This document shows positions 1-64,000 of a stretch of DNA of 64,000 nucleotides, piece by piece. Where the stretch lies: positions 1,200-65,199 of the forward strand of contig CAVRGY010000005.1 in NCBI GenBank assembly GCA_963720825.1. The letters are read 5' to 3'. The DNA is from an uncultured Chloroflexia bacterium. Lineage in GTDB: Bacteria; Chloroflexota; Limnocylindria; Limnocylindrales; CSP1-4. Each line of letters begins with the position of its first letter. Within the stretch, counting starts at the first letter, position 1. The position numbers and the translations under genes were made by a program. The notes below the pieces were generated by a model that had not been told where the DNA came from, searched no databases, and saw only the letters and a program-made list of their open reading frames with translations.

Positions 1-1073
1 AGGTCCCGGGTCCGGACGCCGGCCTCGAGCGCGCTGGCGACCGCCGTCTCGATCGCGTCCGCGGCATCGGCCCGGCCGAGCGACGAGCGCAGCATCATCG
101 CGGCGGACAGGATCGTGCCCAGCGGGTTCGCGACGTCCTGGCCGGCGATGTCCGGCGCGGAGCCGTGGATCGGCTCGTACAGCCCGTGACGGCCGTGCGC
201 GGTCTGGCGGGTGCCGAGCGACGCGGACGGGAGCATCCCCAGCGAGCCCGTGATCACCGCGGCCTCGTCGGACAGGATGTCCCCGAACAGGTTCTCGGTG
301 ACGATGACGTCGAAGGTCGCGGGGCGGCTGGCCAGGACCATCGCCGCCGAGTCCACCAGCCGGTGCTCGAGGGCGACGTCCGGGAAGTCCGCGTGGACCT
401 CCTCCGTGACCTTCCGCCACAGCCGCGACGTGGCCAGCACGTTGGCCTTGTCGACCTGGGTCACCCTGCGCCGGCGGTCGCGGGCCAGCTCGAACGCGAG
501 GGTCACGATCCGCCGGATCTCGCCCTCCGTGTACCACAGGGTGTCGATCGCGGCCCTGCCTTCCGGCGTGACGCGCTGCTCGGACGGGCGGCCGAAGTAG
601 AGACCCGATGTGAGCTCACGCACGATGAGGCAGTCGACGCCCTCGAGCAGCTCCGGGCGCAGCGGCGACGCCGAGATCAGCGACGGGCTGACGGTGATCG
701 GGCGCAGGTTGGCGAACAGCCCGAGCCCGCTGCGCAGCGCGAACAGCGCCTGCTCCGGGCGAACGGTGGCGTCGGGATCGTCCCACCTCGGACCGCCGAC
801 GGCACCCAGCAGCACGGCATCCGCGACCCGGCACGCCTCGATGTCCTCGGGCCGGATCGCGACGCCGTACGCGTCGATCCCGGCACCGCCGACGACGAGC
901 TCGTCCCAGGCGAGCCCGAAGCCGAACGCGCGCCCGGTGGCCTCGAGGACGGCGACGGCACTCGCCACCACCTCGGGCCCCACCCCGTCGCCGGGGATCA
1001 GCGCGATGCGGTAGGTCGTGGCCCCGGCGGGCTCGCCCTTCGCGGCGCCGCCCGTCGCACCGCCCTCCGTCAC
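1..1073 (-). CDS. leuB: 3-isopropylmalate dehydrogenase (3' end runs off the window)
   Basis: It is absent from the ORF track because it leaves the window. Reverse translation from GTG at 1073 reads VTEGG..TYRIALIPGDGVGPEVV...LYEPIHGSAPDIAGQDVANPLGTILSAAMML, the isopropylmalate/isocitrate dehydrogenase signature. The start overlaps the leuA stop as GTGA. Confidence 0.9.
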   Translation of the reverse strand, partial: MTEGGATGGAAKGEPAGATTYRIALIPGDGVGPEVVASAVAVLEATGRAFGFGLAWDELVVGGAGIDAYGVAIRPEDIEACRVADAVLLGAVGGPRWDDPDATVRPEQALFALRSGLGLFANLRPITVSPSLISASPLRPELLEGVDCLIVRELTSGLYFGRPSEQRVTPEGRAAIDTLWYTEGEIRRIVTLAFELARDRRRRVTQVDKANVLATSRLWRKVTEEVHADFPDVALEHRLVDSAAMVLASRPATFDVIVTENLFGDILSDEAAVITGSLGMLPSASLGTRQTAHGRHGLYEPIHGSAPDIAGQDVANPLGTILSAAMMLRSSLGRADAADAIETAVASALEAGVRTRD

Positions 1074-2713
1074 GGCAGGTCCTCGGCCGTGCGGGTGCCG
1101 ACGAACGCGACCTCGATGCCGTTGATCTCGGCCCCGTGGAGCTTGTTCGCGGCCACGAGGTATGCCTCGAGCGAGGCCTCGATGATGTTCGTGGACAACC
1201 CGTGGCCGGTGACCACGAGCGCACCCGGACCCTCGTCCGACGAGCGCCGGCAGCGAACGAGGACCTGGCCCTGCGCGTCCTCGCCCGCCGATACCGCCTT
1301 GATCTCGTACTCCGTGAGCACCGGGTGCCAGCCGAGCACCGGCCCGATCGCGGAGTCGACGGCCGCGAACAGGGCGTTGACCGGACCGTTCCCGGTCGCA
1401 TCGGCCGCCTTCGCGTCGCCCGCGATGACGAGCGAGACGCTGCCCACCGAGTGCCCGCCGCTGGACGAGCTGATGTTCCAGCCGAGCAGCTCGATCGAGC
1501 GCGGCACGTCCGACTTGCGCTGCTCGACGAGCGCGATCAGGTCGGCGTCCGTGACGTCCTTTTTGGCATCCGCGAGCGCGATCGCCGCCCGGTAGATCTC
1601 GTCCAGCTGCTCCGCGTCGACTTCGTGTCCGAGCTCGCGCAGCTTGCCCTGGAGCCCCCGGCGACCGGACAGCTTGCCGATCGACAGCGTGCTCCCGGAC
1701 AGCCCCACGGACTGCGGGGTCATGATCTCGTAGGTCAGCGGGTTCTTGAGGAACCCGTCCTGGTGGATCCCGGACTCGTGCGCGAAGGCGTTGGCGCCGA
1801 CGATCGCCTTGTTGGGCTGGATCGCGAACCCGGTAAGGTACGAGACCAGCCGCGAGGCGGGCGTGATCTGGTCCGTCTGGACCTGCGCGCCGAGCTCGGG
1901 GAACTGGGTGGGCCGCGTGCGCAGCGCCATCACGACCTCTTCGAGCGAGGCGTTCCCGGCCCGCTCGCCCAGCCCGTTGATGGTGACCTCGACCTGGCGT
2001 GCCCCGGCCTGCACGGCCGCCAGCGTGTTGGCCGTGGCGAGCCCGAGATCGTTGTGGCAGTGAACGCTCACCGTCGCATCGTTGCCAACGCGATCCACCA
2101 CGGTGCCAACGAGGCGCCCGAACTCGGACGGGATCGCGTAGCCAACGGTGTCGGGGATGTTGACGGTCGAGGCGCCCGCCGCGACGACGGCCTCGTACAC
2201 CTGGAGCAGGAATTCCTCCTCGGTCCGCGAGGCGTCCTCGGCGGAGAACTCGATCTCGGCATCGGGGCCCAGCTCCTTGCGGGCCCACGAGACCCAGCGC
2301 TGGGCCTCGGCGAGCGCCTGCTCGCGCGAGATCCGGAGCTTGTGCTTGAGGTGGATGTCGCTGGTGGCGATGAACAGGTGGAGGTGCGGGCGCTCGGCGA
2401 CGCTGATCGCCTCGACGGCGCGCTGCGGATCACCGTCGCGGCAGCGTGCGAGAGCCGCCACGGCGATACCACCCTTGATCTCCTGCGCGATCCGCCGGAC
2501 CGCCTCGAAATCGCCGGGCGAAGCGGCCGGGAAGCCGGCCTCGATCACGTCGACGTTGAGCCGCGCGAGCTGGCGGGCCACCTCCAGCTTCTCGGCGGCG
2601 GTCAGCCCGGCGCCGGGTGCCTGCTCGCCGTCCCGGAGCGTGGTGTCGAACACCCGGACGGTGCCGGCTGCGACGCCGCCACCGTAGCGCGGCCTGGTCT
2701 CCTCGAAGGTCAT
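1070..2713 (-). CDS. leuA: 2-isopropylmalate synthase
   Basis: 547-aa ORF containing [19 protein letters not shown] and [17 protein letters not shown] (HMGL-like/LeuA motifs) plus a C-terminal LeuA dimerisation region. The start overlaps the ilvC stop as ATGA. Confidence 0.95.
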
Positions 2714-3768
2714 CGTTGCGTCTCCCCGGTGCCGCCGGCGCTGGCCACGGCCTGGGCCTGTCCGGCGTCGACGACCACCGGCTTGAGGAACGGCATCCTC
2801 GCCCGGAGGTCGGCGCCGACGTGCTCGATCTGGTGATCACGGTCCTGCTGGCGGAGCCGGGCGAACTCGCGCCCGCCGGACTCCTGCTCGGCCACCCAGC
2901 GGGTCGCGAACGAGCCGCTCTGGATGTCGGCGAGCACGTCCTTCATCGCCGCCTTTGCCCCCTCCGTGACCCGCGGGCCGGAGACATAGTCGCCGTACTC
3001 CGCGGTGTCGCTGACGCTGAAGCGCATGAAGTTGAGGCCGCCCCGGTACATCAGGTCGACGATCAGCTTGAGCTCGTGCATCGTCTCGAAGTACGCGAGC
3101 TCGGGCTGGTACCCCGCCTCGACCAGCGTCTCGAAGGCGGCCTTGACCAGCGCCGACACGCCGCCGCACAACAGCGCCTGCTCACCGAACAGGTCGGTCT
3201 CGGTCTCCTCCTTGAACGTTGTCTCGAGTACGCCGGCCCGCGTCGCGCCGATGCCCCGGGCGTAGGCGAGGACCCGCGCGCGGGCGGTACCCGACCCGTC
3301 CTGCTCGACCGCGAACAGCGCCGGCACGCCGCCGCCCTGCTCGTACACACTGCGCAGGAGGTGGCCGGGGCCCTTGGGCGCGACCATCCCGACGTCGACC
3401 GTGGCCGGCGGCGCGATGAGGGAGAACCGGATGTTGAACCCGTGCGCGAACATCAGCAGCGCGCCGGGCTTGAGGTTGGGTGCGATGTCCCGTTCGTAGA
3501 CCGCCCGCTGGGCCGTGTCGGGGACCGCGATCATCACCACGTCCGCGGCGCGGACGGCATCGGCGGTGTCGAGCACGCGGAACCCGGCGGACTCGGCGAG
3601 CGCCCGGCTCTTGGACCCGGCGGCGAGCCCGACGACGACATCGACCCCGCTGTCGCGCAGGTTGAGGGCATGTGCGTGGCCCTGGCTCCCGTAGCCGATG
3701 ACCGCGACGGTCTGGCCCTCGAGCGCCGACGGATCCGCGTCCGCGTCGTAGTACATCTTCGCCGTCAC
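2710..3768 (-). CDS. ilvC: ketol-acid reductoisomerase
   Basis: 352-aa ORF starting [41 protein letters not shown], a typical IlvC N-terminus and Rossmann motif. The GTG start overlaps the ilvN stop as GTGA. Confidence 0.95.
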
Positions 3769-4358
3769 AGCTTGAGTGCCTCCTCGATCGATCCGGCGCC
3801 GCGCAGCATCACCACCGCGCCCGTCCGGACCATCTCCTTGATCCCGTAGCCGCGCAGCAGCGCGACCAGGGCGTCTATCTCGGCCTCGGTCCCCGTCGCC
3901 TCGACGATGACCGACTCCGGCGCGATGTCCACGATCCGGCCCTTGTACAGCTCGACGATCTTGATCACCTCGGCCCGGTTGGTATCGGTTGCGCGCGCCT
4001 TGATGAACGCCAGCTCGTGCTCGACCAGCTGCTCAGCGCTGACGTCCTGGACCTTGAGCACGTCGACCAGCCGGTAGAGCTGCTTGGCGGCCTGCTCGAC
4101 CGCCACGTCGTCGCCGTGCAGGGTCAGCGTCATGCGGCTGATGTGCGCCTTGTCGGTGCGCGACACGGCCAGCGAGTCGATGTTGAAGTTACGCGCCCGC
4201 ATCAGGCTCGCGACGCGGTTGAGGACGCCCGGCTTGTCGAGCACGAGCACGACCAGGATGTGCCGCCGCGAGACGCCGCTGCCGGGGATGGCCCGAGGCG
4301 GCGGGGCGACGTGGGCGGGCTGCTCGTCGGTCGTGCCCGGAACGGGTTCGGTGCTCAT
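3765..4358 (-). CDS. ilvN: acetolactate synthase small (regulatory) subunit
   Basis: Internal ATG at 4358 of the 285-aa ORF. It reads MSTEP...[39 protein letters not shown] (ACT domain). The start overlaps the ilvB stop as ATGA. Confidence 0.9.
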
Positions 4359-6211
4359 TCCTCGGGCACCCCCCAGGTCTCGATCAGGTCGGACAGGCCC
4401 TTGCCCGCCGGCATCATCGGGAACACGTTCTGCTCCTCCGCGATCTCGAACCAGATCAGGACCGGTCCGTCGATCGCCTGGGCCGCCCGGATCGTCTCGT
4501 CGACCTGGTCGGTCCGCGTCGCCTTGAACGCGGGGATCCCGTACGCGTCCGCGAGCTTGACAAAATCGGGCCCCGGCAGGTGCGACGAGTGGTAGTTGCC
4601 GGCGTACACGATCTCCTGCCACTGCCGGATCATGCCCAGCTTCTTGTTGTCCAGGAGCGCGATCTTGACCGGGATCCGGTCGACGGCCAGGGTCATCAGC
4701 TCCTGGCTCGTCATCTGGAAGCCGCCATCACCGACGATCGCCCAGGTCTCGGCGTCGGGGTTGCCGAGCGCGGCGCCCATCGCCGCCGGCACCGCGTAGC
4801 CCATCGTGCCCAGCCCGCCCGACGACAGGTGGCTGTGCGGCCGCCGGAACTTGGCGTACCGGGCCAGCCACATCTGGTTCTGCCCCACGTCGGCCACGTA
4901 GGTCGCTACATGGTCGGTCAGGTCGCCGATCCTGCTGACCACGAAGTCTGCCGACAGGAGGCCGTCGCGCCAGGCCCCCGAGCCGTGCCACGTCGCGGCT
5001 TCCGACTCGCGGCGCCACTCGGCCAGCTCCCCGTGGTAGTCGGCGCGGTCAGCGGGGTCGACCTCCGGGACGAGCCTGGTGAGGCCCGCCAGGACGTGGC
5101 ATGCGTCGCCCACGATGGGGACCTCGACCGCCACGTTCTTGCCGATCTCGGCCGGGTCGATGTCCGCGTGGATGATCCGGGCGTACGGGGCGTACGTGCG
5201 CACGTTGCCGGTGACCCGGTCGTCGAAGCGCATCCCGATTGCGATCAGCAGGTCCGCGCTCTGGATGGCCCGGTTGACGTGCTTCCAGCCGTGCATCCCC
5301 ATGTAGCCGTAGGCGAGCGGGTGCTCCTCGTCGATGGCACCGATCCCCAGCAGCGTCCAGGCAACCGGGATCTGGGTCCGCTCCGCGAACACCCGCAGCT
5401 CGTCCCACGCCTCGGCGATCAGGACGCCGTGGCCGGCCAGGATCAGCGGCCGCTTGGCCGCCGCAATCTCCTTCGCGGCCAGCTTGAGCTGCTTCGGATG
5501 GCCCTCGATGGTGGGTCGGAAGCCCGGCAGCTCGGCGACCACGTCCTCGAGGGAGGGGTGCTCGACACGTGTCTCCTGCTGGAGGGCGTCCTTGGTGATG
5601 TCGATGTGGACGGGGCCGGGGCGGCCGCTCCGGGCCAGGTGGAACGCTTCGGCGACGACCCGCGGGATGTCGTCGGCGTTGCGGACCAGGTAGTTGTGCT
5701 TGGTCATCGGCAGCGTGATGCCGGTGATGTCGATCTCCTGGAAGGCGTCCTTCCCGAGCAGCGCCGCCGGCACGTTGCCGGTGATGGCAACCATGGGCAC
5801 CGAGTCCAGCTGGGCCGTGGCGATCGCGGTCACCAGGTTGGTCGCGCCCGGGCCACTGGTGCCCATGCACACGCCCACCCTGCCGCTGGCGCGGGCGTAG
5901 CCGTCCGCCGCATGGCCACCGCCCTGCTCGTGCCGCACGAGCACGTGCCGGATCTCGGGGTAGTCGGCCAGGATGTCGTAGATCGGGAGGATGACGCCGC
6001 CGGGGTAGCTGAACAGGACGTCGGTGCCCTGGCGCACGAGCGCCTCCATCAGCGCGTCGGCACCGATCCGCGTTCGCTTGCGCGGCCGGACCTCGTGGAG
6101 CATCGCCTTGCGGGCCCGCTCGACGGCGGCAGCCGTCGGGGTCCCGTCGTCGGGGACGTGGCTGCGCCGTTCCGGCGGGCTGGCTGCCGATTGCCCTCGC
6201 GTCATCGTCAT
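4355..6211 (-). CDS. ilvB: acetolactate synthase large subunit
   Basis: ThDP-enzyme motifs GGHAADGYARASGRVGVCMGTSGPGATNLVT and GLGTMGYAVPAAMGA..IVGDGGFQM. The ORF opens at TTG 6259, but I prefer ATG 6211, which is preceded by GGAGGG. The start is uncertain by about 50 nt. Confidence 0.92.
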   Translation of the reverse strand: MTMTRGQSAASPPERRSHVPDDGTPTAAAVERARKAMLHEVRPRKRTRIGADALMEALVRQGTDVLFSYPGGVILPIYDILADYPEIRHVLVRHEQGGGHAADGYARASGRVGVCMGTSGPGATNLVTAIATAQLDSVPMVAITGNVPAALLGKDAFQEIDITGITLPMTKHNYLVRNADDIPRVVAEAFHLARSGRPGPVHIDITKDALQQETRVEHPSLEDVVAELPGFRPTIEGHPKQLKLAAKEIAAAKRPLILAGHGVLIAEAWDELRVFAERTQIPVAWTLLGIGAIDEEHPLAYGYMGMHGWKHVNRAIQSADLLIAIGMRFDDRVTGNVRTYAPYARIIHADIDPAEIGKNVAVEVPIVGDACHVLAGLTRLVPEVDPADRADYHGELAEWRRESEAATWHGSGAWRDGLLSADFVVSRIGDLTDHVATYVADVGQNQMWLARYAKFRRPHSHLSSGGLGTMGYAVPAAMGAALGNPDAETWAIVGDGGFQMTSQELMTLAVDRIPVKIALLDNKKLGMIRQWQEIVYAGNYHSSHLPGPDFVKLADAYGIPAFKATRTDQVDETIRAAQAIDGPVLIWFEIAEEQNVFPMMPAGKGLSDLIETWGVPEE

Positions 6212-6260
6212 TCGTCGGGCCCTCCGCCCGGGTGGTCCCGCGACCTCCCGAACATGCAAA

Positions 6261-6284
6261 GACCCTCGCCACCCGGCGAGGGTC
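6261..6284 (-). terminator. GC-rich hairpin followed by TTTG on the minus strand, about 50 nt upstream of the ilvB start (terminator or attenuator-like)
   Basis: gaccctcgcc/accc/ggcgagggtc forms a perfect 10-bp stem. On the minus strand it is followed by TCTTTGCATG. Confidence 0.45.
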
Positions 6285-6988
6285 CCGTTGGTTCTCGGTT
6301 GGCGCTGCGCCTAGTGGCGCTCGTCCCTCCGCGTCCCTCCGTTCTCCCGCCGGGAGCCGGTAATGAGGAGCCCAACAAGGCTGTCAAGGCCGGCAAGGAG
6401 CGAGCGGAGAAGGTCGAGCAGCAGGGAGCTGTGGCCATCGAGGTCGCGCAGGGGCACGGTCACGCGCCGGCCATCCGACGTCACGACGACGGCGACTGCG
6501 TGGCGATCCCGACCCTGGAAGAAGTCCAAGCGACCTGGCTCCTGTTCGCCCGCCAGTGGCGGGTCCGCGCAGTCTAGCCGCCATCGGATGGGCGCGCAAC
6601 CACGCGAGCCGCGGCCTGCCTGCCGCCAGCCCCGCGGCGACCAGGCCCTGACGCCGCCTCGGCGCGGCCACGCGGCCTCGCGCGGCCACCTCGCCCCCGC
6701 GGCCATCGGCGCGGCCACGCGGCCATCGGCGCGGCAACCGGCGATCGCGCCGGGGTGTCAGGATCGGCCGGCCTCGGTCGCCCCGACACCTGACCGACAT
6801 CAAACCGACGGATCTGACGCCGAGATCAGCCGCATCGATGCCTGATGGGGATCGTCGGGACCATAGAACGTGGGTCGTGACGCCCCGGCGGCATCAGCCC
6901 AAGCGGAACGAGATGGGGTCGGCGCAGATTCCGGCGGAACCGTGCTGCGGATAAGCGCCAGCCAAGTCCCAGGCGGTTTGATGGGGCA

Positions 6989-7678
6989 ATGAGCGGCACG
7001 CGACATGACGGAACCTGGCGACGTCGGGCAACGCGCGCTCGCGATGGTCTGGCGGAGGATCTCCTGCGACTGTGCGAGGACGCCGGCGTCTCGCAGCGTG
7101 CGCTTGCCCGCGGGTCAGGGGTCTCCCAAGCCTATGTCGCTCGCATCCTTGCCGGAAGAGCGGCACCGAGCATCGAGACGTACGCGCGGCTGGCCGTCCC
7201 GCTGGGGGCGGACCTGAGCGCCCGCCTATACCCGACCACGGGCCCGACGCATCCGCGACCGGCACCAGGCCGAGGATCCTCGAAGGGCTGCTCGCCACGC
7301 TCGACAAGCGGTGGCACCCGTTCACCGAGGTTGCCGTGCGTCGGCCGGGACGAGGGTGGATCGATTGCGCAATCCATGACCCTCGGGAACGCGTCCTCGT
7401 GGCGGCGGAGATCCAATCCGGGCTACGGAGGCTGGAGCAGCTGATCCGGTGGTCGACGGAAAAGGCGTCATCGCTGCCGTCGTGGGAAGGATGGCAGCGG
7501 TTCGAGGTCGCGGCCGTGTCCCGGCTGCTCATCGTGCGCCGCACCCGCGCCACGGTCGATGTCGCGCACGACTTCGCCCGACAGCTCCTCGTCGCGTATC
7601 CCGACGATGCGCTCGCGACCCGATGCGCTCGCGGCCCTCACCGGGGAACGGCCATGGCCCGGCCCTGCCCTCGTCTAG
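6989..7678 (+). pseudogene. XRE-type HTH protein with a C-terminal nuclease-like domain, disrupted
   Basis: The HTH (LLRLCEDAGVSQRALARGSGVSQAYVARILAG) is in frame 2 and IRDRHQA is in frame 3. RILEGLLATLDKRWHPFTEVAVRRPGRGWIDCAIHDPRERVLVAAEIQSGLRRLEQLIRW is in frame 1. A 16-nt tandem duplication (7606-7621 / 7622-7637) shifts the tail. Without it the gene ends ..YPDDALAALTGERPWPGPALV* at 7676-7678. Confidence 0.7.
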
Positions 7679-8059
7679 GCCCAGCTGGATTCCCATGGCG
7701 TGCGGCTGCTGGGCCGACGATGACCGAGGAAACTGTCGGAGTCACGGTGCGAATTGCCTCGCCGATGAGAAGGCCGGTGCCGGCTGGATGACGACCGGCG
7801 GACGTCGCTGATCGAGTCATCCCGGCTCGATGATCGCTGCCAAGAGGCACTGGAGCGCGTTTCGGCCACTCAGGTGCCGCCTTGATGTCTCGGAGGGAGC
7901 ACGACACGGACGAGGCGCCAGTCCTGACGCCCCGAGGGGCTCAGCGTGGGCGGCCACCGCGCGCGAGACCCGACGCGGACACTGCTCCACACCGGGCACT
8001 GACAGGAGCGCTGCTACCCTGTCCGTTCACTCGGAGCCGCAGCAGAGCAGACCCTCGCC

Positions 8060-9502
8060 ATGAGCAGACCCCGCACCCTCGTCGAGAAGATCTGGGACGA
8101 CCACGTCGTCGCCCAGGATCCGGGCGCTCCCGCCGTCCTGGCCATCGACCTCCATCTCGTTCACGAGGTCACCAGCCCCCAGGCGTTCACGGGGCTGCGC
8201 CAGCGGGGCCTCGGGGTCCGACGGCCGGACAAGACCGTGGCGACCGCCGATCACTCCACCCCGACGACCCCGCGCGGCCTGCCGATGGTGGACATGCAGG
8301 CGGCGGCGCAGATCAGCCAGCTCGAGACCAACTGCCGCGACTTCGGCATCCCGCTCCACGCGTTCGGGAGCGATACCCAGGGGATCGTCCACGTCATCGG
8401 GCCCGAGCTGGGCCTGACGCAGCCGGGCATGACGATCGTGTGCGGCGATTCGCATACGGCCACCCACGGGGCGTTCGGCGCACTGGCGTTCGGCATCGGG
8501 ACCAGCGAGGTCGAGATGGTCCTCGCGACCCAGACGCTGCTCCAGCGCCGGCCGAAGACCTACGAGGTGCGCGTCGACGGACGGCTCGGTGCCGGCGTAT
8601 CCGCCAAGGACATCATCCTGGCCCTGATCGCCCGGATCGGGATCGGCGGCGGCACGGGCCACGTGTTCGAGTTCCGGGGCGACGCGATCCGCGCGCTGTC
8701 GATGGAGCAGCGGATGACGATCTGCAACATGAGCATCGAGGGCGGCGCGCGGGCCGGGCTGGTCGGCCCCGACGAGACCACCTTCGACTACCTCCACGGC
8801 CGCCGACATGCCCCGCAGGGCGAGGCCTGGGATGCCGCCGTCGCGCGCTGGCGCGCGCTGCCCACCGACGACGGTGCCGCCTTCGACAGGTCGATCGTGA
8901 TCGATGCGAACACGCTCGAGCCGATGGTCACCTACGGGACGAACCCGGGCATGGGCATCCCCGTGACGGGTCGCGTCCCGAGTCCCGACGATGCCGGCGA
9001 TCCGGTTGCGCGCCGGACGATCGAGCGCGCGCTCGAATACATGGGCCTGCAGCCGGGCCAGGCCCTTGCCGGCCAGCCGGTGGACGTGGTGTTCATCGGC
9101 TCGTGCACCAACAGCCGGATCAGCGACCTGCGGCTCGCGGCGGGCGTGCTCAGGGACCGGACGGTCTCCGCCGGCACCCGCCTGATGATCGTGCCCGGCT
9201 CACAGCAGGTGAAGCGGCAGGCCGAGCGGGAGGGACTGCACGAGATCTTCCGGGCAGCGGGCGCCGAATGGCGCGAGTCGGGCTGCTCGATGTGCATCGC
9301 GATGAACGGCGACCAGCTGTCGCCCGGGCAGTACGCGATCAGCACGTCCAACCGGAACTTCGAGGGCCGGCAGGGCAAGGGCGGGCGCACGTTCCTCGCG
9401 TCGCCGCTGACCGCCGCCGCATCCGCGGTGAACGGCGTCGTCACCGACCCGCGGACGCTCCCCGGGGTCGCCGAGCTGGTCACCACCGGCGGAGGGTATT
9501 GA
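8060..9502 (+). CDS. leuC: 3-isopropylmalate dehydratase large subunit
   Basis: 480-aa aconitase-family ORF with [34 protein letters not shown] and [11 protein letters not shown]. Confidence 0.95.
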
Positions 9503-9503
9503 G

Positions 9504-10139
9504 GTGGCCGAGGGCTTCCGCTCCTTTGCGTCGAAGGTCGTGCCGCTGCCCGCGGAGAACGTGGACACGGACCAGATCGTCCCCGCCCGCTACCTCAAGG
9601 TGACCGACAAGGAAGGGCTCGCCGAGGCGCTGTTCTGCGACTGGCGGTTCACCGAGGACGGCTCGCGCCGCGACCCGGCGTTCGTGATCGACCGTCCCGG
9701 AATGCCCGGCCGCCGGATCCTGCTGGCGGGCGACAACTTCGGCTGCGGCAGCTCCCGTGAGCACGCACCGTGGGCGCTCCGGGCATGGGGCATCGAGGCC
9801 ATCCTGTCGACCTCGTTCGCGGACATCTTCAGGAGCAACGCGCTCAAGAACGGGGTACTGCCGATCGTGGTCGATCCGGACACGCACCGGCGCCTGTTCG
9901 AGATCCTGGACGACGATCCCGATGCCGAGCTGCGGGTCGACCTCGCCGAGCAGGGCATCCTGCTGCCGGACGGATCGACGATCGACTTCGACATCGACCC
10001 GTTCTCCAAGATGATGCTGCTGGCCGGCACAGACGAGATCGGCTACGTGGTGGCCAGGGACGACGCCATCTCGGCCTGGGAGGCCGCCCATCCGCCGCGG
10101 GTCGACACGCGGCTGGGCACGTCGGCCGGCGCCGGCTGA
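9504..10139 (+). CDS. leuD: 3-isopropylmalate dehydratase small subunit
   Basis: 211 aa with LPAENVDTDQIVPARYLK and GDNFGCGSSREHAPWAL. The GTG start lies 1 nt after the leuC stop. Confidence 0.95.
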   Translation: MAEGFRSFASKVVPLPAENVDTDQIVPARYLKVTDKEGLAEALFCDWRFTEDGSRRDPAFVIDRPGMPGRRILLAGDNFGCGSSREHAPWALRAWGIEAILSTSFADIFRSNALKNGVLPIVVDPDTHRRLFEILDDDPDAELRVDLAEQGILLPDGSTIDFDIDPFSKMMLLAGTDEIGYVVARDDAISAWEAAHPPRVDTRLGTSAGAG

Positions 10140-10179
10140 CGGCTGGGCCGGCCGGGACCCGGAACCGATCGAGGCGCCG

Positions 10180-10830
10180 ATGCGTCTGCCGGGCATGGCT
10201 CGACCCGATCGCCGGCTCTTCGTTGCGGTCCTCGGAGTGTGCGTCCTGGTCACCGCGTGCGGTGGCGGATCCGTCGCCCCGTCCGCGTCGCCGCCCGAGA
10301 CCGGAATCCCGGAGCCGTCTGGCGGCGCGGAGCTCCCGATGCCCACGGCCGTCGCGCGCGGCGACCCGGGTGCCCCTGTTGATGGCAGCCCCGGTCAGAC
10401 CGGCGGCGGCGCTGCGGGCGACCCGGGCAGCGGCGTGAGCGACGGCGGCAGCGGCTTCGATCCCGGTCCCGTTGGCCCTCCGTCGGACGCCGAGGCGACG
10501 CTCGTGTCACCCGTGAACGGCCTGTTCGACGTCCACGACATCGGCGTCGTCGCATTGAGTGCCACCGTCGACCGGTCGAGTGTCACCGTCCGGCTCTCGT
10601 GGTGGAGCGGCGTCGCGCCGTGCAGTGTCCTGTCCACGGTCGATGTCGCGCGCGACGGGACGACGTTCACGCTCACGGTTCGCGAGGGCAGCGCCGCTCG
10701 CGACGTGGCGTGCATCGACATCGCGATGTCCAAGGCGACGCTCGTGTCGCTTGGCCCACTCGAGCCCGGCACGTACACGGTACGCGCGTCGGGCGAGGCA
10801 GCCCCGATCGAGGTGCTCGTCGGGGGCTGA
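10180..10830 (+). CDS. secreted lipoprotein, function unknown
   Basis: Signal peptide with lipobox (RRLFVAVLGVCVLVTAC GGG). A Pro/Gly/Ser-rich linker is followed by a beta-rich C-terminal domain. The start may be the second Met (10195). Confidence 0.65.
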   Translation: MRLPGMARPDRRLFVAVLGVCVLVTACGGGSVAPSASPPETGIPEPSGGAELPMPTAVARGDPGAPVDGSPGQTGGGAAGDPGSGVSDGGSGFDPGPVGPPSDAEATLVSPVNGLFDVHDIGVVALSATVDRSSVTVRLSWWSGVAPCSVLSTVDVARDGTTFTLTVREGSAARDVACIDIAMSKATLVSLGPLEPGTYTVRASGEAAPIEVLVGG

Positions 10831-10882
10831 TCGCTCTACCGATGCGGCGCCCGCGAACCTCGTCGATACTCAACGCGTGAAC

Positions 10883-12052
10883 ATGCTCGACGTGGCCGCG
10901 CTGATCCTGATCGTGTTCGCCATCATCGCCGGCTTCAGCAGCGGCGCCCTGCCCCAGCTTGGCGGCATCTGCGGCGCGCTGGCCGGTCTGCTCCTAGCCC
11001 TGGCCGCGGCCCCGTGGCTCGTCGACGCGACGCACGGCCTCGAGCCCATCCCCCGGGCGCTGGTCGTCCTGGGCGTGATCATCGGCGCCGTCGCCGTGGG
11101 CGAGGGCGTCGGATCGGCGGTGGGTCACTCCGCCGTCGCGCGGCTCGGACGCGGCGTGATCTCGAAGATGGAACGCGCGGTCGGCGGGATCATCGGGGCC
11201 GCCCAGGCGGTGCTGATCATCTGGCTCGCCGGCGGTCTGCTCGCCGCAGGCCCGATCCCGACGCTGGGTCGCGTCGCGTCGAACTCGGTCGCCGTCCGAA
11301 CGCTCGACGGGTTCCTGCCACCGGCGACCGAGGTCGTGGGCGAGATCGCCGCCGCCCTCGATACCTCGGGATTGCCGGACGTGTTCGTGGGGCTGGAGCC
11401 GATCCCGCAGTCCCCGGTCGCGGTGCCGACCGACGCGCAGACCGCCGCGATCGCCGGTGCGGCCGCGCGCAGCACGGCCATGATCTCGAGCCGCGCGTGC
11501 TCGTCGCTGATCACCGGCACCGGCGCGATCATCGCCCCCGGCTACCTGGTCACCAACGCCCACGTCGTGGCGGGCGCCACCACGATCCGGGCCAGGATCG
11601 GATCGGCCGTCGTCGATGCGACGCCCGTCATGTTCGATCCCGAGTTCGACGTCGCGGTCCTCCACGTCGCCCATCTCGACGGCGCGGCGCTCCGGTTCGC
11701 CAACGTGGATCCGAACCGAGGGCGGGTCGGCGCCGCCCTGGGCTACGCGGGCGGCGGGCCGCTCGTGCTGCTGCCTGCCGCGGTGGCCGGCGACTATTCC
11801 GCCACCGGACGCGACATCTACGGACGCGGCCGGGTCACCCGAGACATCCTGGAGCTCCGCGCGGGCGTTGAGCCGGGCGACTCGGGCGGGCCGTTCATCC
11901 TCGAGGACGGGACGATCGGTGGAATCGTGTTCGCCGAGTCGCGCACCGATCCGCAGGTCGGGTATGCGCTGACGGCGACCAGCGTGGCCGTGCGGATCGC
12001 GCCGGCGTTGAGCCGGACCAGCGAGGTGAGCGTCGGCGACTGCATTCGCTGA
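10883..12052 (+). CDS. CvpA-family membrane domain fused to a trypsin-like (S1C) serine protease, MarP-like
   Basis: Internal ATG of the 497-aa ORF. It reads MLDVAALILIVFAIIAGFSSG (CvpA TM region), then LVTNAHVVAG ... DVAVLHV ... GDSGGPF (His/Asp/Ser triad). Confidence 0.85.
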   Translation: MLDVAALILIVFAIIAGFSSGALPQLGGICGALAGLLLALAAAPWLVDATHGLEPIPRALVVLGVIIGAVAVGEGVGSAVGHSAVARLGRGVISKMERAVGGIIGAAQAVLIIWLAGGLLAAGPIPTLGRVASNSVAVRTLDGFLPPATEVVGEIAAALDTSGLPDVFVGLEPIPQSPVAVPTDAQTAAIAGAAARSTAMISSRACSSLITGTGAIIAPGYLVTNAHVVAGATTIRARIGSAVVDATPVMFDPEFDVAVLHVAHLDGAALRFANVDPNRGRVGAALGYAGGGPLVLLPAAVAGDYSATGRDIYGRGRVTRDILELRAGVEPGDSGGPFILEDGTIGGIVFAESRTDPQVGYALTATSVAVRIAPALSRTSEVSVGDCIR

Positions 12053-12111
12053 GCGCCGCTCGTCACCGCCGCGCAGGGCCACTGAGCGCCGCTCGTCACC
12101 GCCGCGCAGGG
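12049..12111. repeat. perfect 30-nt direct repeat with 33-nt period (2 copies)
   Basis: ctgagcgccgctcgtcaccgccgcgcaggg occurs at 12049-12078 and 12082-12111. Copy 1 contains the stop codon of the protease gene. Confidence 0.9.
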
Positions 12112-12190
12112 TCGCAGCCGCACCACGACTGGTCTCGGCGCCATACTTGGCGTGCACGACCGGCACCCCGAGCACCCCCGCGAGGACCTG

Positions 12191-13954
12191 ATGACCGCCG
12201 ACCGACCGATCCCCTACGGCCGCCCGACCGACCCCGGCAAGCGCCATAGCCACGCCCTGACCGATGGTCCGGACCGGGCCGGCGCCCGCGCCATGCTCAA
12301 GGCCGTCGGGTTCACCGATGACGACCTCGCGCAGCCGATCATCGGCGTGGCCACGACGTGGATCGAGACCATGCCCTGCAACCTCAACCAGCGCCGGCTG
12401 GCCGAGTTCGTGAAAGCCGGGATCCGGGCCGCCGGCGGCACTCCGATGGAGTTCAACACGATCTCCGTCAGCGACGGTGTGTCGATGGGCACCGAGGGGA
12501 TGAAGGCCTCGCTCATCAGCCGCGAGGTCATCGCGGATTCGATCGAGCTGGTCGCGCGCGGTCACCTGTTCGACGGCCTGGTGTGCCTGGTCGGGTGCGA
12601 CAAGACGATCCCGGCCGGAGCGATGGCGCTCGGCCGGCTCGATATCCCCGGCCTCGTCCTCTACAACGGCACGATCATGCCGGGCACGTACAAGGGCAAG
12701 CCGGCGGATGTGGTCACGGTGTTCGAGGCGATCGGTGCCTACCGCGCGGGCAAGATCACGCTCGAGGAGCTGTACGAGGCAGAGAACGGTGCCTGCCCTG
12801 GGGCCGGCGCCTGCGGTGGGCAGTTCACCGCCAACACGATGTCGACGGTGATGGAGTTCCTGGGCCTGTCGCCCGCGGGGCTCAACGGGATCCCGGCCGA
12901 GCACCCGACAAAGGAGGAGGCCGCCCGGCGGGCCGGCGAGCTGGTGATGACGCTCGTCCACCACGACATCCGGCCGTCGCACATCGTCACCCGCAACGCG
13001 CTCGAGAACGCGATCGCCTCCGTGTCCGCCACTGGCGGCAGCACGAACGCGGCGCTCCATCTGCCGGCGATCGCCGCCGACTTCGGGATCGCCCTGACCC
13101 TCGACGACTTCTCGGAGGTCGCCGATCGGACGCCGCTGATCGCCGATATGCGGCCCGGTGGTCGGTACGCGGCGGCCGACATGTACGAGGCGGGCGGGGT
13201 CGCGATCGTGATGCGCGAGCTGCTCAAGCGTGACCTGCTCCACGGCGGCGAGAAGACGGTCGATGGCCGGACGATCGCGAAGATCGCCGCCGACGCCGTC
13301 GAGACGCCGGGCCAGCAGGTCGTTCACCCGATCGAGACCCCGATCAAGGCGACCGGCGGGCACGCAATCCTCAAGGGCAGCCTCGCCCCCGAGGGGTCGA
13401 TCGTGAAGCTCGCCGGCCACGAGCGCCGCTACCACAAGGGTCCCGCGCGGGTGTTCGACTCGGAGACCGAGTGCTTCGCCGCCGTGCGTGAGCGGCGGAT
13501 CCACGAGGGCGACGTCGTGGTCATCCGCTACGAGGGGCCGGTCGGGGGCCCGGGCATGCAGGAGATGCTGAGCGTGACCGGTGCGCTCGTCGGCGAGGGC
13601 CTGGGCGAGAGCGTGGCGCTGCTCACCGACGGCCGGTTCTCCGGCGGCACGCACGGGCTGATGCTCGGGCACGTCGCGCCCGAGGCGGCGGTCGGCGGCC
13701 CGATCGCGCTGGTCGAGGAGGGCGACACCATCGTCGTCGACGTCGACGCGAAGCAGCTGAACCTCGAGGTTCCCGAGGCCGAGCTGGCCGCTCGCCGCGC
13801 GCGCTGGACGCCGCCCGCCCCGCGCTACACGACCGGCGCGATGGCCAAGTACGCGGCGCTCGTCTCGTCGGCGTCGGAAGGCGCGATCACCAGCGGTTCG
13901 CAGCTGCGCCGGGCGCTCGCGACCCAGACCGCCGGCGCCGGGCCGGCGGAGTGA
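12191..13954 (+). CDS. ilvD: dihydroxy-acid dehydratase
   Basis: Reads [46 protein letters not shown] ... [14 protein letters not shown] ... [11 protein letters not shown]. Start chosen at the second Met of the 600-aa ORF. Confidence 0.95.
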
Positions 13955-14860
13955 CGTCGCCGACGCATCCGGGCCTGGTCGGCTTCCGGGTCTCGGCGAC
14001 CGAATCGACCGGGCTCGACTGGTCGCGGATCGACGAGACCTGGGCCCGGGCGGGCGAGCATGCCCGCGCTCTCCGCCGGCTGGATGAGCGACCACCTCTC
14101 CGACGCCAGCCGCGAGCGCAACGGACCCGCCTTCGAGTCGCTGACGATGGCTGCCGCGCTGGCGCATCGGGTCGCCGGCAAGTGGGTGGGCATCGTCGTC
14201 CTGTCCAACACCTTCCGGCACCCCGCCGTGCTGGCCAAGGCCGCGACGGTGCTCGACAACGTGACCCGGGGCCGGTTCATCCTGGGCCTGGGCGCCGGCT
14301 GGCACGAGGGCGAGCACGATGCGTTCGGGATCCCGCTGCCGCCACTGCCCGAACGGTTCGACCGGTACGAGAGTGCGCTCCGGGTGCTGACCGCGCTGTT
14401 CTCGGACGAGGCGCGGACGCCGCCGGGCGTCAGCGCTCGACGATCCCTTCTTCCCGCTCCGCAACGCCACCAACGAGCCGGGCCCGATCCGCCCCGGCGG
14501 CCCCCCGATCTGGCTGGGCGGGTCAGAAGCGACGCGGGATCGCGCTCGCCGCACGCTACGCGGAGGGCTGGCCGATGCCCGGCAATCGACCGGGAGACGT
14601 CGACTACTTCGCAACCAAGCGGGACGAGATCCGGCGAGCGCTGGAGGCGGAGGGCCGGGACCCCGATGCGTTCACGTTCGCGGCCCAGCTTTCGTGCGGA
14701 GTCGACCGCCGGCGTCCCGTCGCGCGGCGCTCGACACCTCGCGCGCGTTCGTCCGCGCCGGCGCCAACCACGTGATCCTCGGCGTGCCCGCCGGGTCCGC
14801 GCCCGATGGGCTGACAGCGGTCGCCAACGAGGTCGCCGAACCATTGGCCGAGTCAGCTGA
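13951..14860 (+). pseudogene. LLM-class (luciferase-like, probably F420-dependent) oxidoreductase, at least 4 frame changes
   Basis: Homology runs through these frame segments in order:
- Frame 1: LVGFRVSATESTGLDWSRIDETWARAGEH
- Frame 2: AGWMSDHLSD..FRHPAVLAKAATVLDNVTRGRFILGLGAGWHEGEHDAFG
- Frame 3: LDDPFFPLRNATNEPGPIRPGGPPIWLGG
- Frame 1: QKRRGIALAARYAEGWPMPGN..
- Frame 3: AFVRAGANHVILGVPAG
The GTG start overlaps the ilvD stop. The 3' end is uncertain. Confidence 0.7.
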
Positions 14861-14885
14861 CGGCCGCTGGAGGTCGCCGGGGCGG

Positions 14886-15843
14886 ATGGCCGGCGAGCTC
14901 CGGACCGTGGTGCGCCGCACGACGACGGCGTCGCTGCGTTCGTTCGCCGACATCGTCAACGCGGTCACGCCCGAGAATCCCGACCTCGGTCGACGAGGCC
15001 CAGTGGGAGGACACGACACTACTCCGGGCGGCGCCAGGTTCCTCGCTGCTCGAGGGCACGCCGGCGGGTGCCGGCTCGGTCGGCCGGATCTGCATGTACC
15101 GAGGCCGACTTCGAGCTGTTCTGGCTAGGCTGGGCGTCCTGCCGGATGCTCGCCGACGGGGCATCGGCACGGCGCTCTCGGGCGGCCGCGTCGCGGGTCG
15201 CCCGCGACGGCGGGCAAGACGGGTTCCAGACCGAGGTCGTCCGAGGCACAGGAGGATGGGGTTGCGGTTCCTCGTCAGCGCGGGTTCATCGATCACGGGA
15301 CGCGACAAGATGGTGAGGCTCGACCTGCGGCGCTGGATCCGCCGGCCCGGTCGATCGGCGCCGGCCGGGATCGAGCCTCGCCACGCTCGCCGAGCAGCCG
15401 GAGCTGGAGCACGGGCGTGCACACCGTGGCCGTCGAGGCCTACCCGGACATCCCGAGCAGCCGACGAGCCCACGAGCCGGCACCCTCGATGCGTTCCTCG
15501 CGCGCGACGTGGACGCGGAGAGCGTGCCGCGCGATGGGTTCATGATCGCGCTCGACGACGCGACGGGCGAGGTCGCGGGGTAGGCGACGCCTGGTCTGTC
15601 GCCGGGCTGCTCGACGCTCGCCTGGCACGACATGACGGCGGTCCGGCCCGCATGGCGCGGCCGCGGGATCGCCACCGCCCTCAAGCGCGCCACGATCGCC
15701 TGGGCGATGGAGCACGGCGTGGAGGGCCTCGAGACCGGCAACGACGAGGAGAATGCCCCGATGCGGGCCATCAACCGGACGCTCGGCTACGCCCCATGCC
15801 GGACCTGCTCGTGATGCAGGGGCCGCTCGCGCCCGAGACCTGA
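14886..15843 (+). pseudogene. two-domain GNAT N-acetyltransferase, severely degraded (many frame changes plus an in-frame TAG)
   Basis: GNAT pieces are scattered over all three frames: GVLPDARRRGIGTAL, VHTVAVEAYPDIPS, GTLDAFLARDVDAESVPRDGFMIALDDATGEVAG-TAG-ATPG..WHDMTAVRPAWRGRGIATALKRATIAWAMEHGVEGLETGNDEENAPMRAINRTLGY, and MPDLLVMQGPLAPET*. The TAG at 15581-15583 sits where GNATs usually have Tyr. Confidence 0.65.
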
Positions 15844-15888
15844 CGCGGCCGGATCGCCGGGTGACCCGACCCGGCATACTTCGGGGCG

Positions 15889-16921
15889 ATGAGCGTCATC
15901 GACCTCAACGGGATCCGGCTCCGCAACCGCCTCGTCACCTCGGCCAGCCTGCTCGGCTACGGCGCGTCGAAGCGCAGGCTGATCCTGTACGGCCTATCCC
16001 CGATCGCCCAGTGGGTGCCGCTCGAGCGGTTCGGTGCCGTGACCACGCGCACGATGACCCTGGGGCCGCGCGAGGGTCACTTCACGCTGCGCGAGGACTG
16101 GGGCGTGACGGCGTTTCCCGAGATGCTCCGCCTGTACGGACGCGCGCTGCGCAGGGTCGACGCCGGCTGGCTCAACGCGTTCGGCTGGTCGAACATCGGG
16201 ATCGAGCGCTACTTCGACGAGTACTTCGCCCGAACGTCGAACCTCAACCGGATCATCTCGGTCGGCGGCTTCAGCGCGGACGAGATCGAGCAGCTGATCG
16301 AGACCGTCAACGAGCATGCGAAGCCGGGCGAGATCGCCGCCGTCGAGCTCAACGCCTCGTGCCACAACGTCAACTTCCCGTTCGGCGAGATCCTCGAGGA
16401 GAGCCTCGATCCGCGCGGTGCCGAGGAGCCGCCACCCGGTGATCCTCAAGGTCTCGCCCGATGAGGACTACCTGTGGCAGGCCAGGCTGGCCGAGCAGTC
16501 CGGGTGCGCCGGCATCACGGCCATCAACACGGTCAAGGGCCTGCGCCTCGACCCCGACGACCGGCGAGCCGTGGCTCAAGAACCGCTTCGGGGCGGTCAG
16601 CGGGCGGGCGATCAAGCCGATCGGGCTGCGCGTGGTCGCCGAGCTGCGCGACGCCGGGATCCGGCTGCCGATCATCGCCAACGGCGGGATCCGCGACTTC
16701 GATGACTGCCGCGAGTACTTCTGGGCGGGCGCCGACGCGGCCAGCCTGGGCAGCGAGGTGTGGCTCAAGCCGATGCCGCTGTACGTGCTCGGACCGCTCG
16801 AGGGATTGCGGGTGCGGCGCCTGATCTCGCGCGTGGCGGCGTACACGCCCCCGGCCGCCGCGCCGCACTGGGCAGCGCGGTCGGTGCGAGTCCCGAGGCC
16901 ACCCCGGTCGGGGGCTCATGA
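15889..16921 (+). pseudogene. dihydroorotate-dehydrogenase-family (class 1-like) flavoenzyme, 2-3 frame changes
   Basis: The frame segments are:
- Frame 1: MSVIDLNGIRLRNRLVTSASLLG...AAVELNASCHNVNFPFG
- Frame 2: HPVILKVSPDEDYLWQARLAEQSGCAGITAINTVKGLRLDP
- Frame 3: FGAVSGRAIKPIGLRVVAELRDAGIRLPIIANGGIRDFDDCREYFWAGADAASLGSEVW
The likely stop overlaps the ansA ATG (ATGA at 16918-16921). Confidence 0.65.
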
Positions 16922-17916
16922 CCCTGCCGCGCGTCGCCGTCATCACCACCGGCGGCACCATCGACTCGCTGGGCGTCGACCGCCTCGACCTGGCCGCCTA
17001 CCTCGAGACGGGGCGCCGCCTGGAGCCGGGCGCGCTCGTCGCCGGCGTCCCGGAGCTCGCGTCGATCGCCACGGTGACCGAGGTCCGGTTCCGACGCGTT
17101 CGTGCGCATGCGATCACGGACGACGACCTGGCCGACCTCCATGCGCTGGTGACCGGCATCCTCGACCGTGGCGACGCCGACGGGATCGTGATAACGCACG
17201 GCACGAACACGCTCGAGGAGACCGCCTGGCTCCTCCACCTCACGGTCGCCGGCGAGGCACCGATCGTCGTCACGGGCGCCATGCGACCCGCCTCCGCGAT
17301 GTCCGGCGACGGCCAGCTCAATCTGCTCAATGCCGTCCGCGTCGCTGCGTCGGCCGAGGCCCGCGGCCTGGGGACGCTCGTGGTGCTGGACGACACGATC
17401 CACGGCGCGCGTGACGTGACCAAGTCGAACACGCTGCGGACCAATGCGTTCAGCGACGGCGCGGCCGGCCCGCTCGGCTGGACCGACAGCGACGGCCGGT
17501 TGGTGCTCGCCCACCGGCCGGGACGCGGCGGCGCGCTGCTCGGCCGGTTCGCCGCGACCGATCTGCGCTCGCTGCCCCGGGTGGACATCGTCGTGTCCTA
17601 CCAGGGGGCGGACGGCGCGCTGGTCGATGCGGCCGTCGCCGCCGGTGCACAGGGCATCGTGAGCTCCGGAACCGGCGCAGGCGCGCCGACCCCTGGCGAG
17701 GTCGAGGCGCTCGAGCGGGCGGCCGCCCGCGGCGTCACGGTGTGCCAGGCGTCGCGCGTGGGCAGCGGCCGCGTCCCGCGGGTTCCCGCCCTGGTCGCGC
17801 GCGGCTGGCTGGCCGCCGACGACCTCCAGCCGTGGAAGGCGCGGGTCCTGCTGCGACTGGGGATGGCCTCGACGCGAGATCCGCACGCCCTGCAGGCGCT
17901 GTTCGACAGCCGATGA
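16918..17916 (+). CDS. ansA: L-asparaginase
   Basis: 332 aa with VAVITTGGTIDS and IVITHGTNTLEETAWLL, the asparaginase/glutaminase motifs. Confidence 0.9.
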   Translation: MTLPRVAVITTGGTIDSLGVDRLDLAAYLETGRRLEPGALVAGVPELASIATVTEVRFRRVRAHAITDDDLADLHALVTGILDRGDADGIVITHGTNTLEETAWLLHLTVAGEAPIVVTGAMRPASAMSGDGQLNLLNAVRVAASAEARGLGTLVVLDDTIHGARDVTKSNTLRTNAFSDGAAGPLGWTDSDGRLVLAHRPGRGGALLGRFAATDLRSLPRVDIVVSYQGADGALVDAAVAAGAQGIVSSGTGAGAPTPGEVEALERAAARGVTVCQASRVGSGRVPRVPALVARGWLAADDLQPWKARVLLRLGMASTRDPHALQALFDSR

Positions 17917-17938
17917 GCCCGAACGGCATGATGGTCCC

Positions 17939-18205
17939 GTGACCGACACCGCTCATCACGACCCTTCGCCGCAGACCCCGCTGCCACCGGACCCGGTCCA
18001 GTACGACGCGGAACGCAACGTCCACGCCCGCAAGCGTGGCCTCCAGCAGCCGTACATCGCCGGCGGGACGGACCCGGAGATCGGCGAGACGCTCCAGCGC
18101 GAGCGCCGCTACCTGCGGATCCTGGTGGCGATGGTGCTTGGCATCGTCGCGCTCGGGTTCGTGCTCGGCATCGCCGGCGCCCTGGTCGGCGTCCCGGTGT
18201 ACTGA
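17939..18205 (+). CDS. small C-terminally anchored membrane protein, unknown function
   Basis: 88 aa with a polar N-terminus and one C-terminal TM helix (ILVAMVLGIVALGFVLGIAGALVGV). Third-position GC is coding-like. Confidence 0.45.
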   Translation: MTDTAHHDPSPQTPLPPDPVQYDAERNVHARKRGLQQPYIAGGTDPEIGETLQRERRYLRILVAMVLGIVALGFVLGIAGALVGVPVY

Positions 18206-18208
18206 CCG

Positions 18209-19632
18209 GTGACCCCGGCCCTGCCGTCGGTTGCCGTGGGCGAGGCCGGATGGTCGGCAGCGCACGCCGAGCTGGTTGCCTTCCTCCGGGACCTGATCCG
18301 GATCCCGTCGATCAACCCGCCCGACCCGCCCGGCCCCGAGCTCGACGCCGCCCGGCGCATCGCGGACGAGCTGCGTCGCGCCGGGCATCGCACCCGAGAT
18401 CATCGAGCCGTTCCCGGGCCGGGGCATCGTCGTCGCGAGGCTTCGGGGCGATGGCACCGGGCGGCGAGCCGCTGCTCCTGCTGTCACACCTCGACGTGGT
18501 CCCGGCCAACCCGGACGGCTGGACGCACGGGCCATTCGATGCGGACATCGCGGACGGCTACCTGTGGGGTCGGGGCGCCGTGGACATGAAGTCGATGGTC
18601 GCGCTCGAGGTCGGGGTGCTGACGCTGCTCGCCCGGCGCGCGACGGACGCGGGCCTGGACCCGGCAACCGATCCAATCCCCGGGCTGCGGCGCGACGTCC
18701 TGTTCGCGTGCACGCCGGACGAGGAGGCCGGCGGTCACCAGGGCGCTGGCTGGCTGGTCGACCATCGGCCGGACACACTGCGCGCGGTCGCGGCCCTCAA
18801 CGAGGCGGGCGGTGTCTCGGCGGAGGTGGCGGGGCGTCGCTTCTACCCGATCCAGGTCGCCGAGAAGGGCTTCGAGGTCTACCGGATCACGGTCCGCGGC
18901 ACCTGGGGCCACGGCTCCATGCCGCGCGAGGACAATGCCGCGGTCATGGCCGCCCAGGCGGTGACCCTGCTCGCGCGGCCCGGCGAGCCGCGCGTCACGG
19001 GCCCGATCCGGCGGCTGCTCGACGAGGTCGCCGCCGCGCTGCCGCCGTCCGAGGCGGCGCTGGTCGCGGCGATCGGCGGTGACGATCCGCGTCGGAGCGA
19101 CGCCGCGCTTCGCGCGATGTGCGATCCGATGTACGCGCGAGCGCTGCGCGCGCTGCTGCGCGACACGATCAGCCCCGACGTGATCCACAGCGGGATCAAG
19201 TACAACGTGATCCCCGGCGAGGCGGTCATCGAGATCGACTGCCGGACCCTGCCCGGCACCACCGAGGGCGACGTGCGCGAGGAGGTCATCTCGCGACTCG
19301 GCGACCTTGCCCCGTATTGCACCGTCGAGCACACGATCGGCGCCGTCCCCGTCGAGGCACGGGCGGACGGCGAGCTGTACGACCTGCTCGCCGCGACGAT
19401 CCGGGCGCACGACCCCGACGGGATCCCGGTTCCCGCGCTTGCCCCGTTCGCCACCGATGCCAAGCACCTCGTCCGGCTCGGCGTGCCGGCGTACGGGTTC
19501 TCACCGCTGCGCCTCGACCCGGAGGAGCGGTTCCTCGAGCGGTTCCACGGCGTCGACGAACGCGTCGGCCTGAACGCGCTGCGCTGGGGCCTGCCCGTGC
19601 TCTACGACGTGGTCGCGACGTTCTGCGGGTGA
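18209..19632 (+). pseudogene. M20-family metallopeptidase (dipeptidase/deacylase-like) with two +1 frame changes near the N-terminus
   Basis: The frame segments are:
- Frame 2: AELVAFLRDLIRIPSINPPDPPGPELDAARRIADELRRAG
- Frame 3: IAPEIIEPFPGRGIVVARLRGDGTG
- Frame 1: GEPLLLLSHLDVVPA...GRGAVDMKS...DEEAGG... to the end
Both shifts lie at GGG runs (18383-18385 and 18459-18461). Confidence 0.8.
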
Positions 19633-19642
19633 CCGCTCGCGC

Positions 19643-19846
19643 TCAGGTTCGGTTGTCGCCGGGGAGGACGGTGATGCTCTCCGGGCACGATCTGCAACGG
19701 AAGATCCGGTGCTTCGCCCAGCTCCGCTCCTCGTCGCGGTCGGCGGGATTCGGGTGCTCGTGGTCCTCGACCAGCTCGGACCAGGTGCCGTCGGCGTGGC
19801 GGTGCTGAAGCTTCAGGTCCGCCTCGAGCATGTGCTGCTGTTCCAT
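19643..19846 (-). CDS. small conserved-looking hypothetical protein (67 aa)
   Basis: MEQQHMLEADLKLQHRHADGTWSELVEDHEHPNPADRDEERSWAKHRIFRCRSCPESITV. GAGGAG lies 8 nt upstream of the ATG. Confidence 0.5.
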   Translation of the reverse strand: MEQQHMLEADLKLQHRHADGTWSELVEDHEHPNPADRDEERSWAKHRIFRCRSCPESITVLPGDNRT

Positions 19847-19968
19847 CGGTGTCTCCTCGGACAGGGTGTCGTGCCCTGGGTCGGTGCCCCATTGTCCACG
19901 GAGGCGCAAGCGCCGGGCCCGGTCGTCGTCGGGCCGGTCGCCGCGGGCCGTCTCCCGGCCGGTCGCCG

Positions 19969-20559
19969 CTACCGGGCGTCGAGGGGCGCGGTGTCGTCCG
20001 GTCCCGAGGCCACGCCCGTGCGTTCCCAGTCCGCGTACCGCGCCACCACGCCGTCATCGTCGACGATCAGCTCCGCCTCGAACGTCCCGCTCGCATATCG
20101 ATACGTGAGCTCGTCCAATCGGGAGTAGGTCTGGGCGGCCTTCTCCACTGACAGCTCGGGAAAGCGGACCCACGCTGCCTGGATCGTCTTCGACCGTCCG
20201 ACGCCGAGGCGGAGCCGTCGGATGGGCAGCGTGTTGGTCGACGGGCTGCAGCCCAGGTCGACATCGATGCAGCCCTTGAGCGCGCGGGCGGCCGCGCCGT
20301 TGACGGACCAGTTGCCCTTCGCATCCCGGTCCAGCGTGAGCGTCCGCTGGGCAAACCCACGCAGGTCGCGGACATGGACGGCCGTGGTTTCTCCGGTGGC
20401 GCCGACGAGGACCCGGTACTCGATCCGGATCGGGACACCGCGCTCGGCCCCCATCACCGTGCCGACGAGGGACAGCCCTTCGTTCCGGAACGTGATCGTG
20501 CAATGCTCGTCCGCCCGGATCTCGTCCGAGCGGCGCCAGGACACGCGTCGGGTGCTCAT
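19969..20559 (-). CDS. putative glycolipid-binding-domain family protein
   Basis: Internal ATG of the 319-aa ORF. LKGCIDVDLGCSPSTNTLPIRRLRL and YRYASGTFEAELIVDDDGVV resemble that family as I remember it. Confidence 0.6.
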   Translation of the reverse strand: MSTRRVSWRRSDEIRADEHCTITFRNEGLSLVGTVMGAERGVPIRIEYRVLVGATGETTAVHVRDLRGFAQRTLTLDRDAKGNWSVNGAAARALKGCIDVDLGCSPSTNTLPIRRLRLGVGRSKTIQAAWVRFPELSVEKAAQTYSRLDELTYRYASGTFEAELIVDDDGVVARYADWERTGVASGPDDTAPLDAR

Positions 20560-20677
20560 GCTCCCGAGCGTGCGCGCGAGCCGGGGCCGTGTCAATCGGT
20601 CGCCGGTTCGCCGCCGTCCCGAGCGCCCGCGCCGGGTAATCAACCGCCCCGAGCCGTCCGCGGCGCACGAGCTCGCG

Positions 20678-21334
20678 TCAGCCACCACCGCGGACCAGGC
20701 GCCCCCGGCGCGAGATCGCATGCGTCGCCAGCGCGGCAACGCCCATGGCCACCAGCGCGCGCTCGCTGCGTGGCATCGGGCGAACGGCCGACAGGAACTG
20801 CTCCGCGCGGGCGCGGTCGACCATCCGCAGGACCGCCTGGCCGCGCGGCGTGAGCCACACCGAACGGAGTCGAGCGTCATCCTCCTCGCGACGACGCTCC
20901 ACGAGCCGCCGCTTGACCAGCCCGTCAACCAGCCGCGACGTCGCGGACGGCGACCGCCCGATCGCCTCCGCCAGATCGGCGACCGTGGTGGTGGCGCCCT
21001 CCGCGAGCACGTACAGGGCCGCCAGCTGCGTGAACCCGAGGTTGAGCTCGCCCAGCTGGTAGGCGAACCCGACGACGAGCTCGCGCCACAGCGCCCTGCC
21101 CATTGCGACCCGCTCGGAGATCTGGCGGACGTTCTGGATCCGCATGCCGGCCGCGACGACCGGTGCCGAGAGGTCCGCCTCGAACACGCGCGCGATGACC
21201 CGGCTGGGGGCTCCGCGCCGGCGCGACCGGAGAAGCGCCTCGGGCAGCTCCGGGCCGGCGGCGGGATCGCTCGGGCGAACGCGGTACCGGCGAGCGCGGA
21301 TCGGCGGGGCTGGCTTGTCCGACGGCTCGCTCAC
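20678..21334 (-). CDS. MarR-family transcriptional regulator, divergent from fabD
   Basis: It is the C-terminal end of a spurious 1389-aa ORF. It reads LNLGFTQLAALYVLAEGATTTVADLAEAIGRSPSATSRLVDGLVKRRLVERRREEDDARLRSVWLTPRG (winged HTH). The start is GTG 21334 (coding-like GC3) or ATG 21145. Confidence 0.8.
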   Translation of the reverse strand: MSEPSDKPAPPIRARRYRVRPSDPAAGPELPEALLRSRRRGAPSRVIARVFEADLSAPVVAAGMRIQNVRQISERVAMGRALWRELVVGFAYQLGELNLGFTQLAALYVLAEGATTTVADLAEAIGRSPSATSRLVDGLVKRRLVERRREEDDARLRSVWLTPRGQAVLRMVDRARAEQFLSAVRPMPRSERALVAMGVAALATHAISRRGRLVRGGG

Positions 21335-21436
21335 GACGTGAATCTCACCGCCTGAGCGTACGATCGGCTCGAGAATCCTGCAAGCGTGCATGGACTTACG
21401 AGGAATCGCCGCGGACCCGGCGTACGCTCCGATCCG

Positions 21437-22429
21437 ATGAGCCAGATTGCCTACGTCTTTCCCGGCCAGGGCAGCCAGGTCGTCGGGATGGGCCGCGCCC
21501 TCGCCGAAACCTCGCCCGCGGCCGCTGCCGTGTTCCGGGCAGCCGATGAGGCGCTCGGCGAGCCGATCAGCCGGATCGCGTGGGATGGGCCCGAGGACGA
21601 CCTGAACCGGACCGAGAACGCCCAGCCCGCCCTGCTCGCGGCATCGATCGCCTACCTGGCCGCGGTCCGCGAGCAGTGGGCGGAGCTCGAGATCGACGCG
21701 CCGGCCCCCGCCTTCGCGGCGGGCCACTCGATGGGCCAGTACTCGGCGCTGGTCGCAGCCGGTGCGCTCGATCTCGCCGACGCCGTCCGGCTGGTGCGGG
21801 AGCGCGGCCGGCAGATGCAGGCATCGGGCGCGGGGCGCGAGGGGCGGATGGCCGCGATCATCGGCCTCGACGACGCCCGCCTGTCCGAGCTCGTCGAGCA
21901 GGCGTCGGCGCACGGCGTGTTCGGCGTCGCGAACCGGAACTCGCCGGGCCAGGTCGTCGTGTCCGGGGAGCGACGTGCCGTGGAGGCAGCGCTGGCGATC
22001 GCGAAGGCTCTCGGCGCACGACGCGCCCTGGAGCTCCCGGTCTCGGTCGCCGCACATTCGCCCCTGATGGCGCAGGCCGCCGACGCCATGCGCCGCGTGC
22101 TCGCCGGGATCTCCTTCCGCGACCCCGATCCCCCGCTCGTCGCAAACGCCGATGCGCACCTGATCACGACCGCCGACGCCTGTCGCGCCGAGCTCGTCGA
22201 CCACCTCACCACGGGTGTCGACTGGGTCGGTGCGGTCGAGGCGATGCAGGCGCGCGGGATCAGGACCTACATCGAGATCGGGCCTGGGCGCGTCCTCACC
22301 GGCCTCATCAAGCGGATCGCCGTCGACGCCGAGGTCATCGCCCTCGACGACCCGGCATCCGCCGACCGGCTGACGATCCCCTTCGCCGACACGGCGGAGA
22401 TGGACGCCGCCACCGAGCCGACCGCCTGA
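21437..22429 (+). CDS. fabD: malonyl-CoA:ACP transacylase
   Basis: Reads MSQIAYVFPGQGSQVVGMG ... AAGHSMGQYSALVAAG ... VAAHSPLM. Confidence 0.92.
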   Translation: MSQIAYVFPGQGSQVVGMGRALAETSPAAAAVFRAADEALGEPISRIAWDGPEDDLNRTENAQPALLAASIAYLAAVREQWAELEIDAPAPAFAAGHSMGQYSALVAAGALDLADAVRLVRERGRQMQASGAGREGRMAAIIGLDDARLSELVEQASAHGVFGVANRNSPGQVVVSGERRAVEAALAIAKALGARRALELPVSVAAHSPLMAQAADAMRRVLAGISFRDPDPPLVANADAHLITTADACRAELVDHLTTGVDWVGAVEAMQARGIRTYIEIGPGRVLTGLIKRIAVDAEVIALDDPASADRLTIPFADTAEMDAATEPTA

Positions 22430-22462
22430 CCGCGGTCCCACCGATTCAACCGAGAGGAACCC

Positions 22463-23737
22463 GTGCGCCAACCCGATTTCACCCGCCGCGTCGTCGTCAC
22501 CGGCCTCGGCGTCGTCAGCTGCGTGGGCAATGACAAGAACACCGCCTGGTCCAACCTCGTCAACGGCGTCTCGGGCCTGGGCGAGATCACCAAGTTCGAC
22601 CTCACGCCCTATGCGCATCGCTGGGGCGGCGAGGTCACGGACTTCAACCCCGGCGACTGGATGGAGCCCAAGGCCGTCCGCCGCAGCGAGTCGTCGATGT
22701 GGTTCGGCGTGAGCGCCGCCAAGCAGGCGATCGCCGACGCTGGCCTCGAGATCACGGACGCCAACCGCGAGGACATCGGGGTCGTGTTCGGCTCCGGGGC
22801 CGGCGGCCAGAACCTGATGATCGACAACTGGAAGATCCTCGCCGACCGTGGCCCGGACCGCGTGGCCCCCACGTTCATCGCCAACGGGCTGGTCGACTCG
22901 ACCTCCGGCATGATCGCGATCGAGACCGGCGCCATCGGCCACAACATCTGCATCGTGACCGCCTGCTCCACCGGCACCAACTGCGTCGGTGAGGCCGCCG
23001 AGACCATTCGCCGCGGCGACGTCCACACCGTGATCGCCGGCTCGACCGAGATGCCGCTGCTCGAGGTCGCCCATGCCGGGTTCGGCAACATGCGGGGCCT
23101 GGGCTCGCCGCGCCCGGGCGAGCCGCTGACCGACGTCAGCCGGCCGTTCGACCGGTCGCGCGACGGGTTCGTGCTGGGCGAGGGCGCGGGCGCGCTGATC
23201 CTGGAGGATCTCGAGTACGCAACGGCCCGCGGCGCCCGGATCTACGCGGAGGTGGTGGGCTACGGGTCGGCCGCCGACGGCTGGGACATGATCCAGCCGA
23301 TCGATCGAGGCACGGGCTCGGCGCGGGCGATGAAGATCGCCCTGGAACGTCGTGGCGTGCCGGCCGACGAGGTCGACGTCATCAACCCGCACGGCACCTC
23401 GACCCCGGTTGGCGACAAGCGCGAGGCCGAGGCGATCTGGACCGTGTTCGGCGACCGCTCCGCCCGGGACCGGCGCTCGCTGGCGGTGACCGGAACCAAG
23501 TCCATGACCGGGCACATGATGGGCGCCGCCGGCGCCTTCGAGGCGTTTGCCACGGTCATGACCGTTGCCGAGCAGCTGGCGCCGCCCACGATCAACTACC
23601 GCGAGTTCGATCCCGAGGCGGACCTGTGGGTCACCACCGAGGCCACCGCGATGCCGATCCGGTACGCGCTGTCGAACAACATCGGGCTCGGCGGCCACAA
23701 CGGCGCGATCATCTTCAAGCGCTGGGACGGGCGCTGA
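22463..23737 (+). CDS. fabF: beta-ketoacyl-ACP synthase II (KAS-II)
   Basis: 424 aa with the Cys-His-His triad (VTACSTGTNCVG, INPHGTSTPVGD, TKSMTGHMMGAAG). Confidence 0.9.
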   Translation: MRQPDFTRRVVVTGLGVVSCVGNDKNTAWSNLVNGVSGLGEITKFDLTPYAHRWGGEVTDFNPGDWMEPKAVRRSESSMWFGVSAAKQAIADAGLEITDANREDIGVVFGSGAGGQNLMIDNWKILADRGPDRVAPTFIANGLVDSTSGMIAIETGAIGHNICIVTACSTGTNCVGEAAETIRRGDVHTVIAGSTEMPLLEVAHAGFGNMRGLGSPRPGEPLTDVSRPFDRSRDGFVLGEGAGALILEDLEYATARGARIYAEVVGYGSAADGWDMIQPIDRGTGSARAMKIALERRGVPADEVDVINPHGTSTPVGDKREAEAIWTVFGDRSARDRRSLAVTGTKSMTGHMMGAAGAFEAFATVMTVAEQLAPPTINYREFDPEADLWVTTEATAMPIRYALSNNIGLGGHNGAIIFKRWDGR

Positions 23738-23803
23738 TCCTCGCCCGGCTACAATCCGGGCGACGCAACCCCAGCGTCGCCCTCGTCTCCAGAAAGGTGC
23801 GCC

Positions 23804-25069
23804 GTGCCCTCCCCTGACCTCGCGCGCCGAGCCGTCGTCACGGGTCTCGGAGCGGTCATGCCCATCGGCAACGACTTCGAGACCTACTGGTCGAACCTCC
23901 AGAACGCGGTGACGGGCACCCGGCTCATCCGGTCGTTCGACGCCAGCGAGTTCGAGGTGCGCATCGCAGCCGAGGTGCTCGACTTCGACCCGGCCTCGGT
24001 CATGGAGCCCAAGATGGCGCGCCGGATGAGCCGCTTCATCCATCTCGCGATGGGCGCCGGCAAGCAGGCGGTGGCCGACAGCGGGATCGACTTCGCGGCG
24101 ATGACGCCCGAGCAGCGCGACCGGGTCGGGGTCGTCGTGAACACCGGCGGCGGCGGCATCGAGGCGATCATCGAGGGCACCCACGTCCACGACACCAAGG
24201 GTCCCCGGTTCGTGTCCGCGTTCGCGGTCCCGGCGCTGTCGGGCTCGATGGCCGGCTGCATGCTGTCGATGGAGTACCACCTGACCGGACCCGTGATGAC
24301 CCAGGTCGCCGCCTGCGCGACGTCCGTGATCGCGTTCAACGACGCCCTGCGGCTGATCGCCACCGGCGAGTGCGATGTCGTGCTGACGGGTGGGTCCGAG
24401 GCACCGATCGTGCCCATGGGTGTGGCCGCCCTGGCGAACATGACCGCGCTCTCGAAGCGCAACGACTCGCCCGAGACGGCATCGCGCCCGTTCGACCTCA
24501 CGCGTGACGGGTTCGTGCTGGGCGAAGGAGCGGGCGTGGTGGTGGTCGAGTCCGCCGAGCACGCGCTCAAGCGCGGCGCCACCCCGATCGCCGAGGTCAT
24601 CGGCGCGGCGTTGACCGCGGACGCGTTCCACATCTCGGCGCCGGACCCATCCGGCCGCGGACAGGCTCGGGCGATGACCAACGCGCTGCGCAACGCGGGC
24701 GTCGCTCCCGACGAGATCGACTGGATCGTCGCTCACGGGACGTCCACCTCGCTCAACGACTCGACCGAGACGACGGCAATCAAGGCCGCCTACGGGTCGG
24801 CCGCGGCGACGCGCGCGATCAGCTCCCCCAAGTCGATGGTGGGTCATCTCGTTGGCGCCGCCGGGATCGCCTCGGCGCTTGCCGCCCTGGGCGGGATCCG
24901 CGACGGCGTGATCTCACCGACCGCCAACCTCCACACCCCGGATCCGGCGTGCGACCTCGACTACGTGCCGCTCGTGGCACGCAAGGCGAAGGTGGACACG
25001 GTCGCGGTCAACGGCTTCGGCTTCGGCGGCCAGAACGCGGTCGCGATCTTCCGCCGGTTCGAGGTCTGA
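23804..25069 (+). CDS. second beta-ketoacyl-ACP synthase II paralogue
   Basis: 421 aa that also retains Cys-His-His (VAACATSVIAF, VAHGTSTSLND, PKSMVGHLVGAAG). Confidence 0.88.
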   Translation: MPSPDLARRAVVTGLGAVMPIGNDFETYWSNLQNAVTGTRLIRSFDASEFEVRIAAEVLDFDPASVMEPKMARRMSRFIHLAMGAGKQAVADSGIDFAAMTPEQRDRVGVVVNTGGGGIEAIIEGTHVHDTKGPRFVSAFAVPALSGSMAGCMLSMEYHLTGPVMTQVAACATSVIAFNDALRLIATGECDVVLTGGSEAPIVPMGVAALANMTALSKRNDSPETASRPFDLTRDGFVLGEGAGVVVVESAEHALKRGATPIAEVIGAALTADAFHISAPDPSGRGQARAMTNALRNAGVAPDEIDWIVAHGTSTSLNDSTETTAIKAAYGSAAATRAISSPKSMVGHLVGAAGIASALAALGGIRDGVISPTANLHTPDPACDLDYVPLVARKAKVDTVAVNGFGFGGQNAVAIFRRFEV

Positions 25070-25099
25070 CTCCGCACGAAGCCTTCGCGGCCGGGCTGG

Positions 25100-25528
25100 T
25101 CAGCTTCGGAGCGGGCGCCCCTCGTAGCCCTCGAGCTTCGCGATCGTGGCATCGGGAACGGCGCGCGGGCGGGCGGTGGCGTAGTCGTAGAGCACCTGCA
25201 CGGCCTCGGCGGTGGCGACCAGGCGGGCCGGGCCGCGCGCGGATGAACCCGCGGTGATCCGGTGTTCCAGCGTGAACGACGAGCGGCCGATGTGCCCCAC
25301 CCGCGTCTCGACGGTCAGCGTCTCGCCGAAGAAGGCCGGCGTCCGGTACGCGACATGGATGTCGGCCAGGATCAGCGACTCCTCGGCCCCGTGCGTGGGC
25401 AGGCCGACCGGCTCGCCGGTCGCCGACTCCCAGTACGCGATCCTGGCGGATTCGCAGTAGGTCAGGAACCGGGCGTTGTTCACATGGCCCATCGCGTCCG
25501 TGTCACCGAACCGGGTGTCGATGACCAT
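25100..25528 (-). CDS. hotdog-fold acyl-CoA/acyl-ACP thioesterase (4HBT/YbgC-like)
   Basis: Reads RFGDTDAMGHVNNARFLTYCESARIAYW, typical of the 4HBT family. Confidence 0.8.
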   Translation of the reverse strand: MVIDTRFGDTDAMGHVNNARFLTYCESARIAYWESATGEPVGLPTHGAEESLILADIHVAYRTPAFFGETLTVETRVGHIGRSSFTLEHRITAGSSARGPARLVATAEAVQVLYDYATARPRAVPDATIAKLEGYEGRPLRS

Positions 25529-25660
25529 CCGGTGGGGGAAGTCGCCCGGCAGGTCGCGACGGATCCGGCTGGACGTCGATGCGGATGCGGGTGGCAGGCC
25601 CCGGCGGGCCGGGGTCGAGCGGGGAATCGGTCACCGCCGGAGTCTACCGGCTGGGCGCCG

Positions 25661-28388
25661 TCAGCCCGGGTCGACGGTCAGGGTGCCGACCATCCCCGCC
25701 GCGGCGTGGCCGGGGATCGAGCACATGACCCGATAGGTCCCGGGCGTATCGAGCGCGAACCGGAGGCGCGACGTCTGGCCGGGCCGCGCCGGGACGTCGA
25801 GGTTCGCGACGCCCTCGATCATCCAGTCGTGGACGACGGTGTCCCGGTTCGTGAACTCGAGCACCACCCACTCGCCGGCGGTGACGTGCAGGTCGGCAGG
25901 CACGAAGCGCATGTCGCGCGCGGTGACGTCCAGGTGGGGCAGGCCGGCATCGATCGCGCGGTCGGCGGCCAGCACGCCGCCGGCGAGGCCCAGGCCGAGC
26001 AGCGCGACCCCACCCAGGAACACCGCATCGCGGGCAAGGCCGAGCGGGCCGCGCCGCAGCTGGGCCACGTGCCCGGGCCGGACGTCGATCCCCCGCAGCC
26101 GGAGCGAGTTGGTCACCACGCTGACCGACGACAGGGCCATGGCGCCGGCGGCCATCGCCGGGTTGAGCGCGATCCCGAAGGCCGGGTACAGCGCGCCCAT
26201 CGCGATCGGGATCAGCACGACGTTGTAGGCGAACGCCCAGAACAGGTTCTGCCGGATGACGCGCACGGTGGCCCGCGACAACGCGATCGCGGACGCGACC
26301 AGCCGCGGATCCCCGCCCACGAGCGTCACGTCCGATGCCTCGATCGCCACGTCCGCGCCGGTGCCGATCGCGACGCCGAGGTCGGCCCGGGCGAGCGCCG
26401 GCGCATCGTTGATGCCATCACCGACCATGGCCACCCGGTGCCCGTCGGCCTGGAGACGCCCGATCGTCGCGTCCTTGTCCTCGGGAAGCACCTCGGCGAT
26501 GACGTGGTCCGCGGCGATCCCGACCTGGCGCGCAACGGCCTCGGCCGTGACCCTCGCGTCGCCCGTCAGCAGCCACACGTCGATGCCTGCCTCGCGAAGA
26601 TCGCGGACAGCCGCCGCCGATTCGGGCTTGACCGGGTCCGAGACCGCGATCAGCGCAGCGGCCTTCCCGTCGATCCCGACGTACACCACCGTGCCGCCCT
26701 CGGCGGCCGCCGCCTCCGCGGGTGCGAGCAGGGCCGACAGGTCGACGCCCTCCTCCGCCATCAATCGCCGGCTGCCGACGATCACCGCGGATCCGTCGAC
26801 GGTTCCGCGGACGCCGCGTCCGACGACCGCCTCGAACCCCTCGACCTTGTGGAATCCGAGCTCGGTCTCGCGCGCCTTGCGCACGATCGCCTCGCCCAGC
26901 GGGATGCTCGCTGCCGGTCTCGAGGGAGCCGGCGAGATCCAGCACGCGGTCCGGCGTGAGGTCGGGCAACCCCGCCAGACCCGGCACGTGGACCACCGAC
27001 GAGACCGCCGGCCGCCCGAGCGTCAGCGTGCCGGTCTTGTCCATCACGACGGTGTCGATCCGCCCGGCGATCTCGAGCGCCTCGCCGCCGCGGACGAGGA
27101 TCCCGGCCTCGGCGCCCTTGCCGGTGCCGACCATGATCGCGGTGGGCGTGGCCAGCCCCATTGCGCACGGGCACGCGATCACCACGACGCCGATGAATGC
27201 GGTGAGTGAGAGCGTCAGCCGCGGCTCGGGTCCCAGCACGAACCACAGCACGAAGGTCAGCGCGGCAACCGCGATCACCGCGGGCACGAACACCTCGCTG
27301 ATCCGGTCGGCGAGCCGCTGGATCGGTGCCTTGGATCCCTGGGCACGCTGGACGAGCTCCACGATCCGGGCAAGCGCGGTGTCGCGGCCGACGCGGGTGG
27401 CGCGCATGACGAACGAGCCGGTCGTGTTGAGGGTGGCACCGATGACCTCGTCCCCGGTCGCCTTCGTCCTCGGGATCGGCTCCCCGGTGAGCATCGATTC
27501 GTCGACGGGTGACGCGCCTTCGACGACGACGCCGTCGACCGGCACCTTGTCGCCCGGGCGCACCCGCAGCAGGTCGCCCGGGACCACGACGGCGAGGTCG
27601 ACATCCTCCTCGACGCCGTTTCGCAACCGGCGCGCGGTCGTCGCCTGGAGCCCGACCAGACGCCGGATGGCGCCGGTCGTGCGGCCCTTGGCACGTTGCT
27701 CGAGCCACCTGCCGAGCAGGATCAGGCCGATGATGATGGTGGCGCTGTCGAAGTAGGACTCGGCGCGCAGGCCGGCCTGGTGGACGATCCCCGGCCACAT
27801 CGTGACGAACACGGAGTACCCCCAGGCCGCCGAGGTGCCGACGGCCACCAGCGTGTCCATCGTCGCGCCGCCGTGTCGTGCGGCCCGCCAGGCGGCCCGG
27901 TAGAACCGGCCACCGGCCCAGAACTGGATGAACGTCGCCGGCCACAGGATCAGCTTGTTGAGGTCCTCCATCGCCACCAGCGTCTGGGGCGCGAACATCA
28001 GGACCATGATCACGGCCGCGGACGCGATCGCGACCAGCGCCTGGAACAGCGTCTGGCGCTGGGCACGCTCGCGCTCGAGATCGTCGGCGCTGACCTCCGC
28101 CTCGAGCGATGTGCCCGCCGTCCCCGCGTCCGCCGAGGGCTCTGCCTTGACCTCGTAGCCGGCCGCTTCCACGGCCCGGACCAGCTCGTCGCGCCCGACG
28201 AGCGCCGGGTCCACGAACACGGACGCTCGCTCGGTGGCAAGGTTGACCGCGGCCTGCTCGACGCCGGGGGTCTTGTTGAGGAACCGCTCGATCCGGTTGA
28301 CGCACGACGCGCAGGTCATGCCCTCGATCGGGAGGACGATCTCGATCGGCTGGGACGCGGTGGGGAGGGACGCGGTGTTCGTGCTCAT
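25661..28388 (-). pseudogene. copA: copper-translocating P1B-type ATPase with an extra TM helix and a C-terminal cupredoxin domain; one frame break as assembled
   Basis: It carries N-terminal [29 protein letters not shown] and GDGINDAP. The frame breaks inside [15 protein letters not shown] at a CCC run (26901-26903). The C-terminal 130 aa consist of a TM helix plus a cupredoxin domain (VVHDW ... MCSIPGHAAAGM). Confidence 0.88.
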
Positions 28389-28391
28389 CTG

Positions 28392-28408
28392 ATACTCAGG
28401 GGGAGTAT
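28392..28408 (-). promoter_or_regulatory. CsoR/RcnR-type operator-like palindrome abutting the copA start
   Basis: ATACTCAGGGGGAGTAT has TACT..AGTA arms around a G/C tract. It lies 3 nt upstream of the copA ATG and overlaps a TATACT -10-like hexamer on the minus strand. Confidence 0.45.
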
Positions 28409-28477
28409 ATCGCGGAGCTGCTCCCCTCGGGCCGGCCCGTTCGGCCCGTCATGGCCGTCCGAATGGACCGGGCGGGG

Positions 28478-29416
28478 TCATCCGGGCACCTCCAGGGCGA
28501 TTCCGCGCATTGCCCAGACATAGCTCGCCGACGCGATCACCGCCGCCCCCGCGGCGATGGCCAGCGCCCCGATGTACGACTCCGGTGTCGTCGCGCGGTC
28601 ACGGATCAGGTCGCCCAGCGGCGCCGGGTCGACGAGCGCGATGCCCAGCCCCGCGGCGCCGGCGACGACCGCGACGAAGCCGAGGATGCCGGCGACCGTC
28701 GTCGCCCCGCCGCCGAACCCGCTGCCCCAGGAGCGCCGCGGCATCCAGCCCTGGGCACGGACGAGGATCGCGGTGACCACAGCTGCCCACGCGAGCGAGA
28801 TCAGCAGGCCGCCGACCACGTCGGCCAGGCGGTGCCAGCCGGTCGTGATCGTGCTCAGCCCGACCGCGGCGCTGAGCATGGTGGCGCCGATGGCGACGAG
28901 AACCCGCAGGCGGCGCGGCGCGACCAGGATCGTCGCGAACCCGAGCGACGCCGCGAGGGTCACGGTGCCGCTCGGAAAGCTGTTGCCGTACGCGTAGCTC
29001 GCCGTCCCGATCAGGTCCGGCCGCTCGAGGACGCCCTTGAGCAGCTGCGAGGTCAGGTTGGAGCCGGCCAGGACCGCGAGCATCGCGACGGCAAGCCCGA
29101 CGCCACCGCGCGCCAGGGCCAGGGTCAGCAACCCGAGCGCGGCGGTCGCCACGAAGGCGAGATCGACGGCAGCCAGCGTTTCGGTCGCCGCGCCCGTGAC
29201 GGCCGGGTCTGCCGCGAACCGCCCGTACAGGACGAGGTCCGCGAGCCGCTGACCCGTGAAGGTCTGGGTGGTCCCGACCCAGACCACCGCGCCGATCAGC
29301 GTGGAGCCGAGTCCCAGCAGCATCAGCCGACGGACGCTCTGCCCGGCCGTGGCGACCGGGGTGCGGCGGCCACGGAACGTCGGCCGCCGGAGTCGCATGA
29401 CGTAGGGGCGCCGCAT
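28478..29416 (-). CDS. PAP2-superfamily membrane phosphatase
   Basis: Multi-TM protein with LLKGVLERPD, SFPSGT and GWHRLADVVGG, which are PAP2 motifs C1-C3 in degenerate form. Confidence 0.7.
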   Translation of the reverse strand: MRRPYVMRLRRPTFRGRRTPVATAGQSVRRLMLLGLGSTLIGAVVWVGTTQTFTGQRLADLVLYGRFAADPAVTGAATETLAAVDLAFVATAALGLLTLALARGGVGLAVAMLAVLAGSNLTSQLLKGVLERPDLIGTASYAYGNSFPSGTVTLAASLGFATILVAPRRLRVLVAIGATMLSAAVGLSTITTGWHRLADVVGGLLISLAWAAVVTAILVRAQGWMPRRSWGSGFGGGATTVAGILGFVAVVAGAAGLGIALVDPAPLGDLIRDRATTPESYIGALAIAAGAAVIASASYVWAMRGIALEVPG

Positions 29417-29449
29417 CGGTCGATTGTGCCCCTCCCGGACATCCTCTGG

Positions 29450-30883
29450 TCAGCGGCCGCCGGCGGCCCGGTGGGCGTCACGGCCGCCGGCGGTGCGATC
29501 AGCGGCCACAGGCTCGTCCTCCTGCCACGCGAGCCATGTCTCGGGCTCGATCCTCGGCCGCGCGACCCAGGCCACGCCTCCGCGCAGCGCGATCTCCGGC
29601 GGGAGTGGGTGCGACAGGAAGAACGGCATCGACTCCGTGGCGCCGTATGCCCCGACGTCGAGCACCGCGACCAGGTCACCGGGATCGGGTAGCGGTGTGA
29701 TCGCAGCCTGCGCGAACACGTCGAGACCGGAGCACAGCGGCCCCGCGATCGTGACCGGAAAGCGCTGGCTCGTCGCGGTGGAGGCCGTCGTGGCCGTCGC
29801 GGGGCCCGTCAGGACCCGGACGCGATGCTCCTGGCCCACCAGCACCGGCCGCAGGACGTGGTGGATCCCGCCATCGAGGATCACCACGTGGTGGCCGCCG
29901 ACCAGCTTGCGGTCGACGACCCTGGCCACGTAGGCGCCCGCCGGCGCAACGAGGTACCGGCCAGGCTCGAGCAGGACGCGGGCGTCCCTCGTGACGGCGT
30001 CCACGGCCATGCTCGCCTCGAGCGCCGCCAGGCGAGGCGCGACGACGCCCAGGTCGAGACCGGCCTCGTGGGGCTCGTACGGAACGCCGAGCCCGCCCCC
30101 CACGTCGACGAGCCGGAGCGGGAACCCGGTCGCCACGGACAGCTCGCGGGCGGCGCGCACGGTGGCCTCGATGTGCGTGGCGACGGCCCCGCCATCGAGC
30201 ACGTTCGAAGCGCCGAACACGTGAAGCCCGAGCAGCTCGAGCCAGGGCGACGCCGACCGCCTCCGCGGCGCTCGCCCGGACGTCTGCCGGGTCCATCCCG
30301 AACTTGCCCGCGCCGTCATCGCCGACGAGGCGCACGCGCTCGAGTCGCGCCGACTGCGTGGCGGCAGCGCGGAGCAGGATCGGCTGGCGACGGCCGAGCC
30401 CCTCGGCGATCCGGGCCAGCCGGCGCAGCTCGCCCGGTGATTCGACGGTCACGGCCCGAACCCCGGCGTCGACCGCTGCCGCCAGCTCCTCGTCGCGCTT
30501 GCCCGGTCCCGTGAACACGATGCGGTCCGCCGCGAACCCCGCCCGAAGCGCATGCCGCAGCTCACCACCCGACGCCACGTCCGCACCCAGCCCCAGCCGC
30601 GGCCAGGTGGCGCATGACCGAAAGGTTCGGGTTGGCCTTGACCGCGTAGGCGAGATCGAACGATCGCCGGCAGCACGGATCGAAGGGCAGTCACCTGGCG
30701 CGCGACGACGTCGAGGTCGTAGACGTACAGCGGCGTCCCGAACCGGCCGGCGAGCGCCGTCGGATCCTGGCCGCCCAGCCGGCCACCGCGCAGGATCTCG
30801 TTGCGTGCCGGCGGCCGGCCGCGGCGCGTGACCGGCTCGGCGTGCCGGGCGGGCGGCGGCCCGGGCTGCCGGACGGCACTCAT
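29450..30883 (-). pseudogene. lysA: diaminopimelate decarboxylase, 3 frame changes
   Basis: [66 protein letters not shown]...GKFGMDP and SPWLELLGLHVFGAS...VDVGGGLGVPY...GPLCSGLD lie in successive different frames. The ATG overlaps the dapD stop as ATGA. Confidence 0.8.
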
Positions 30884-31708
30884 CGGAGCACGCCCTCGAG
30901 CGCGACCCGTGCATCGGTGCCCGGGTCGCGGTCCTTGACGAGCAGGGCGACCGAGACGGACAGCCCGTGCTCGACCGCGAACGGGCCGTCGACCCGCCGG
31001 GACCCGGGCACGACCACCGCGTTCGGCGGAATGGCCAGCGGCAGGTCGGACGTGCCGGTCAGCACGCGCTCCCGGACGAGGTCGTAGACACGGCTGGTCC
31101 CGGTCAGCACGACACCGGCCCCGATGACCGCGCCCTGCCCCGACCAGGACCCCGTCGAGGAGCAGGCTGCCCGCACCGACGAAGGCATCGTCCTCCACGA
31201 TCACGGGGCGCGCCCCCGGCGGCTCGAGCACGCCCCCGATCGACACGCCCGCGGCGAGATGGACCCGGGCGCCGACCTGGGCACACGAGCCGACGAGCAC
31301 GTGGGAGTCGACCATGGTGTCCTCCCCGATCCAGGCCCCGATGTTGATGAACGATGGCGGCATCACCACGACGCCCGGCCCCAGGTGGACGCCGGCACGG
31401 ATGCTGGTTCCGCCGGGCACGATGCGCCACGGCCGGCCCGCCTCGCGCGCCGCCATCGCGAGCGGACCATCGATGAGCGACTTGGACGGCAGCCCCACCC
31501 GATCGCGGAAGGCAAGCCCGCGCACCCGCGGTCGAGGTGACCGTGCGCCGGTCGCCGAAGCACGCGAGGATCGCGGCCTTGACCTCGGGATCGGTGCGCC
31601 AGCCGCCGGGTGCCGACGGGTCCGGCACGGCGGCGCGGCGATGCCCGGCATCGAGGTCGTCGAGGATCGAGGACCGCGGTCTCCGCGCGGAACGGACGGC
31701 GCGGTCAC
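30880..31708 (-). pseudogene. dapD: tetrahydrodipicolinate N-succinyltransferase, about 3 frame changes
   Basis: [37 protein letters not shown], then [13 protein letters not shown]...[49 protein letters not shown], then [20 protein letters not shown] are in three frames. The last shift is at a run at 31138-31141. The candidate GTG start at 31708 forms GTGA with a stop in the third frame. Confidence 0.75.
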
Positions 31709-32723
31709 GCGACGGCCGCCGTATCGGCGGATGGCCCGCCCCGCTCGAGCGGGCGACCGGCTGCCGCCCACCGCCGTCCACGAGCCCCAGCGATCGGAGC
31801 AGCGCGACCAGCCGCTCGCGCGGCCCGTCGTCGAGCGGGAGCAGGGGTGCCCGCAGGTCGTCGCGCTCGAGCAGCCCCATCGCGACCATCGCCGCCTTTG
31901 CGGGAACCGGGTTGGGCGCGCCCTGGAAGTTGGCCCGGAACAACGGCAGCCAGCGGTCGTGGATCGCGCGCGCCCCGGCCCAGTCGCCCTCGAGCGCGGC
32001 CCGGACGAGGGCGGCCATCTCGCCCGGGATCTCGTTGCTCGCCACGGACACCACGCCGTCGCCGCCCATGGCCAGCACCGCCAGCATGGCGGCGTCGTCG
32101 CCGGCGAGGACGGCGACGTCCCGGGGCCGGTCGCGGCAGATGACCGCGATCTGCTCGATGTTGCCGCTCGCCTCCTTGACCGCGATCACGCGCGGGTGCT
32201 CGGCGAGCCGCAGGAACGTGTCGGCGGTGACGTTCGAGCCCGTCCTCGACGGCACGTTGTAGACGACGATCGGCAGCCCGCCCTCGTCGGCGACGGCGCG
32301 GAAGTGGGCGTCGAGCATCCGCTGGTCCGGCCGGTTGTAGTACGGGGTGACGATCAGCGCGGCGTCGGCGCCGAGGGCGGCCGCGCGGCGGGTGGCCTCG
32401 ATGGTCGCGCGGGTGTCGTTGGTGCCGGTGCCGGCGATCACGGCGGTGTGGTCGTGAGGCGACCGCTCGGCGACCGTCTCGATCGCGATCTCGATCAGGC
32501 GGTCGCGCTCACCGGCGGACAGCGTGGGCGCCTCGCCGGTGGTGCCGACCGGGACGACGCCGTCGATGCCCGCCATCACCTGCCATGCGACGAGCCGGCG
32601 ATAGGCGGCCTCGTCCACCTGGCCGTCGGCGGCGTACGGCGTGACGAGCGCGGTGAATGCACCGCGAAGCCGGGGCTCGAGGTGGGTCGTGGCACGGGCG
32701 GCGGGTCGTGTCGGGCCAGTCAT
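31705..32723 (-). pseudogene. dapA: 4-hydroxy-tetrahydrodipicolinate synthase; as assembled it has no stop in its own frame and reads into dapD
   Basis: Reads GAFTALVTPY...VPVGTTGEAPTLS...IAGTGTNDT...YYNRP...VYNVPSRTG...IAVKEASG. The frame stays open to 31104. The only nearby stop (TGA 31705-31707) is in another frame, which implies a C-terminal frame change. The 3' end is uncertain. Confidence 0.75.
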
Positions 32724-32747
32724 TGCGGTTCTCCTTCGGGTCGGATT

Positions 32748-33495
32748 TCAGGCGTGGACTGCGGCGGGTGCCACCGCAAGCAGGTCGTCGACGACGTCGT
32801 CGAACGGGTGAAGGCCGGGGTCCCGCGTCTCGCGGACGAGCCAGCGGGCGGCTGCGAGCGCGCCGTCGGCGTAGGCGGACCGGTCGCGCGCCGCGAGGCG
32901 CAGCTCGACGACCTCGCCCGGCGCCGTCGAAGGTCACCAGGTGCGTGCCCGGCGCCGCGCCGGCGCGGATCCCGACGACCTCGAGGGCCGGGCGATCGGC
33001 GCCGGGACCGGTAGACCACCGCGGATCCGCGGCGGCGACCCGGCGGGCCAGCGCCCTCGCGGTCCCGGACGGCCGGTCCGCCTTGCCCCGCCGGTGCCAC
33101 TCCACGATCGATGGCTCGAACGCACCGGCGGCCGCGTACCAGCCGGCCGCGACCTCGACCAGGCGCAGGAACAGCGCCGCGCCAAGCGAGAGGTTGGGGG
33201 CGACGACGGCAGCGGCGCCATGCCCCAGCAGCATCGAGCGCACCGCCGGGACGTCGTCGTCCCAGCCGGTCGCCGCGAGCACGAACGAGCGGTGCCCGGC
33301 CGCCAGCGCGTCGGCGAGGTTGCGGGTGACGGCGGCCCCGGCGGACGCATCGATCGTGACGTCCGCCGGCGGCAGCGACGCGGGACGGGTGGCGCCGGGG
33401 CGCCCGATGACGACCGGCGTGGGCCAGCCGGCTGCCAGGGCCGCGCCGGCGACCGCGCCGCCCAGCCGGCCCGGGCCGAAGATCAGGAGCTGCAT
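32748..33495 (-). pseudogene. dapB: 4-hydroxy-tetrahydrodipicolinate reductase, one frame change
   Basis: MQLLIFGPGRLGGAV...EWHRRGKADRPSGTA...GIRAGAAPGTHLVTFDGAG is followed, after a GGG run at 32917-32919, by GEVVELRLAARDRSAYADGALAAARWL...DDVVDDLL in another frame. That segment ends at TGA 32748-32750. Confidence 0.8.
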
Positions 33496-33540
33496 GCTCG
33501 AACGTCCTTCCGCGTTGGGACGCGGGTTCCGGAGGTCCGA

Positions 33541-33579
33541 GAATCACAAAGGCCGCGGCACCGTCATGGTGTCGCGGCC
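33541..33579 (-). terminator. intrinsic-terminator-like hairpin upstream of dapB
   Basis: On the minus strand, GGCCGCGACACC-ATGAC-GGTGCCGCGGCC (12-bp stem, one mismatch) is followed by TTTGTGATTC. Confidence 0.5.
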
Positions 33580-33758
33580 CCTCGGCGCCTCCGTTCCCGG
33601 AGGCCCCGATGATCGTCGCTCGCGCGCCGTCAGAGCCCCAGGGCCCGAGCCTTCCGGCGGGGCCGCCAGAGCTTCTTCTTGGCGTCGAAGCTGACGGTGG
33701 TGCGCAACATGGTCGGCGCAGTGTGCCCCATCGGGCCGCCACGTGCAACCATTTCCGG

Positions 33759-34355
33759 ATGACGCCGCCGCGCAATCGCCAGCGACCTCCGGGCGACACC
33801 GGGCTGGTGGCCGCCGTGGTCGACGGGCCGTGGGGCCCGGTCCGGATCGCCGCCGGACCCGGAGGCGTGGTTGCCGTGGCGATGCTCTCGAGCGTGGACG
33901 ACTTCGAAGCCGGGCTGCTGCGACGCCGGCTGGGCACCCCGGAGCCCTTCGCCGCCGCACCCGACGGCGCGGCCCGGAGCCACGCGAAGATGGCGGTCGA
34001 CCTGATCGGTCGCGCCATGACGGGCGAGGAGGTCCCGCTCGATGCCATCGCCGTCGACATCTCGGACCGGCCGGAATGGGACCGCCTCGTGCTGGGGGCC
34101 GTCCGAGCCATCCCGCGCGGCCAGGTAGCCAGCTACGGCGAGGTGGCGCGGCGGATCGGTCGCCGTGGCGCCGCACGGGCCGTCGGGGGCGCCGTGGGCC
34201 GCAACCCGGTCGGGCTGCTGATCCCCTGCCATCGCGTGATCGCCGGCGACGGCAGCCTCGGCGGCTACGGCGTGGCGGCCTGGGGCGGCGTGGAGGCGGC
34301 GCTCGCGCTCAAGCGTGAGCTGCTGGCGCTCGAGGGCGTGAACCTCAAGCGCTGA
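33759..34355 (+). CDS. ogt: methylated-DNA-protein-cysteine methyltransferase
   Basis: Reads IPRGQVASYGEVARRIGRRGAARAVGGAVGRNPVGLLIPCHRVI (PCHRV active site). Start is an internal ATG of the 248-aa ORF. Confidence 0.85.
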   Translation: MTPPRNRQRPPGDTGLVAAVVDGPWGPVRIAAGPGGVVAVAMLSSVDDFEAGLLRRRLGTPEPFAAAPDGAARSHAKMAVDLIGRAMTGEEVPLDAIAVDISDRPEWDRLVLGAVRAIPRGQVASYGEVARRIGRRGAARAVGGAVGRNPVGLLIPCHRVIAGDGSLGGYGVAAWGGVEAALALKRELLALEGVNLKR

Positions 34356-34490
34356 GCGTCCACGGACCGTACACTTCCCGCCAGCCCAGGCGCCCCGGCT
34401 CCGTCACCCGTTGCCGCAGAGACACGCGCGCTGGCCATAGGGACGAGCAAGAATGCGGCACACGACCGGGCTTCCGTGCGGGGACAGGTC

Positions 34491-36312
34491 ATGAGCGAGG
34501 CCATGCAGGCCACCCAGCCCATCTCCCCGACCGCGGTGTTCCGGAAGCGCGACTTCAGGCTGATGTGGATCGCGCAGCTGGTCTCCACCGCCGGCTCGTC
34601 GCTGACCGACCTGGCCGCCGCGATCTACGTCTACGACAGGACCGGCTCGGCATTCCTGGTCGGCGTGACGCTGATGGTCACGGCCGTGCCCAGCCTGATC
34701 GTGGGCCTGGTCGCCGGCGTGTTCGTGGATCGCTACGACCGGCGCACGATCATGCTGGCGAGCAACCTCGGACAGGCGGTGATCGTCGCATCGATCCCGT
34801 TCCTGATCGGCCTGGACGTGTCGCTGCTGTTCGTCGCGCTCCTCTTGAACGCGGGTGTCAAGCAGTTCTTCGACCCCGCCTACGAGAGCATCATTCCCGA
34901 GATCGCGAGCGACGAGGAGCTCGCCGCGGCCAACGCCTACCTCTCGATCGCGTCGTTCGGCTCGACCGCGATCGGGTTCGCCGGAGCGGGCCTGCTGGCG
35001 TCCGCGTTCAACATCAACTGGGCGTTCTGGATCGACGCCCTCACCTTCCTGTTCTCGGCCGGCTGCATCTTGCTGCTCAAGCGTCCGCTCGAAGATCGAG
35101 GTCGAGGAGGAAACCTCGATCGGCGTGGTGATCACCAACCTCAAGTCCGGGGTCCTGGCCATCGCCCGGACGCCGATGCTGCGCTCGCTGTTCCTGCTCG
35201 GCGCACCCATCTTCTTCGTGTTCGGACTGTGGAATGTGCTGCTGCTCCCGATGGCAATCCGGGAGCTGCACGCAACCGAGTTCGAGTACGGGATCCAGGA
35301 GGGCCTGACCTCGGTCGGATTCGTGGTCGGCAGCCTGTTCATGGCCCGCTACAGCGACCGGCTCCAGACCGGGCTGTGGGTGTTCATCGGGTCCGCCGGG
35401 ATGGGCATCGCAGGCCTGTTCTACGCGATCTCGCCGGTGATCTGGATCGCGATCCTGTGGGCGATGGTCAGCGGCTTCTTCAACTCTCCGTCGTCGGTCG
35501 CCCGCCAGACCCTGCTCCAGCGGAACACGCCGCGCGAGATGCGCGGACGCGTGTTCTCGGGCCTGTTCGTGATGCGCGACGTGATCTTCCTGGCCGGGAT
35601 GGCGTGCGCCGGGCTTGCCGACGTCGTGGACGTGCGCGTGCTCCTTGGCCTCGTCGGCGTGGTAACGCTCGGAGTCGGCGTGGTGGCGCTGTTCGCGCCG
35701 GGAATCGGACGGCCGGCGGCCGAGTGGCGGCGCGGCCTGACCGCACTGCGGGCTGCCCGCGCGGCCGGCGACGCGGTGGCGCGACCCGCTACCCCTGCGG
35801 ATTTCGACCGCCTGGTCGGCCGGCTGGCGACGTTCAGCCTGCTGAACAACGCACAGCGAGCCGCGTTCATCAAGGACGCGGTCGTGCGCGAGGTCCCGGC
35901 GGACACCCGGCTCGTCACGCACGGCGAGCAGGCCAACGCCGCGTTCTTCATCCTCAAGGGCGAGGCCGCCGCCGGCGTCCCCGATGCCGAGGGTGGCTAC
36001 CGCGGCCTGTCGACGATGGGCGAGGGCGACTTCTTCGGCGAGATCGCGGCGCTCACCGGGAGCGCGCGGACGGCTGACGTGGTGGCCTCGCGGCCGAGCA
36101 CGCTCATCGAGGTCCCGGCCGCTGCCCTCCGCGGCGTCATGGACGTGCCCGAGGTGAACAAGCTGCTGCTGTCGACGCTGACCGAGCGGCTGCTGCGCAC
36201 CAACCAGCCCGACCTGCCGCGGCTTGCCTCGATGGACCAGGCCGCGCTGCGCGACCTGCGGACGAAGATCCCGACCGTCGAGTCACTGCCCAAGGCGTAC
36301 TCGGAGAGCTGA
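34491..36312 (+). pseudogene. MFS transporter fused to a C-terminal cyclic-nucleotide-binding domain; one frame change
   Basis: About 12 TM segments are split at about 35085 (LLLKRP / KIEVEEETSIG). The C-terminal part reads FFILKGEAAAG...GEGDFFGEIAALTGSARTADVVA, a cNMP-binding fold. Confidence 0.75.
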
Positions 36313-36327
36313 GCCGGCGGGGGCGAG

Positions 36328-36954
36328 CTAGGACCGGGGCACCGGCCGCATCGGGTAGACGCCGACGACCACCGGCGTGCACGGGTCCAGCGACAGCTCG
36401 TACCCGACGTCGCCACCGGACAGCAGCTCGGCCATCAGCCGGCCCTCGGGCGCGGGGAGGCCGACATACAGGCGCTCGCCGCCGACCCGGATGGGCGTGA
36501 CGTCATCCTCGACGCCGTTGATCCCGAACCTGCGCCGCAGCTCGTGCATCGGCACCCAGGTCCGGCTCTTGATGAACCGGCGCAGCTGGGCGACCGTGCA
36601 GGTCGGACGGGCATCGGGCCCGGCTGCCGGCAGGCCCGGCGCCTCGTGCTGACCGGCTCGGTCCGACGACGCAACGTCCGCGGCCACGGCCCGTTCGGGG
36701 CGAAGGTGCTCCCGCTCGCGCGCATCGGCCACCGCCGCCGAGCGGTCGTGCGTCAGCGCGGACCCGGTGATGACCTCGGGCGGATGCAGCTCGAACGGCT
36801 GGGGCTCCGGGATCAGCGATGCCGCAGGGTCCGCCGAGGAGAGCGGTTCCGTGGTCGCCGCGAACGGGCGGTCCGGCGTGGCGCTCGCGGGCCTGGCGGA
36901 CCTGGGCGACCCGTGCGCATGCGGGGATCGACCGTGCCGCGCGCGGCGGCTCAT
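36328..36954 (-). CDS. hypothetical protein; low-complexity N-terminus and a compact C-terminal domain (winged-helix-like?)
   Basis: The C-terminal 100 aa read CTVAQLRRFIKSRTWVPMHELRRRFGINGVEDDVTPIRVGGERLYVGLPAPEGRLMAELL. It is last in the minus-strand string after the M24 peptidase. The start is uncertain. Confidence 0.4.
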   Translation of the reverse strand: MSRRARHGRSPHAHGSPRSARPASATPDRPFAATTEPLSSADPAASLIPEPQPFELHPPEVITGSALTHDRSAAVADAREREHLRPERAVAADVASSDRAGQHEAPGLPAAGPDARPTCTVAQLRRFIKSRTWVPMHELRRRFGINGVEDDVTPIRVGGERLYVGLPAPEGRLMAELLSGGDVGYELSLDPCTPVVVGVYPMRPVPRS

Positions 36955-37098
36955 TGGTGCGAGTCACGCGGACGGGCGGTCCGCGCGGGAAGGATCGACA
37001 TGGCTGGGCTCTCGACGTTCGGTCGAGGTGGCGACCGATCGAGGGATGATACCGCGCCACGGCCCAGAGCGCCGGTTGCCGGACGATCGGCGTGCGCG

Positions 37099-38274
37099 TC
37101 AGCCGTCGACGACGAGGAGACCCCGGGGTGCCTCGTTGAGCACGAGCGGGCCCGTGTCCCCACACACGACGATGTCCTCGATCCGGGCCCCGTACCGGCC
37201 CTCGAGGTAGATCCCGGGCTCCACCGAGAAGGCCATCCCGGGCTCGAGCGCATGGGCGCTGCCCTCGACGATGTACGGCTCCTCGTGGCCCTCGAGCCCG
37301 ATCCCGTGCCCGGTCCGGTGGAAGAAGCTCGGGCCATATCCGGCGTCCGTGATGATCCCGCGTGCGACGGCGTCGATCCGCTCGGCCGCCACGCCCGGGC
37401 GGACCGCCGCGGTCGCCGCTTCCTGCGCCCCGCGGAGCACCTCGTACAGGTGCCGGAACGGCTCGTCGGGACCCGACGCGGGATCGCCGCCCGTCACCCA
37501 CAGGGTGCGCGTGATGTCGCTGCCGTAGCCGGCGACGGTGCCGCCGATGTCGAGCACGATCGGGTCGCCGGGGGCGATCACCCGGTCGCCCGGATCGTGG
37601 TGCGGAGACGCGCTGTTGGGCCCCGAGGCCACGATCCAGAACTCGGCCCCGTCGTGGCCCTCGGCGACGAGGCGCTCTCGGACCTCGCGCGCGACGTCGG
37701 CCTCGGTGCGCCCCACGAGGCGCCCGGCCGCGATCGCCGCAACCACGCGATCGGCCGCGTGGGCCGCGCGCCGGAGGAGCTCGATCTCGTCGGCGTCCTT
37801 GCGCATCCGGAGCCCCGCCAGCACCGTCGAGGCCAGCGAGAAGGCCGCCCCGGGAAGGACGCGCTGGAGACCGAGCACGAACGCCGCACGCAGCCCGTCC
37901 GACACCGCGACGGCGCGCACACCGGCCGGCTCGACACGGAGCGCCTCGCCGAGGCGTGCCGCGACCAGGTCCAGCGGATCCTCGGTCTCCTCCCATGTCT
38001 CCACGACCACCGCGCCGCCGACGGTCGCCGGGCAGGTCCGTGCGGGCGTCGCCTCGAGCCGAGGGGCGATCAGGGTCGCCGGCGCCGCGTCGGACGTGGG
38101 CAGGACGAGCAGGGTCAGCCGCTCGAGCGCCATCGCGTCGTAGCCGGTCAGGTATCGCAGGTCGGCCCCGACACCGATCAGGAGGCCGTCGAGACCGGCG
38201 GACGCGGCGGCCCGCCGGGCGGCTGCCAGGCGGTCGGCGTAGCGCGCGGCTGGGATGCCATCGCGACTGCTCAT
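37099..38274 (-). CDS. M24-family Xaa-Pro aminopeptidase/dipeptidase
   Basis: Reads DIGGTVAGYGSDITRT, HRTGHGIGLEGHEEP, SVEPGIY and RIEDIV, the M24B metal ligands. The ATG overlaps the upstream stop as ATGA. Confidence 0.88.
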   Translation of the reverse strand: MSSRDGIPAARYADRLAAARRAAASAGLDGLLIGVGADLRYLTGYDAMALERLTLLVLPTSDAAPATLIAPRLEATPARTCPATVGGAVVVETWEETEDPLDLVAARLGEALRVEPAGVRAVAVSDGLRAAFVLGLQRVLPGAAFSLASTVLAGLRMRKDADEIELLRRAAHAADRVVAAIAAGRLVGRTEADVAREVRERLVAEGHDGAEFWIVASGPNSASPHHDPGDRVIAPGDPIVLDIGGTVAGYGSDITRTLWVTGGDPASGPDEPFRHLYEVLRGAQEAATAAVRPGVAAERIDAVARGIITDAGYGPSFFHRTGHGIGLEGHEEPYIVEGSAHALEPGMAFSVEPGIYLEGRYGARIEDIVVCGDTGPLVLNEAPRGLLVVDG

Positions 38275-38666
38275 GCCCGTGTGTCCCCCGGTGCCAGGCC
38301 CGCCAGCCACGCCGCCAGCACCCGATCGCCACGCTCGAACAGGACCCGGTAGGGGTGCACGCGCGACGCGCCGGCGGCGAGAGCCGCCCGTCGGAGCTCG
38401 GCTGCCTCGTGCGGAGCCAGGGCGATCGCGGGCACGCCGCCCGTCGCCGCGGCGCGGAGCACCTCGAGCGGATCGTAGGCACGGGCGGACGTGTCGACGA
38501 TCACGCCGTCGACGCCGGACATTCCCGCTGCGACCGCGCCGGCCGCTCGAACGGTCACGGGGTCGGCACCCGCGCGGCGCAGGCCGTCGGCCAGCCGGGT
38601 CGACCAGATCAGGTCGTCCGCGACGACCGCGATCCGCGGCCGCCGGTCACCGGCGGCGCCGCTCAC
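38271..38666 (-). CDS. hypothetical protein, receiver (CheY)-fold-like
   Basis: 131 aa with a RIAVVADDLIW...VDGVIVDTS...PAIALAPH pattern. It has GTGA and ATGA overlaps with both neighbours. Confidence 0.4.
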   Translation of the reverse strand: MSGAAGDRRPRIAVVADDLIWSTRLADGLRRAGADPVTVRAAGAVAAGMSGVDGVIVDTSARAYDPLEVLRAAATGGVPAIALAPHEAAELRRAALAAGASRVHPYRVLFERGDRVLAAWLAGLAPGDTRA

Positions 38667-39163
38667 CCCAGGAGCGAGACGATGTGGCGGAACACGTCGG
38701 CGGCCGTCAGGACGCCGGTGGGGCGGTCACCGTCCACGATCGGCAGGTGTCGGAACCCGCCGACCGCCATCTTGTTGATGGCGACCGCGACCGTGTCCTC
38801 GTGACGGAGCACGACGGGATCGGCGGTCATGAAGTCCCGCACCTTGAACAGGCCGAGTCGCTTGTCGACCGCCTTCACCGAGGCGTCCCGGTCCGTGAAG
38901 ATGCCGATCAGGCGACCGTCCTCGCACACGAGCAGGCAGTCCGAGTCCGACCCGTGCATCGCGCGAATGGCGTCGGCCACCGGGAAGCCGGGCTCGACGA
39001 TCTGCGGGTGGCTGATCGGGAGGGCGTCGACGCGCTCGCCCAGGACGTTGCCGTCATCCTCGGCCAGGGGTGGCCGGGTATCGCTGCTGGCGAGGTCGGC
39101 GCCACAGTTCGCGCACAGGGCCTCACCCTCGAAGTTGTCGTGTCGGCATACGGGGCAGAGCAT
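38663..39163 (-). CDS. zinc-ribbon plus CBS-pair domain protein
   Basis: MLCPVCRHDNFEGEALCANCGADL is followed by two CBS motifs (CLLVCEDGRLIGIFTDRD ; FRHLPIVDGDRPTGVLTAADV). Confidence 0.8.
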   Translation of the reverse strand: MLCPVCRHDNFEGEALCANCGADLASSDTRPPLAEDDGNVLGERVDALPISHPQIVEPGFPVADAIRAMHGSDSDCLLVCEDGRLIGIFTDRDASVKAVDKRLGLFKVRDFMTADPVVLRHEDTVAVAINKMAVGGFRHLPIVDGDRPTGVLTAADVFRHIVSLLG

Positions 39164-39167
39164 CTGG

Positions 39168-40229
39168 CTACTCCACGGTCCAGGTCTCGCCGGCAAGCAG
39201 GACCTGTTCGAGGTCTCCCTCGCCGGACTTCTCGATGGCGGTGCGCATCTGTGCCTCGAGCAGGTCCGAGAGGATGGGGCGATCGACGTCGCGGAGCACG
39301 CCGACCGGAACGGGGAACTCCGGCCAGAACATCCGCGACAGGATGAGCGCGAGATAGGGATCCTCGGCATGCGCGTCGTGGACGACGAGGTCGTCCTCGG
39401 TGACGCCGTTCTCCCCGAGGGTGACCACCTCGGGATGCAGGCCGTTGAGCCGGATCCCCTTGTCGCGGTCCTTGCCGAAGATCAGGGGCTTGCCGTGCTC
39501 CAGCACGAGCATCCGATCGTCGCGCACCTCGCGGTCGGTGAACTCGCGCCACGCGCCGTCGTTGAAGATGTTGCAGTTCTGGAGCACCTCCACGAACGAG
39601 GCGCCGCGGTGGCGGCCGGCACCCTCGAGCGTGTGCTGAAGATGCTCGGTGTGGTTGTCCACGGTGCGCGCCACGAACGTGGCCTCGGCGGCCAGCGCGA
39701 TCGTGAGCGGCATGATCGGGCGGTCGATCGAGCCCAGCGGCGTGGACTTGGTGCGCTTGCCGAACTCCGACGTGGGCGACGTCTGGCCCTTGGTCAGGCC
39801 GTAGATCCGGTTGTTGTGCATGACCATCGTGAAGTCGACGTTCCGGCGCATCGAGTGCAGGAAGTGGTTGCCGCCGATCGACAGTGCGTCGCCGTCACCG
39901 GTGATCACCCAGACCATGAGGTCCGGCCGCACGATCCGCAGCCCGGTGGCAAGCGTGGCGGCGCGCCCGTGGATCGAATGGAACCCGAACGTGTTCATGT
40001 AGTAGGGCAGCCGGCCCGAGCAGCCGATGCCGGAGATGAACACGATGTTCTCGCGCGGCACGCCGAAGTCCGGCATGACCTTCTGGGTCTGGGCGAGGAT
40101 CGAGTAGTCGCCGCAGCCCGGGCACCAGCGGACCTCCTGGTCGGACACGAAGTCCTTCCGCGTCAGCTGCACCGGCTGCGTGTCGAGCAGGCCGGGGATC
40201 GCTGAGTGACCGGTTGCCTTGTCGGTCAT
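39168..40229 (-). CDS. korB: 2-oxoglutarate:ferredoxin oxidoreductase beta subunit
   Basis: Reads RWCPGCGDYSIL, GIGCSGRLPYY and VITGDGDALSIGGNHFLH (ThDP-binding). The ATG overlaps the korA stop as ATGA. Confidence 0.92.
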   Translation of the reverse strand: MTDKATGHSAIPGLLDTQPVQLTRKDFVSDQEVRWCPGCGDYSILAQTQKVMPDFGVPRENIVFISGIGCSGRLPYYMNTFGFHSIHGRAATLATGLRIVRPDLMVWVITGDGDALSIGGNHFLHSMRRNVDFTMVMHNNRIYGLTKGQTSPTSEFGKRTKSTPLGSIDRPIMPLTIALAAEATFVARTVDNHTEHLQHTLEGAGRHRGASFVEVLQNCNIFNDGAWREFTDREVRDDRMLVLEHGKPLIFGKDRDKGIRLNGLHPEVVTLGENGVTEDDLVVHDAHAEDPYLALILSRMFWPEFPVPVGVLRDVDRPILSDLLEAQMRTAIEKSGEGDLEQVLLAGETWTVE

Positions 40230-42096
40230 CGGGCAGCCTCCCCCTCGTCGAGCACGCGCTGGGCCTCGTCCACGATCTCCTGGATCCGGAACGGCTTGCC
40301 CCGCACCCGGCCGTAGCTGATGGCATCGACCAGGTAGTTGCCACGGAGCAGGAACCACAGCTGGCCGAGGTTGATCTCGGGCACCAGCACGCGCCGGTAG
40401 CCGCGTAGCACGTCGCCGGTGTTGGCGGGGAACGGGTTGAGGTACCGCAGGTGCGCGTGGGCCACCGACCGACCACTCGCCTGGAGCCGCTCGGCGGCGC
40501 TTCGCAGCGCCCCGTAGGTCGACCCCCAGCCGATGATCAGCAGGTCGCCGTGGTCGGGTCCGAACACGTCGAGCGGCGGGATGTCGCCGGCGATCCGGGC
40601 CACCTTCTCGGCCCGCAGCAGCGACATCCGGTGGTGGTTGTCGGGGTCGTAGGACACGTTGCCCAGGCCGTCCGCCTTCTCGAGCCCGCCGATCCTGTGC
40701 TCCAGGCCGGCAGTCCCGGGCACCGCCCACGGCCGGGCGAGGGTCTCGGGGTCCCGGGAATACGGCAGGAACGTCCCCTCACCGCGTACGGCGTTGGCGA
40801 CCGAGATGTCCGGCAGGTCGGCCAGGGCCGGGACACGCCATGGCTCCGCCCCGTTGGCGACCGATGCGTCCGAGAGATACGCAACCGGCGTCATGTACTT
40901 GAGCGCCAGGCGCGATGCCTCGATCGCCATCGAGAAGCATTCACCCGGGGTGGCGGGCGCCACGATCGGCATCGGCGACTCGCCGTTGCGGCCGAACATG
41001 ACCTGCATCAGGTCCGCCTGCTCGACCTTGGTCGGCAGGCCGGTTGACGGGCCGGCGCGCTGGACGTTGACGATGACCATGGGAAGCTCGGTCATCACCG
41101 CCAGGCCCATGGCCTCCGTCTTGAGCGCGAGCCCGGGCCCGGAGGTGCCGGTCAGCGCCAGCGCCCCGCCGTACGCCGCGCCGATCGTCGCGCCCATGGC
41201 GGCGATCTCGTCCTCGGCCTGGAACGTCTTGACCCCGAACGCCTTGTAGCCCGAGAGCTGGTGGAGGATGTCCGACGCCGGCGTGATCGGGTACGAGCCG
41301 TAGAACAGCGGGCGCTTCGCGGCCTGCGCCGCCGCCAGGAAGCCGAGCGCCGTCGCCTCGTTGCCGGTGATGTTGCGGTACGTGCCGGGGGAAGCTTTGC
41401 CTTCGGCACCCGGTACGTCGTGTGGAACATCTCGGTCGTCTCGCCGTAGGCATAGCCGGCCTTGAGCGCCCTGCGGTTCGCCTCGGCGATCACCGGGCGA
41501 GCGCCGAACTTCTCCTCGATCCAGCGGAGGGTGGGGTCCATGCTCCGCTCGTACAGCCAGAACATCAGGCCCAGCGCGAAGAAGTTCTTGGTCAGGTCGA
41601 TCTGCTTGCTCGACATCTCGAGCCCGTCGAGCGCCAGCGCGTTGAGGGTGCTGATCGGGACCTCGAACAGCGTGTACTGCTTGAGCGAGCCGTCGGTGAG
41701 CGGGTTCTCGGCGTACGCGGCCTTGCTCAGGTTGTGGGCGGAGAAGGCGTCGCGGTTGACGATCAGCGCGCCGCCCGCCGGCAGGTCGCCGATGTTCGTC
41801 TTGAGCGCGGCCGGGTTCATCGCGACCAGGACGTCGGGCGCATCACCAGGGGTGTGGATGTCCGAGGCCGAGAAGCTGATCTGGAACCCCGACACGCCGG
41901 GCAGCGAGCCGGCGGGAGCACGGATCTCGGCCGGGTAGTCCGGGAAGGTGCTGATGTCGTTGCCGAAGACCGCAGCGGTCCTGGTGAACTGGGTCCCGGT
42001 GAGCTGCATCCCGTCGCCGGAGTCGCCGGCGAACCGGATGGTGACCCGGTCGAGCTCCTGGACGTCGTGCTCGATCGGCTGTGCGGGTGTCGTCAT
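40226..42096 (-). pseudogene. korA: 2-oxoglutarate:ferredoxin oxidoreductase alpha subunit; one frame change
   Basis: The N-terminal half is VTIRFAGDSGDGMQLTGTQF...TTYRVPKAKLPP. The C-terminal half is TYRNITGNEATALG (unlisted frame segment) ...MGATIGAAYGGALALTGTSGPGLALKTEAMG. The shift is at the C/G run 41385-41391. Confidence 0.88.
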
Positions 42097-42605
42097 CCGC
42101 CCTCGGCCTGTTCGATCTGCTGGTGCGGTCGTGGCGGCAGGTTGAGCATCTCCTCGGGGAACGACTCGGCCAGGTACTTGAGAATGTCGATCTGGCGCAC
42201 CACGCCGGTGAGCCTGCCGTCGTCGTCCACGACCGGGACGTTCCGATAGCGGCCCTGCTGCATCAGCACCAGCGCGTCGCGCACCGTGCCATCGACGTGG
42301 AGCGTGTGCGGGTTCGTGGTCATGTAGTCCTCGACCGGCGCATCCACGTCGACGCCGGCCGCGACGTCGGGGCCGACCAGCCGGCCGAACACGTCGCGCT
42401 CCGTGAGAACGCCGACCAGGCGGCCGTCCGCGTCGGTGATGAACACGGAATCACCGGTGCCGGTGCGCTGGATCGCGAGCAGGCAGACGGCCAGCGTCGT
42501 GCCGGGCCCGACGGTCACGGGCTCCCGGCGTCCGACGACCATGAGCGGCTCTGCCGCGAGGGCGGGAACGCGCGCCGGTCCGGCGCGCTTGATCAACTCA
42601 GCCAC
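42093..42605 (-). CDS. CBS-pair domain protein
   Basis: 170 aa with two CBS motifs (VFITDADGRLVGVLTERDV ; YRNVPVVDDDGRLTGVVRQIDI). Its stop overlaps the korA ATG as ATGA. Confidence 0.8.
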   Translation of the reverse strand: MAELIKRAGPARVPALAAEPLMVVGRREPVTVGPGTTLAVCLLAIQRTGTGDSVFITDADGRLVGVLTERDVFGRLVGPDVAAGVDVDAPVEDYMTTNPHTLHVDGTVRDALVLMQQGRYRNVPVVDDDGRLTGVVRQIDILKYLAESFPEEMLNLPPRPHQQIEQAEGG

Positions 42606-42699
42606 GGTCCCCAGTGTACGCGGAGTGCCGATACCTCGCGGCCGCGGTCAGCGCCCGCGACGGGCGGCACCGAGGTCTCCGCTTGGGTACCCTCGGCCC

Positions 42700-43692
42700 G
42701 TGGACCGAACCCGCCTCACCGGCATCGCGCTGGTCGTCGTCAGCGCCATCGCGTTCGGCTCGGGCGGCCTGTTCGCAAAGCCCGTGTATGCCACCGGGGT
42801 CGACTGGCTGACCCTGATGGCGTGGCGGTTCGCGATCGCCGGCGGCCTCGCGTGGGTCGTGCTCCTCGCGCGGCCGGCCGCACGCCGTGCGCTCGCCCGG
42901 TTGCCGCGCCGGACGATCCTCGCGACGATGGGGCTGGGCGTGCTGTACGTCGGCAACACGGCGACGTACTACGCCGGGATCCAGACCGTGCCGCTCGGGC
43001 TGTCAGCGCTGATCGTGTACCTCTATCCGCCGGTCGTCGCGGTGCTCGCGCTGCGGCTGGGCCGGCGGCTCGAGGGGCGGCGCGCATGGGCGGCGCTGGG
43101 CATCGCGGTCCTGGGCGTCCTGCTCGCGGTCGGTGGCATCGACAGCGGCAAGATGCCGCCGATCGACGGCATGATCGAGATCCTCGCGTCCCCGTTGATC
43201 TACGCGGTCTGGATCATCCTCGCCGCCCGCCTCTCCGGCGAGCGACGGGATCGTGTCGGCAAGCAGGCAGATGACGGAGCGGCCGCCTCGGCGATCGGTG
43301 CCGTGATGCTGACGTCCACGGCGACCGTGTACTGGGTGGTCACGCTCTCGATCGGGCACCCGGTGCTGCCGGCGGCGATCCCCGGCGATGCATGGCCGGG
43401 AATCATCGCGGTCGCCGTCATCGCCGGCTTCGTGCCGGTCCAGGCGTTCTATGCCGGCGCGCAGCGCCTGGGCGCCGCACAGGCAAGCCTGGTGTCCACG
43501 GTGGAGCCGTTGTGGACGATCGCGGCGGCGGCCGTCCTGTACAGCGAGCGCCTGGAACCGGTGCAGCTGGTCGGCGGGGCGCTGATCCTGGCCGGCGTGA
43601 TCCTGTCCCAGACGCACGCCCGCGGGAGTCGCGCGGGACACGATCGGCGACCGCCGTTGCCGCAGCCGATCGTGCGGCTGTCCGAGGAGTAG
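42700..43692 (+). CDS. EamA/DMT-family transporter
   Basis: GTG start inside the 429-aa ORF. It has about 10 TM helices with a duplicated EamA pattern. Confidence 0.8.
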   Translation: MDRTRLTGIALVVVSAIAFGSGGLFAKPVYATGVDWLTLMAWRFAIAGGLAWVVLLARPAARRALARLPRRTILATMGLGVLYVGNTATYYAGIQTVPLGLSALIVYLYPPVVAVLALRLGRRLEGRRAWAALGIAVLGVLLAVGGIDSGKMPPIDGMIEILASPLIYAVWIILAARLSGERRDRVGKQADDGAAASAIGAVMLTSTATVYWVVTLSIGHPVLPAAIPGDAWPGIIAVAVIAGFVPVQAFYAGAQRLGAAQASLVSTVEPLWTIAAAAVLYSERLEPVQLVGGALILAGVILSQTHARGSRAGHDRRPPLPQPIVRLSEE

Positions 43693-43706
43693 CCCGGCGC
43701 AGGCGG

Positions 43707-44507
43707 TCAGCCGAGCGCGGCGCGGGAGGCGGCGGCAGCCGCCCGGACGCCGGAGATGAGCATCCCCGAGTCCGACGCGACGCCCAGGAACCTGAACCCC
43801 TGGGCGAGCGCCGCGGGGACGGCATCCGGATCGCGCAGCAGGATCCCCGCCGACTTGCCGTGCGTCCGGCAGGCGGCCACGACACGGTCAAGCGCGGCCA
43901 CGAACGCCGGATCCTCGATCTCGCCCGGGATCCCCATCGAGTGCGACAGGTCCGCCGGGCCCACGAACAGCACGTCGACGCCGTCGATCGACGCGAGCTC
44001 GCCGGCCGCCTCCACCGCGACCATCGACTCGACCTGGAACACGCCGAGCACCTGGCCGTTGACCTCGCTCAGGGTCGGGTGGGGTCGCTGGCTGTAGCCG
44101 GCACCGCGCGTGGCCGGTGCGACACCGCGGATCCCGGCGGGCGGATAGCGCATCCAGCCGACGGTCTCGGCCACATCGGTCACGCGCTCCAGCCGCGGGA
44201 TCATCAGCCCGTCGGCACCGAGGTCCAGCGCCCGGCCGACCCGCAGCCGCTCGGCCGAGGCGACCCGCACCAGGGCGGCGGTCGGCGTGGCCTGGACGGC
44301 GAGCAGCTGCCCGTGGAGCTCCGCCTCCGAGCCCATGCCGTGCTCGAGGTCGACGATGATCCAGTCAAACCCGCCGCGGCCCAGCAGCTCCGCGGCAACC
44401 GCGGACCCGAGCGACGCGAACACGCCGATGGTCGCCTCGCCGGCGAGCACGCGATGCCGCAGCGCCGCGCGCGGCGGGATGAGCTCGAGACCGGTCGGAT
44501 CGGACAT
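43707..44507 (-). CDS. HpcH/HpaI-family aldolase
   Basis: Reads FDWIIVDLEHG, GLMIPRLE, QVESMVAVEAAGELASIDGVDVLFVGPADLS. Confidence 0.85.
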   Translation of the reverse strand: MSDPTGLELIPPRAALRHRVLAGEATIGVFASLGSAVAAELLGRGGFDWIIVDLEHGMGSEAELHGQLLAVQATPTAALVRVASAERLRVGRALDLGADGLMIPRLERVTDVAETVGWMRYPPAGIRGVAPATRGAGYSQRPHPTLSEVNGQVLGVFQVESMVAVEAAGELASIDGVDVLFVGPADLSHSMGIPGEIEDPAFVAALDRVVAACRTHGKSAGILLRDPDAVPAALAQGFRFLGVASDSGMLISGVRAAAAASRAALG

Positions 44508-44532
44508 GGCCTGATGATGCCGCAACCGCAGG

Positions 44533-45652
44533 TCAGCCGTTGCGGCCCCGCGCGTCGACCGCCCAGTGCTCCGCGCGCCCGTCCGGCTGGACCGCGACGA
44601 ACGAGGCCACGAGATCGACCACGGGGCAGATGTGGTTCGGGACGATCGCGATCACGTCACCCAGCGCCGGACCGGCGGTCGTGGCCGGCAGGGATACGAC
44701 GCCGTGATAGTCGTTGACGCGCTCGATCACGGCACCCGGCCACCGGGCGAGGAGCCCGTAGCCCTCCACGAACGAGGGCAGGTCCTTGGTCAGCGCCTTG
44801 GCCCCGGCGTCGAGCACGACCCGCTCGCGGCCGGCCGAGACAACGGTCGTCGCGACCACGGCCGCGATGCCGTCGGCGTCGATCGCGTCGAGGGCCCACT
44901 GCTGGCGATCGCCGAGCACGTACGTTCCGGCGCGGATCTCGTTGACCCGTCCCTGCGCCGCGAGCGTCCGGGTCGGGGTCGACCCCGCGCTGATCGTCCG
45001 GACCTCGAACCCGGCGGCCTCCAGCGCCCGCGTTCCGGCCTCGAGCGTGGTCGACTCGTCGAGCGCGGCCGCACCCGCGGCACCGGGTCGGTAGCCATGC
45101 CCGCCGTGCGTGAACACGCCCTCGATCTCGAGGCCCGCCCGGCTGGCGGCGATCGCCACCTGGACGGCGTCACCGGGGGTCGCGACGCCCGTCCGGTGAC
45201 CGCCCGAGTCGAGCTCGACGAGCACCCGCAGCCGGCGGCGAGATCCGCGGACCGCTGCCGCCAGCCGCTCCGCGCCGGCCGCCGAATCGACGCCGACGCG
45301 CACGTCCGACGCGTCGTGGAGCGCACGCAGCCGGGCAGCCTTGGGGCCGTCGGCCCAGACCGGGTAGGCGATGAACAGGTCCCGCAGGCCGGCCAGCGCG
45401 AACACCTCGGCCTCGCCCAGCGTGCCGACCGTCAGCCCGGCGGCCCCGGCCTCGAGCTGCATCCGTGCGATGCGGACGCTCTTGTGGGTCTTGGCGTGCG
45501 GCCGCAGCCGAACGCCGCGGGCATCGAGCGTCGCCTGGAGCCGCTCGATGTTCGCCTGCAACCCGGTCCACGAACACCACCAGGGCGGGGGTGTCGAGCC
45601 CCGGCGGGAGCGCGGGCAGCGGGATCGGCTGGGGCGGACGGACATCGGGCAC
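44533..45652 (-). pseudogene. PLP-dependent D-threonine-aldolase / D-serine-dehydratase-like enzyme (alanine racemase N-terminal fold); one frame change
   Basis: LDTPALVVFVDR is in one frame. LQANIERLQATLDARGVRLRPHAKTHKS...(PLP lysine) is in the next. The shift is at the run 45562-45564. Confidence 0.72.
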
Positions 45653-45742
45653 GCCGGCAGGATACGCGTCGTGCGCCGCCGCCTTGCGCCGGGTCTGCGC
45701 TTCGGGCAAGGTGACGGGGTCCAGCCACAGCCCGGAGGGTCC

Positions 45743-46123
45743 ATGTCCCGGAGCGTCCTCATCGTCGACGACGAGCAGCACATCCGGCTGCTGATCGAGC
45801 AGGCGCTCGAGGACCTGGTGGACGACGGCGTGGAGCTGTACACGGCGGCCGACGGCGACGAGGCACTCGACGTCATCCGCGCGCAGCGCCCCGACCTCGT
45901 GTTCCTGGACGTGATGATGCCGCGCCGCAACGGCCTCGACGTGTGCCGCGCCGTCCGGGGCGAGCTCGGCATGCACGAACCGCACATCGTGCTGCTCACC
46001 GCGAAGGGCCAGGCCGACGACCAGGACGCCGGCATCGCCGCGGGCGCCAACCGCTACCTGACCAAGCCGTTCGACCCCGATGAGCTCATGACGATCGCGC
46101 GCGAGGTCCTCGGCGCGGCATGA
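45743..46123 (+). CDS. single-domain response regulator (receiver)
   Basis: Reads VLIVDDEQHIRLL...PDLVFLDVMMP...LLTAKG...YLTKPF. Confidence 0.85.
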   Translation: MSRSVLIVDDEQHIRLLIEQALEDLVDDGVELYTAADGDEALDVIRAQRPDLVFLDVMMPRRNGLDVCRAVRGELGMHEPHIVLLTAKGQADDQDAGIAAGANRYLTKPFDPDELMTIAREVLGAA

Positions 46124-46906
46124 CCGAGCTGCGCCGCCTCATCGTCCGGCACCGGCACGTCGCGCCCATGGTGTCGGCGCTGCTCGCCGGAATGGACGCC
46201 GGGGTCCGGATCCTCGACGCGGAGGGCGAGGTGGTCCTCGAGCGTGCGGGCGCGGGAGCCGGCGAGGCGCCGGCACGCGGTGACCGTGGACGGCGAGACG
46301 CTGGGCTGGGTCGAGGGCGGGCGCACCGCCCGCGGCGTCGCGGCCGTGCTGTCGTACGCGGCGGCGCGGGAGCGTGACAAGCGGGCGCTCGCGACCGAGG
46401 CGCTGGAGCGGTACCGCGAGCTGTCGCTGATCTACGACCTCGCGGCGATCATCGGCGGCCACACCGATCTCGAGCCGATCGTCGACACGGCGGTCGCCGA
46501 GCTGTCGCGGCTGCCCGGCGACGCCCGGGGGTTCCTGCTGCTGGCCGATGCGGACGGCACGCTTCGGCCCCCGGACGGCGTCGAGGCCGGCGACGGGCCC
46601 GTGGTGGCCGGCAGGATCGGAGATGGGATCGTGGGCACGGTCGCCGCATCGGGGTCTGCGGAGGTGGTCGAGGACGTCGCGTCAGATCCGCGGGCGAACG
46701 ACGCCGAGCGTCGGGCGGACACGGTGGTCGCGGCACCGCTGCTTGCCGACGGCCGGACGATCGGGGTCGTCGGCGCCACCGGGACCGGCGGCGCGTTCCG
46801 GGCCGCCGACCTCAAGGTGGTGACGGCCATTGCGGCCCTCGCCGGACCGGCGATCGGCCGGGCGCTGGCGGCCGGCGCAGGAACGGCGCGCGGAGCCAAC
46901 CGCTGA
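46120..46906 (+). pseudogene. GAF-domain protein, one frame change near the N-terminus
   Basis: The ATG overlaps the receiver stop as ATGA. The frame changes at about 46270 (..AGAGAGEA / RHAVTVDGETLGWVEGG). A GAF-like region follows (RGFLLLADADGTLRPP...IVGTVAASG...AAPLLADGRTIGVVGA). Confidence 0.6.
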
Positions 46907-46950
46907 GCTTCCGCGCCGAACGGTCGGCTCCGATCCCGCGGGGGCGCCGC

Positions 46951-48369
46951 GTGCCCGGTGGCGGCGAGGGAGCCGTGCCGGTGGAGGAGGACCTGCGGCG
47001 GCGTCTCGCCGAGCTGTCGGGCATCAATGCGATCGGGATCGCGCTCGGATCGACGCTGGACCTCGAAACGCTGGTCGATCGCGGGCTGGCCGAGATCGTC
47101 GGGCGCCTCGGCTTCTCGCGTGGGCTGATGGCACTGGTTGACCCGGCCGCCGGCAGCGTCGGTGACTGCCGCGTTGCGGGCGGCCCGCCGGGTGTCGGGC
47201 TGCTGGTCGCGGAGCTGCAGGTGGCCATCGATGACCGGGATGCCGCGCTGGCACGCGTGGCGCGGGCCGACGGTCCGCTGCTGTTCCACGACGCGGACCA
47301 CGATGCCGACGAGGCAACCAGGCGGCTCGCGGCGGTGCTCGGCGCGACTGGCTTCATGGGCACGCCGATGGTCACCCAGGGGCGGGTCGTGGGCGTGCTG
47401 CTCGTCGACGACCGCCGCGAGGGCCGGGCCCTGGAGCCGACGGACGGGCCGCTCCTGTACACGGTCGGCTCACTGTTCGCCGGCGCGATCGAGTCCGCCC
47501 GGCTGTACGCGCAGCTCGAGGCGCAGAACCGCGCCCTCGAGGGCAAGGTCGCCGAGCGGACCCGGAACCTCGTCCAGGCGATGGCCGAGGCGCAGGAGGC
47601 GCGCGCGGCGGCGGAGTCGGCGAACGACGCCAAGAGCCGGTTCCTTGCCAACATCTCGCACGAGCTGCGGACGCCGCTCACGTCCGTCGTCGGCTTTGCG
47701 AAGCTGAGCCGGAGGCGCCTCGAGGAGGTGGTGGCTCCCGTGGTCCCGCTGGACGAGCCGAAGGTCGAGCGCGCGCTGCGGCAGGTCCGGGAGAACCTCG
47801 GGATCATCGCCGCCGAGGGCGACCGGCTCACGGTGCTGATCAACGATCTGCTCGACCTCGCCAAGATCGAGGCCGGGCGGCTCGAGTGGCGCATGGCGCG
47901 GATCCAGCTGGAGGACGTCGTGCGCCAGGGGCTCGCCGCGACGGCCTCGCTGTTCGAGGTGAGCGGGCTGACGCCCGAGGTCGTGGTCGCGGACGGCCTG
48001 CCCGCCATCGACGGCGATCGCGACCGGCTGGTCCAGGTGCTCATCAACCTCGTATCCAACGCGGTCAAGTTCACGCCGGCCGGAACGATCGGGGTGCGGG
48101 TGGCGCCGGATGGCGACCAGGTCCGGGTCGAGGTGACGGACTCGGGTCGCGGGATCCCGGACGCCGACCTGGAGCGGATCTTCGAGCCGTTCCGCCAGGC
48201 GTCGGACACGCTTGCCGACGGACCCAAGGGCACCGGCCTTGGCCTGCCGATCTCGAAGCAGATCGTCGAGGCGCATGGCGGGACGATGGGTGTCTCGTCG
48301 GTCGTGGGTGCCGGCAGCACATTCTGGTTCCGCATCCCTGCCGCGAATGTGGTGGACGCGACGACCTGA
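46951..48369 (+). CDS. GAF-sensor histidine kinase
   Basis: It has a GAF region, a coiled coil, the H-box SRFLANISHELRTPLTSV, the N-box LINLVSNAVKFT and the G-boxes DSGRGI / GTGLGLPISK. Confidence 0.9.
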   Translation: MPGGGEGAVPVEEDLRRRLAELSGINAIGIALGSTLDLETLVDRGLAEIVGRLGFSRGLMALVDPAAGSVGDCRVAGGPPGVGLLVAELQVAIDDRDAALARVARADGPLLFHDADHDADEATRRLAAVLGATGFMGTPMVTQGRVVGVLLVDDRREGRALEPTDGPLLYTVGSLFAGAIESARLYAQLEAQNRALEGKVAERTRNLVQAMAEAQEARAAAESANDAKSRFLANISHELRTPLTSVVGFAKLSRRRLEEVVAPVVPLDEPKVERALRQVRENLGIIAAEGDRLTVLINDLLDLAKIEAGRLEWRMARIQLEDVVRQGLAATASLFEVSGLTPEVVVADGLPAIDGDRDRLVQVLINLVSNAVKFTPAGTIGVRVAPDGDQVRVEVTDSGRGIPDADLERIFEPFRQASDTLADGPKGTGLGLPISKQIVEAHGGTMGVSSVVGAGSTFWFRIPAANVVDATT

Positions 48370-48559
48370 GTCGCGGTCCTTCCCCGTGGCGCTTCACGGT
48401 TCCGGCCGGCCCACCGGCGGCGGTGCGGCGCCGCAACTCCGCCTTAAGGCAGGCGGGTACCAGTACCAATGGGTCATTCCTCCTGGTACCGCGCAGCGCG
48501 TACGTTCGTTTCCTCCTCGTGAGGGGCCTACCTCGCACTCGTCTGAAGAGGGAATCATC

Positions 48560-48658
48560 ATGAAGCCCACGCTCAAGTGGTACGCGCACCGCGCCACGCT
48601 CTTCCTCGGCAGCCTCGCCGCGTTCGCCTTCGTGATCAACGGCGCCAAGCGCTGGTAG
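48560..48658 (+). CDS. 32-aa hydrophobic microprotein ending in GAKRW (copy 1)
   Basis: MKPTLKWYAHRATLFLGSLAAFAFVINGAKRW. All 32 codons end in G or C. GAGGGA lies 6 nt upstream of the ATG. A paralogue is at 54450-54548. Confidence 0.55.
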   Translation: MKPTLKWYAHRATLFLGSLAAFAFVINGAKRW

Positions 48659-48682
48659 GCATCCGCCTCACCGCCGAGGCCT

Positions 48683-48710
48683 GAGCCGTCGGGGGCCCAC
48701 CCGGCGGCTC
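48683..48710 (+). terminator. hairpin downstream of the microprotein gene
   Basis: gagccgtcggg / ggccca / cccggcggctc forms an 11-bp stem with one G-U pair and is followed by ttggatt. It sits between convergent genes. Confidence 0.45.
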
Positions 48711-48792
48711 TTGGATTCCCGGGACGGCGCTTCGACCGGTCGGGCGGGCTCGGTCAGCCGGGGCGGGCTCGGTCCGCTGCGACGGCGCTCGG

Positions 48793-49743
48793 TCAGCCCC
48801 GGCCCCGCTCCCGCCACAGGTTCCGGATCAGGAACGACACATTGGCCGGGCGCTCCGCCAGGCGGCGCATGAAATATGGGTACCACTTGTCCCCGAACGG
48901 GACGTAGACCCGCACGGTCCAGCCGGAGGCCACGAGCTGCTCCTGCAGGTCGCGCCGCACGCCGTACAGCATCTGGAACTCGAATGCGTCGCGCGCGATC
49001 CCCTCGGCCGTCGCAACCTCGATCGCCCGCTTGATCAGCCGCACGTCGTGGGTGGCGATGGCCGGGTACCGTCCGGCGCGCATCAGGCGGAGCATCAGCG
49101 TCTCGTACGAGGCGTCGACCTCGGCCTTGTCCTGGAACGCCACGCCGGCGGGCTCCTTGTACGCGCCCTTGCACAGACGGACGCGGCCACCGGCTGCGAT
49201 GACCGCCTCCACGTCGCCGGCCGTGCGCCGCAGCGCGGACTGGAGCACCAGCCCGACGTCGGCGGCCGGGGACGCCGCCCCGCCACCTCCGGTGTCCGCC
49301 GGCCGGACATCCCGCCACAGCGCGAGCGTGTCGTCGGTGGTCGTGTGATCCTCCATGTCGATCCGCACGAAGGCGCCGGTCTCGGTGGCCCTGGCAACGA
49401 TGGCGCCGATGTTCTCGCGGGCCAGGGCAGGGTCGAGCGCGAGACCCATCTGGCTGGGCTTGAGCGACACATTGCGGTCGAGGTCACGCGCCGCGAGCGC
49501 GTCGAGCGTGTCCAGGTACCGTCGAGCGGCCGCGCGCGCGTCCTCTGCGCGGGTGACCGATTCGCCGAGCACGTCGACCGTCGTCCGCATCCCCTGCGCG
49601 TGCAGGCGCTCGATCGCGGGCAGGACCTCGTCCAGCGTCTCGCCGGCGACGAACCGGCGGACCATCGGGCGGGTGATCGGAATGCGGGTCGCGAGCCGGC
49701 CGAGGGACCGGCGGTGGGAGAGGCTGAGGAGCGTGGAGCGCAT
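48793..49743 (-). CDS. proline dehydrogenase
   Basis: Reads RRFVAGETLDEVLPAIERLHAQGMRTTVDVLGE ... ATHD ... FEFQMLYGVRRDLQ ... VRVYVPFG..WYPYFMRRLAERPAN. Start chosen at MRSTLL. Confidence 0.85.
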   Translation of the reverse strand: MRSTLLSLSHRRSLGRLATRIPITRPMVRRFVAGETLDEVLPAIERLHAQGMRTTVDVLGESVTRAEDARAAARRYLDTLDALAARDLDRNVSLKPSQMGLALDPALARENIGAIVARATETGAFVRIDMEDHTTTDDTLALWRDVRPADTGGGGAASPAADVGLVLQSALRRTAGDVEAVIAAGGRVRLCKGAYKEPAGVAFQDKAEVDASYETLMLRLMRAGRYPAIATHDVRLIKRAIEVATAEGIARDAFEFQMLYGVRRDLQEQLVASGWTVRVYVPFGDKWYPYFMRRLAERPANVSFLIRNLWRERGRG

Positions 49744-49872
49744 CACGCGCTCGGCGAGGTCGCTCACTGTCCGCTGGTGTCCATCCGGGCGAGGATATCG
49801 CGGAGTCGGCGCACCGAAAGGGAGCATGGACGCTAAATTCCGGGCCATGCGGTCCTCTCGATCTCGCCCGCG

Positions 49873-50364
49873 ATGACGGTCCCCGACCTCGGCTCCGGCG
49901 TCCTCGAGGTGGTGGCGCGGACCGCGATCATCTACCTGGCGATCGTCATCCTGCTCCGCATCGCGGGCAAGCGGGAGGTGGCCCAGCTGTCGCTGCTCGA
50001 CTTCGTGCTCCTGCTGCTCATCGCGAACGGCGTCCAGAACGCGATGGTCGGGTCCAACGTCACGGTCATCGGCGGCCTCACGGCCGCGGTGACGCTGGTC
50101 GTGATCGATCGCGGGCTGGGTGAGCTGCGCAATCGCTCGACCTGGTTCCGGAGGACCGTGGAGGGGGAGCCGCGGCTGCTGATCCGGGACGGGGTGGCCC
50201 TGCGCCGCGCGATGCGCGAGGAAGCGATCAGCGAAGCGGAGCTGCTGTCGGCTCTCCGCCAGCACGGACTGCTCCGGATCAACCAGGCGGCGCTCGCGGT
50301 GCTAGAGACGAACGGCACGATCAGCGTGATCCCGAAGACGGACGGCACGCCACCGGCCGGTTAG
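49873..50364 (+). CDS. DUF421 (YetF-like) membrane protein
   Basis: Reads RTAIIYLAIVILLRIAGKREVAQLSLLDFVLLLLIANGVQNAM. Confidence 0.75.
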   Translation: MTVPDLGSGVLEVVARTAIIYLAIVILLRIAGKREVAQLSLLDFVLLLLIANGVQNAMVGSNVTVIGGLTAAVTLVVIDRGLGELRNRSTWFRRTVEGEPRLLIRDGVALRRAMREEAISEAELLSALRQHGLLRINQAALAVLETNGTISVIPKTDGTPPAG

Positions 50365-51239
50365 CCGGCTGACCGACGGTTGCGGGGCTTTGCGGGTGGG
50401 TCCGCGACCTGCGCCTCGATCTGGTCCCCAAGCTCGACCGTGCGCCGGTAGGCCGCCCAGACCGCCTCGCTCAGGACGGTGCGCAACCGGCCGGACTCGA
50501 GCTCGTGGATCGCGGCCGCGCTGGTTCCGGCGGGCGAGGTGACCATGTTGCGCAGCACGGCCGGGTGATCGCCGGATTGCTTCGCGAACCGGGTGCTGCC
50601 CTCGAGCGTCTCGATCACGAGGTCGTGCGCGATGTGACGCGGGAAGCCGAGGTGGACGGCCGCGTCGATCAGCGCCTCCATGACCAGGAACACGTATGCG
50701 GGTCCGGTGCCCGAGACCGCGGTCGCCATCGCGACCCAGCGCTCGTCGTCGACCTCGAGCTCGGCGCCGAGCGCACCCAGCAACGCCTCAGCCTGGGCCC
50801 GCTGGTCGGCGGTCGTCGCGGGGGTTGCGTACCACACGGTCATGCCGTTGCCGATCCGGGCCGGCGTGTTGGGCATCGCCCGGACGACCTGGTCGTGGGC
50901 CAGCGTCGCCGTCAACGCCCGGGTTGTCGGGCCCGCGAGCACCGACAGCACGAGCTGGCCTGCCTTGAGGTGCGGCCCGATCTCGCGTCCCACGCGGGCG
51001 AGCATCTGCGGCTTGACCGCCAGGATGACCACGTCCGCGCCGGACACCGCCTCGACGTTCGAGGCGACGGTCCGGATGCCGTGCGTGCCGGACAGCGAGT
51101 CGCGGCGCTCGGCGCGCGGATGGCTGGCGATCACCTGGTCCGGCGTGACCAGCTTGCCGCGGAGCAGCCCGACGATCATCGCCTCGGCCATGACGCCCGA
51201 GCCGACGGTGGCGATCGTCCGATTCGCGAGGGGTGACAT
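50361..51239 (-). CDS. proC: pyrroline-5-carboxylate reductase
   Basis: Reads IATVGSGVMAEAMI, VVILAVKPQ, RAMPNTPA and SPAGTSAAAIHELE. Confidence 0.9.
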   Translation of the reverse strand: MSPLANRTIATVGSGVMAEAMIVGLLRGKLVTPDQVIASHPRAERRDSLSGTHGIRTVASNVEAVSGADVVILAVKPQMLARVGREIGPHLKAGQLVLSVLAGPTTRALTATLAHDQVVRAMPNTPARIGNGMTVWYATPATTADQRAQAEALLGALGAELEVDDERWVAMATAVSGTGPAYVFLVMEALIDAAVHLGFPRHIAHDLVIETLEGSTRFAKQSGDHPAVLRNMVTSPAGTSAAAIHELESGRLRTVLSEAVWAAYRRTVELGDQIEAQVADPPAKPRNRRSAG

Positions 51240-51271
51240 CGCGCCGGAGGATAGCACCGGGCTCGCGCCGC

Positions 51272-52143
51272 TCAGGCGGCGTCGGCGCCGATGAGCACGA
51301 AGAAGCGACCGGTCGTGGTGAGCTCGATGCCCGTGAACCCTGCTCTCGCCAGCGCCGCCTCGAGCACCGCCGGGTCGTGCCAGGTCCAGTCGATCCCCGC
51401 GGGGAGGCCGGCAGCCGGATCCGGTCGCAGGTCGATGGCCGCGAGCCTCCCCCCACGACGCAGCCGGGACCGCAGCGATCGGGCCGCGGCATCGAGCCCG
51501 GCGCCCCGCACGCGCCCCAGCAGGAACGCGGCGACGACCGCATCCGCGGCAATGACCGCATCCGCGGCACCTGCGTCTGCCGGCCGGCCATCAGCGGGAG
51601 GCCACGGATCCGCGACATGGAGGTGCGCAAGCAGGTGATGTGCGACGAGCCGTTCACGGGCGCGGTCGAGGGCATCGCCGTCGGCGTCCGAGGCGTGCAG
51701 CTCCCCCTTGCCGGCGAGGAGGGGCGAGAAGAATCCGACGCCGGCGGCCGGCTCCTGGATTCGCCCCGAAAGGGGCTCCTCGTCCAGCCAGCGGGTGACG
51801 ACGTCGAGCTCCGCGTTCCACGCGGCATCGTGGATCGCGCCCCGCTCGAACTCACCCCGCCGCAGGAACCAGTCGTCGGGCAGGGCCATTTCCGGCGGGC
51901 GCACCGCGCGGTTCGGAGCGCGGGCGCCGTCGGTGCCGGCGACCGGGCGACGGCGGCAGCCGTGACACCGGCCGCCGCGCGCTGCTCGATCGCCGTCCGG
52001 AGGCGTCCACGGAGGAACGTGTTCGCACCCGCCTTGCCGAGGCAGTCCGGACACAGCTGGGCCCAGCCCTCGAGATCGTCGGAGCCGCGCACCGCCCACG
52101 TCGTGCCGCACCACAGGCAGTCGAACCGGGCGCGGTAGGTCAT
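51272..52143 (-). pseudogene. zinc-ribbon plus class I SAM-methyltransferase-like protein, one frame change
   Basis: N-terminal MTYRARFDCLWCGTTWAV...LCPDCLGKAG is in one frame. ...LPDDWFLRRGEFERGAIHDAAWNAELDVV...EPAAGVGFFSPLLAGKG...GGRLAAIDL is in another. The shift is at roughly 51900-51960. Confidence 0.6.
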
Positions 52144-52168
52144 CGCGGGGATCTCGCCGGGCGCCGGC

Positions 52169-53095
52169 TCAGCCGACCTTGGCCCAGCTGGCAGGTGGCG
52201 CCATCCCGTCGAATGCGAGCGGGTCGATCACCTCCGCCAGGACCTCGATCCCGTCCACGACCCTCGGACCCGGGCGCGAGAAGTGCGCCGACCCGTCGAC
52301 GGCATACACCCGGCCATCCTGCACCGCGCGCAGGTCGTCCCACCCGGCCGGGCGTGGCAGCTCGGCCCACGCGCGCACCGTGCGATCGAGATCGAACCCG
52401 CACGGCATCAGCACGATGATCTCGGGGTCGACCTCGCGCACGGCGTCCCAGCTGGTCTCGGCCGACCGGTCGCCCTCGTGGCCCAGCAGCTCCCAGCCGC
52501 CGGCCCGCCGCACCTGCTCGGGGACCCAGTGGCCGACCGCGAACGGCGGGTCCAGCCACTCGACCGCCACGACGCGAGGCGGGAGGAAGCCACCCTGCCG
52601 GCGGGAGGCCACGATCTCCTCGACCGCCCGCAGGCGCTCGCGCAGCTCCTCGACCAGGGCCACCGCCTCGTCCTCGGCCTCGGTCATCGCGCCCACCGTC
52701 TGGATCGCGTTGAGGACGCCTTCGATCGAGGTCGGTTCGAGGCTCACGACGCTCACCTCGCCCTCGAGCCTCCGAGCCACCTCGCTGACCTCCCGGTAGC
52801 CGACGGCGCAGACGCGACACTGGTCCTGGGTCAGGATCAGGTCCGGCCGAAGCTCTTCGAGGGCGGCCGCGTCGAGCACATGGAGCGAGGCGCCGGCCTC
52901 GACCGATCCCTCGACCAGCCGGTGGATCGCATGCGACGACGCGGTCGACAGGTCCCGGGCAGCGGTCGTGACCACGCGGATGTCGCGCGCCGCCGGCGGG
53001 TAATCGGAGTCGTGGCTGACACCGACGAGCTCGCCTCCAAGCCCGAGGGCAAACACGGTCTCGGTCGCCGACGGCAGGAGGGAGACGATTCGCAC
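52169..53095 (-). CDS. BtuF/TroA-like (periplasmic-binding-protein type 2 fold) protein without a signal peptide
   Basis: Reads MRIVSLLPSATETVFALGLGGELVGVSHDSDYP...PDLILTQ...PEIIVLMPCG. No N-terminal hydrophobic leader is present. Confidence 0.7.
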   Translation of the reverse strand: MRIVSLLPSATETVFALGLGGELVGVSHDSDYPPAARDIRVVTTAARDLSTASSHAIHRLVEGSVEAGASLHVLDAAALEELRPDLILTQDQCRVCAVGYREVSEVARRLEGEVSVVSLEPTSIEGVLNAIQTVGAMTEAEDEAVALVEELRERLRAVEEIVASRRQGGFLPPRVVAVEWLDPPFAVGHWVPEQVRRAGGWELLGHEGDRSAETSWDAVREVDPEIIVLMPCGFDLDRTVRAWAELPRPAGWDDLRAVQDGRVYAVDGSAHFSRPGPRVVDGIEVLAEVIDPLAFDGMAPPASWAKVG

Positions 53096-53182
53096 GCGTT
53101 CAGTCTAGGGGCGCGGCACGAAACCGCTGTCGGGTGCGCTGTGGAGAGCCGGGTGCGGAGCGGCGGCGGGCGCCGGGCGCGG

Positions 53183-53470
<288 letters not shown>

Positions 53471-53638
53471 GTCAGAAGCTCTCCTGGAGAAGATCGAGGG
53501 CTCGGGGCGCGGGAGCGACCACGCACCGCACAAGAGGGTACACCGGCACGCCGGAACCGGGAACGCACGGCCGCATCGGGAGCCGCCGGCTGCTTTGCGT
53601 GGCCCCGCGGCCGACCTCGTCGACGCGAGTCGCCGGCG

Positions 53639-54208
53639 TCAGCCTCCGGAGCTGGGCACCGGCAGCGCGGGCGGGCTCGCGAGCGGCACACCGGCGGCAT
53701 CGACGAACCTCACCGCAACGACCATCCCCTTCTGCCAGTGGCCGGGAATGTGGCAGCCGACAAACCAGCCAGCGGACGCGGAGGCGGCGTCGACCGGGAC
53801 GGTCCAGGTCACGTCGACCCGCTGGCCCGAGCCCACGACGACGCGCACGCCGCGAAACCCGGGCGGCGCCGCGACAACGGGCGTCGGGCCCGGCGGGCTG
53901 CCGACGGTCGCACCCTCCGCGGCCTCCCAGGCAAGCTGGTCGCCGAGATCTCCGATGATCGCCTCGTGCGTCTCCAGCCCGCCATTGACGACGTGGAGCA
54001 GCACGGTCTCGCCGGGCACGAGATCGACCACCGAGGGCACGAACGCGTAATCGTGGGCGACGATGTTGATCTCGCGCGGCGACGCGCTCGTCCCGGGCGT
54101 GATGGGCGGCGTGCCGGGTGGCGCAGCCGCGTCGCAGGACGAGACGCCGAGCGCAGCCGCGACGGCCAGCAGGAGCAGCAGCGGGAACCGGGCGGGTGAC
54201 GGACGCAT
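53639..54208 (-). CDS. cupredoxin-domain lipoprotein (type-1 copper site)
   Basis: Starts MRPSPARFPLLLLLAVAAALGVSSC (lipobox). It also has LETHEA and GCHIPGHWQKGM (His...Cys-x2-His-x4-Met). Confidence 0.8.
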   Translation of the reverse strand: MRPSPARFPLLLLLAVAAALGVSSCDAAAPPGTPPITPGTSASPREINIVAHDYAFVPSVVDLVPGETVLLHVVNGGLETHEAIIGDLGDQLAWEAAEGATVGSPPGPTPVVAAPPGFRGVRVVVGSGQRVDVTWTVPVDAASASAGWFVGCHIPGHWQKGMVVAVRFVDAAGVPLASPPALPVPSSGG

Positions 54209-54301
54209 CGCGCCATGATGCGTCAGGTCGCGCCGATGCCCATGCAGCGGGATCGCTCCTTGACACCGCGCGGCGGGGGCCCGTAGCGTGCGCGCCACCT
54301 C

Positions 54302-54339
54302 CAGCGGCGGCCGGGTCCATCAGCGGCGGCCGGGTCCAT
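54302..54339. repeat. perfect 19-nt tandem duplication
   Basis: cagcggcggccgggtccat occurs twice, back to back. It lies in the spacer between microprotein copy 2 and the cupredoxin gene. Confidence 0.9.
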
Positions 54340-54449
54340 CTGCGGCACCGCATCCGCGGCTGACCCGACGGCATAAGGGTCCCTGTCGACGCCGCGGGCG
54401 GCCTACCAGCGGCGGCCGTGCTCGCAGGCGCCCGAGCCCGGTTCCGAGT

Positions 54450-54548
54450 TCACCATCGCTTTGCTCCCTCGATGAGCACGGCCATGGCCAGCGCAAGGAT
54501 CGGCGCGGCGGTCCGGGTCGCCAGGACACGGCGAACAAGGGCGTCCAT
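54450..54548 (-). CDS. 32-aa hydrophobic microprotein ending in GAKRW (copy 2)
   Basis: MDALVRRVLATRTAAPILALAMAVLIEGAKRW. GGAGG lies 8 nt upstream of the ATG. It has the same length and C-terminal pentapeptide as copy 1. Confidence 0.55.
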   Translation of the reverse strand: MDALVRRVLATRTAAPILALAMAVLIEGAKRW

Positions 54549-54651
54549 CGGCACTACCTCCACCCGGCAAGCCGGATGCAACGACCGCGGGCCGATCCCT
54601 CCAAGGAGTGCCCGATCGAGCGACGCGGGCATGCAGCATCGCCAATGGCGC

Positions 54652-55431
54652 TTATCTGCGACTTATCTCATCGGCGAGCCTCGGACCCTCGACGGGCGAC
54701 ATCCGACAACGCGCGACGAGGTAGACCGGCACGGGCGTTCGATCCGGGGCGCGCGCGACCCAGTCGTCGCCGGGCACCGGCTCGACGGCGACCTCCACGA
54801 TCAGGCCGTGGCGTCGAAGGCCGTTCAGATAGGTCGAAAGCATCCGATGGTTCGCCCCGACCTGGCCGCGGATCCCGCTGTTCTGTGCCAACCACCAGCC
54901 CTCGGCGTAGTAGCCGCCCGTGGCCGGCCAGCTGCTGGGCGCGTCGGCATCCCAGCCAGGGAAGCACGGATGCAGGATCGAGAACACGAACCAGCCGTCG
55001 GGCACCAGGACCCGGCCGACCGTCGAGAGGGCCCCGTCCAGGTCATCGATATCGCTGAGGCCGAAGTTGCAGACCACACCGTCGAACGACCGACCCGGCA
55101 ACTCGTTCGGTCGCGCGGCATCAGCGTGGACGTACTCGATCGCGAGCGGAAAGTCCCTTTCGATCGCACGAGCTCGTTGCAGCAGCTCGCCTGAAAGGTC
55201 GACCGCGACCACCGCGCCACCCCGTCTCGCCAATTCCCGCGCGACCCGTCCCTGCCCGCACGCGAGTTCGAGCAAGCGGAGGCCGGCGCAGTCGGGCAGA
55301 AGCTCGAGCAGGGCGGCCGTCGCCGGGTCGGTGACGTCCTCGCCGACCAGCCGGTCATAGAACTGGGGGATCCCGTCGTACCGGGCGCGTCGCTCTGTCA
55401 CGGCTTGTTCCGTCGGCACCACACCAACCAC
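54652..55431 (-). CDS. class I SAM-dependent methyltransferase
   Basis: Reads LLELACGQGRVARELARRGGAVVAVDLS ... FDGVVCNFGLSDIDDL ... VLVPDGWFVFS. The proposed GTG start overlaps the YHS gene stop (TAGTG). The start is uncertain. Confidence 0.78.
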   Translation of the reverse strand: MVGVVPTEQAVTERRARYDGIPQFYDRLVGEDVTDPATAALLELLPDCAGLRLLELACGQGRVARELARRGGAVVAVDLSGELLQRARAIERDFPLAIEYVHADAARPNELPGRSFDGVVCNFGLSDIDDLDGALSTVGRVLVPDGWFVFSILHPCFPGWDADAPSSWPATGGYYAEGWWLAQNSGIRGQVGANHRMLSTYLNGLRRHGLIVEVAVEPVPGDDWVARAPDRTPVPVYLVARCRMSPVEGPRLADEISRR

Positions 55432-55601
55432 TACATCGACGGTTCGTAGTCCTCGGCCAGGTACTTCTCCGGGTCGTCCTTGAACTCGAGCAGGCAGCCC
55501 TTGCCGCAGAACCAGTAGGTCTTGCCGTCGTGCTCGAGCGACAGCTGCGACGTCGCGGTGTCGACGTCCATGCCGCATACCGGGTCCTTGACGATGGCCA
55601 T
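55431..55601 (-). CDS. YHS-domain (TRASH-like metal-binding) small protein
   Basis: MAIVKDPVCGMDVDTATSQLSLEHDGKTYWFCGKGCLLEFKDDPEKYL. Confidence 0.85.
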   Translation of the reverse strand: MAIVKDPVCGMDVDTATSQLSLEHDGKTYWFCGKGCLLEFKDDPEKYLAEDYEPSM

Positions 55602-55719
55602 TGCGATCTCCAGTGGTTTGAGCCGGTGGTCGATGTTGAGATCGAGGCTACCGCAGCCCGAATGGATCGGCCGAACGGCCCTCTCCCGCGCGGACGGCCG
55701 GGTTGTAGCATCGGCCACC

Positions 55720-56064
55720 ATGGACGATCCGACCACCACCGACGACCGCCGCGCCGCGCTCCTGGCCGAGCGGGCCCGGGTCGTCAGCGAGCTCAAGGAG
55801 CTCCGGATCGAGGCGCCGGGGCCGATGACGTACGGCTCGCAGGCCGCTGCGGCCAGCCACGTCGTCGACCAGCAGCGCGACCTCGCCCTGCGCGATCGCA
55901 ACGAGCAGCACCTGGCGGCCGTCGAGGCCGCGCTCGGGCGTCTCGACGCCGGCACCTTCGGACGGTGCACGTCGTGCCACCGATCGGTCGGTGAACCGCG
56001 GCTCGACGCGCTGCCCTGGGCCGCCCTGTGCATCGAGTGCCAGCGCGCCGTCCCGCGTCGATGA
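55720..56064 (+). CDS. TraR/DksA-family C4 zinc-finger protein
   Basis: Reads RLDAGTFGRCTSCHRSVGEPRLDALPWAALCIECQ. Confidence 0.85.
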   Translation: MDDPTTTDDRRAALLAERARVVSELKELRIEAPGPMTYGSQAAAASHVVDQQRDLALRDRNEQHLAAVEAALGRLDAGTFGRCTSCHRSVGEPRLDALPWAALCIECQRAVPRR

Positions 56065-57068
56065 CGGACGAGCGTCCCCTGCCGGCACTTGTCGAGCTGC
56101 CCGCCATCCTCGCCGCCGCCGAGACGCTGCGGGGCGTCGCGGTCCGGACGCCGCTGGTGCCGTTCGGGCGCCCGGAGCTTCGCCAGTGGCTCAAGGCCGA
56201 GTCGCTCCAGCCGATCGGCGCGTTCAAGCTGCGCGGCGCCTACACCGCCGCGGCGGCCCTGTCGCCGGAAGAGCGGGCGAACGGCCTGATCACCTACTCG
56301 TCGGGCAACCATGCGCAGGGCGTCGCCCGCGCCGCGCGGCTGTTCGGCGTCCCGGCGGTGATCGTGATGCCATCGGACGCCCCCGCGCTCAAGCGCGCCC
56401 GGGTGGAGGCGGACGGCGCGGAGATCGTCGTCGTCGGGACGGCCAGCGATGAGCGTCGGCGCATCGCGGAGGAGATCGCCGCGGCGCGCGGCCTGGCGAT
56501 CATCCCGCCCTACGACGACCCCCGCATCGTTGCCGGCCAGGGCACGGTGGGCCTCGAGATCGCGGAGGACATGCCCGACGTGGCGGCGGTCCTGGTGCCG
56601 ATCGGTGGCGGCGGCCTGGCCGCCGGGGTGTGCGCGGCGATCACCGCGCTCGCGCCGGAGGCCCGGCTGATCGGCGTGGAGCCCGAGCTCGCGGCGGACG
56701 CGCGCGACTCGCTCGCGCAGGACCGGATCGTCGCCTGGCCGGCCGAGAAGGTGAGCCGCACGATCGCCGACGGCACCCGGACGCAATCGATCGGCCGCCT
56801 CAACTTCGCTCACCTTCGGGCACAGCTCGATGCCGTGATCGTCGTCAGCGAGGACGAGATCGCCGCCGCCGTGCGGCTGGCCGCGGAGGAGGCCCGGCTC
56901 GTGGTCGAGCCCTCCGGGGCGCTGCCGATCGCAGCGATGCGGTTCCATGCGGAGGAGGCCGGCCTGGCGGCGATCGATGGACCGATCGTCGGCGTCGTGT
57001 CCGGCGGCAACGTGGATCCCGACCGGTACCGGGCCTACCTCGAGGCGCCGATCCCGCCGAGCCACTGA
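56061..57068 (+). CDS. PLP-dependent threonine/serine dehydratase (Trp-synthase beta fold)
   Basis: Reads ESLQPIGAFKLRGAY (PLP lysine), SSGNHAQGVA and VPIGGGGLAAG. The ATG overlaps the upstream stop as ATGA. Confidence 0.88.
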   Translation: MTDERPLPALVELPAILAAAETLRGVAVRTPLVPFGRPELRQWLKAESLQPIGAFKLRGAYTAAAALSPEERANGLITYSSGNHAQGVARAARLFGVPAVIVMPSDAPALKRARVEADGAEIVVVGTASDERRRIAEEIAAARGLAIIPPYDDPRIVAGQGTVGLEIAEDMPDVAAVLVPIGGGGLAAGVCAAITALAPEARLIGVEPELAADARDSLAQDRIVAWPAEKVSRTIADGTRTQSIGRLNFAHLRAQLDAVIVVSEDEIAAAVRLAAEEARLVVEPSGALPIAAMRFHAEEAGLAAIDGPIVGVVSGGNVDPDRYRAYLEAPIPPSH

Positions 57069-57205
57069 GGCCTGCGGCCACCGGATTTCCACCGGCCAGC
57101 TGGTGCCAGCGAACGACGTCACGCGTCGTACGTGGAGCTTGCGGGCGAAACCTGGCCACGAAACGCTCAGGTCGTTGCAACGGGGCGCTGTGGCGTGCGG
57201 CCTGC

Positions 57206-57399
57206 GCCACTCAACGATGGGGTGCGTGCTCGGCCAGAAGCTTCTGCCCACGACGCGCCTGATCGTTGAGTGGCCAACTGCCACCCCTGACCAGCGCCGC
57301 CCGCCGAACGACGTGAACGGCAGCACCGAGTTGCCGGTGGCGATGGCCCGGCGAAATGTGGTACGCCGCGGCGCACGACGCACAGGATCGTTGAGTGGC
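57206..57399. repeat. three copies of the 13-mer ATCGTTGAGTGGC (one inverted, two direct)
   Basis: gccactcaacgat is at 57206-57218. atcgttgagtggc is at 57262-57274 and 57387-57399. All lie in a 464-nt convergent intergenic region. Confidence 0.8.
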
Positions 57400-57479
57400 C
57401 GCCTCGTCATGAGCGGTCGGCGGCTGGCCGCCGGAGGGCCGGGAATGGCCGGCCCGGGAACGGACCGCGGTCTCGGGAC

Positions 57480-57513
57480 CCGGCGCACCTTCGGCACCGG
57501 CGCACCTTCGGAA
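57480..57513. repeat. 17-nt tandem duplication (one mismatch)
   Basis: ccggcgcaccttcggca / ccggcgcaccttcggaa. Confidence 0.85.
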
Positions 57514-57532
57514 CATCGATCCCGCCAGGAGT

Positions 57533-58749
57533 CTAAGGCCCGCCCTGCTCCCCGGCTTCCGCGGCCCGACGTGCCGCAAGCGCAACCTCGCGCTCCCGGA
57601 TCGCGGCCCGCTGCGGCTCCAGCCGGCGCTCCTCGCCGACCGTCCGCCGCTCCTCGTCGCGCATCCAGACCGCGACCAGCAGGAGCACGGTGACGAGGAA
57701 CGCGAAGTCGCCGCCCAGCCACATGATGGCGCCCGCCAGCTGCTGGTCCTCGAGCGGCGTCGGGCCCCACGAGCGCACGGTTGTCGCGTAGTGGTGGTAG
57801 AGCGGGGTGGATGCCATGTAGACGGCGACGGCGAGGAACGTCATCTGTGGCATCTGGATGCCGGCGTACATGACCCGGACCGCGGAGCTCATCCGCCACG
57901 GCGACGGGTCGGGACCGACGATCGGCCACCAGAACAGCAGCGCCGAGGCCAGGAACAGGGCGTGCTCCAGCATGTGGACGGGCACGTTCTCGAGCGACAG
58001 GTCGAACAGCGGTGAGAAATGGGTGCCCCACATGACCGCCGCGAACAGGACTGCGGCGACGACCGGGAACGACAGCGCCCTCAGCACGCGCGAGTGCAGG
58101 ACCGGCAGGATCCAGCGATGCCGCGTCTCGGCCGACGACGCGCGCAGGATCAGCGTGATCGGCCCTGCGTACAGGAGCAGCGGCGGGGCGATCAGGGTCA
58201 GCAGCAGGTGCTGGACCATGTGATCCGAGAACAGCGTCGTGTCGTACAGGCCGATCCCGGAGTCGAGCGCGAACAGGATCGTAGCCGATCCCACGCGAGC
58301 CAGGCGACGGTGCGGGCGCGCGGCACCGGGTTGTCGGGATGCGCCCGGTTGACGCGGGTGAGGCCGGCGCGCCAGAGCAGGATGGCGGCCAGCGCCGGCA
58401 GCCAGACGGTGGGATCGAACGACCAGTCGAGCAGGAACGACACCAATGTCGGCTCGCCCAGCAGCCGGCCCCCGTGGGCGAGCGCGGCGGGGACGGCGAC
58501 GAGCAGGCCGATGGGGACGGCGAGGAGCAGGCCGATGACGGGCGCGCCGGCAGCCCTGGCCGACCGGACGCCGACGCGGGCCGGTCGCGGGGCGGCGGCC
58601 GATAGGGCGGCGGCCGACGCGGCGGCCGGCGCGGCGGCGGACGTCGCGGCGCGGGCGCGGCGATCTGGCTGTCGCTCCTGACGAGGAATCACGCCCGTAT
58701 TGTCCCGCGATTCGCGACACGACCCGGTCGCGCGGGCCCCACGTGCCAT
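57533..58749 (-). pseudogene. ctaG: cytochrome c oxidase assembly factor CtaG (Caa3_CtaG family), one frame change
   Basis: N-terminal TM region ..FDPTVWLPALAAILLWRAGLTRVNRAHP..TVAWLAW is in one frame. GSATILFALDSGIGLYDTTLFSDHMVQHLLL...HMLEHALF... is in the next. The shift is at the run 58290-58292. The start is uncertain. Confidence 0.8.
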
Positions 58750-58865
58750 TCGGCAGGGGTGGATGGTCCATCCGGACCCCCCGCGCCGCGATCCTCTTGT
58801 ATGATGCGCGCGTCCGGCGCCCCCTTCGGGGCGGCGCGCGTCCCCGGACGGCGACCTCCAGCTGC

Positions 58866-58879
58866 TTGACCGCGGTCAA
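58866..58879. promoter_or_regulatory. perfect 14-bp palindrome TTGACCGCGGTCAA (TTGA-N6-TCAA) in the ctaG/ctaC divergent region
   Basis: Read directly from the sequence. It ends 35 nt upstream of the ctaC ATG. Its geometry matches CRP/FNR-family half-sites. Confidence 0.4.
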
Positions 58880-58913
58880 ACGTTGATCGCGGCAAGAACA
58901 TACGAGGAACCCG

Positions 58914-60044
58914 ATGTCGATGCCCCCCCGGTCGAGGACCGGGTCCGGCCCCCTTGTTGCCGGGCTGCTCATCCTGTTGGCCGTCGCGGTCGCCGCGATC
59001 GTCCTGTACGCCTCGGGCGCGACGCTGCCCGGGATCTGGGACAGCTTCTTCCCGGTGGCCGGCGGGGACGGGGTCACCGATCGATCCCACAGCACCAAGT
59101 CCCTGTACGACATCGTGTTCTATATCGCGGCGGCGATCTTCGTCCTGGTCGAAGGCGTGATCGTGTTCACCGTCTTCCGCTATCGACGCAAGCCCGGCGA
59201 CGACGAGCTGCCGCCGCAGATCCACGGCAACAACCTGGTCGAGGTCATCTGGACCGCCATCCCGACGGTCATCGTCGCGTTCCTGTTCGTGATGTCGTGG
59301 CAGACCCTCAACACGGTCGACGCGAAGACGCCCAGCGACATCTACGTGCGCGCGGTCGCCGCCCGGTTCCAGTGGTCGTTCGACTACCTCGACCGGCCCG
59401 ACGGCCCCGATGCCAAGGTGCTGTTCTCGCAGGCGCTCCCGGTGGGCGACACCGGCGGCCTGTTCCTGCCCGTGGGCGAGCCCGTCCAGGTGAGCCTCCG
59501 CAGCCTCGACGTGATCCACGCGTTCTACGTCCCCAAGTTCCTGTTCAAGCGGGACGTGATCCCGGGCAAGACGAACACGTTCGACTTCACCGTGGACGAG
59601 GCGGGCACGTATCGGGGCCAGTGCGCGGAGCTGTGTGGCCCGTTCCACGGCTCGATGGTGTTCGACGTCCACGCGATCCCGAAGGCGGACTTCGACAGCT
59701 GGCTCCAGAAGCAGATCGAGGAGGCGAGCGCGACCCCGGCACCGGCCGCGTCGGGCGCCGCCGAGGGACCGGTCGTCGAGCTCGCCGCGCAGAACATCGC
59801 GTTCTCGACGGGTGACCTCCAGGCACCGGCCGGCCAGCCGTTCACGATCCATTTCAAGAACGATGACACCAGCGTCCCGCACGACGTCGAGATCAAGGAC
59901 GGGAGCGGCAACGTCGCGTTCAAGGGCGACATCATCACCGGCCCTTCCGATACCAACTATTCCGTCCCGGCCCTCACGGCGGGCACCTACACCTTCCAGT
60001 GCACCGTTCATCCGAACATGACCGGCACGCTCACGGTCCAGTAA
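58914..60044 (+). CDS. ctaC: cytochrome c oxidase subunit II with an additional C-terminal cupredoxin domain
   Basis: It has two TM helices and the CuA site HAFYVP...GQCAELCGPFHGSM. An Ala/Pro linker follows, then about 95 aa with PHDVEI...FQCTVHPNMTG. Confidence 0.92.
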   Translation: MSMPPRSRTGSGPLVAGLLILLAVAVAAIVLYASGATLPGIWDSFFPVAGGDGVTDRSHSTKSLYDIVFYIAAAIFVLVEGVIVFTVFRYRRKPGDDELPPQIHGNNLVEVIWTAIPTVIVAFLFVMSWQTLNTVDAKTPSDIYVRAVAARFQWSFDYLDRPDGPDAKVLFSQALPVGDTGGLFLPVGEPVQVSLRSLDVIHAFYVPKFLFKRDVIPGKTNTFDFTVDEAGTYRGQCAELCGPFHGSMVFDVHAIPKADFDSWLQKQIEEASATPAPAASGAAEGPVVELAAQNIAFSTGDLQAPAGQPFTIHFKNDDTSVPHDVEIKDGSGNVAFKGDIITGPSDTNYSVPALTAGTYTFQCTVHPNMTGTLTVQ

Positions 60045-60054
60045 GGGAACAGGG

Positions 60055-61677
60055 ATGGCAACGACGACCCTCAACCCCGCCGCTCCCGCCTATCGAAGCG
60101 GCCTGTACGCATGGCTCACGACCACCGATCACAAGAAGATCGGGATCATGTACCTGGTCAACTCGATCCTGTTCTTCCTGGCCGGTGGGATCCTCGCCCT
60201 CGTCGTCCGGCTCGAGCTTGCCCAGCCCGGGATGCAGCTCGTGAGCGAATCGTTCTACAACCAGGCGTTCACGATGCACGCCTCGTTCATGCTGTTCCTG
60301 TTCATCATCCCGATCCTGGCGGGGTTCGGGAACTACGCCGTCCCGCTCCAGATCGGGGCGCCGGACATGGCGTTCCCGCGGATCAACGCGCTGTCGTTCT
60401 GGCTGCTGCCGCTGGGTGGCGCCCTGATGGCCTCGGGCTTCCTGGCCTCGGGCGGCGCGGCGGCCTCCGGCTGGACCGAGTACCCGCCGCTGTCGGGCGC
60501 AAAGTTCAACGGCGCGGGCACGGACCTGTGGATCGTCGGGCTGACCCTGATCGGGACCAGCTCGATCCTGGGCGCGGTCAACTTCCTGGTCACGATCTTC
60601 AAGATGCGGGCGCCGGGCATGACCCTGTTCCGGATGCCGATCCTGGTGTGGACGGTGCTCGTCACCAGCGTGCTCGTCCTGATGGCGACGCCGGTGCTCA
60701 CCAGCGCGCTGATCATGCTGTTCATCGACCGCAACTACGGCGGCAACTTCTTCGATCCGGCGAACGGCGGCCAGGCGGTCCTGTACCAGAACGTGTTCTG
60801 GTTCTACTCGCACCCGGCGGTCTACATCATGATCCTGCCCGCGATGGGCATCGTGTCCGAGGTACTGCCCGTCTTCTCGCGCAAGCCGCTGTTCGGCTAC
60901 AAGGCGTTCGTGTTCGCGACGGTCGGCATCGGCGCCCTCGGCTTCTCCGTGTGGGCCCACCACATGTTCACGACCGGGTCCGTGTTCCTGCCGTTCTTCA
61001 GCCTGATGACGTTCCTGATCGCCGTCCCCACGGGCGTCAAGATGTTCAACTGGATCGCGACCCTGTGGCGGGGCAAGCTCACCTTTGCGACCCCGCTCCT
61101 GTTCGCGATCGGCTTCCTGACGCTGTTCCTGATCGGTGGCCTCAACGGGGCGTTCTCGGCCGCGGTACCGGTGGACTTTGCGCTCCACGACACCTACTGG
61201 GTGGTCGCGCACCTGCACTACGTCCTGTTCGGCGGCTCGGTGTTCGGCGTGTTCGCCGGCATCTACTACTGGTTCCCCAAGATGACCGGCCGGATGCTCG
61301 ACGAGACGCTGGGCAAGATCCAGTTCGTGCTCATGTTCGTCGGCTTCAACCTGACGTTCTTCCCGATGCACCAGCTGGGCCTGGCCGGCATGCCCCGGCG
61401 GATCGCCGACTACGCGGCCAACGCGGGCTGGAGCGAGCTCAACCTCGTGGCGACCATCGGCGGGTTCGTGATCGCCACCAGCATGCTGCCGTTCTTCTGG
61501 AACGTGCTGGTGTCGCTGCGCAGCGGCAAGATCGCCGGCGACGACCCGTGGGGGGCGAACACGCTGGAATGGGCGACCTCGTCGCCGCCGCCCCCGTACA
61601 ACTTCGACCACCTGCCGGAGATCCGCTCGGAGCGCCCGGTGTTCGATGCCCGGCACGGCCGGGTCGCGGATCACTGA
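60055..61677 (+). CDS. ctaD: cytochrome c oxidase subunit I
   Basis: 540 aa with TTDHKKIGIMYL, WFYSHPAVYIMILP and HHMFT, the haem-copper oxidase signatures. Confidence 0.97.
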   Translation: MATTTLNPAAPAYRSGLYAWLTTTDHKKIGIMYLVNSILFFLAGGILALVVRLELAQPGMQLVSESFYNQAFTMHASFMLFLFIIPILAGFGNYAVPLQIGAPDMAFPRINALSFWLLPLGGALMASGFLASGGAAASGWTEYPPLSGAKFNGAGTDLWIVGLTLIGTSSILGAVNFLVTIFKMRAPGMTLFRMPILVWTVLVTSVLVLMATPVLTSALIMLFIDRNYGGNFFDPANGGQAVLYQNVFWFYSHPAVYIMILPAMGIVSEVLPVFSRKPLFGYKAFVFATVGIGALGFSVWAHHMFTTGSVFLPFFSLMTFLIAVPTGVKMFNWIATLWRGKLTFATPLLFAIGFLTLFLIGGLNGAFSAAVPVDFALHDTYWVVAHLHYVLFGGSVFGVFAGIYYWFPKMTGRMLDETLGKIQFVLMFVGFNLTFFPMHQLGLAGMPRRIADYAANAGWSELNLVATIGGFVIATSMLPFFWNVLVSLRSGKIAGDDPWGANTLEWATSSPPPPYNFDHLPEIRSERPVFDARHGRVADH

Positions 61678-61690
61678 GGAGGGCGAGACG

Positions 61691-62356
61691 ATGACCGCAG
61701 ACGCGCAGGTGATCACCACCTCCGACCACGCCCCGGCCGACGCCCACGGGTCCGGCGGGATCGGCATCCCGGTCCTGGGGATGCTCCTGTTCATCACCTC
61801 CGAGGTGATGTTCTTCGCCGGGCTGTTCGCCGCCTACTTCAGCATCCGGGCGAGCTTCATCGACACCGACGGGATCCACCGCTGGCCGCCCAGCGAGTTC
61901 GCCGGGATCCTCAACCCGTTCCGCCTGACCACGGAGCACGGCGATCTCAACCTGATCCTGCCGGCGACCCTGATCCTGATCACCTCCTCGTTCACCTGCC
62001 AGATGGGCCTGTGGGCGATCGGGCGCGACGACCGCCGGGGCTTCATCCGCAATTTCGCCGCCACGGTGATCCTGGGCGCGACCTTCCTGCTGCTCCAGGC
62101 CTACGACTACGGCGTCCTGTTCCACGAGGGCATGACGATGGGCTCGGGCACGTTCGGCACCACGTACTTCACGCTCACCGGCTTCCACGGCGCCCACGTG
62201 TTCGGCGGCGTGCTGATGCTGTCGGTGGTGCTCTACCGGGGTATGGCCGGGCAGTTCTCGGCCCGCCACCACGACATGGTCGAGGCGACGTCGATCTACT
62301 GGCATTTCGTCGACGTCGTCTGGATCCTGCTGTTCTCGACCCTGTACCTGCTGTAG
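61691..62356 (+). CDS. ctaE: cytochrome c oxidase subunit III
   Basis: Reads LFITSEVMFFAGLFAAYF ... TGFHGAHVFGG ... YWHFVDVVWILLF. Confidence 0.92.
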   Translation: MTADAQVITTSDHAPADAHGSGGIGIPVLGMLLFITSEVMFFAGLFAAYFSIRASFIDTDGIHRWPPSEFAGILNPFRLTTEHGDLNLILPATLILITSSFTCQMGLWAIGRDDRRGFIRNFAATVILGATFLLLQAYDYGVLFHEGMTMGSGTFGTTYFTLTGFHGAHVFGGVLMLSVVLYRGMAGQFSARHHDMVEATSIYWHFVDVVWILLFSTLYLL

Positions 62357-62375
62357 CCGCGACGGAGAAGGACTC

Positions 62376-62561
62376 ATGAAACCCCGCCGCGCCGCCGCCG
62401 TCGGTATCCTGTTCCTGGCGATCGCCGTCTTCTACTGGGTGTTCCCGACGATCGTCGAGCCGGATCGCGTCGACTACGCCGGGCTCACGATGCTGATCGC
62501 CCTGGGCGCCGCGATGTCGATCATGGCGTATGTCCTGTTCGCCGGGTTGAAGCGGAGCTGA
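62376..62561 (+). CDS. small two-TM protein in the subunit IV position of the oxidase operon
   Basis: 61 aa with two hydrophobic helices. It lies 19 nt after ctaE. The assignment rests on position only. Confidence 0.5.
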   Translation: MKPRRAAAVGILFLAIAVFYWVFPTIVEPDRVDYAGLTMLIALGAAMSIMAYVLFAGLKRS

Positions 62562-62571
62562 CGCACAACCG

Positions 62572-63681
62572 ATGCTCGAGGAACTCTGGAACGGCCTGAT
62601 CGAGTTCACGCAGCCGTTCGTGGTCCCCGACTGGGGCTCGCTGATCCAGCTGCTGCCGGTGTTCCTCGCCGGGTTCGTGGCCCTGTACGTCACCTGGACC
62701 GCCTATCGCTTCGCGACCGCGGCGCCGACCCGTCGCGGGATCCGGCGCGTTGCGCCGGTCGCGCCGGAGGGCGTCCACATGCCGGGCCCGACGTTCGCGC
62801 CCCCGCTCGCGGCGTTCGGCGTGTTCATGCTCATGTTCGGGCTGTTCGCAGGCGGGATCTGGCTCGCGGTCGGTGTGCTGATCCTCGCGATCACGCTTCT
62901 CTACTGGGGTCGCGAGGCGCTCCGCGACTACGACCACGTCGCATCGGCGCCAACCGCGCACGCCGCGATCGGCGCCCTTCCGGTGCCCTCGGATGGCGTG
63001 CCGCCCGCCGGGGTCCACATGCCGCCGCCGTCCTTCCGGCCGCTCCTGCTCGCGATCTCGATGACGATCCTGGTCGGCGGGATGGTCGTCGGCGGGTGGG
63101 CGCTCCTGGCCGGGATCGTCGCGCTGGCGCTGACCCTGCTCGGCTGGCTGCGCGACGCGCGCCGCGAGTACGTCGCCGTCGAGACTGCCGACCGGACGGG
63201 CCACCTCGACCTCGGTGGGGCACCCACCTGGCCGAAGGCAACGTTCTCCGCCCTCGCGCTGATCGTCGCCGGCGGCCTGTTGCTGAGCTCCGGCGTGCTC
63301 CCCAACTCGAACCCGGGCGTCGCCGCCAGCGGGGCGCCGCCGGCCGGCGGCGGCGGAGGCGGCGCGGGCGCGTCGGCCGCACCTGCGGGCCCGAGCCTGC
63401 CCGCCGCGGACGCGTCCATCGGGGCACAGGGCATCGCCTATGACGCGAGCACGCTGACCGTCCCGGCCGGCAAGCCGTTCACACTCGCCTTCGACAACCG
63501 CGACGCGGGCATCCCGCACAACGTCGCGATCCACGACGGCTCGGGCGCGGAGCTGTTCAAGGGCGAGATCATCACCGGTCCCAAGGTCATCGTGTACCAG
63601 GTCCCGGCCCTGCCGGCGGGCACGTACACGTTCGTCTGCTCGGTGCACCCGAACATGACCGGGACCGTCACGGCCCAGTAG
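62572..63681 (+). CDS. membrane protein with two tandem Cox4/CtaF-like repeats and a C-terminal cupredoxin domain
   Basis: The repeats are GVHMPGPTFAPPLAAFG..(2 TM)..YWGREALRDY and GVHMPPPSFRPLLLAIS..(2 TM)..GWLRDARREY. A Gly/Ala/Pro linker follows, then IPHNVAI...FVCSVHPNMTG. This domain is clearly paralogous to the ctaC C-terminal domain. Confidence 0.7.
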   Translation: MLEELWNGLIEFTQPFVVPDWGSLIQLLPVFLAGFVALYVTWTAYRFATAAPTRRGIRRVAPVAPEGVHMPGPTFAPPLAAFGVFMLMFGLFAGGIWLAVGVLILAITLLYWGREALRDYDHVASAPTAHAAIGALPVPSDGVPPAGVHMPPPSFRPLLLAISMTILVGGMVVGGWALLAGIVALALTLLGWLRDARREYVAVETADRTGHLDLGGAPTWPKATFSALALIVAGGLLLSSGVLPNSNPGVAASGAPPAGGGGGGAGASAAPAGPSLPAADASIGAQGIAYDASTLTVPAGKPFTLAFDNRDAGIPHNVAIHDGSGAELFKGEIITGPKVIVYQVPALPAGTYTFVCSVHPNMTGTVTAQ

Positions 63682-63736
63682 GCCCACCACGTCCCGGGCA
63701 ACCACCCCTCGAACCCTCACCGCCGGTCTCGCGGTC

Positions 63737-64000
63737 ATGCTGCTCGTGGTCGCGGCGTGCGGCGGTGGCTCCAGCGGGGCGGCGACGGGCGACCCGGCAC
63801 CGCAGGTGACCGGCACCGCGCTTGACGGCACGCACGTCGACCTGGCCTCGTACCGGGGCCGGCCGGTGATCGTGAACTTCTGGGCGTCATGGTGCACGCC
63901 CTGCCGAGAGGAGTTCCCGCTGTTCAAGGAGCGCCTCGACGCCCTCGGCCCGACGGACGGGCTGGCGATCATCGGGGTGATGTACAAGGACCAGGCCGAC
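63737..64000 (+). CDS. TlpA/ResA-like thiol:disulfide oxidoreductase lipoprotein (3' end off window; 5' end uncertain)
   Basis: Reads MLLVVAACGGG...RPVIVNFWASWCTPCREEFP (WCxxC). The only canonical start leaves a signal peptide with no charged n-region. Confidence 0.8.
   Translation, partial: MLLVVAACGGGSSGAATGDPAPQVTGTALDGTHVDLASYRGRPVIVNFWASWCTPCREEFPLFKERLDALGPTDGLAIIGVMYKDQAD

Follow-up and report, generated by a model that had tools for sequence, protein, structure and literature searches.

A window of 64,000 nucleotides from an uncultured Chloroflexota, by which we mean the whole stretch of DNA analysed here, contains two 32-codon open reading frames (ORFs), ca. 6 kb apart and on opposite strands, whose deduced products share the C-terminal sequence G-A-K-R-W. 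Are these ORFs genes and, if so, what might their products do? A sequence-only reading took them for a pair of paralogous membrane microproteins of a family that it did not recognise. Translation of the window agreed with its description of both ORFs, hereafter type A (copy 1) and type B (copy 2), and we also found the Shine-Dalgarno (SD) sites of both copies and the codon differences between the two tails as it had indicated.

Conservation and distribution of the microprotein genes

Six-frame translation of the window retrieved two occurrences of GAKRW, both followed by a stop codon, with chance expectations, calculated from residue frequencies, of ca. 0.03 for GAKRW and 0.0003 for GAKRW-stop. 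Taken alone, the shared tail is no evidence, because 32 different 5-residue tails preceding a stop are common to at least two frames of this same GC-rich window (71.9% GC; GC3 of 1.00 for copy 1 and 0.78 for copy 2). We thus regard conservation in other genomes, and not the shared tail, as the decisive evidence for genes.

Relatives amounted to ca. 60 loci or proteins, and the genomes and metagenomes that contain them all belong to high-GC Chloroflexota of the Limnocylindria type. When 185,579 species genomes were scanned with a pattern, ca. 35 true members were obtained, all in "Chloroflexia"/Limnocylindrales MAGs with 69–75% GC. With a word-free HMM, run against 1.84 billion proteins, 26 representatives reached E ≤ 0.001, and of these at least 24 are 30–34 aa long or are mis-extended versions of such ORFs. 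A protein search with a concatenated query retrieved three close type A relatives and nothing else. All members come from uncultured organisms. The expectation that ordinary gene finders would miss them did not hold in full, because ca. 26 cluster representatives, all of them unnamed, are already present in public protein sets.

Relatives have retained the length (30–36 aa), the start codon, the SD, the hydrophobic helix and, close to the C-terminus, [A/G]-K-R-W. The start and the SD are conserved in essentially all of 38 loci: virtually every type A locus has an AAGGGAA or AAGGAA motif 5–9 nt before the start, and all type B loci have GGAGG or AGGAGG at 6–9 nt. The pN/pS ratio was 0.47 for type A and 0.78 for type B, and column conservation in type A was 0.84, 0.89 and 0.75 for codon positions 1, 2 and 3, the third being the most variable. 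GGC, GGA, GGG and GGT are all used across genomes for the tail Gly. The invariance of K-R-W is in part an effect of ascertainment in the pattern-based sets, although it also holds throughout the less biased HMM set. Additionally, a comparison of separate profiles for type A and type B aligned their 17 C-terminal columns with a probability of 97.7%.

The 32 shared tails, together with the high conservation of the adjoining non-coding segments, would suit chance frames lying over a conserved DNA or RNA element, a scarcely credible reading that is already largely refuted, because start, SD, frame and length are held over ca. 60 loci without a single frame-breaking indel in those examined, third positions vary as in coding sequences, synonymous codons turn over inside the invariant tail, and Rfam gave no match at gathering score (E ≥ 2 at best around each gene). 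From these genome comparisons, we consider both ORFs confirmed as real, conserved genes of a lineage-restricted family in uncultured soil and freshwater Chloroflexota, and the computational evidence indicates translation and peptide-level selection for both copies.

The family appears to be undescribed, and its microproteins produced zero matches at E ≤ 10 in Pfam, NCBIfam, PADLOC and PHROGs. Limnocylindria-type Chloroflexota are an abundant, almost uncultured group of soil and freshwater bacteria, for which functional knowledge is very thin; if confirmed, they would gain a cleanly defined microprotein family that can be recognised by its diagnostic motif, has two paralogues in each genome and is encoded in well-delimited transcription units.

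Organization of the type A and type B loci

Locus comparisons show type A as a putative autonomous monocistronic unit, with its own upstream block, TAnnnT hexamer, UTR hairpin and terminator, and with only a convergent gene downstream (Table 1).

Table 1. Location of the microprotein genes, associated signals and neighbouring genes in the window
Feature	Position	Strand	Remarks
Upstream block of type A, GGTACCAGTACC-N4-GGGTCAT	48456..48477	+	Candidate operator or upstream promoter element; near-invariant in 24–27 type A loci
Candidate −10 hexamer (TAnnnT) of type A, TACGTT	48501..48506	+	T, A and final T invariant in 24 aligned loci
5'UTR hairpin of type A, GTGAGG-GGCCTA-CCTCGC	48519..48536	+	In most type A loci; MFE fold of putative transcript
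SD of type A, GAGGGA	48548..48553	+	6 nt before ATG; conserved position
Type A microprotein gene (copy 1)	48560..48658	+	32 aa, MKPTLKWYAHRATLFLGSLAAFAFVINGAKRW, then stop
Terminator-like hairpin, GAGCCGTCGGG-GGCCCA-CCCGGCGGCTC, then TTGGATTCC	48683..48719	+	MFE fold; near-invariant
Cupredoxin lipoprotein gene	53639..54211	-	Downstream of B-ORF2; lipobox (LGVSSC), C-x4-H-x4-M copper site, weakly CopI-like
ORF2, second micro-ORF	54403..54456	-	17 aa, MVNSEPGSGACEHGRRW; overlaps type B stop (cgATGgTGA)
Internal SD for ORF2, GAGGGAG	54464..54470	-	Type B Glu-Gly-Ala codons GAG GGA Gca
Type B microprotein gene (copy 2)	54450..54548	-	32 aa, MDALVRRVLATRTAAPILALAMAVLIEGAKRW, then stop
SD of type B, GGAGG	54557..54561	-	8 nt before ATG; conserved
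Upstream motif of type B, ATAAGTCGCAGATAAG (TAAG-N7-TAAG)	54651..54666	-	Conserved in 17 aligned type B loci
YHS-domain (metal-binding) protein gene	55431..55601	-	56 aa; usual upstream neighbour of B-ORF2

The exact 12-mer of the upstream block occurs once in the window. The invariant CAT/ATG of this block also opens a reverse-strand micro-ORF (MTHWYWYP...), which we discarded on account of premature stops, ATA starts and a length that varies across loci between 3 and over 49 aa. TACGTT, the only conserved TAnnnT on either strand between positions −230 and +160 of type A, would act as its promoter element. Changes in the stem of the 5'UTR hairpin appear compensatory, as judged by eye (e.g. 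GCGAGG/CCTCGC, GCGGGG/CCCCGC and GCGGAC/GUUCGC), and RNAalifold returned no consensus structure from the 5'UTR alignment, which is poor. The terminator-like hairpin is unique in the window and lies between the stop of type A and the stop of a convergent proline dehydrogenase gene (48793); no other segment of the locus is as conserved, its mean column identity being 0.91 versus 0.83 for the ORF. A simple T-tract terminator scan did not report it, and consensus promoter and terminator scans of both loci, which are unsuited to this GC content, retrieved nothing.

Type A occupies a fixed site, always tail-to-tail with the proline dehydrogenase gene, its only constant neighbour. This adjacency may lack functional meaning, because the proline dehydrogenase region is syntenic throughout the clade. 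Type A is also often found just 3' of a GAF histidine kinase gene accompanied by that of a receiver protein, a cluster that is missing at many loci.

Type B, in turn, is shown by locus comparisons to be the probable first cistron of an autonomous micro-operon of two cistrons. Its TAAG-N7-TAAG motif has no other match in the window and is presumably functional. The second cistron, ORF2, follows each of the 20 type B genes examined and is predicted to encode a soluble Cys/His peptide of 16–19 aa, with TAG as the stop in every case; in the window the peptide has 17 aa and ends in G-R-R-W. Its ATG combines the A that closes the Arg codon CGA with the TG of TGG; the Arg codon is CGA in nearly all loci, with the rare AGA in locus L056, and GTG replaces the ATG in locus L001. 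A purine-rich GGAG or GGGG precedes the start by 7–11 nt in most of the 20 loci. The sequence C-x-H-[GSA]-R-R-W was present in 11 of 11 loci when the search demanded only a [KR][KR]W-stop tail, with synonymous codons for Arg (CGC, CGG or AGG), Cys (TGC or TGT) and His (CAC or CAT), and the tails of type B (EGAKRW) and ORF2 (EHGRRW) resemble each other. We also considered a −1 frameshift that would fuse type B and ORF2; a slippery heptamer is absent from the overlap, with GCC AAG CGA in most loci, and for this reason we prefer re-initiation as the probable mode of ORF2 translation.

The overlap bears on the argument, made from the window sequence, that the different synonymous codons of the two tails reflect selection on the peptide. 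This remains valid across genomes, from the codons used for Gly and the variation at third positions, but it is flawed for this particular pair, because GGA and CGA in copy 2 are constrained by forming part of the SD and the ATG of ORF2. Indeed, the tail Gly is GGA in 7 of 10 type B loci, versus GGC in type A, a bias attributable to the internal SD for ORF2. The type B locus would be a compact natural case of overlapping micro-ORFs with predicted translational coupling, in which the "synonymous" codon choice of one gene encodes the ribosome-binding site and the start codon of the next, and it advises caution with codon-based arguments and with the annotation of small ORFs.

Predicted membrane helix and copper neighbourhood

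AlphaFold2 modelled type A as a single helix spanning residues 3–31 (pLDDT 84). The hydrophobic core comprises 15–19 residues, with a mean Kyte-Doolittle value of 2.0–2.25, and the summed Hessa dG of the best hydrophobic segment was −0.98 for type A and +2.4 for type B. With 30–36 aa, i.e. no more than 50 residues, and one predicted transmembrane helix, the products have the characteristics of small membrane proteins; the helix, the ca. 60 relatives and the alignment of the A and B profiles all agree with the original proposal of paralogous single-helix membrane microproteins.

Among 35 distinct type A relatives, R11, A12, L16, G17, A20, A21, G28 and A29 are conserved at 86–100% and K30, R31 and W32 are invariant, with the conserved positions 12, 16/17, 20/21 and 28/29 recurring about every four residues. 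The 15 distinct type B relatives have 30–36 aa, a basic N-terminus, a Pro in the middle of the helix and an invariant G-A-K-R-W, which is followed in four of them by one or two extra residues (P, QR or RW). Both types close with a nearly invariant [D/E/N]-G-A-K-R-W. The N-terminus carries an excess of positive charge, which suggests that this end would be cytoplasmic. In that case the D/E-G-A-K-R-W tail would be located on the outer side, at the membrane interface, where the Trp would anchor it, and the small residues A12, L16/G17, A20/A21 and G28/A29 would form one helical face that could pack against another transmembrane helix.

Searches with PDB profiles produced nothing below E=0.38, and we followed their weak matches to PsbF (cytochrome b559 beta), also a single-helix subunit, of ca. 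40 residues. The pattern [KR]-W-x-A-x-H ... F-L-G-[ST]-[IL]-x-A is common to both, but these matches are not significant (E-values of 0.4–7, 0.43 at best) and the alignment requires a 5-residue gap. Besides, the His that serves as heme ligand is not conserved in the microproteins: the position is His in 13 (His10) and Gln in 15 of 35 type A sequences, and is absent from type B. Photosystem II is not known from the host lineage. We also discarded a resemblance to PQQ beta-propeller blades (GTIYFGS...AINPDGTEKW), because each repeat match had an E-value of ca. 1e4 and the microprotein is far more hydrophobic.

A link with the copper genes around copy 2 had been suggested from the window sequence, and it persists loosely for type B, which lies between a YHS gene and a CopI-like cupredoxin gene, but not for copy 1. 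The cupredoxin lipoprotein scored E=0.01 with Pfam Cupredoxin_1 and E=9e-11 with NCBIfam CopI, the latter well below the family cut-off, and its gene contains a conserved, promoter-like CATCAT-N6-ATG directly at the start. In the 10 loci with enough flanking sequence, the YHS gene is on the same strand as type B and a few hundred nt upstream, with 296–663 nt between the end of YHS and the end of ORF2; a methyltransferase gene (54652–55578) sits between YHS and type B in the window and is absent at the other loci, according to the neighbourhood tables. In metagenomes, type B accompanies 10 of 65 cupredoxin loci, and in at least one locus YHS adjoins the cupredoxin gene without type B. Since each of them also occurs without type B, this is not an obligate partner of YHS or cupredoxin. 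A possible link to copper, through the YHS protein, the Cys/His peptide and the CopI-like cupredoxin, nevertheless offers a concrete, testable start.

Type B and ORF2 recall socAB of Mycobacterium tuberculosis ("small ORF induced by copper A and B"), which belongs to the RicR regulon (PMC3944814) and is likewise a lineage-restricted pair of adjacent small ORFs in a setting of copper homeostasis. Homology between them is not expected, however.

Possible roles of the microproteins

We lean, at slightly better than even odds, towards the AKRW-tail microproteins, of ca. 32 residues, being N-in/C-out single-pass accessory membrane proteins that pack on a partner through their small-residue face. 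Such a face suggests that they would either stabilise or regulate a membrane partner as its subunits or assemble into homo- or hetero-oligomers, with a mode of action like that of KdpF, CydX, AcrZ or MgtS. Copper handling would be the likely context of type B. These four proteins also have ca. 30–50 residues, one transmembrane helix, a small-residue packing face and a conserved SD, and annotation often misses them or leaves them unnamed. They differ in being encoded in or beside the operon of their partner, or in having a demonstrated partner, while type A stands alone, and in lacking a counterpart of the invariant C-terminal A-K-R-W.

Several observations run against accessory subunits. The gene neighbourhoods point to no partner, with type A at no locus sharing an operon with a membrane complex and type B not tied to either YHS or cupredoxin; the hydrophobic core is short (ca. 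15 residues in type A) and the insertion energy of type B is marginal. Also, the soluble ORF2 shares the [KR]-R-W tail. This raises the possibility of a tail that works on the ribosome or in the cytoplasm, contrary to the N-in/C-out topology.

The sequence-only reading had also suggested type-I-toxin-like peptides, which would damage the membrane when made and whose mRNA would be silenced by RNA structure and/or antisense RNA. Toxins of the Ldr, Fst and PepA1 types have a similar size (ca. 30–35 residues) and a single hydrophobic helix that precedes an aromatic and basic C-terminal tail, as well as structured, conserved UTRs and several paralogues. The resemblance extends to the stand-alone genes and the two paralogues per genome found here, to the hydrophobicity and predicted helix that make these products small hydrophobic membrane peptides, to the unusual conservation of the type A UTRs, higher in the terminator region than in the ORF, and to the GGGGCC(C/T)ACC carried by the loops of both the 5' hairpin and the terminator. 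Nevertheless, we somewhat disfavour this possibility and consider it unlikely: a scan for antisense promoters of the TAnnnT type found no conserved candidate on the strand opposite type A from −230 to +160, and the SD is not obviously sequestered. Moreover, whole-length conservation, the strictly syntenic site and the invariant motif would be more usual in a peptide with a structural or interaction role, the predicted co-translation of type B with a second peptide matches no known type I layout, and PADLOC reported no match.

Less probable still, in our estimation, is that the microproteins are precursors of exported or processed peptides, either an SHP/XIP-like pheromone or a RiPP, in which D/E-G-A-K-R-W would be the mature product, the hydrophobic N-terminal part an export or leader segment, and the E-H-G-R-R-W of ORF2 a related product. 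Streptococcal SHP precursors are short, and in them a hydrophobic stretch separates the basic N-terminus from a conserved C-terminal segment whose first residue is Asp or Glu, an arrangement shared by the microproteins, whose conserved hexapeptide begins with D, E or N. The similar tails of type B and ORF2 would also fit, as would the histidine kinase and receiver genes frequent beside type A, although this cluster is missing from many loci. In ca. 30 loci, however, neither gene has a conserved neighbour encoding a peptidase (such as an Eep-like protease), an exporter, a radical-SAM or other maturase, or a dedicated receptor (such as one of the Rgg/ComR type), and the bacteria belong to a different phylum. 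Furthermore, the helix residues A12, L16, G17, A20 and A21 are as conserved as the tail, which is unexpected in a disposable leader, and ORF2 lacks an export segment.

An equally improbable reading makes the [KR]-R-W C-terminus a functional module in its own right, displayed on a membrane helix (types A and B) and on a soluble peptide (ORF2), with the overlap fixing the proportion of type B to ORF2. In one variant, the anchored and soluble pair would sense copper or pass it between the cytoplasmic YHS protein and the extracytoplasmic cupredoxin; in the other, the tail would act on the terminating ribosome and lead to re-initiation.

Finally, we also disfavour, and think very improbable, that these are cis-acting leader peptides in which [K/R]-R-W-stop would control the downstream cupredoxin operon, the peptide itself being functionless. 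Type B and ORF2 do lie upstream of, and on the same strand as, genes for cupredoxin and ferredoxin-binding proteins, both end in basic-Arg-Trp-stop with predicted translational coupling, and nascent peptides that block termination are known, such as PepNL (PMC11890864), whose comparison for a similar termination-arrest tail showed no sign of relatedness. These data contrast with the organization of type A, which has no same-strand gene downstream and is followed by a strong terminator, and with a hydrophobic helix conserved over its whole length, which a leader role leaves unexplained. Likewise, the cupredoxin gene has a promoter-like motif of its own and most cupredoxin loci are devoid of type B, while in several genomes the genes that follow B-ORF2 are convergent and do not encode cupredoxin, as occurs with the ABC permease genes in loci L049, L064 and L108.

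Type A and type B genes and their relatives

An earlier reading of the sequence alone had proposed that two short ORFs on opposite strands, type A (copy 1) and type B (copy 2), encode paralogous membrane microproteins of an unrecognized family. Both ORFs are present, encoding MKPTLKWYAHRATLFLGSLAAFAFVINGAKRW and MDALVRRVLATRTAAPILALAMAVLIEGAKRW, respectively, each followed by a stop codon. The proposal itself holds, because frame and Shine-Dalgarno (SD) sequence are conserved across genomes and neither peptide had any match at E ≤ 10 in Pfam, NCBIfam, PADLOC or PHROGs; likewise, Rfam yielded no match in the window. Six-frame translation of the window contains GAKRW at only two sites, the ends of both types, and in each case a stop follows, with two GAKRW-stop observed versus ca. 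0.0003 expected from residue frequencies. The window has 71.9% GC (GC3 is 1.00 in copy 1 and 0.78 in copy 2) and, as a control, 32 different five-residue pre-stop tails were common to two or more frames; since such tails are so often shared in a GC-rich window, the common tail is unconvincing on its own.

A protein search with a concatenated query retrieved three close relatives of copy 1, on contigs whose genes are arranged as in the window; one of these contigs also contains a copy 2, with amino acid changes and an intact frame. The search for relatives that had been advised was done by scanning one genome from each of 185,579 species with a degenerate DNA pattern for [VL]-I-x-G-A-K-R-W-stop, and 71 stretches matched. 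Roughly half of these were clearly due to chance, lying in unrelated taxa and without a hydrophobic ORF; the approximately 35 true members all come from MAGs labelled "uncultured Chloroflexia" or Candidatus Limnocylindrales, with 69–75% GC. Searching 1.84 billion representative proteins with a profile, word-free and without selection for the tail, gave 26 matches (E ≤ 0.001), of which at least 24 either measure 30–34 aa or are evidently such ORFs called too long. These matches end in GAKRW, SAKRW, TAKRW(S), GGKRW, SGKRWLA and GAKRWFM, so that K-R-W is invariant even in this set. In a more distant relative, L121 (ca. 2530–2640, plus strand), the divergent type-B-like peptide MPSLVSRIVVRFRLLVPAAALIAAALAETAGRRWC is encoded downstream of a YHS gene, at a distance of about 1 kb; its tail is midway between AKRW and GRRW, and no obvious ORF2 comes after it.

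Essentially all members in the 38 loci examined have a start codon preceded, at 5–9 nt, by an SD (AAGGGAA/AAGGAA in type A and GGAGG in type B). Type A has a pN/pS of 0.47, four different codons for the tail Gly, and column conservation of 0.84, 0.89 and 0.75 at codon positions 1, 2 and 3; the type B pN/pS of 0.78 is an overestimate, because the sequences are quite divergent and were aligned without gaps. Separate profiles of both types aligned with 97.7% probability over the C-terminal 17 columns, both sets being partly ascertained by their tails. We conclude from these comparisons that type A and type B are paralogous protein-coding genes and that their family is undescribed.

Features of the type A and type B loci in the window
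Feature	Position	Strand	Remarks
GGTACCAGTACC-N4-GGGYCAT block	48456-48477	+	Nearly invariant upstream of every type A gene
TACGTT (TAnnnT)	48501-48506	+	Only conserved TAnnnT on either strand in type A loci
5'UTR hairpin	48519-48536	+	Compensatory changes, judged by eye
Type A ORF (copy 1)	48560-48658	+	32 aa; follows the 5'UTR hairpin and an SD
Hairpin GAGCCGTCGGG-GGCCCA-CCCGGCGGCTC plus TTGGATTCC	48683-48719	+	Downstream of type A ORF
CGCATCAT-N5-6-ATG (CATCAT motif)	~54209-54226	-	At cupredoxin start, without SD; about 12 loci
ORF2, MVNSEPGSGACEHGRRW	54403-54456	-	Overlaps copy 2 stop
Type B ORF (copy 2)	54450-54548	-	32 aa
Class I SAM methyltransferase gene	54652-55578	-	Inserted between YHS gene and copy 2, window only
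YHS-domain protein, 56 aa	55431-55601	-	Usually a few hundred nt upstream of type B and ORF2, same strand

Organization of the type A locus

The anatomy of the type A locus was drawn from an alignment of 27 loci, in which the downstream hairpin is the best conserved part (0.91 identity). The GGTACCAGTACC-N4-GGGYCAT block is a candidate regulator binding site, and GGTACCAGTACC can be read as a GTACC direct repeat or a GGTAC inverted repeat; the invariant CAT also hinted at an ORF on the reverse strand, which was rejected on testing. GGGGCC(C/T)ACC occurs on the plus strand in both hairpin loops, of the 5'UTR (48521–48534) and the terminator (48691–48702), and it is conceivable that this shared sequence, including the self-complementary GGCC, mediates a loop-loop or 5'-3' interaction in the transcript.

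A proline dehydrogenase gene is always found tail-to-tail with type A, usually at 80–200 nt (135 nt in the window), although an insertion separates them in two loci. The upstream neighbour differs by locus, being a GAF histidine kinase cluster, a D-serine-dehydratase-like gene or an HpcH aldolase. With its own signals, a varying upstream neighbour and the convergent proline dehydrogenase, type A is thus a self-contained monocistronic unit. In the window, the same-strand cluster upstream of copy 1 (45371–48369) encodes a receiver-domain protein, a free-standing GAF protein and a GAF-HisKA-HATPase kinase in which no membrane segment is obvious; some relatives have this cluster and others do not.

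The type B gene, ORF2 and their neighbourhood

The downstream cupredoxin gene, rather than the peptide, served to retrieve 65 metagenome loci. Every type B gene in them is followed by a second micro-ORF, ORF2, whose ATG overlaps the end of type B (...AAG CGA TGG TGA, read as cgATGgTGA). Across 20 loci, ORF2 has 16–19 codons and a freely variable N-terminal half, and always ends in C-x-H-[GSA]-R-R-W-TAG (20 of 20), with synonymous changes in this tail (TGC/TGT, CAC/CAT, CGC/CGG/AGG). Its overlapping ATG is formed by CGA in nearly all of them and by the rare AGA in L056, and is replaced by GTG in L001. Moreover, 7 nt ahead of this ATG, a GAGGGAG ribosome-binding site is made by GAG GGA, the Glu-Gly codons of type B. 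It is thus the translation signals of ORF2 that dictate the rare GGA and CGA codons of type B. The differing synonymous codons of the two copies had been read as an indication that selection acts on the peptide alone, which fails for copy 2, where GGA and CGA build the SD and ATG of ORF2; this unexpected third micro-ORF accounts for its codon pattern. The type A end (GGC GCC AAG CGC TGG TAG) contains no overlapping ORF.

Downstream of type B and ORF2 (the B-ORF2 pair) lies the cupredoxin, a lipoprotein with a type-1 copper site (C-x4-H-x4-M) and weak similarity to CopI, and beyond it a ferredoxin, a periplasmic binding protein, a methyltransferase-like protein and a P5C reductase. Nevertheless, convergent ABC-permease genes directly follow B-ORF2 in several genomes (L049, L064, L108), the CATCAT motif suggests a -10 box, or promoter, for a leaderless cupredoxin mRNA, only 10 of the 65 cupredoxin loci contain type B, and in one locus the YHS gene adjoins the cupredoxin without it. 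B-ORF2 is thus an autonomous unit despite its neighbours. Type B is also preceded by a conserved motif of its own, TAAG-N7-TAAG, which occurs nowhere else in the window, and its leader is structured.

Several minor features were noted around copy 2. The methyltransferase gene, missing in related loci that have both the YHS gene and type B, has its stop codon within the TAAG-N7-TAAG motif. An 866-codon minus-strand ORF (55431–58031) is spurious except for its last 56 codons, the YHS protein, most of the remainder being antisense to a PLP-dependent enzyme gene (PALP, 56028–57068, plus strand); long shadow ORFs are typical of high-GC DNA. The spacer after ORF2, in the window (ca. 54340–54400, minus strand) and in L031, L064, L074, L049 and L108, contains TCAGCCGCG..., a sequence like the 3' end of the convergent permease gene found behind ORF2 in L049, L064 and L108; in the window, it appears to be what is left of a transporter cluster that was lost or moved elsewhere. 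The stretch from ORF2 to the cupredoxin gene also includes a tandem direct repeat of two ATGGACCCGGCCGCCGCTG units (54302–54339, minus strand), not seen in the other loci inspected; the end of ORF2 (54406–54417) is formed by its 12-mer GGCCGCCGCTGG as well, which gives one further exact copy and one with a single mismatch.

Predicted topology and role

AlphaFold2 models a single helix spanning residues 3–31 (mean pLDDT 84). The hydrophobic core is ATLFLGSLAAFAFVI in type A (summed Hessa dG -0.98) and VLATRTAAPILALAMAVLI in type B (+2.4, marginal). Among 35 distinct sequences of type A, conservation of R11, A12, L16, G17, A20, A21, G28 and A29 is 86–100%, and K30, R31 and W32 never vary; the small residues are spaced about four positions apart and hence lie on one helical face, a usual signature of helix-helix packing that may apply here. 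In type B, the N-terminus is still basic (R6 is invariant), G-A-K-R-W is kept and a mid-helix Pro is usual; some members add 1–2 C-terminal residues (P, QR or RW). Net charge is greater on the N-terminal side, whereas D/E27 and the terminal carboxylate counterbalance K30 and R31 and leave the C-terminal side about neutral; by the positive-inside rule, this predicts an N-in/C-out topology. Weak PDB profile matches to PsbF (E ≥ 0.43) lacked significance and the heme-ligand His, and a resemblance to PQQ propeller blades was noise.

As far as sequence comparison goes, both genes are conserved and translatable and encode hydrophobic microproteins that have a single helix and always end in K-R-W, type B being coupled to a Cys/His peptide. 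They very probably are real membrane microproteins; that they act as accessory membrane subunits we consider only somewhat better than an even bet, because their role is much less certain. Both types would insert N-in/C-out, the small-residue face would mediate association with a partner or with itself, and the role of B-ORF2 might be copper-related. The conserved UTRs would also fit a type I toxin, an unlikely reading given the strict conservation along the whole peptide and the lack of a conserved antisense promoter at type A loci. A processed pheromone or RiPP precursor is more doubtful still, as no maturase, exporter or receptor is conserved in the neighbourhoods, and a cis-acting leader peptide, contradicted by the autonomy of both units, is slightly less probable again. 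Chance or non-coding ORFs are a scarcely credible explanation.

This microprotein family is new but falls inside a known class, and its nearest functional analogues would be small accessory subunits such as KdpF, CydX, AcrZ and MgtS, none of them homologous. The nearest layout to B-ORF2, likewise not homologous, is that of socAB, a copper-induced and enigmatic pair of small ORFs from M. tuberculosis (PMC3944814).

Follow-up and report, generated by a model that had tools for sequence, protein, structure and literature searches.

The cta operon and the architecture of CtaC

The window, that is, the whole stretch of 64,000 nucleotides that was analysed, carries a cta operon whose subunit II gene encodes a heme-copper oxidase subunit extended at its C-terminus by a predicted blue-copper domain. 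The genes and the parts of CtaC are listed below with the evidence for each.

57533..58759, minus strand: ctaG, caa3-type oxidase assembly factor, divergent from ctaC (Pfam Caa3_CtaG, PF09678, E 4.7e-68)
58914..60044, plus strand: ctaC, heme-copper oxidase subunit II with C-terminal cupredoxin, 376 aa (ORF, Pfam, TIGR02866)
58953..59291, plus strand: membrane region of CtaC, three predicted helices at about residues 14-32, 67-85 and 108-126 (hydropathy and charge analysis, AlphaFold helices)
59346..59672, plus strand: CuA domain of CtaC, residues 145-253 (Pfam COX2)
59673..59759, plus strand: linker of CtaC, residues 254-282, a conserved helix (257-272) followed by an Ala/Pro/Ser-rich tether (AlphaFold, alignment with 2yev_B)
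59760..60041, plus strand: predicted type-1 copper cupredoxin domain of CtaC, residues 283-376, 94 aa (Pfam, amicyanin matches, domain model)
60055..61677, plus strand: ctaD, subunit I, 540 aa, A2-type (Pfam COX1, E 1.3e-166)
61646..62356, plus strand: ctaE, subunit III (Pfam COX3, E 3.7e-34)
62376..62561, plus strand: conserved 61-aa protein with two predicted membrane helices (synteny; no Pfam match)
62572..63681, plus strand: subunit-IV-like membrane protein, 369 aa, with a C-terminal cupredoxin (Pfam Cupredoxin_1, E 4.5e-12; weak Cyt_c_ox_IV)

Two of the starts require comment. That of ctaG is approximate: the maximal ORF reaches 59113, and the orthologue in locus L001 has 408 aa and ends before ctaC. 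The true start of ctaE is probably an ATG near 61688, because its L001 orthologue has 225 aa. The ctaD gene begins 11 bp downstream of ctaC, and helix VI of its product reads FWFYSHPAVY (residue 253), with the YS motif and without the Glu. The 61-aa protein, the gene of which is syntenic in L001, L024, L044, L075 and L106, may be a small oxidase subunit. Elsewhere in the window, a CopA ATPase with a cupredoxin tail of its own and a YHS-domain protein are encoded, and a putative lipoprotein at 53639-54298 has no match in Pfam or PDB.

The Pfam domain order of CtaC is COX2_TM (residues 57-130), COX2 (residues 145-253) and Cupredoxin_1, and the protein scores 180 bits against TIGR02866 (CoxB), above the cut-off of 147.7. 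Its helices, together with the CuA set H + C-x-E-x-C-x3-H-x2-M, are those of a heme-copper oxidase subunit II. In the topology predicted from the sequence, the chain starts in the cytoplasm, and the CuA domain and the cupredoxin, which are continuous with each other, lie outside it. The CuA ligands are all present (H202, C237, C241, H245 and M248), and W154 occupies the canonical electron-entry position; these residues and E239 show no variation among 59 orthologues.

The C-terminal domain starts at codon 283, the first base of which is 59760, and position 60044 is the last base of the ctaC stop codon. Cupredoxin_1 matches residues 279-375 (E 5e-19, 68.7 bits, cut-off 27) and the plastocyanin/azurin family Copper-bind matches residues 291-376 (E 4e-6). 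The putative type-1 ligands are H323 (59880), C363 (60000), H366 (60009) and M369 (60018), the last three in a short C-x2-H-x2-M loop of the amicyanin type. Consistent with this, amicyanins are the nearest PDB structures by sequence (E about 1e-8, with the ligands aligned). In the full-length AlphaFold model the domain is a beta-sandwich with pLDDT above 90. A Foldseek search with the whole model returned subunit II matches only, and the cupredoxin was therefore modelled by itself, giving eight strands in a beta-sandwich with pLDDT 97. With this model the auracyanins are the best matches (TM 0.85-0.87), followed by amicyanin (0.71) and plastocyanin (about 0.70). A Greek-key beta-sandwich of about 100 residues with an upstream His and a Cys/His/Met loop is characteristic of type-1 cupredoxins, and the domain has both. 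A duplicated CuA domain was considered as the origin of the cupredoxin and was ruled out by the single Cys and by the closest relatives, which are amicyanins and auracyanins.

Conservation points in the same direction. H323, C363, H366 and M369 do not vary in the 59 orthologues (67-92% identity), and over 25 diverse fused domains (29-60% identity) the only invariant columns are the four ligands and one Gly. The earlier note had read a complete CuA domain in this ORF and, for about 95 residues past an Ala/Pro linker, a second cupredoxin-like domain with a His...Cys-x2-His-x2-Met pattern. The two motifs that it quoted, GQCAELCGPFHGSM for CuA and PHDVEI...FQCTVHPNMTG, are both present in the 376-aa ORF. 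The first domain is borne out by the COX2 match and the invariant ligands. The second, which corresponds to the 94 aa of residues 283-376, is supported by the Pfam match and by its homology to amicyanins. Furthermore, the profile search that the earlier note had proposed returns a cupredoxin, and the predicted fold is that of a type-1 copper cupredoxin. A lack of conservation in orthologues, which it had named as a possible refutation, was not found: the ligands are strictly kept, also in distant fused homologues. Collectively, sequence and model confirm the C-terminal domain of CtaC as a conserved type-1 (blue) copper cupredoxin with a predicted copper site, which would bind copper.

Distribution of the fusion and related tethered cupredoxins

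All of the 120 best-scoring CtaC homologues listed share the CuA-cupredoxin fusion. Among the 150 top representatives of 50%-identity clusters, 35 combine CuA with a type-1 copper motif and have no CxxCH. The fusion recurs in other Chloroflexota, in a MAG labelled Actinomycetota and in a Nitrososphaeraceae archaeon. Thus the survey of subunit II architectures that had been suggested from the sequence finds the fusion both conserved and recurrent. Contigs encoding the protein were located with P0027, which is 74% identical to the CtaC of the window and was used in its place. A scan with the degenerate DNA pattern Y-x-F-x-C-x-[VILM]-H-P-x-M-x-G gave at least 120 loci; as it sees two-residue ligand loops only, it shows where the fusion occurs and not how frequent it is. 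Long C-terminal tails without the type-1 copper motif, seen in some representatives, were rejected as real variants, since most look like frameshifted, Arg-rich translations; in one distant homologue, P0187, the Cys ligand has apparently been lost. Such genes are currently labelled 'cytochrome c oxidase subunit II', 'plastocyanin' or 'hypothetical'.

The operon contains a second, paralogous cupredoxin, which the earlier note had missed. It lies at 63415-63678, at the C-terminus of the subunit-IV-like protein, with the ligands H316, C356, H359 and M362, and shares 59% identity with the cupredoxin of CtaC (E 2e-35). The protein is predicted to have four to six membrane helices, and its membrane part is internally duplicated, with G-V-H-M-P-x-P-[ST]-F as the marker. 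More than 120 homologues were found at 58-96% identity, some of which carry the NCBI name 'cytochrome c oxidase subunit 4'. The gene is syntenic in five other genomes, and the two-cupredoxin operon is kept in L024, L039, L044, L075 and L106. The subunit-IV-like protein presumably belongs to the oxidase enzyme.

Domains of the same family, likewise missed by the earlier note, are also found on complex III of related genomes. Locus L102 encodes cytochrome b6, subunit IV, a Rieske protein and a cytochrome c fused to Cupredoxin_1, that is, a b6c-type complex III, and the cytochrome c-fused cupredoxin is 56-57% identical to both cupredoxins of the window. The same cytochrome c-cupredoxin protein is present in nine loci among the matches listed. 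The bc operon of L047 and the cta operon of L075 lie on one contig, 40 kb apart. Lipoprotein versions of the domain, also missed earlier, exist in related genomes as well. A neighbour-joining tree of 34 cupredoxin domains (90 aa) does not separate them by host protein. Judged by sequence, the CtaC cupredoxin belongs to a set of tethered paralogues and does not stand alone. A complex III operon was not found within the 64-kb window; its presence in the source genome is extrapolated from the relatives.

Comparison with caa3 oxidases and other copper-linked systems

The best PDB relative of CtaC is subunit II of the Thermus caa3 oxidase (2yev_B, E 5e-41; 37% identity in the Foldseek alignment). 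The linker of CtaC aligns with the CuA-to-cytochrome c linker of this chain through 'EEASATPAPAASGA', and the alignment stops at CtaC residue 282 and chain residue 238, where the cytochrome c domain of Thermus starts. Helix 257-272 is present in the AlphaFold model, and pLDDT falls to about 71-76 around residues 271-290. The end of the 2yev_B homology at the linker upholds the earlier view that the cupredoxin takes the place which cytochrome c has in caa3 enzymes. The CxxCH haem-binding motif is absent from the CtaC sequence; subunit II proteins fused to cytochrome c appear at 36-44% identity in the same list of homologues.

Comparison with caa3 oxidases (Thermus thermophilus, PDB 2YEV; Rhodothermus; Bacillus) is apt because subunit I carries the A2-type YS motif and Caa3_CtaG is encoded next to ctaC. 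The shared features are membership of the A family, the YS motif in subunit I, the CtaG assembly factor, and a carrier domain fused after CuA through a homologous helix and an Ala/Pro linker. In contrast to caa3, the carrier fused to CtaC is a predicted type-1 copper cupredoxin of 94 aa, and the operon holds a second cupredoxin on the subunit-IV-like protein; subunits I and III are separate genes in the window. Since CtaC has no CxxCH and residues 283-376 form a cupredoxin, the enzyme is not a caa3 oxidase in the strict sense.

Within the same phylum, Chloroflexus and Roseiflexus have auracyanins, type-1 copper proteins that are tethered to the membrane and thought to carry electrons onward from the quinol oxidoreductase. 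In structure no other proteins match the model of the CtaC cupredoxin as well, and at the sequence level auracyanin 2aan aligns with query residues 16-82 only, the N-terminal half (E 1.7e-5). Auracyanins are, however, polypeptides of their own and partners of alternative complex III; the CtaC domain is fused instead of standing alone and has the short C-x2-H-x2-M loop in place of a long, azurin-like one, and it is therefore not an auracyanin. Sulfocyanin (SoxE, in the SoxM supercomplex of Sulfolobus) and AcoP are membrane-anchored cupredoxins that connect CuA with a donor, either bc-like or a cytochrome c. In the rus operon of Acidithiobacillus, the cup gene lies just before COX2 (bioRxiv 10.1101/2020.03.01.968255). 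SoxE and AcoP/Cup resemble the present case as membrane-anchored cupredoxins encoded with an aa3-type oxidase, but they are separate subunits from acidophiles and belong to other cupredoxin subfamilies, whereas that of CtaC is fused.

Fusions are seen in haloarchaea, where halocyanin is joined to oxidase subunit IIa in Halobacterium and Haloarcula sequences (PMC3128077). As in CtaC, the blue-copper partner of these ba3 oxidases sits covalently on a membrane subunit, and the arrangement resembles that of the subunit-IV-like protein. Unlike the enzyme described here, the haloarchaeal oxidases are archaeal B-type, and their halocyanin is N-terminal to a single helix, whereas the CtaC cupredoxin is C-terminal to the CuA domain. 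In ammonia-oxidising archaea, plastocyanin-like proteins are treated as donors to the thaumarchaeal complex IV (PMC4084955). Locus L040, from a Nitrososphaeraceae MAG, encodes a subunit II in which Cupredoxin_1 follows COX2 at the C-terminus; the next genes are those of subunit I and of a further cupredoxin. This archaeal subunit II is 24% identical to CtaC over the aligned region, and its linker is long and Asn/Thr-rich, unlike the Ala/Pro linker of CtaC; it is probably an independent fusion. The thaumarchaeal oxidase is not known to pair with a complex III that has a cytochrome c subunit. Full-text literature searches found no description or characterisation of a subunit II fusion of the CtaC type, in agreement with the earlier note, which knew of no characterised example; the haloarchaeal and Nitrososphaeraceae fusions are near-precedents.

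Proposed electron entry into the oxidase

The arrangement of these domains suggests a route from quinol to oxygen. Quinol would be oxidised by the b6c-type complex III (cytochrome b6, subunit IV and Rieske protein), and electrons would pass to the haem of its membrane-anchored cytochrome c subunit and on to the cupredoxin at the C-terminus of the same subunit. The next carrier could be the cupredoxin tethered to CtaC, that of the subunit-IV-like protein, or both, reached without an intermediary inside a III-IV supercomplex or else by way of lipid-anchored members of the same cupredoxin family. The route would continue over CuA and heme a and end with the reduction of O2 at the heme a3-CuB site. 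Entry through the CtaC cupredoxin, as well as the order and direction of transfer, is what we infer from these positions. The tethered cupredoxin would exchange haem for copper at the oxidase entry. Haem c is not eliminated from the chain, as complex III retains a cytochrome c subunit in the relatives. Chloroflexota are generally considered monoderm, and a chain with every carrier tethered suits such a cell, because there is no outer membrane to hold soluble carriers.

Other roles for the domain have to be weighed against this route. The CtaC cupredoxin could be a redox-active type-1 copper domain that serves as a side port and not as the link to complex III, taking electrons from extracytoplasmic dehydrogenases or passing them out to copper enzymes such as NirK, with the main flux running through the subunit-IV-linked or lipoprotein cupredoxin. 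Amicyanin accepts electrons from methylamine dehydrogenase, and amicyanins are the closest PDB relatives by sequence; several paralogous tethered cupredoxins could divide roles among themselves, and the domain tree gives the CtaC copy no clade of its own. Nevertheless, the domain is placed precisely where caa3 enzymes have their cytochrome c, through which electrons physiologically enter CuA; the conserved operon neighbourhood contains no dehydrogenase or NirK gene; and the fusion is retained throughout the best-scoring homologues (120 of the 120 listed). A side port is consequently regarded as unlikely.

A copper chaperone or store that supplies CuA or CuB during assembly is less probable still. 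Cupredoxin-fold copper chaperones exist, CupA of Streptococcus pneumoniae being one, and copper-handling genes are plentiful in the window, as the CopA ATPase with its cupredoxin tail and the YHS-domain protein illustrate. However, the strictly kept His/Cys/His/Met set is that of a classical redox site and not of a Cys/Met-rich Cu(I) chaperone site, and the same domain is fused to the cytochrome c of complex III, where a chaperone would have little purpose. Sco1/SenC and a PF04314-family CuA chaperone have their own genes downstream of the operon in L001, and the fused cupredoxin is therefore not needed for this purpose. It is least probable of all that the domain is structural or vestigial, or that it is catalytic in the manner of a 'purple cupredoxin' (for example on NO) and delivers no electrons to CuA. 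The structural matches include the Nitrosopumilus purple cupredoxin 5fc9 (TM 0.67), and P0187 apparently has no Cys ligand, but classical electron carriers match the structure better than 5fc9, and most 'ligand-less' tails are visibly frameshifted assemblies. Moreover, the four ligands are invariant over 29-92% identity although the remainder of the domain has drifted, which argues against decay.

The reading preferred here is an A2-type, caa3-related oxidase in which a type-1 cupredoxin replaces cytochrome c on subunit II and electrons from complex III reach CuA over tethered cupredoxins; we consider it likely on the combined evidence of domain position, ligand conservation and the related domains. 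A further-reaching proposal, put forward tentatively and with the odds somewhat against it, is that Limnocylindria and their relatives may use a 'copper-wired' chain, with cupredoxin-to-cupredoxin exchange from complex III to CuA, probably in a III-IV supercomplex. It would draw on the cupredoxins of one family that are carried by the complex III cytochrome c subunit, subunit II, the subunit-IV-like subunit and lipoproteins. To our knowledge, coupling of this kind between complexes III and IV is undescribed for any organism. If true, it would join the two complexes without a soluble carrier and without a haem carrier at the oxidase entry.

Fusion of the donor onto subunit II, as in caa3 oxidases, is a classic route to working without a soluble carrier, and here the same solution appears to be built with copper instead of haem. 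It is found in a very widespread, uncultured class of Chloroflexota from soil and fresh water and, by what appears to be an independent origin, in ammonia-oxidising archaea of soils. If the proposed function holds, the enzyme would represent a new subclass of A-family oxidases, for which 'Cu-aa3' is a possible name, and would allow electron transfer from type-1 copper to CuA to be studied within one natural polypeptide. It would also change the annotation of the respiratory chains of these abundant organisms and the view of their demand for copper versus iron.

The C-terminal domain of CtaC

The interval 59760-60044 corresponds to residues 283-376 and the stop codon of CtaC, subunit II of the oxidase, in window DNA with a GC content of ~66-75%. 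The open reading frame holds both motifs quoted in the earlier note, and the extra C-terminal cupredoxin described there is confirmed by the Cupredoxin_1 call that Pfam returns for CtaC.

58914..60044 (+): ctaC, 376 aa
CtaC residues 57-130: COX2_TM (Pfam)
CtaC residues 145-253: COX2 (Pfam)
CtaC residues 279-375: Cupredoxin_1 (Pfam, E 5e-19)
CtaC residues 291-376: plastocyanin/azurin family (Pfam, E 4e-6)

In NCBIfam, the N-terminal 265 residues match CoxB above the cut-off. The tail matches amicyanin and plastocyanin models only, both under the cut-off, so no curated family covers the COX2-cupredoxin fusion. In the PDB, amicyanins come closest to the domain by sequence (E 1e-8 to 1e-6), and all four ligands (His, Cys, His, Met) align with theirs; with its C-x2-H-x2-M spacing, the ligand loop is of the short amicyanin type.

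The full-length AlphaFold model (mean pLDDT 81.5) comprises a helix at residues 257-272, a tether of lower confidence and, beyond approximately residue 290, a beta-sandwich with pLDDT >90. Modelled separately from the rest of the protein, the cupredoxin reaches a pLDDT of 97; its closest structural matches are the Roseiflexus and Chloroflexus auracyanins (TM 0.85-0.87), followed by amicyanin, plastocyanin and rusticyanin. H323, C363, H366 and M369 are invariant in 59 orthologues (67-92% identity), and an alignment of 25 fused domains (29-60% identity) leaves as invariant columns the four ligands and one glycine. The extra domain is genuine and highly conserved. The predicted copper site of the earlier note is supported, and by sequence and modelled fold the domain belongs to the type-1 copper cupredoxins.

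Relationship to caa3 oxidases and to blue-copper partners

Among solved structures, the whole protein is closest to subunit II of the caa3 oxidase from Thermus thermophilus (2yev_B, E 5e-41), also the top Foldseek match. The aligned part covers the membrane helices, the CuA domain, the helix after it and the Ala/Pro linker, and breaks off at query residue 282 (chain residue 238); past this point the Thermus chain (337 residues) runs on into its cytochrome c domain. Homology thus ends where that domain starts, and the cupredoxin occupies the cytochrome c position of caa3 enzymes, as the earlier note claims.

60055-61677: ctaD, subunit I, with FWFYSHPAVY in helix VI, the YS signature of A2-type oxidases

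This signature and the divergent gene upstream of ctaC, which encodes a Caa3_CtaG assembly factor, are shared with caa3 oxidases; unlike these, CtaC contains no CxxCH motif. Taken together with the 2yev_B homology, this makes the enzyme a close cousin of the caa3 oxidases minus the defining "c": they are its closest relatives, sharing its scaffold and differing in the cofactor module.

There are precedents for blue-copper partners, either built in or tightly associated. The Sulfolobus SoxM complex contains sulfocyanin, and the auracyanins of Chloroflexus provide a further example. Halocyanin is fused to subunit IIa in haloarchaeal ba3 oxidases (PMC3128077), a cup gene precedes COX2 in Acidithiobacillus (bioRxiv 10.1101/2020.03.01.968255), and a "plastocyanin-copper oxidase" concept exists for ammonia-oxidising archaea (PMC4084955). 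Literature searches returned no description or characterisation of a C-terminal cupredoxin fusion to subunit II, and databases label these proteins merely "cytochrome c oxidase subunit II".

Occurrence of the fusion

All 120 best-scoring homologues (67-99% identity) share the Pfam architecture of CtaC, those named being from Candidatus Limnocylindrales, a Chloroflexota lineage. A filter-free search against 1.84 billion cluster representatives gave, among its 150 best matches, 35 proteins with a CuA motif, a type-1 copper motif after it and no CxxCH; the 150 also include cytochrome c-fused subunit II proteins (36-44% identity). One of the 35, the metagenome protein P0144 (499 aa), carries two tandem type-1 copper cupredoxins, both after CuA. 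Another metagenome protein, P0262 (674 aa, partly frameshifted-looking), reads CuA, CxxCH cytochrome c and azurin-like cupredoxin.

A pattern scan of species-representative genomes, limited to its motif and to the matches listed and thus giving occurrence rather than frequency, located CuA-fused cupredoxins in several Chloroflexota MAGs, one Mycobacteriales-labelled MAG, one Nitrososphaeraceae archaeon and one Patescibacteria-labelled MAG, the last label probably reflecting mis-binning. Pfam confirms COX2+Cupredoxin_1 in the archaeal and Mycobacteriales-labelled proteins. At the archaeal locus (L040:~3300-6400, +), an Asn/Thr/Ala-rich linker joins COX2 to the C-terminal Cupredoxin_1, and subunit I and a second membrane-anchored cupredoxin gene with a near-identical domain follow. 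This order parallels the bacterial cta operon, and the archaeal fusion probably arose independently.

Tethered cupredoxins and the proposed electron path

After ctaC, the cta operon continues with ctaD, ctaE and two further genes.

62376-62561 (+): conserved 61-aa protein between ctaE and the subunit-IV-like gene, two predicted membrane helices
62572-63681: subunit-IV-like membrane protein, 369 aa, C-terminal cupredoxin; last gene

The 61-aa protein, syntenic in six genomes, received no family assignment and may be a small oxidase subunit. The membrane part of the last protein weakly matches the actinobacterial subunit IV family; its cupredoxin, extracytoplasmic by predicted topology, is 59% identical to that of CtaC. 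The gene is conserved as well as ctaC, and synteny of the two genes extends to at least five further genomes.

In related Limnocylindrales, a b6c-type complex III operon encodes cytochrome b6, subunit IV, a Rieske protein and a membrane-anchored monohaem cytochrome c, which ends C-terminally in the same cupredoxin family (56-57% identity to both window domains); literature searches returned no description of such a subunit.

L102:979-2094 (-): cytochrome c-Cupredoxin_1 gene, last of the b6/subunit IV/Rieske operon
L102:4258-6129 (-), also L047:4286-6253 and L048:1206-3041: ~620-aa flavo-iron-sulfur protein (Fer4_20, Pyr_redox_2, two 4Fe-4S motifs; GltD-like)

The cytochrome c-cupredoxin protein also occurs at loci L036, L047, L048, L080, L082, L095, L103 and L117. 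The flavo-iron-sulfur protein, encoded directly upstream of cytochrome b6 in the complex III operon of three genomes, is not a usual companion of bc-type complexes. The complex III operon was not found within the window; elsewhere it (L047) lies 40 kb from a ctaC-cupredoxin operon (L075) on one 2-Mb contig. Lipoprotein-type versions, with signal peptide, lipobox Cys and long Ala/Pro/Ser tether, occur too. The CtaC domain therefore belongs to a wider set of tethered cupredoxins than the earlier note saw. A tree of 34 domains of ~90 aa from the window and the loci does not sort them by host protein (CtaC, subunit IV, cytochrome c or lipoprotein); similarity is about equal between classes (45-51%) and within them (46-55%). 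Clustering is partly by lineage, possibly through domain exchange, co-evolution among paralogues or just the poor resolution of 90 residues.

Other candidate copper-related genes of the window are the following.

25661-28388 (-): copper P-type ATPase (HMA, E1-E2_ATPase and HAD domains; C-terminal cupredoxin)
53639-54298 (-): lipoprotein-like ORF, signal peptide, lipobox-like ...GVSSC
55431-55601 (-): YHS-domain (metal-binding) protein, 56 aa (Pfam E 4e-17)

The ATPase cupredoxin has the azurin-like loop CSIPGHAAAGM; a one-base frameshift, either an assembly error or a mark of a pseudogene, splits the gene near 26891-26909 (SEHP|LGEAIV region). The lipoprotein, which adjoins a ferredoxin gene (53183-53533), has no sequence match in Pfam or PDB; with its cupredoxin-like pattern His...C-H-I-P-G-H-W-Q-K-G-M it could be a further copper carrier. 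A syntenic counterpart lies upstream of the cta operon in locus L001 (6172-6744). Between this gene and the cta region sits the YHS-domain gene, in place of which L001 has an unannotated 62-aa gene.

The fused cupredoxin might act as a chaperone rather than as a redox carrier. A redox role is favoured on three grounds: the ligands are those of a classical type-1 copper site, a cytochrome c carries this domain too, and L001 has chaperone genes of its own (Sco1/SenC and PF04314-family) downstream of the operon. W154 of the CuA domain is invariant in the orthologue alignment and occupies the position of the tryptophan serving as electron entry in canonical oxidases.

In such a redox role, electrons would pass from haem c of complex III through a chain of tethered cupredoxins to CuA, the CtaC domain acting as resident entry module, a part played in caa3 enzymes by the fused cytochrome c. 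Sequence, models and gene context make this relay the likeliest arrangement and a fairly probable one, and the interpretation in the earlier note holds up. On the same grounds, the enzyme appears to be a caa3-like oxidase whose fused donor would carry copper instead of haem.
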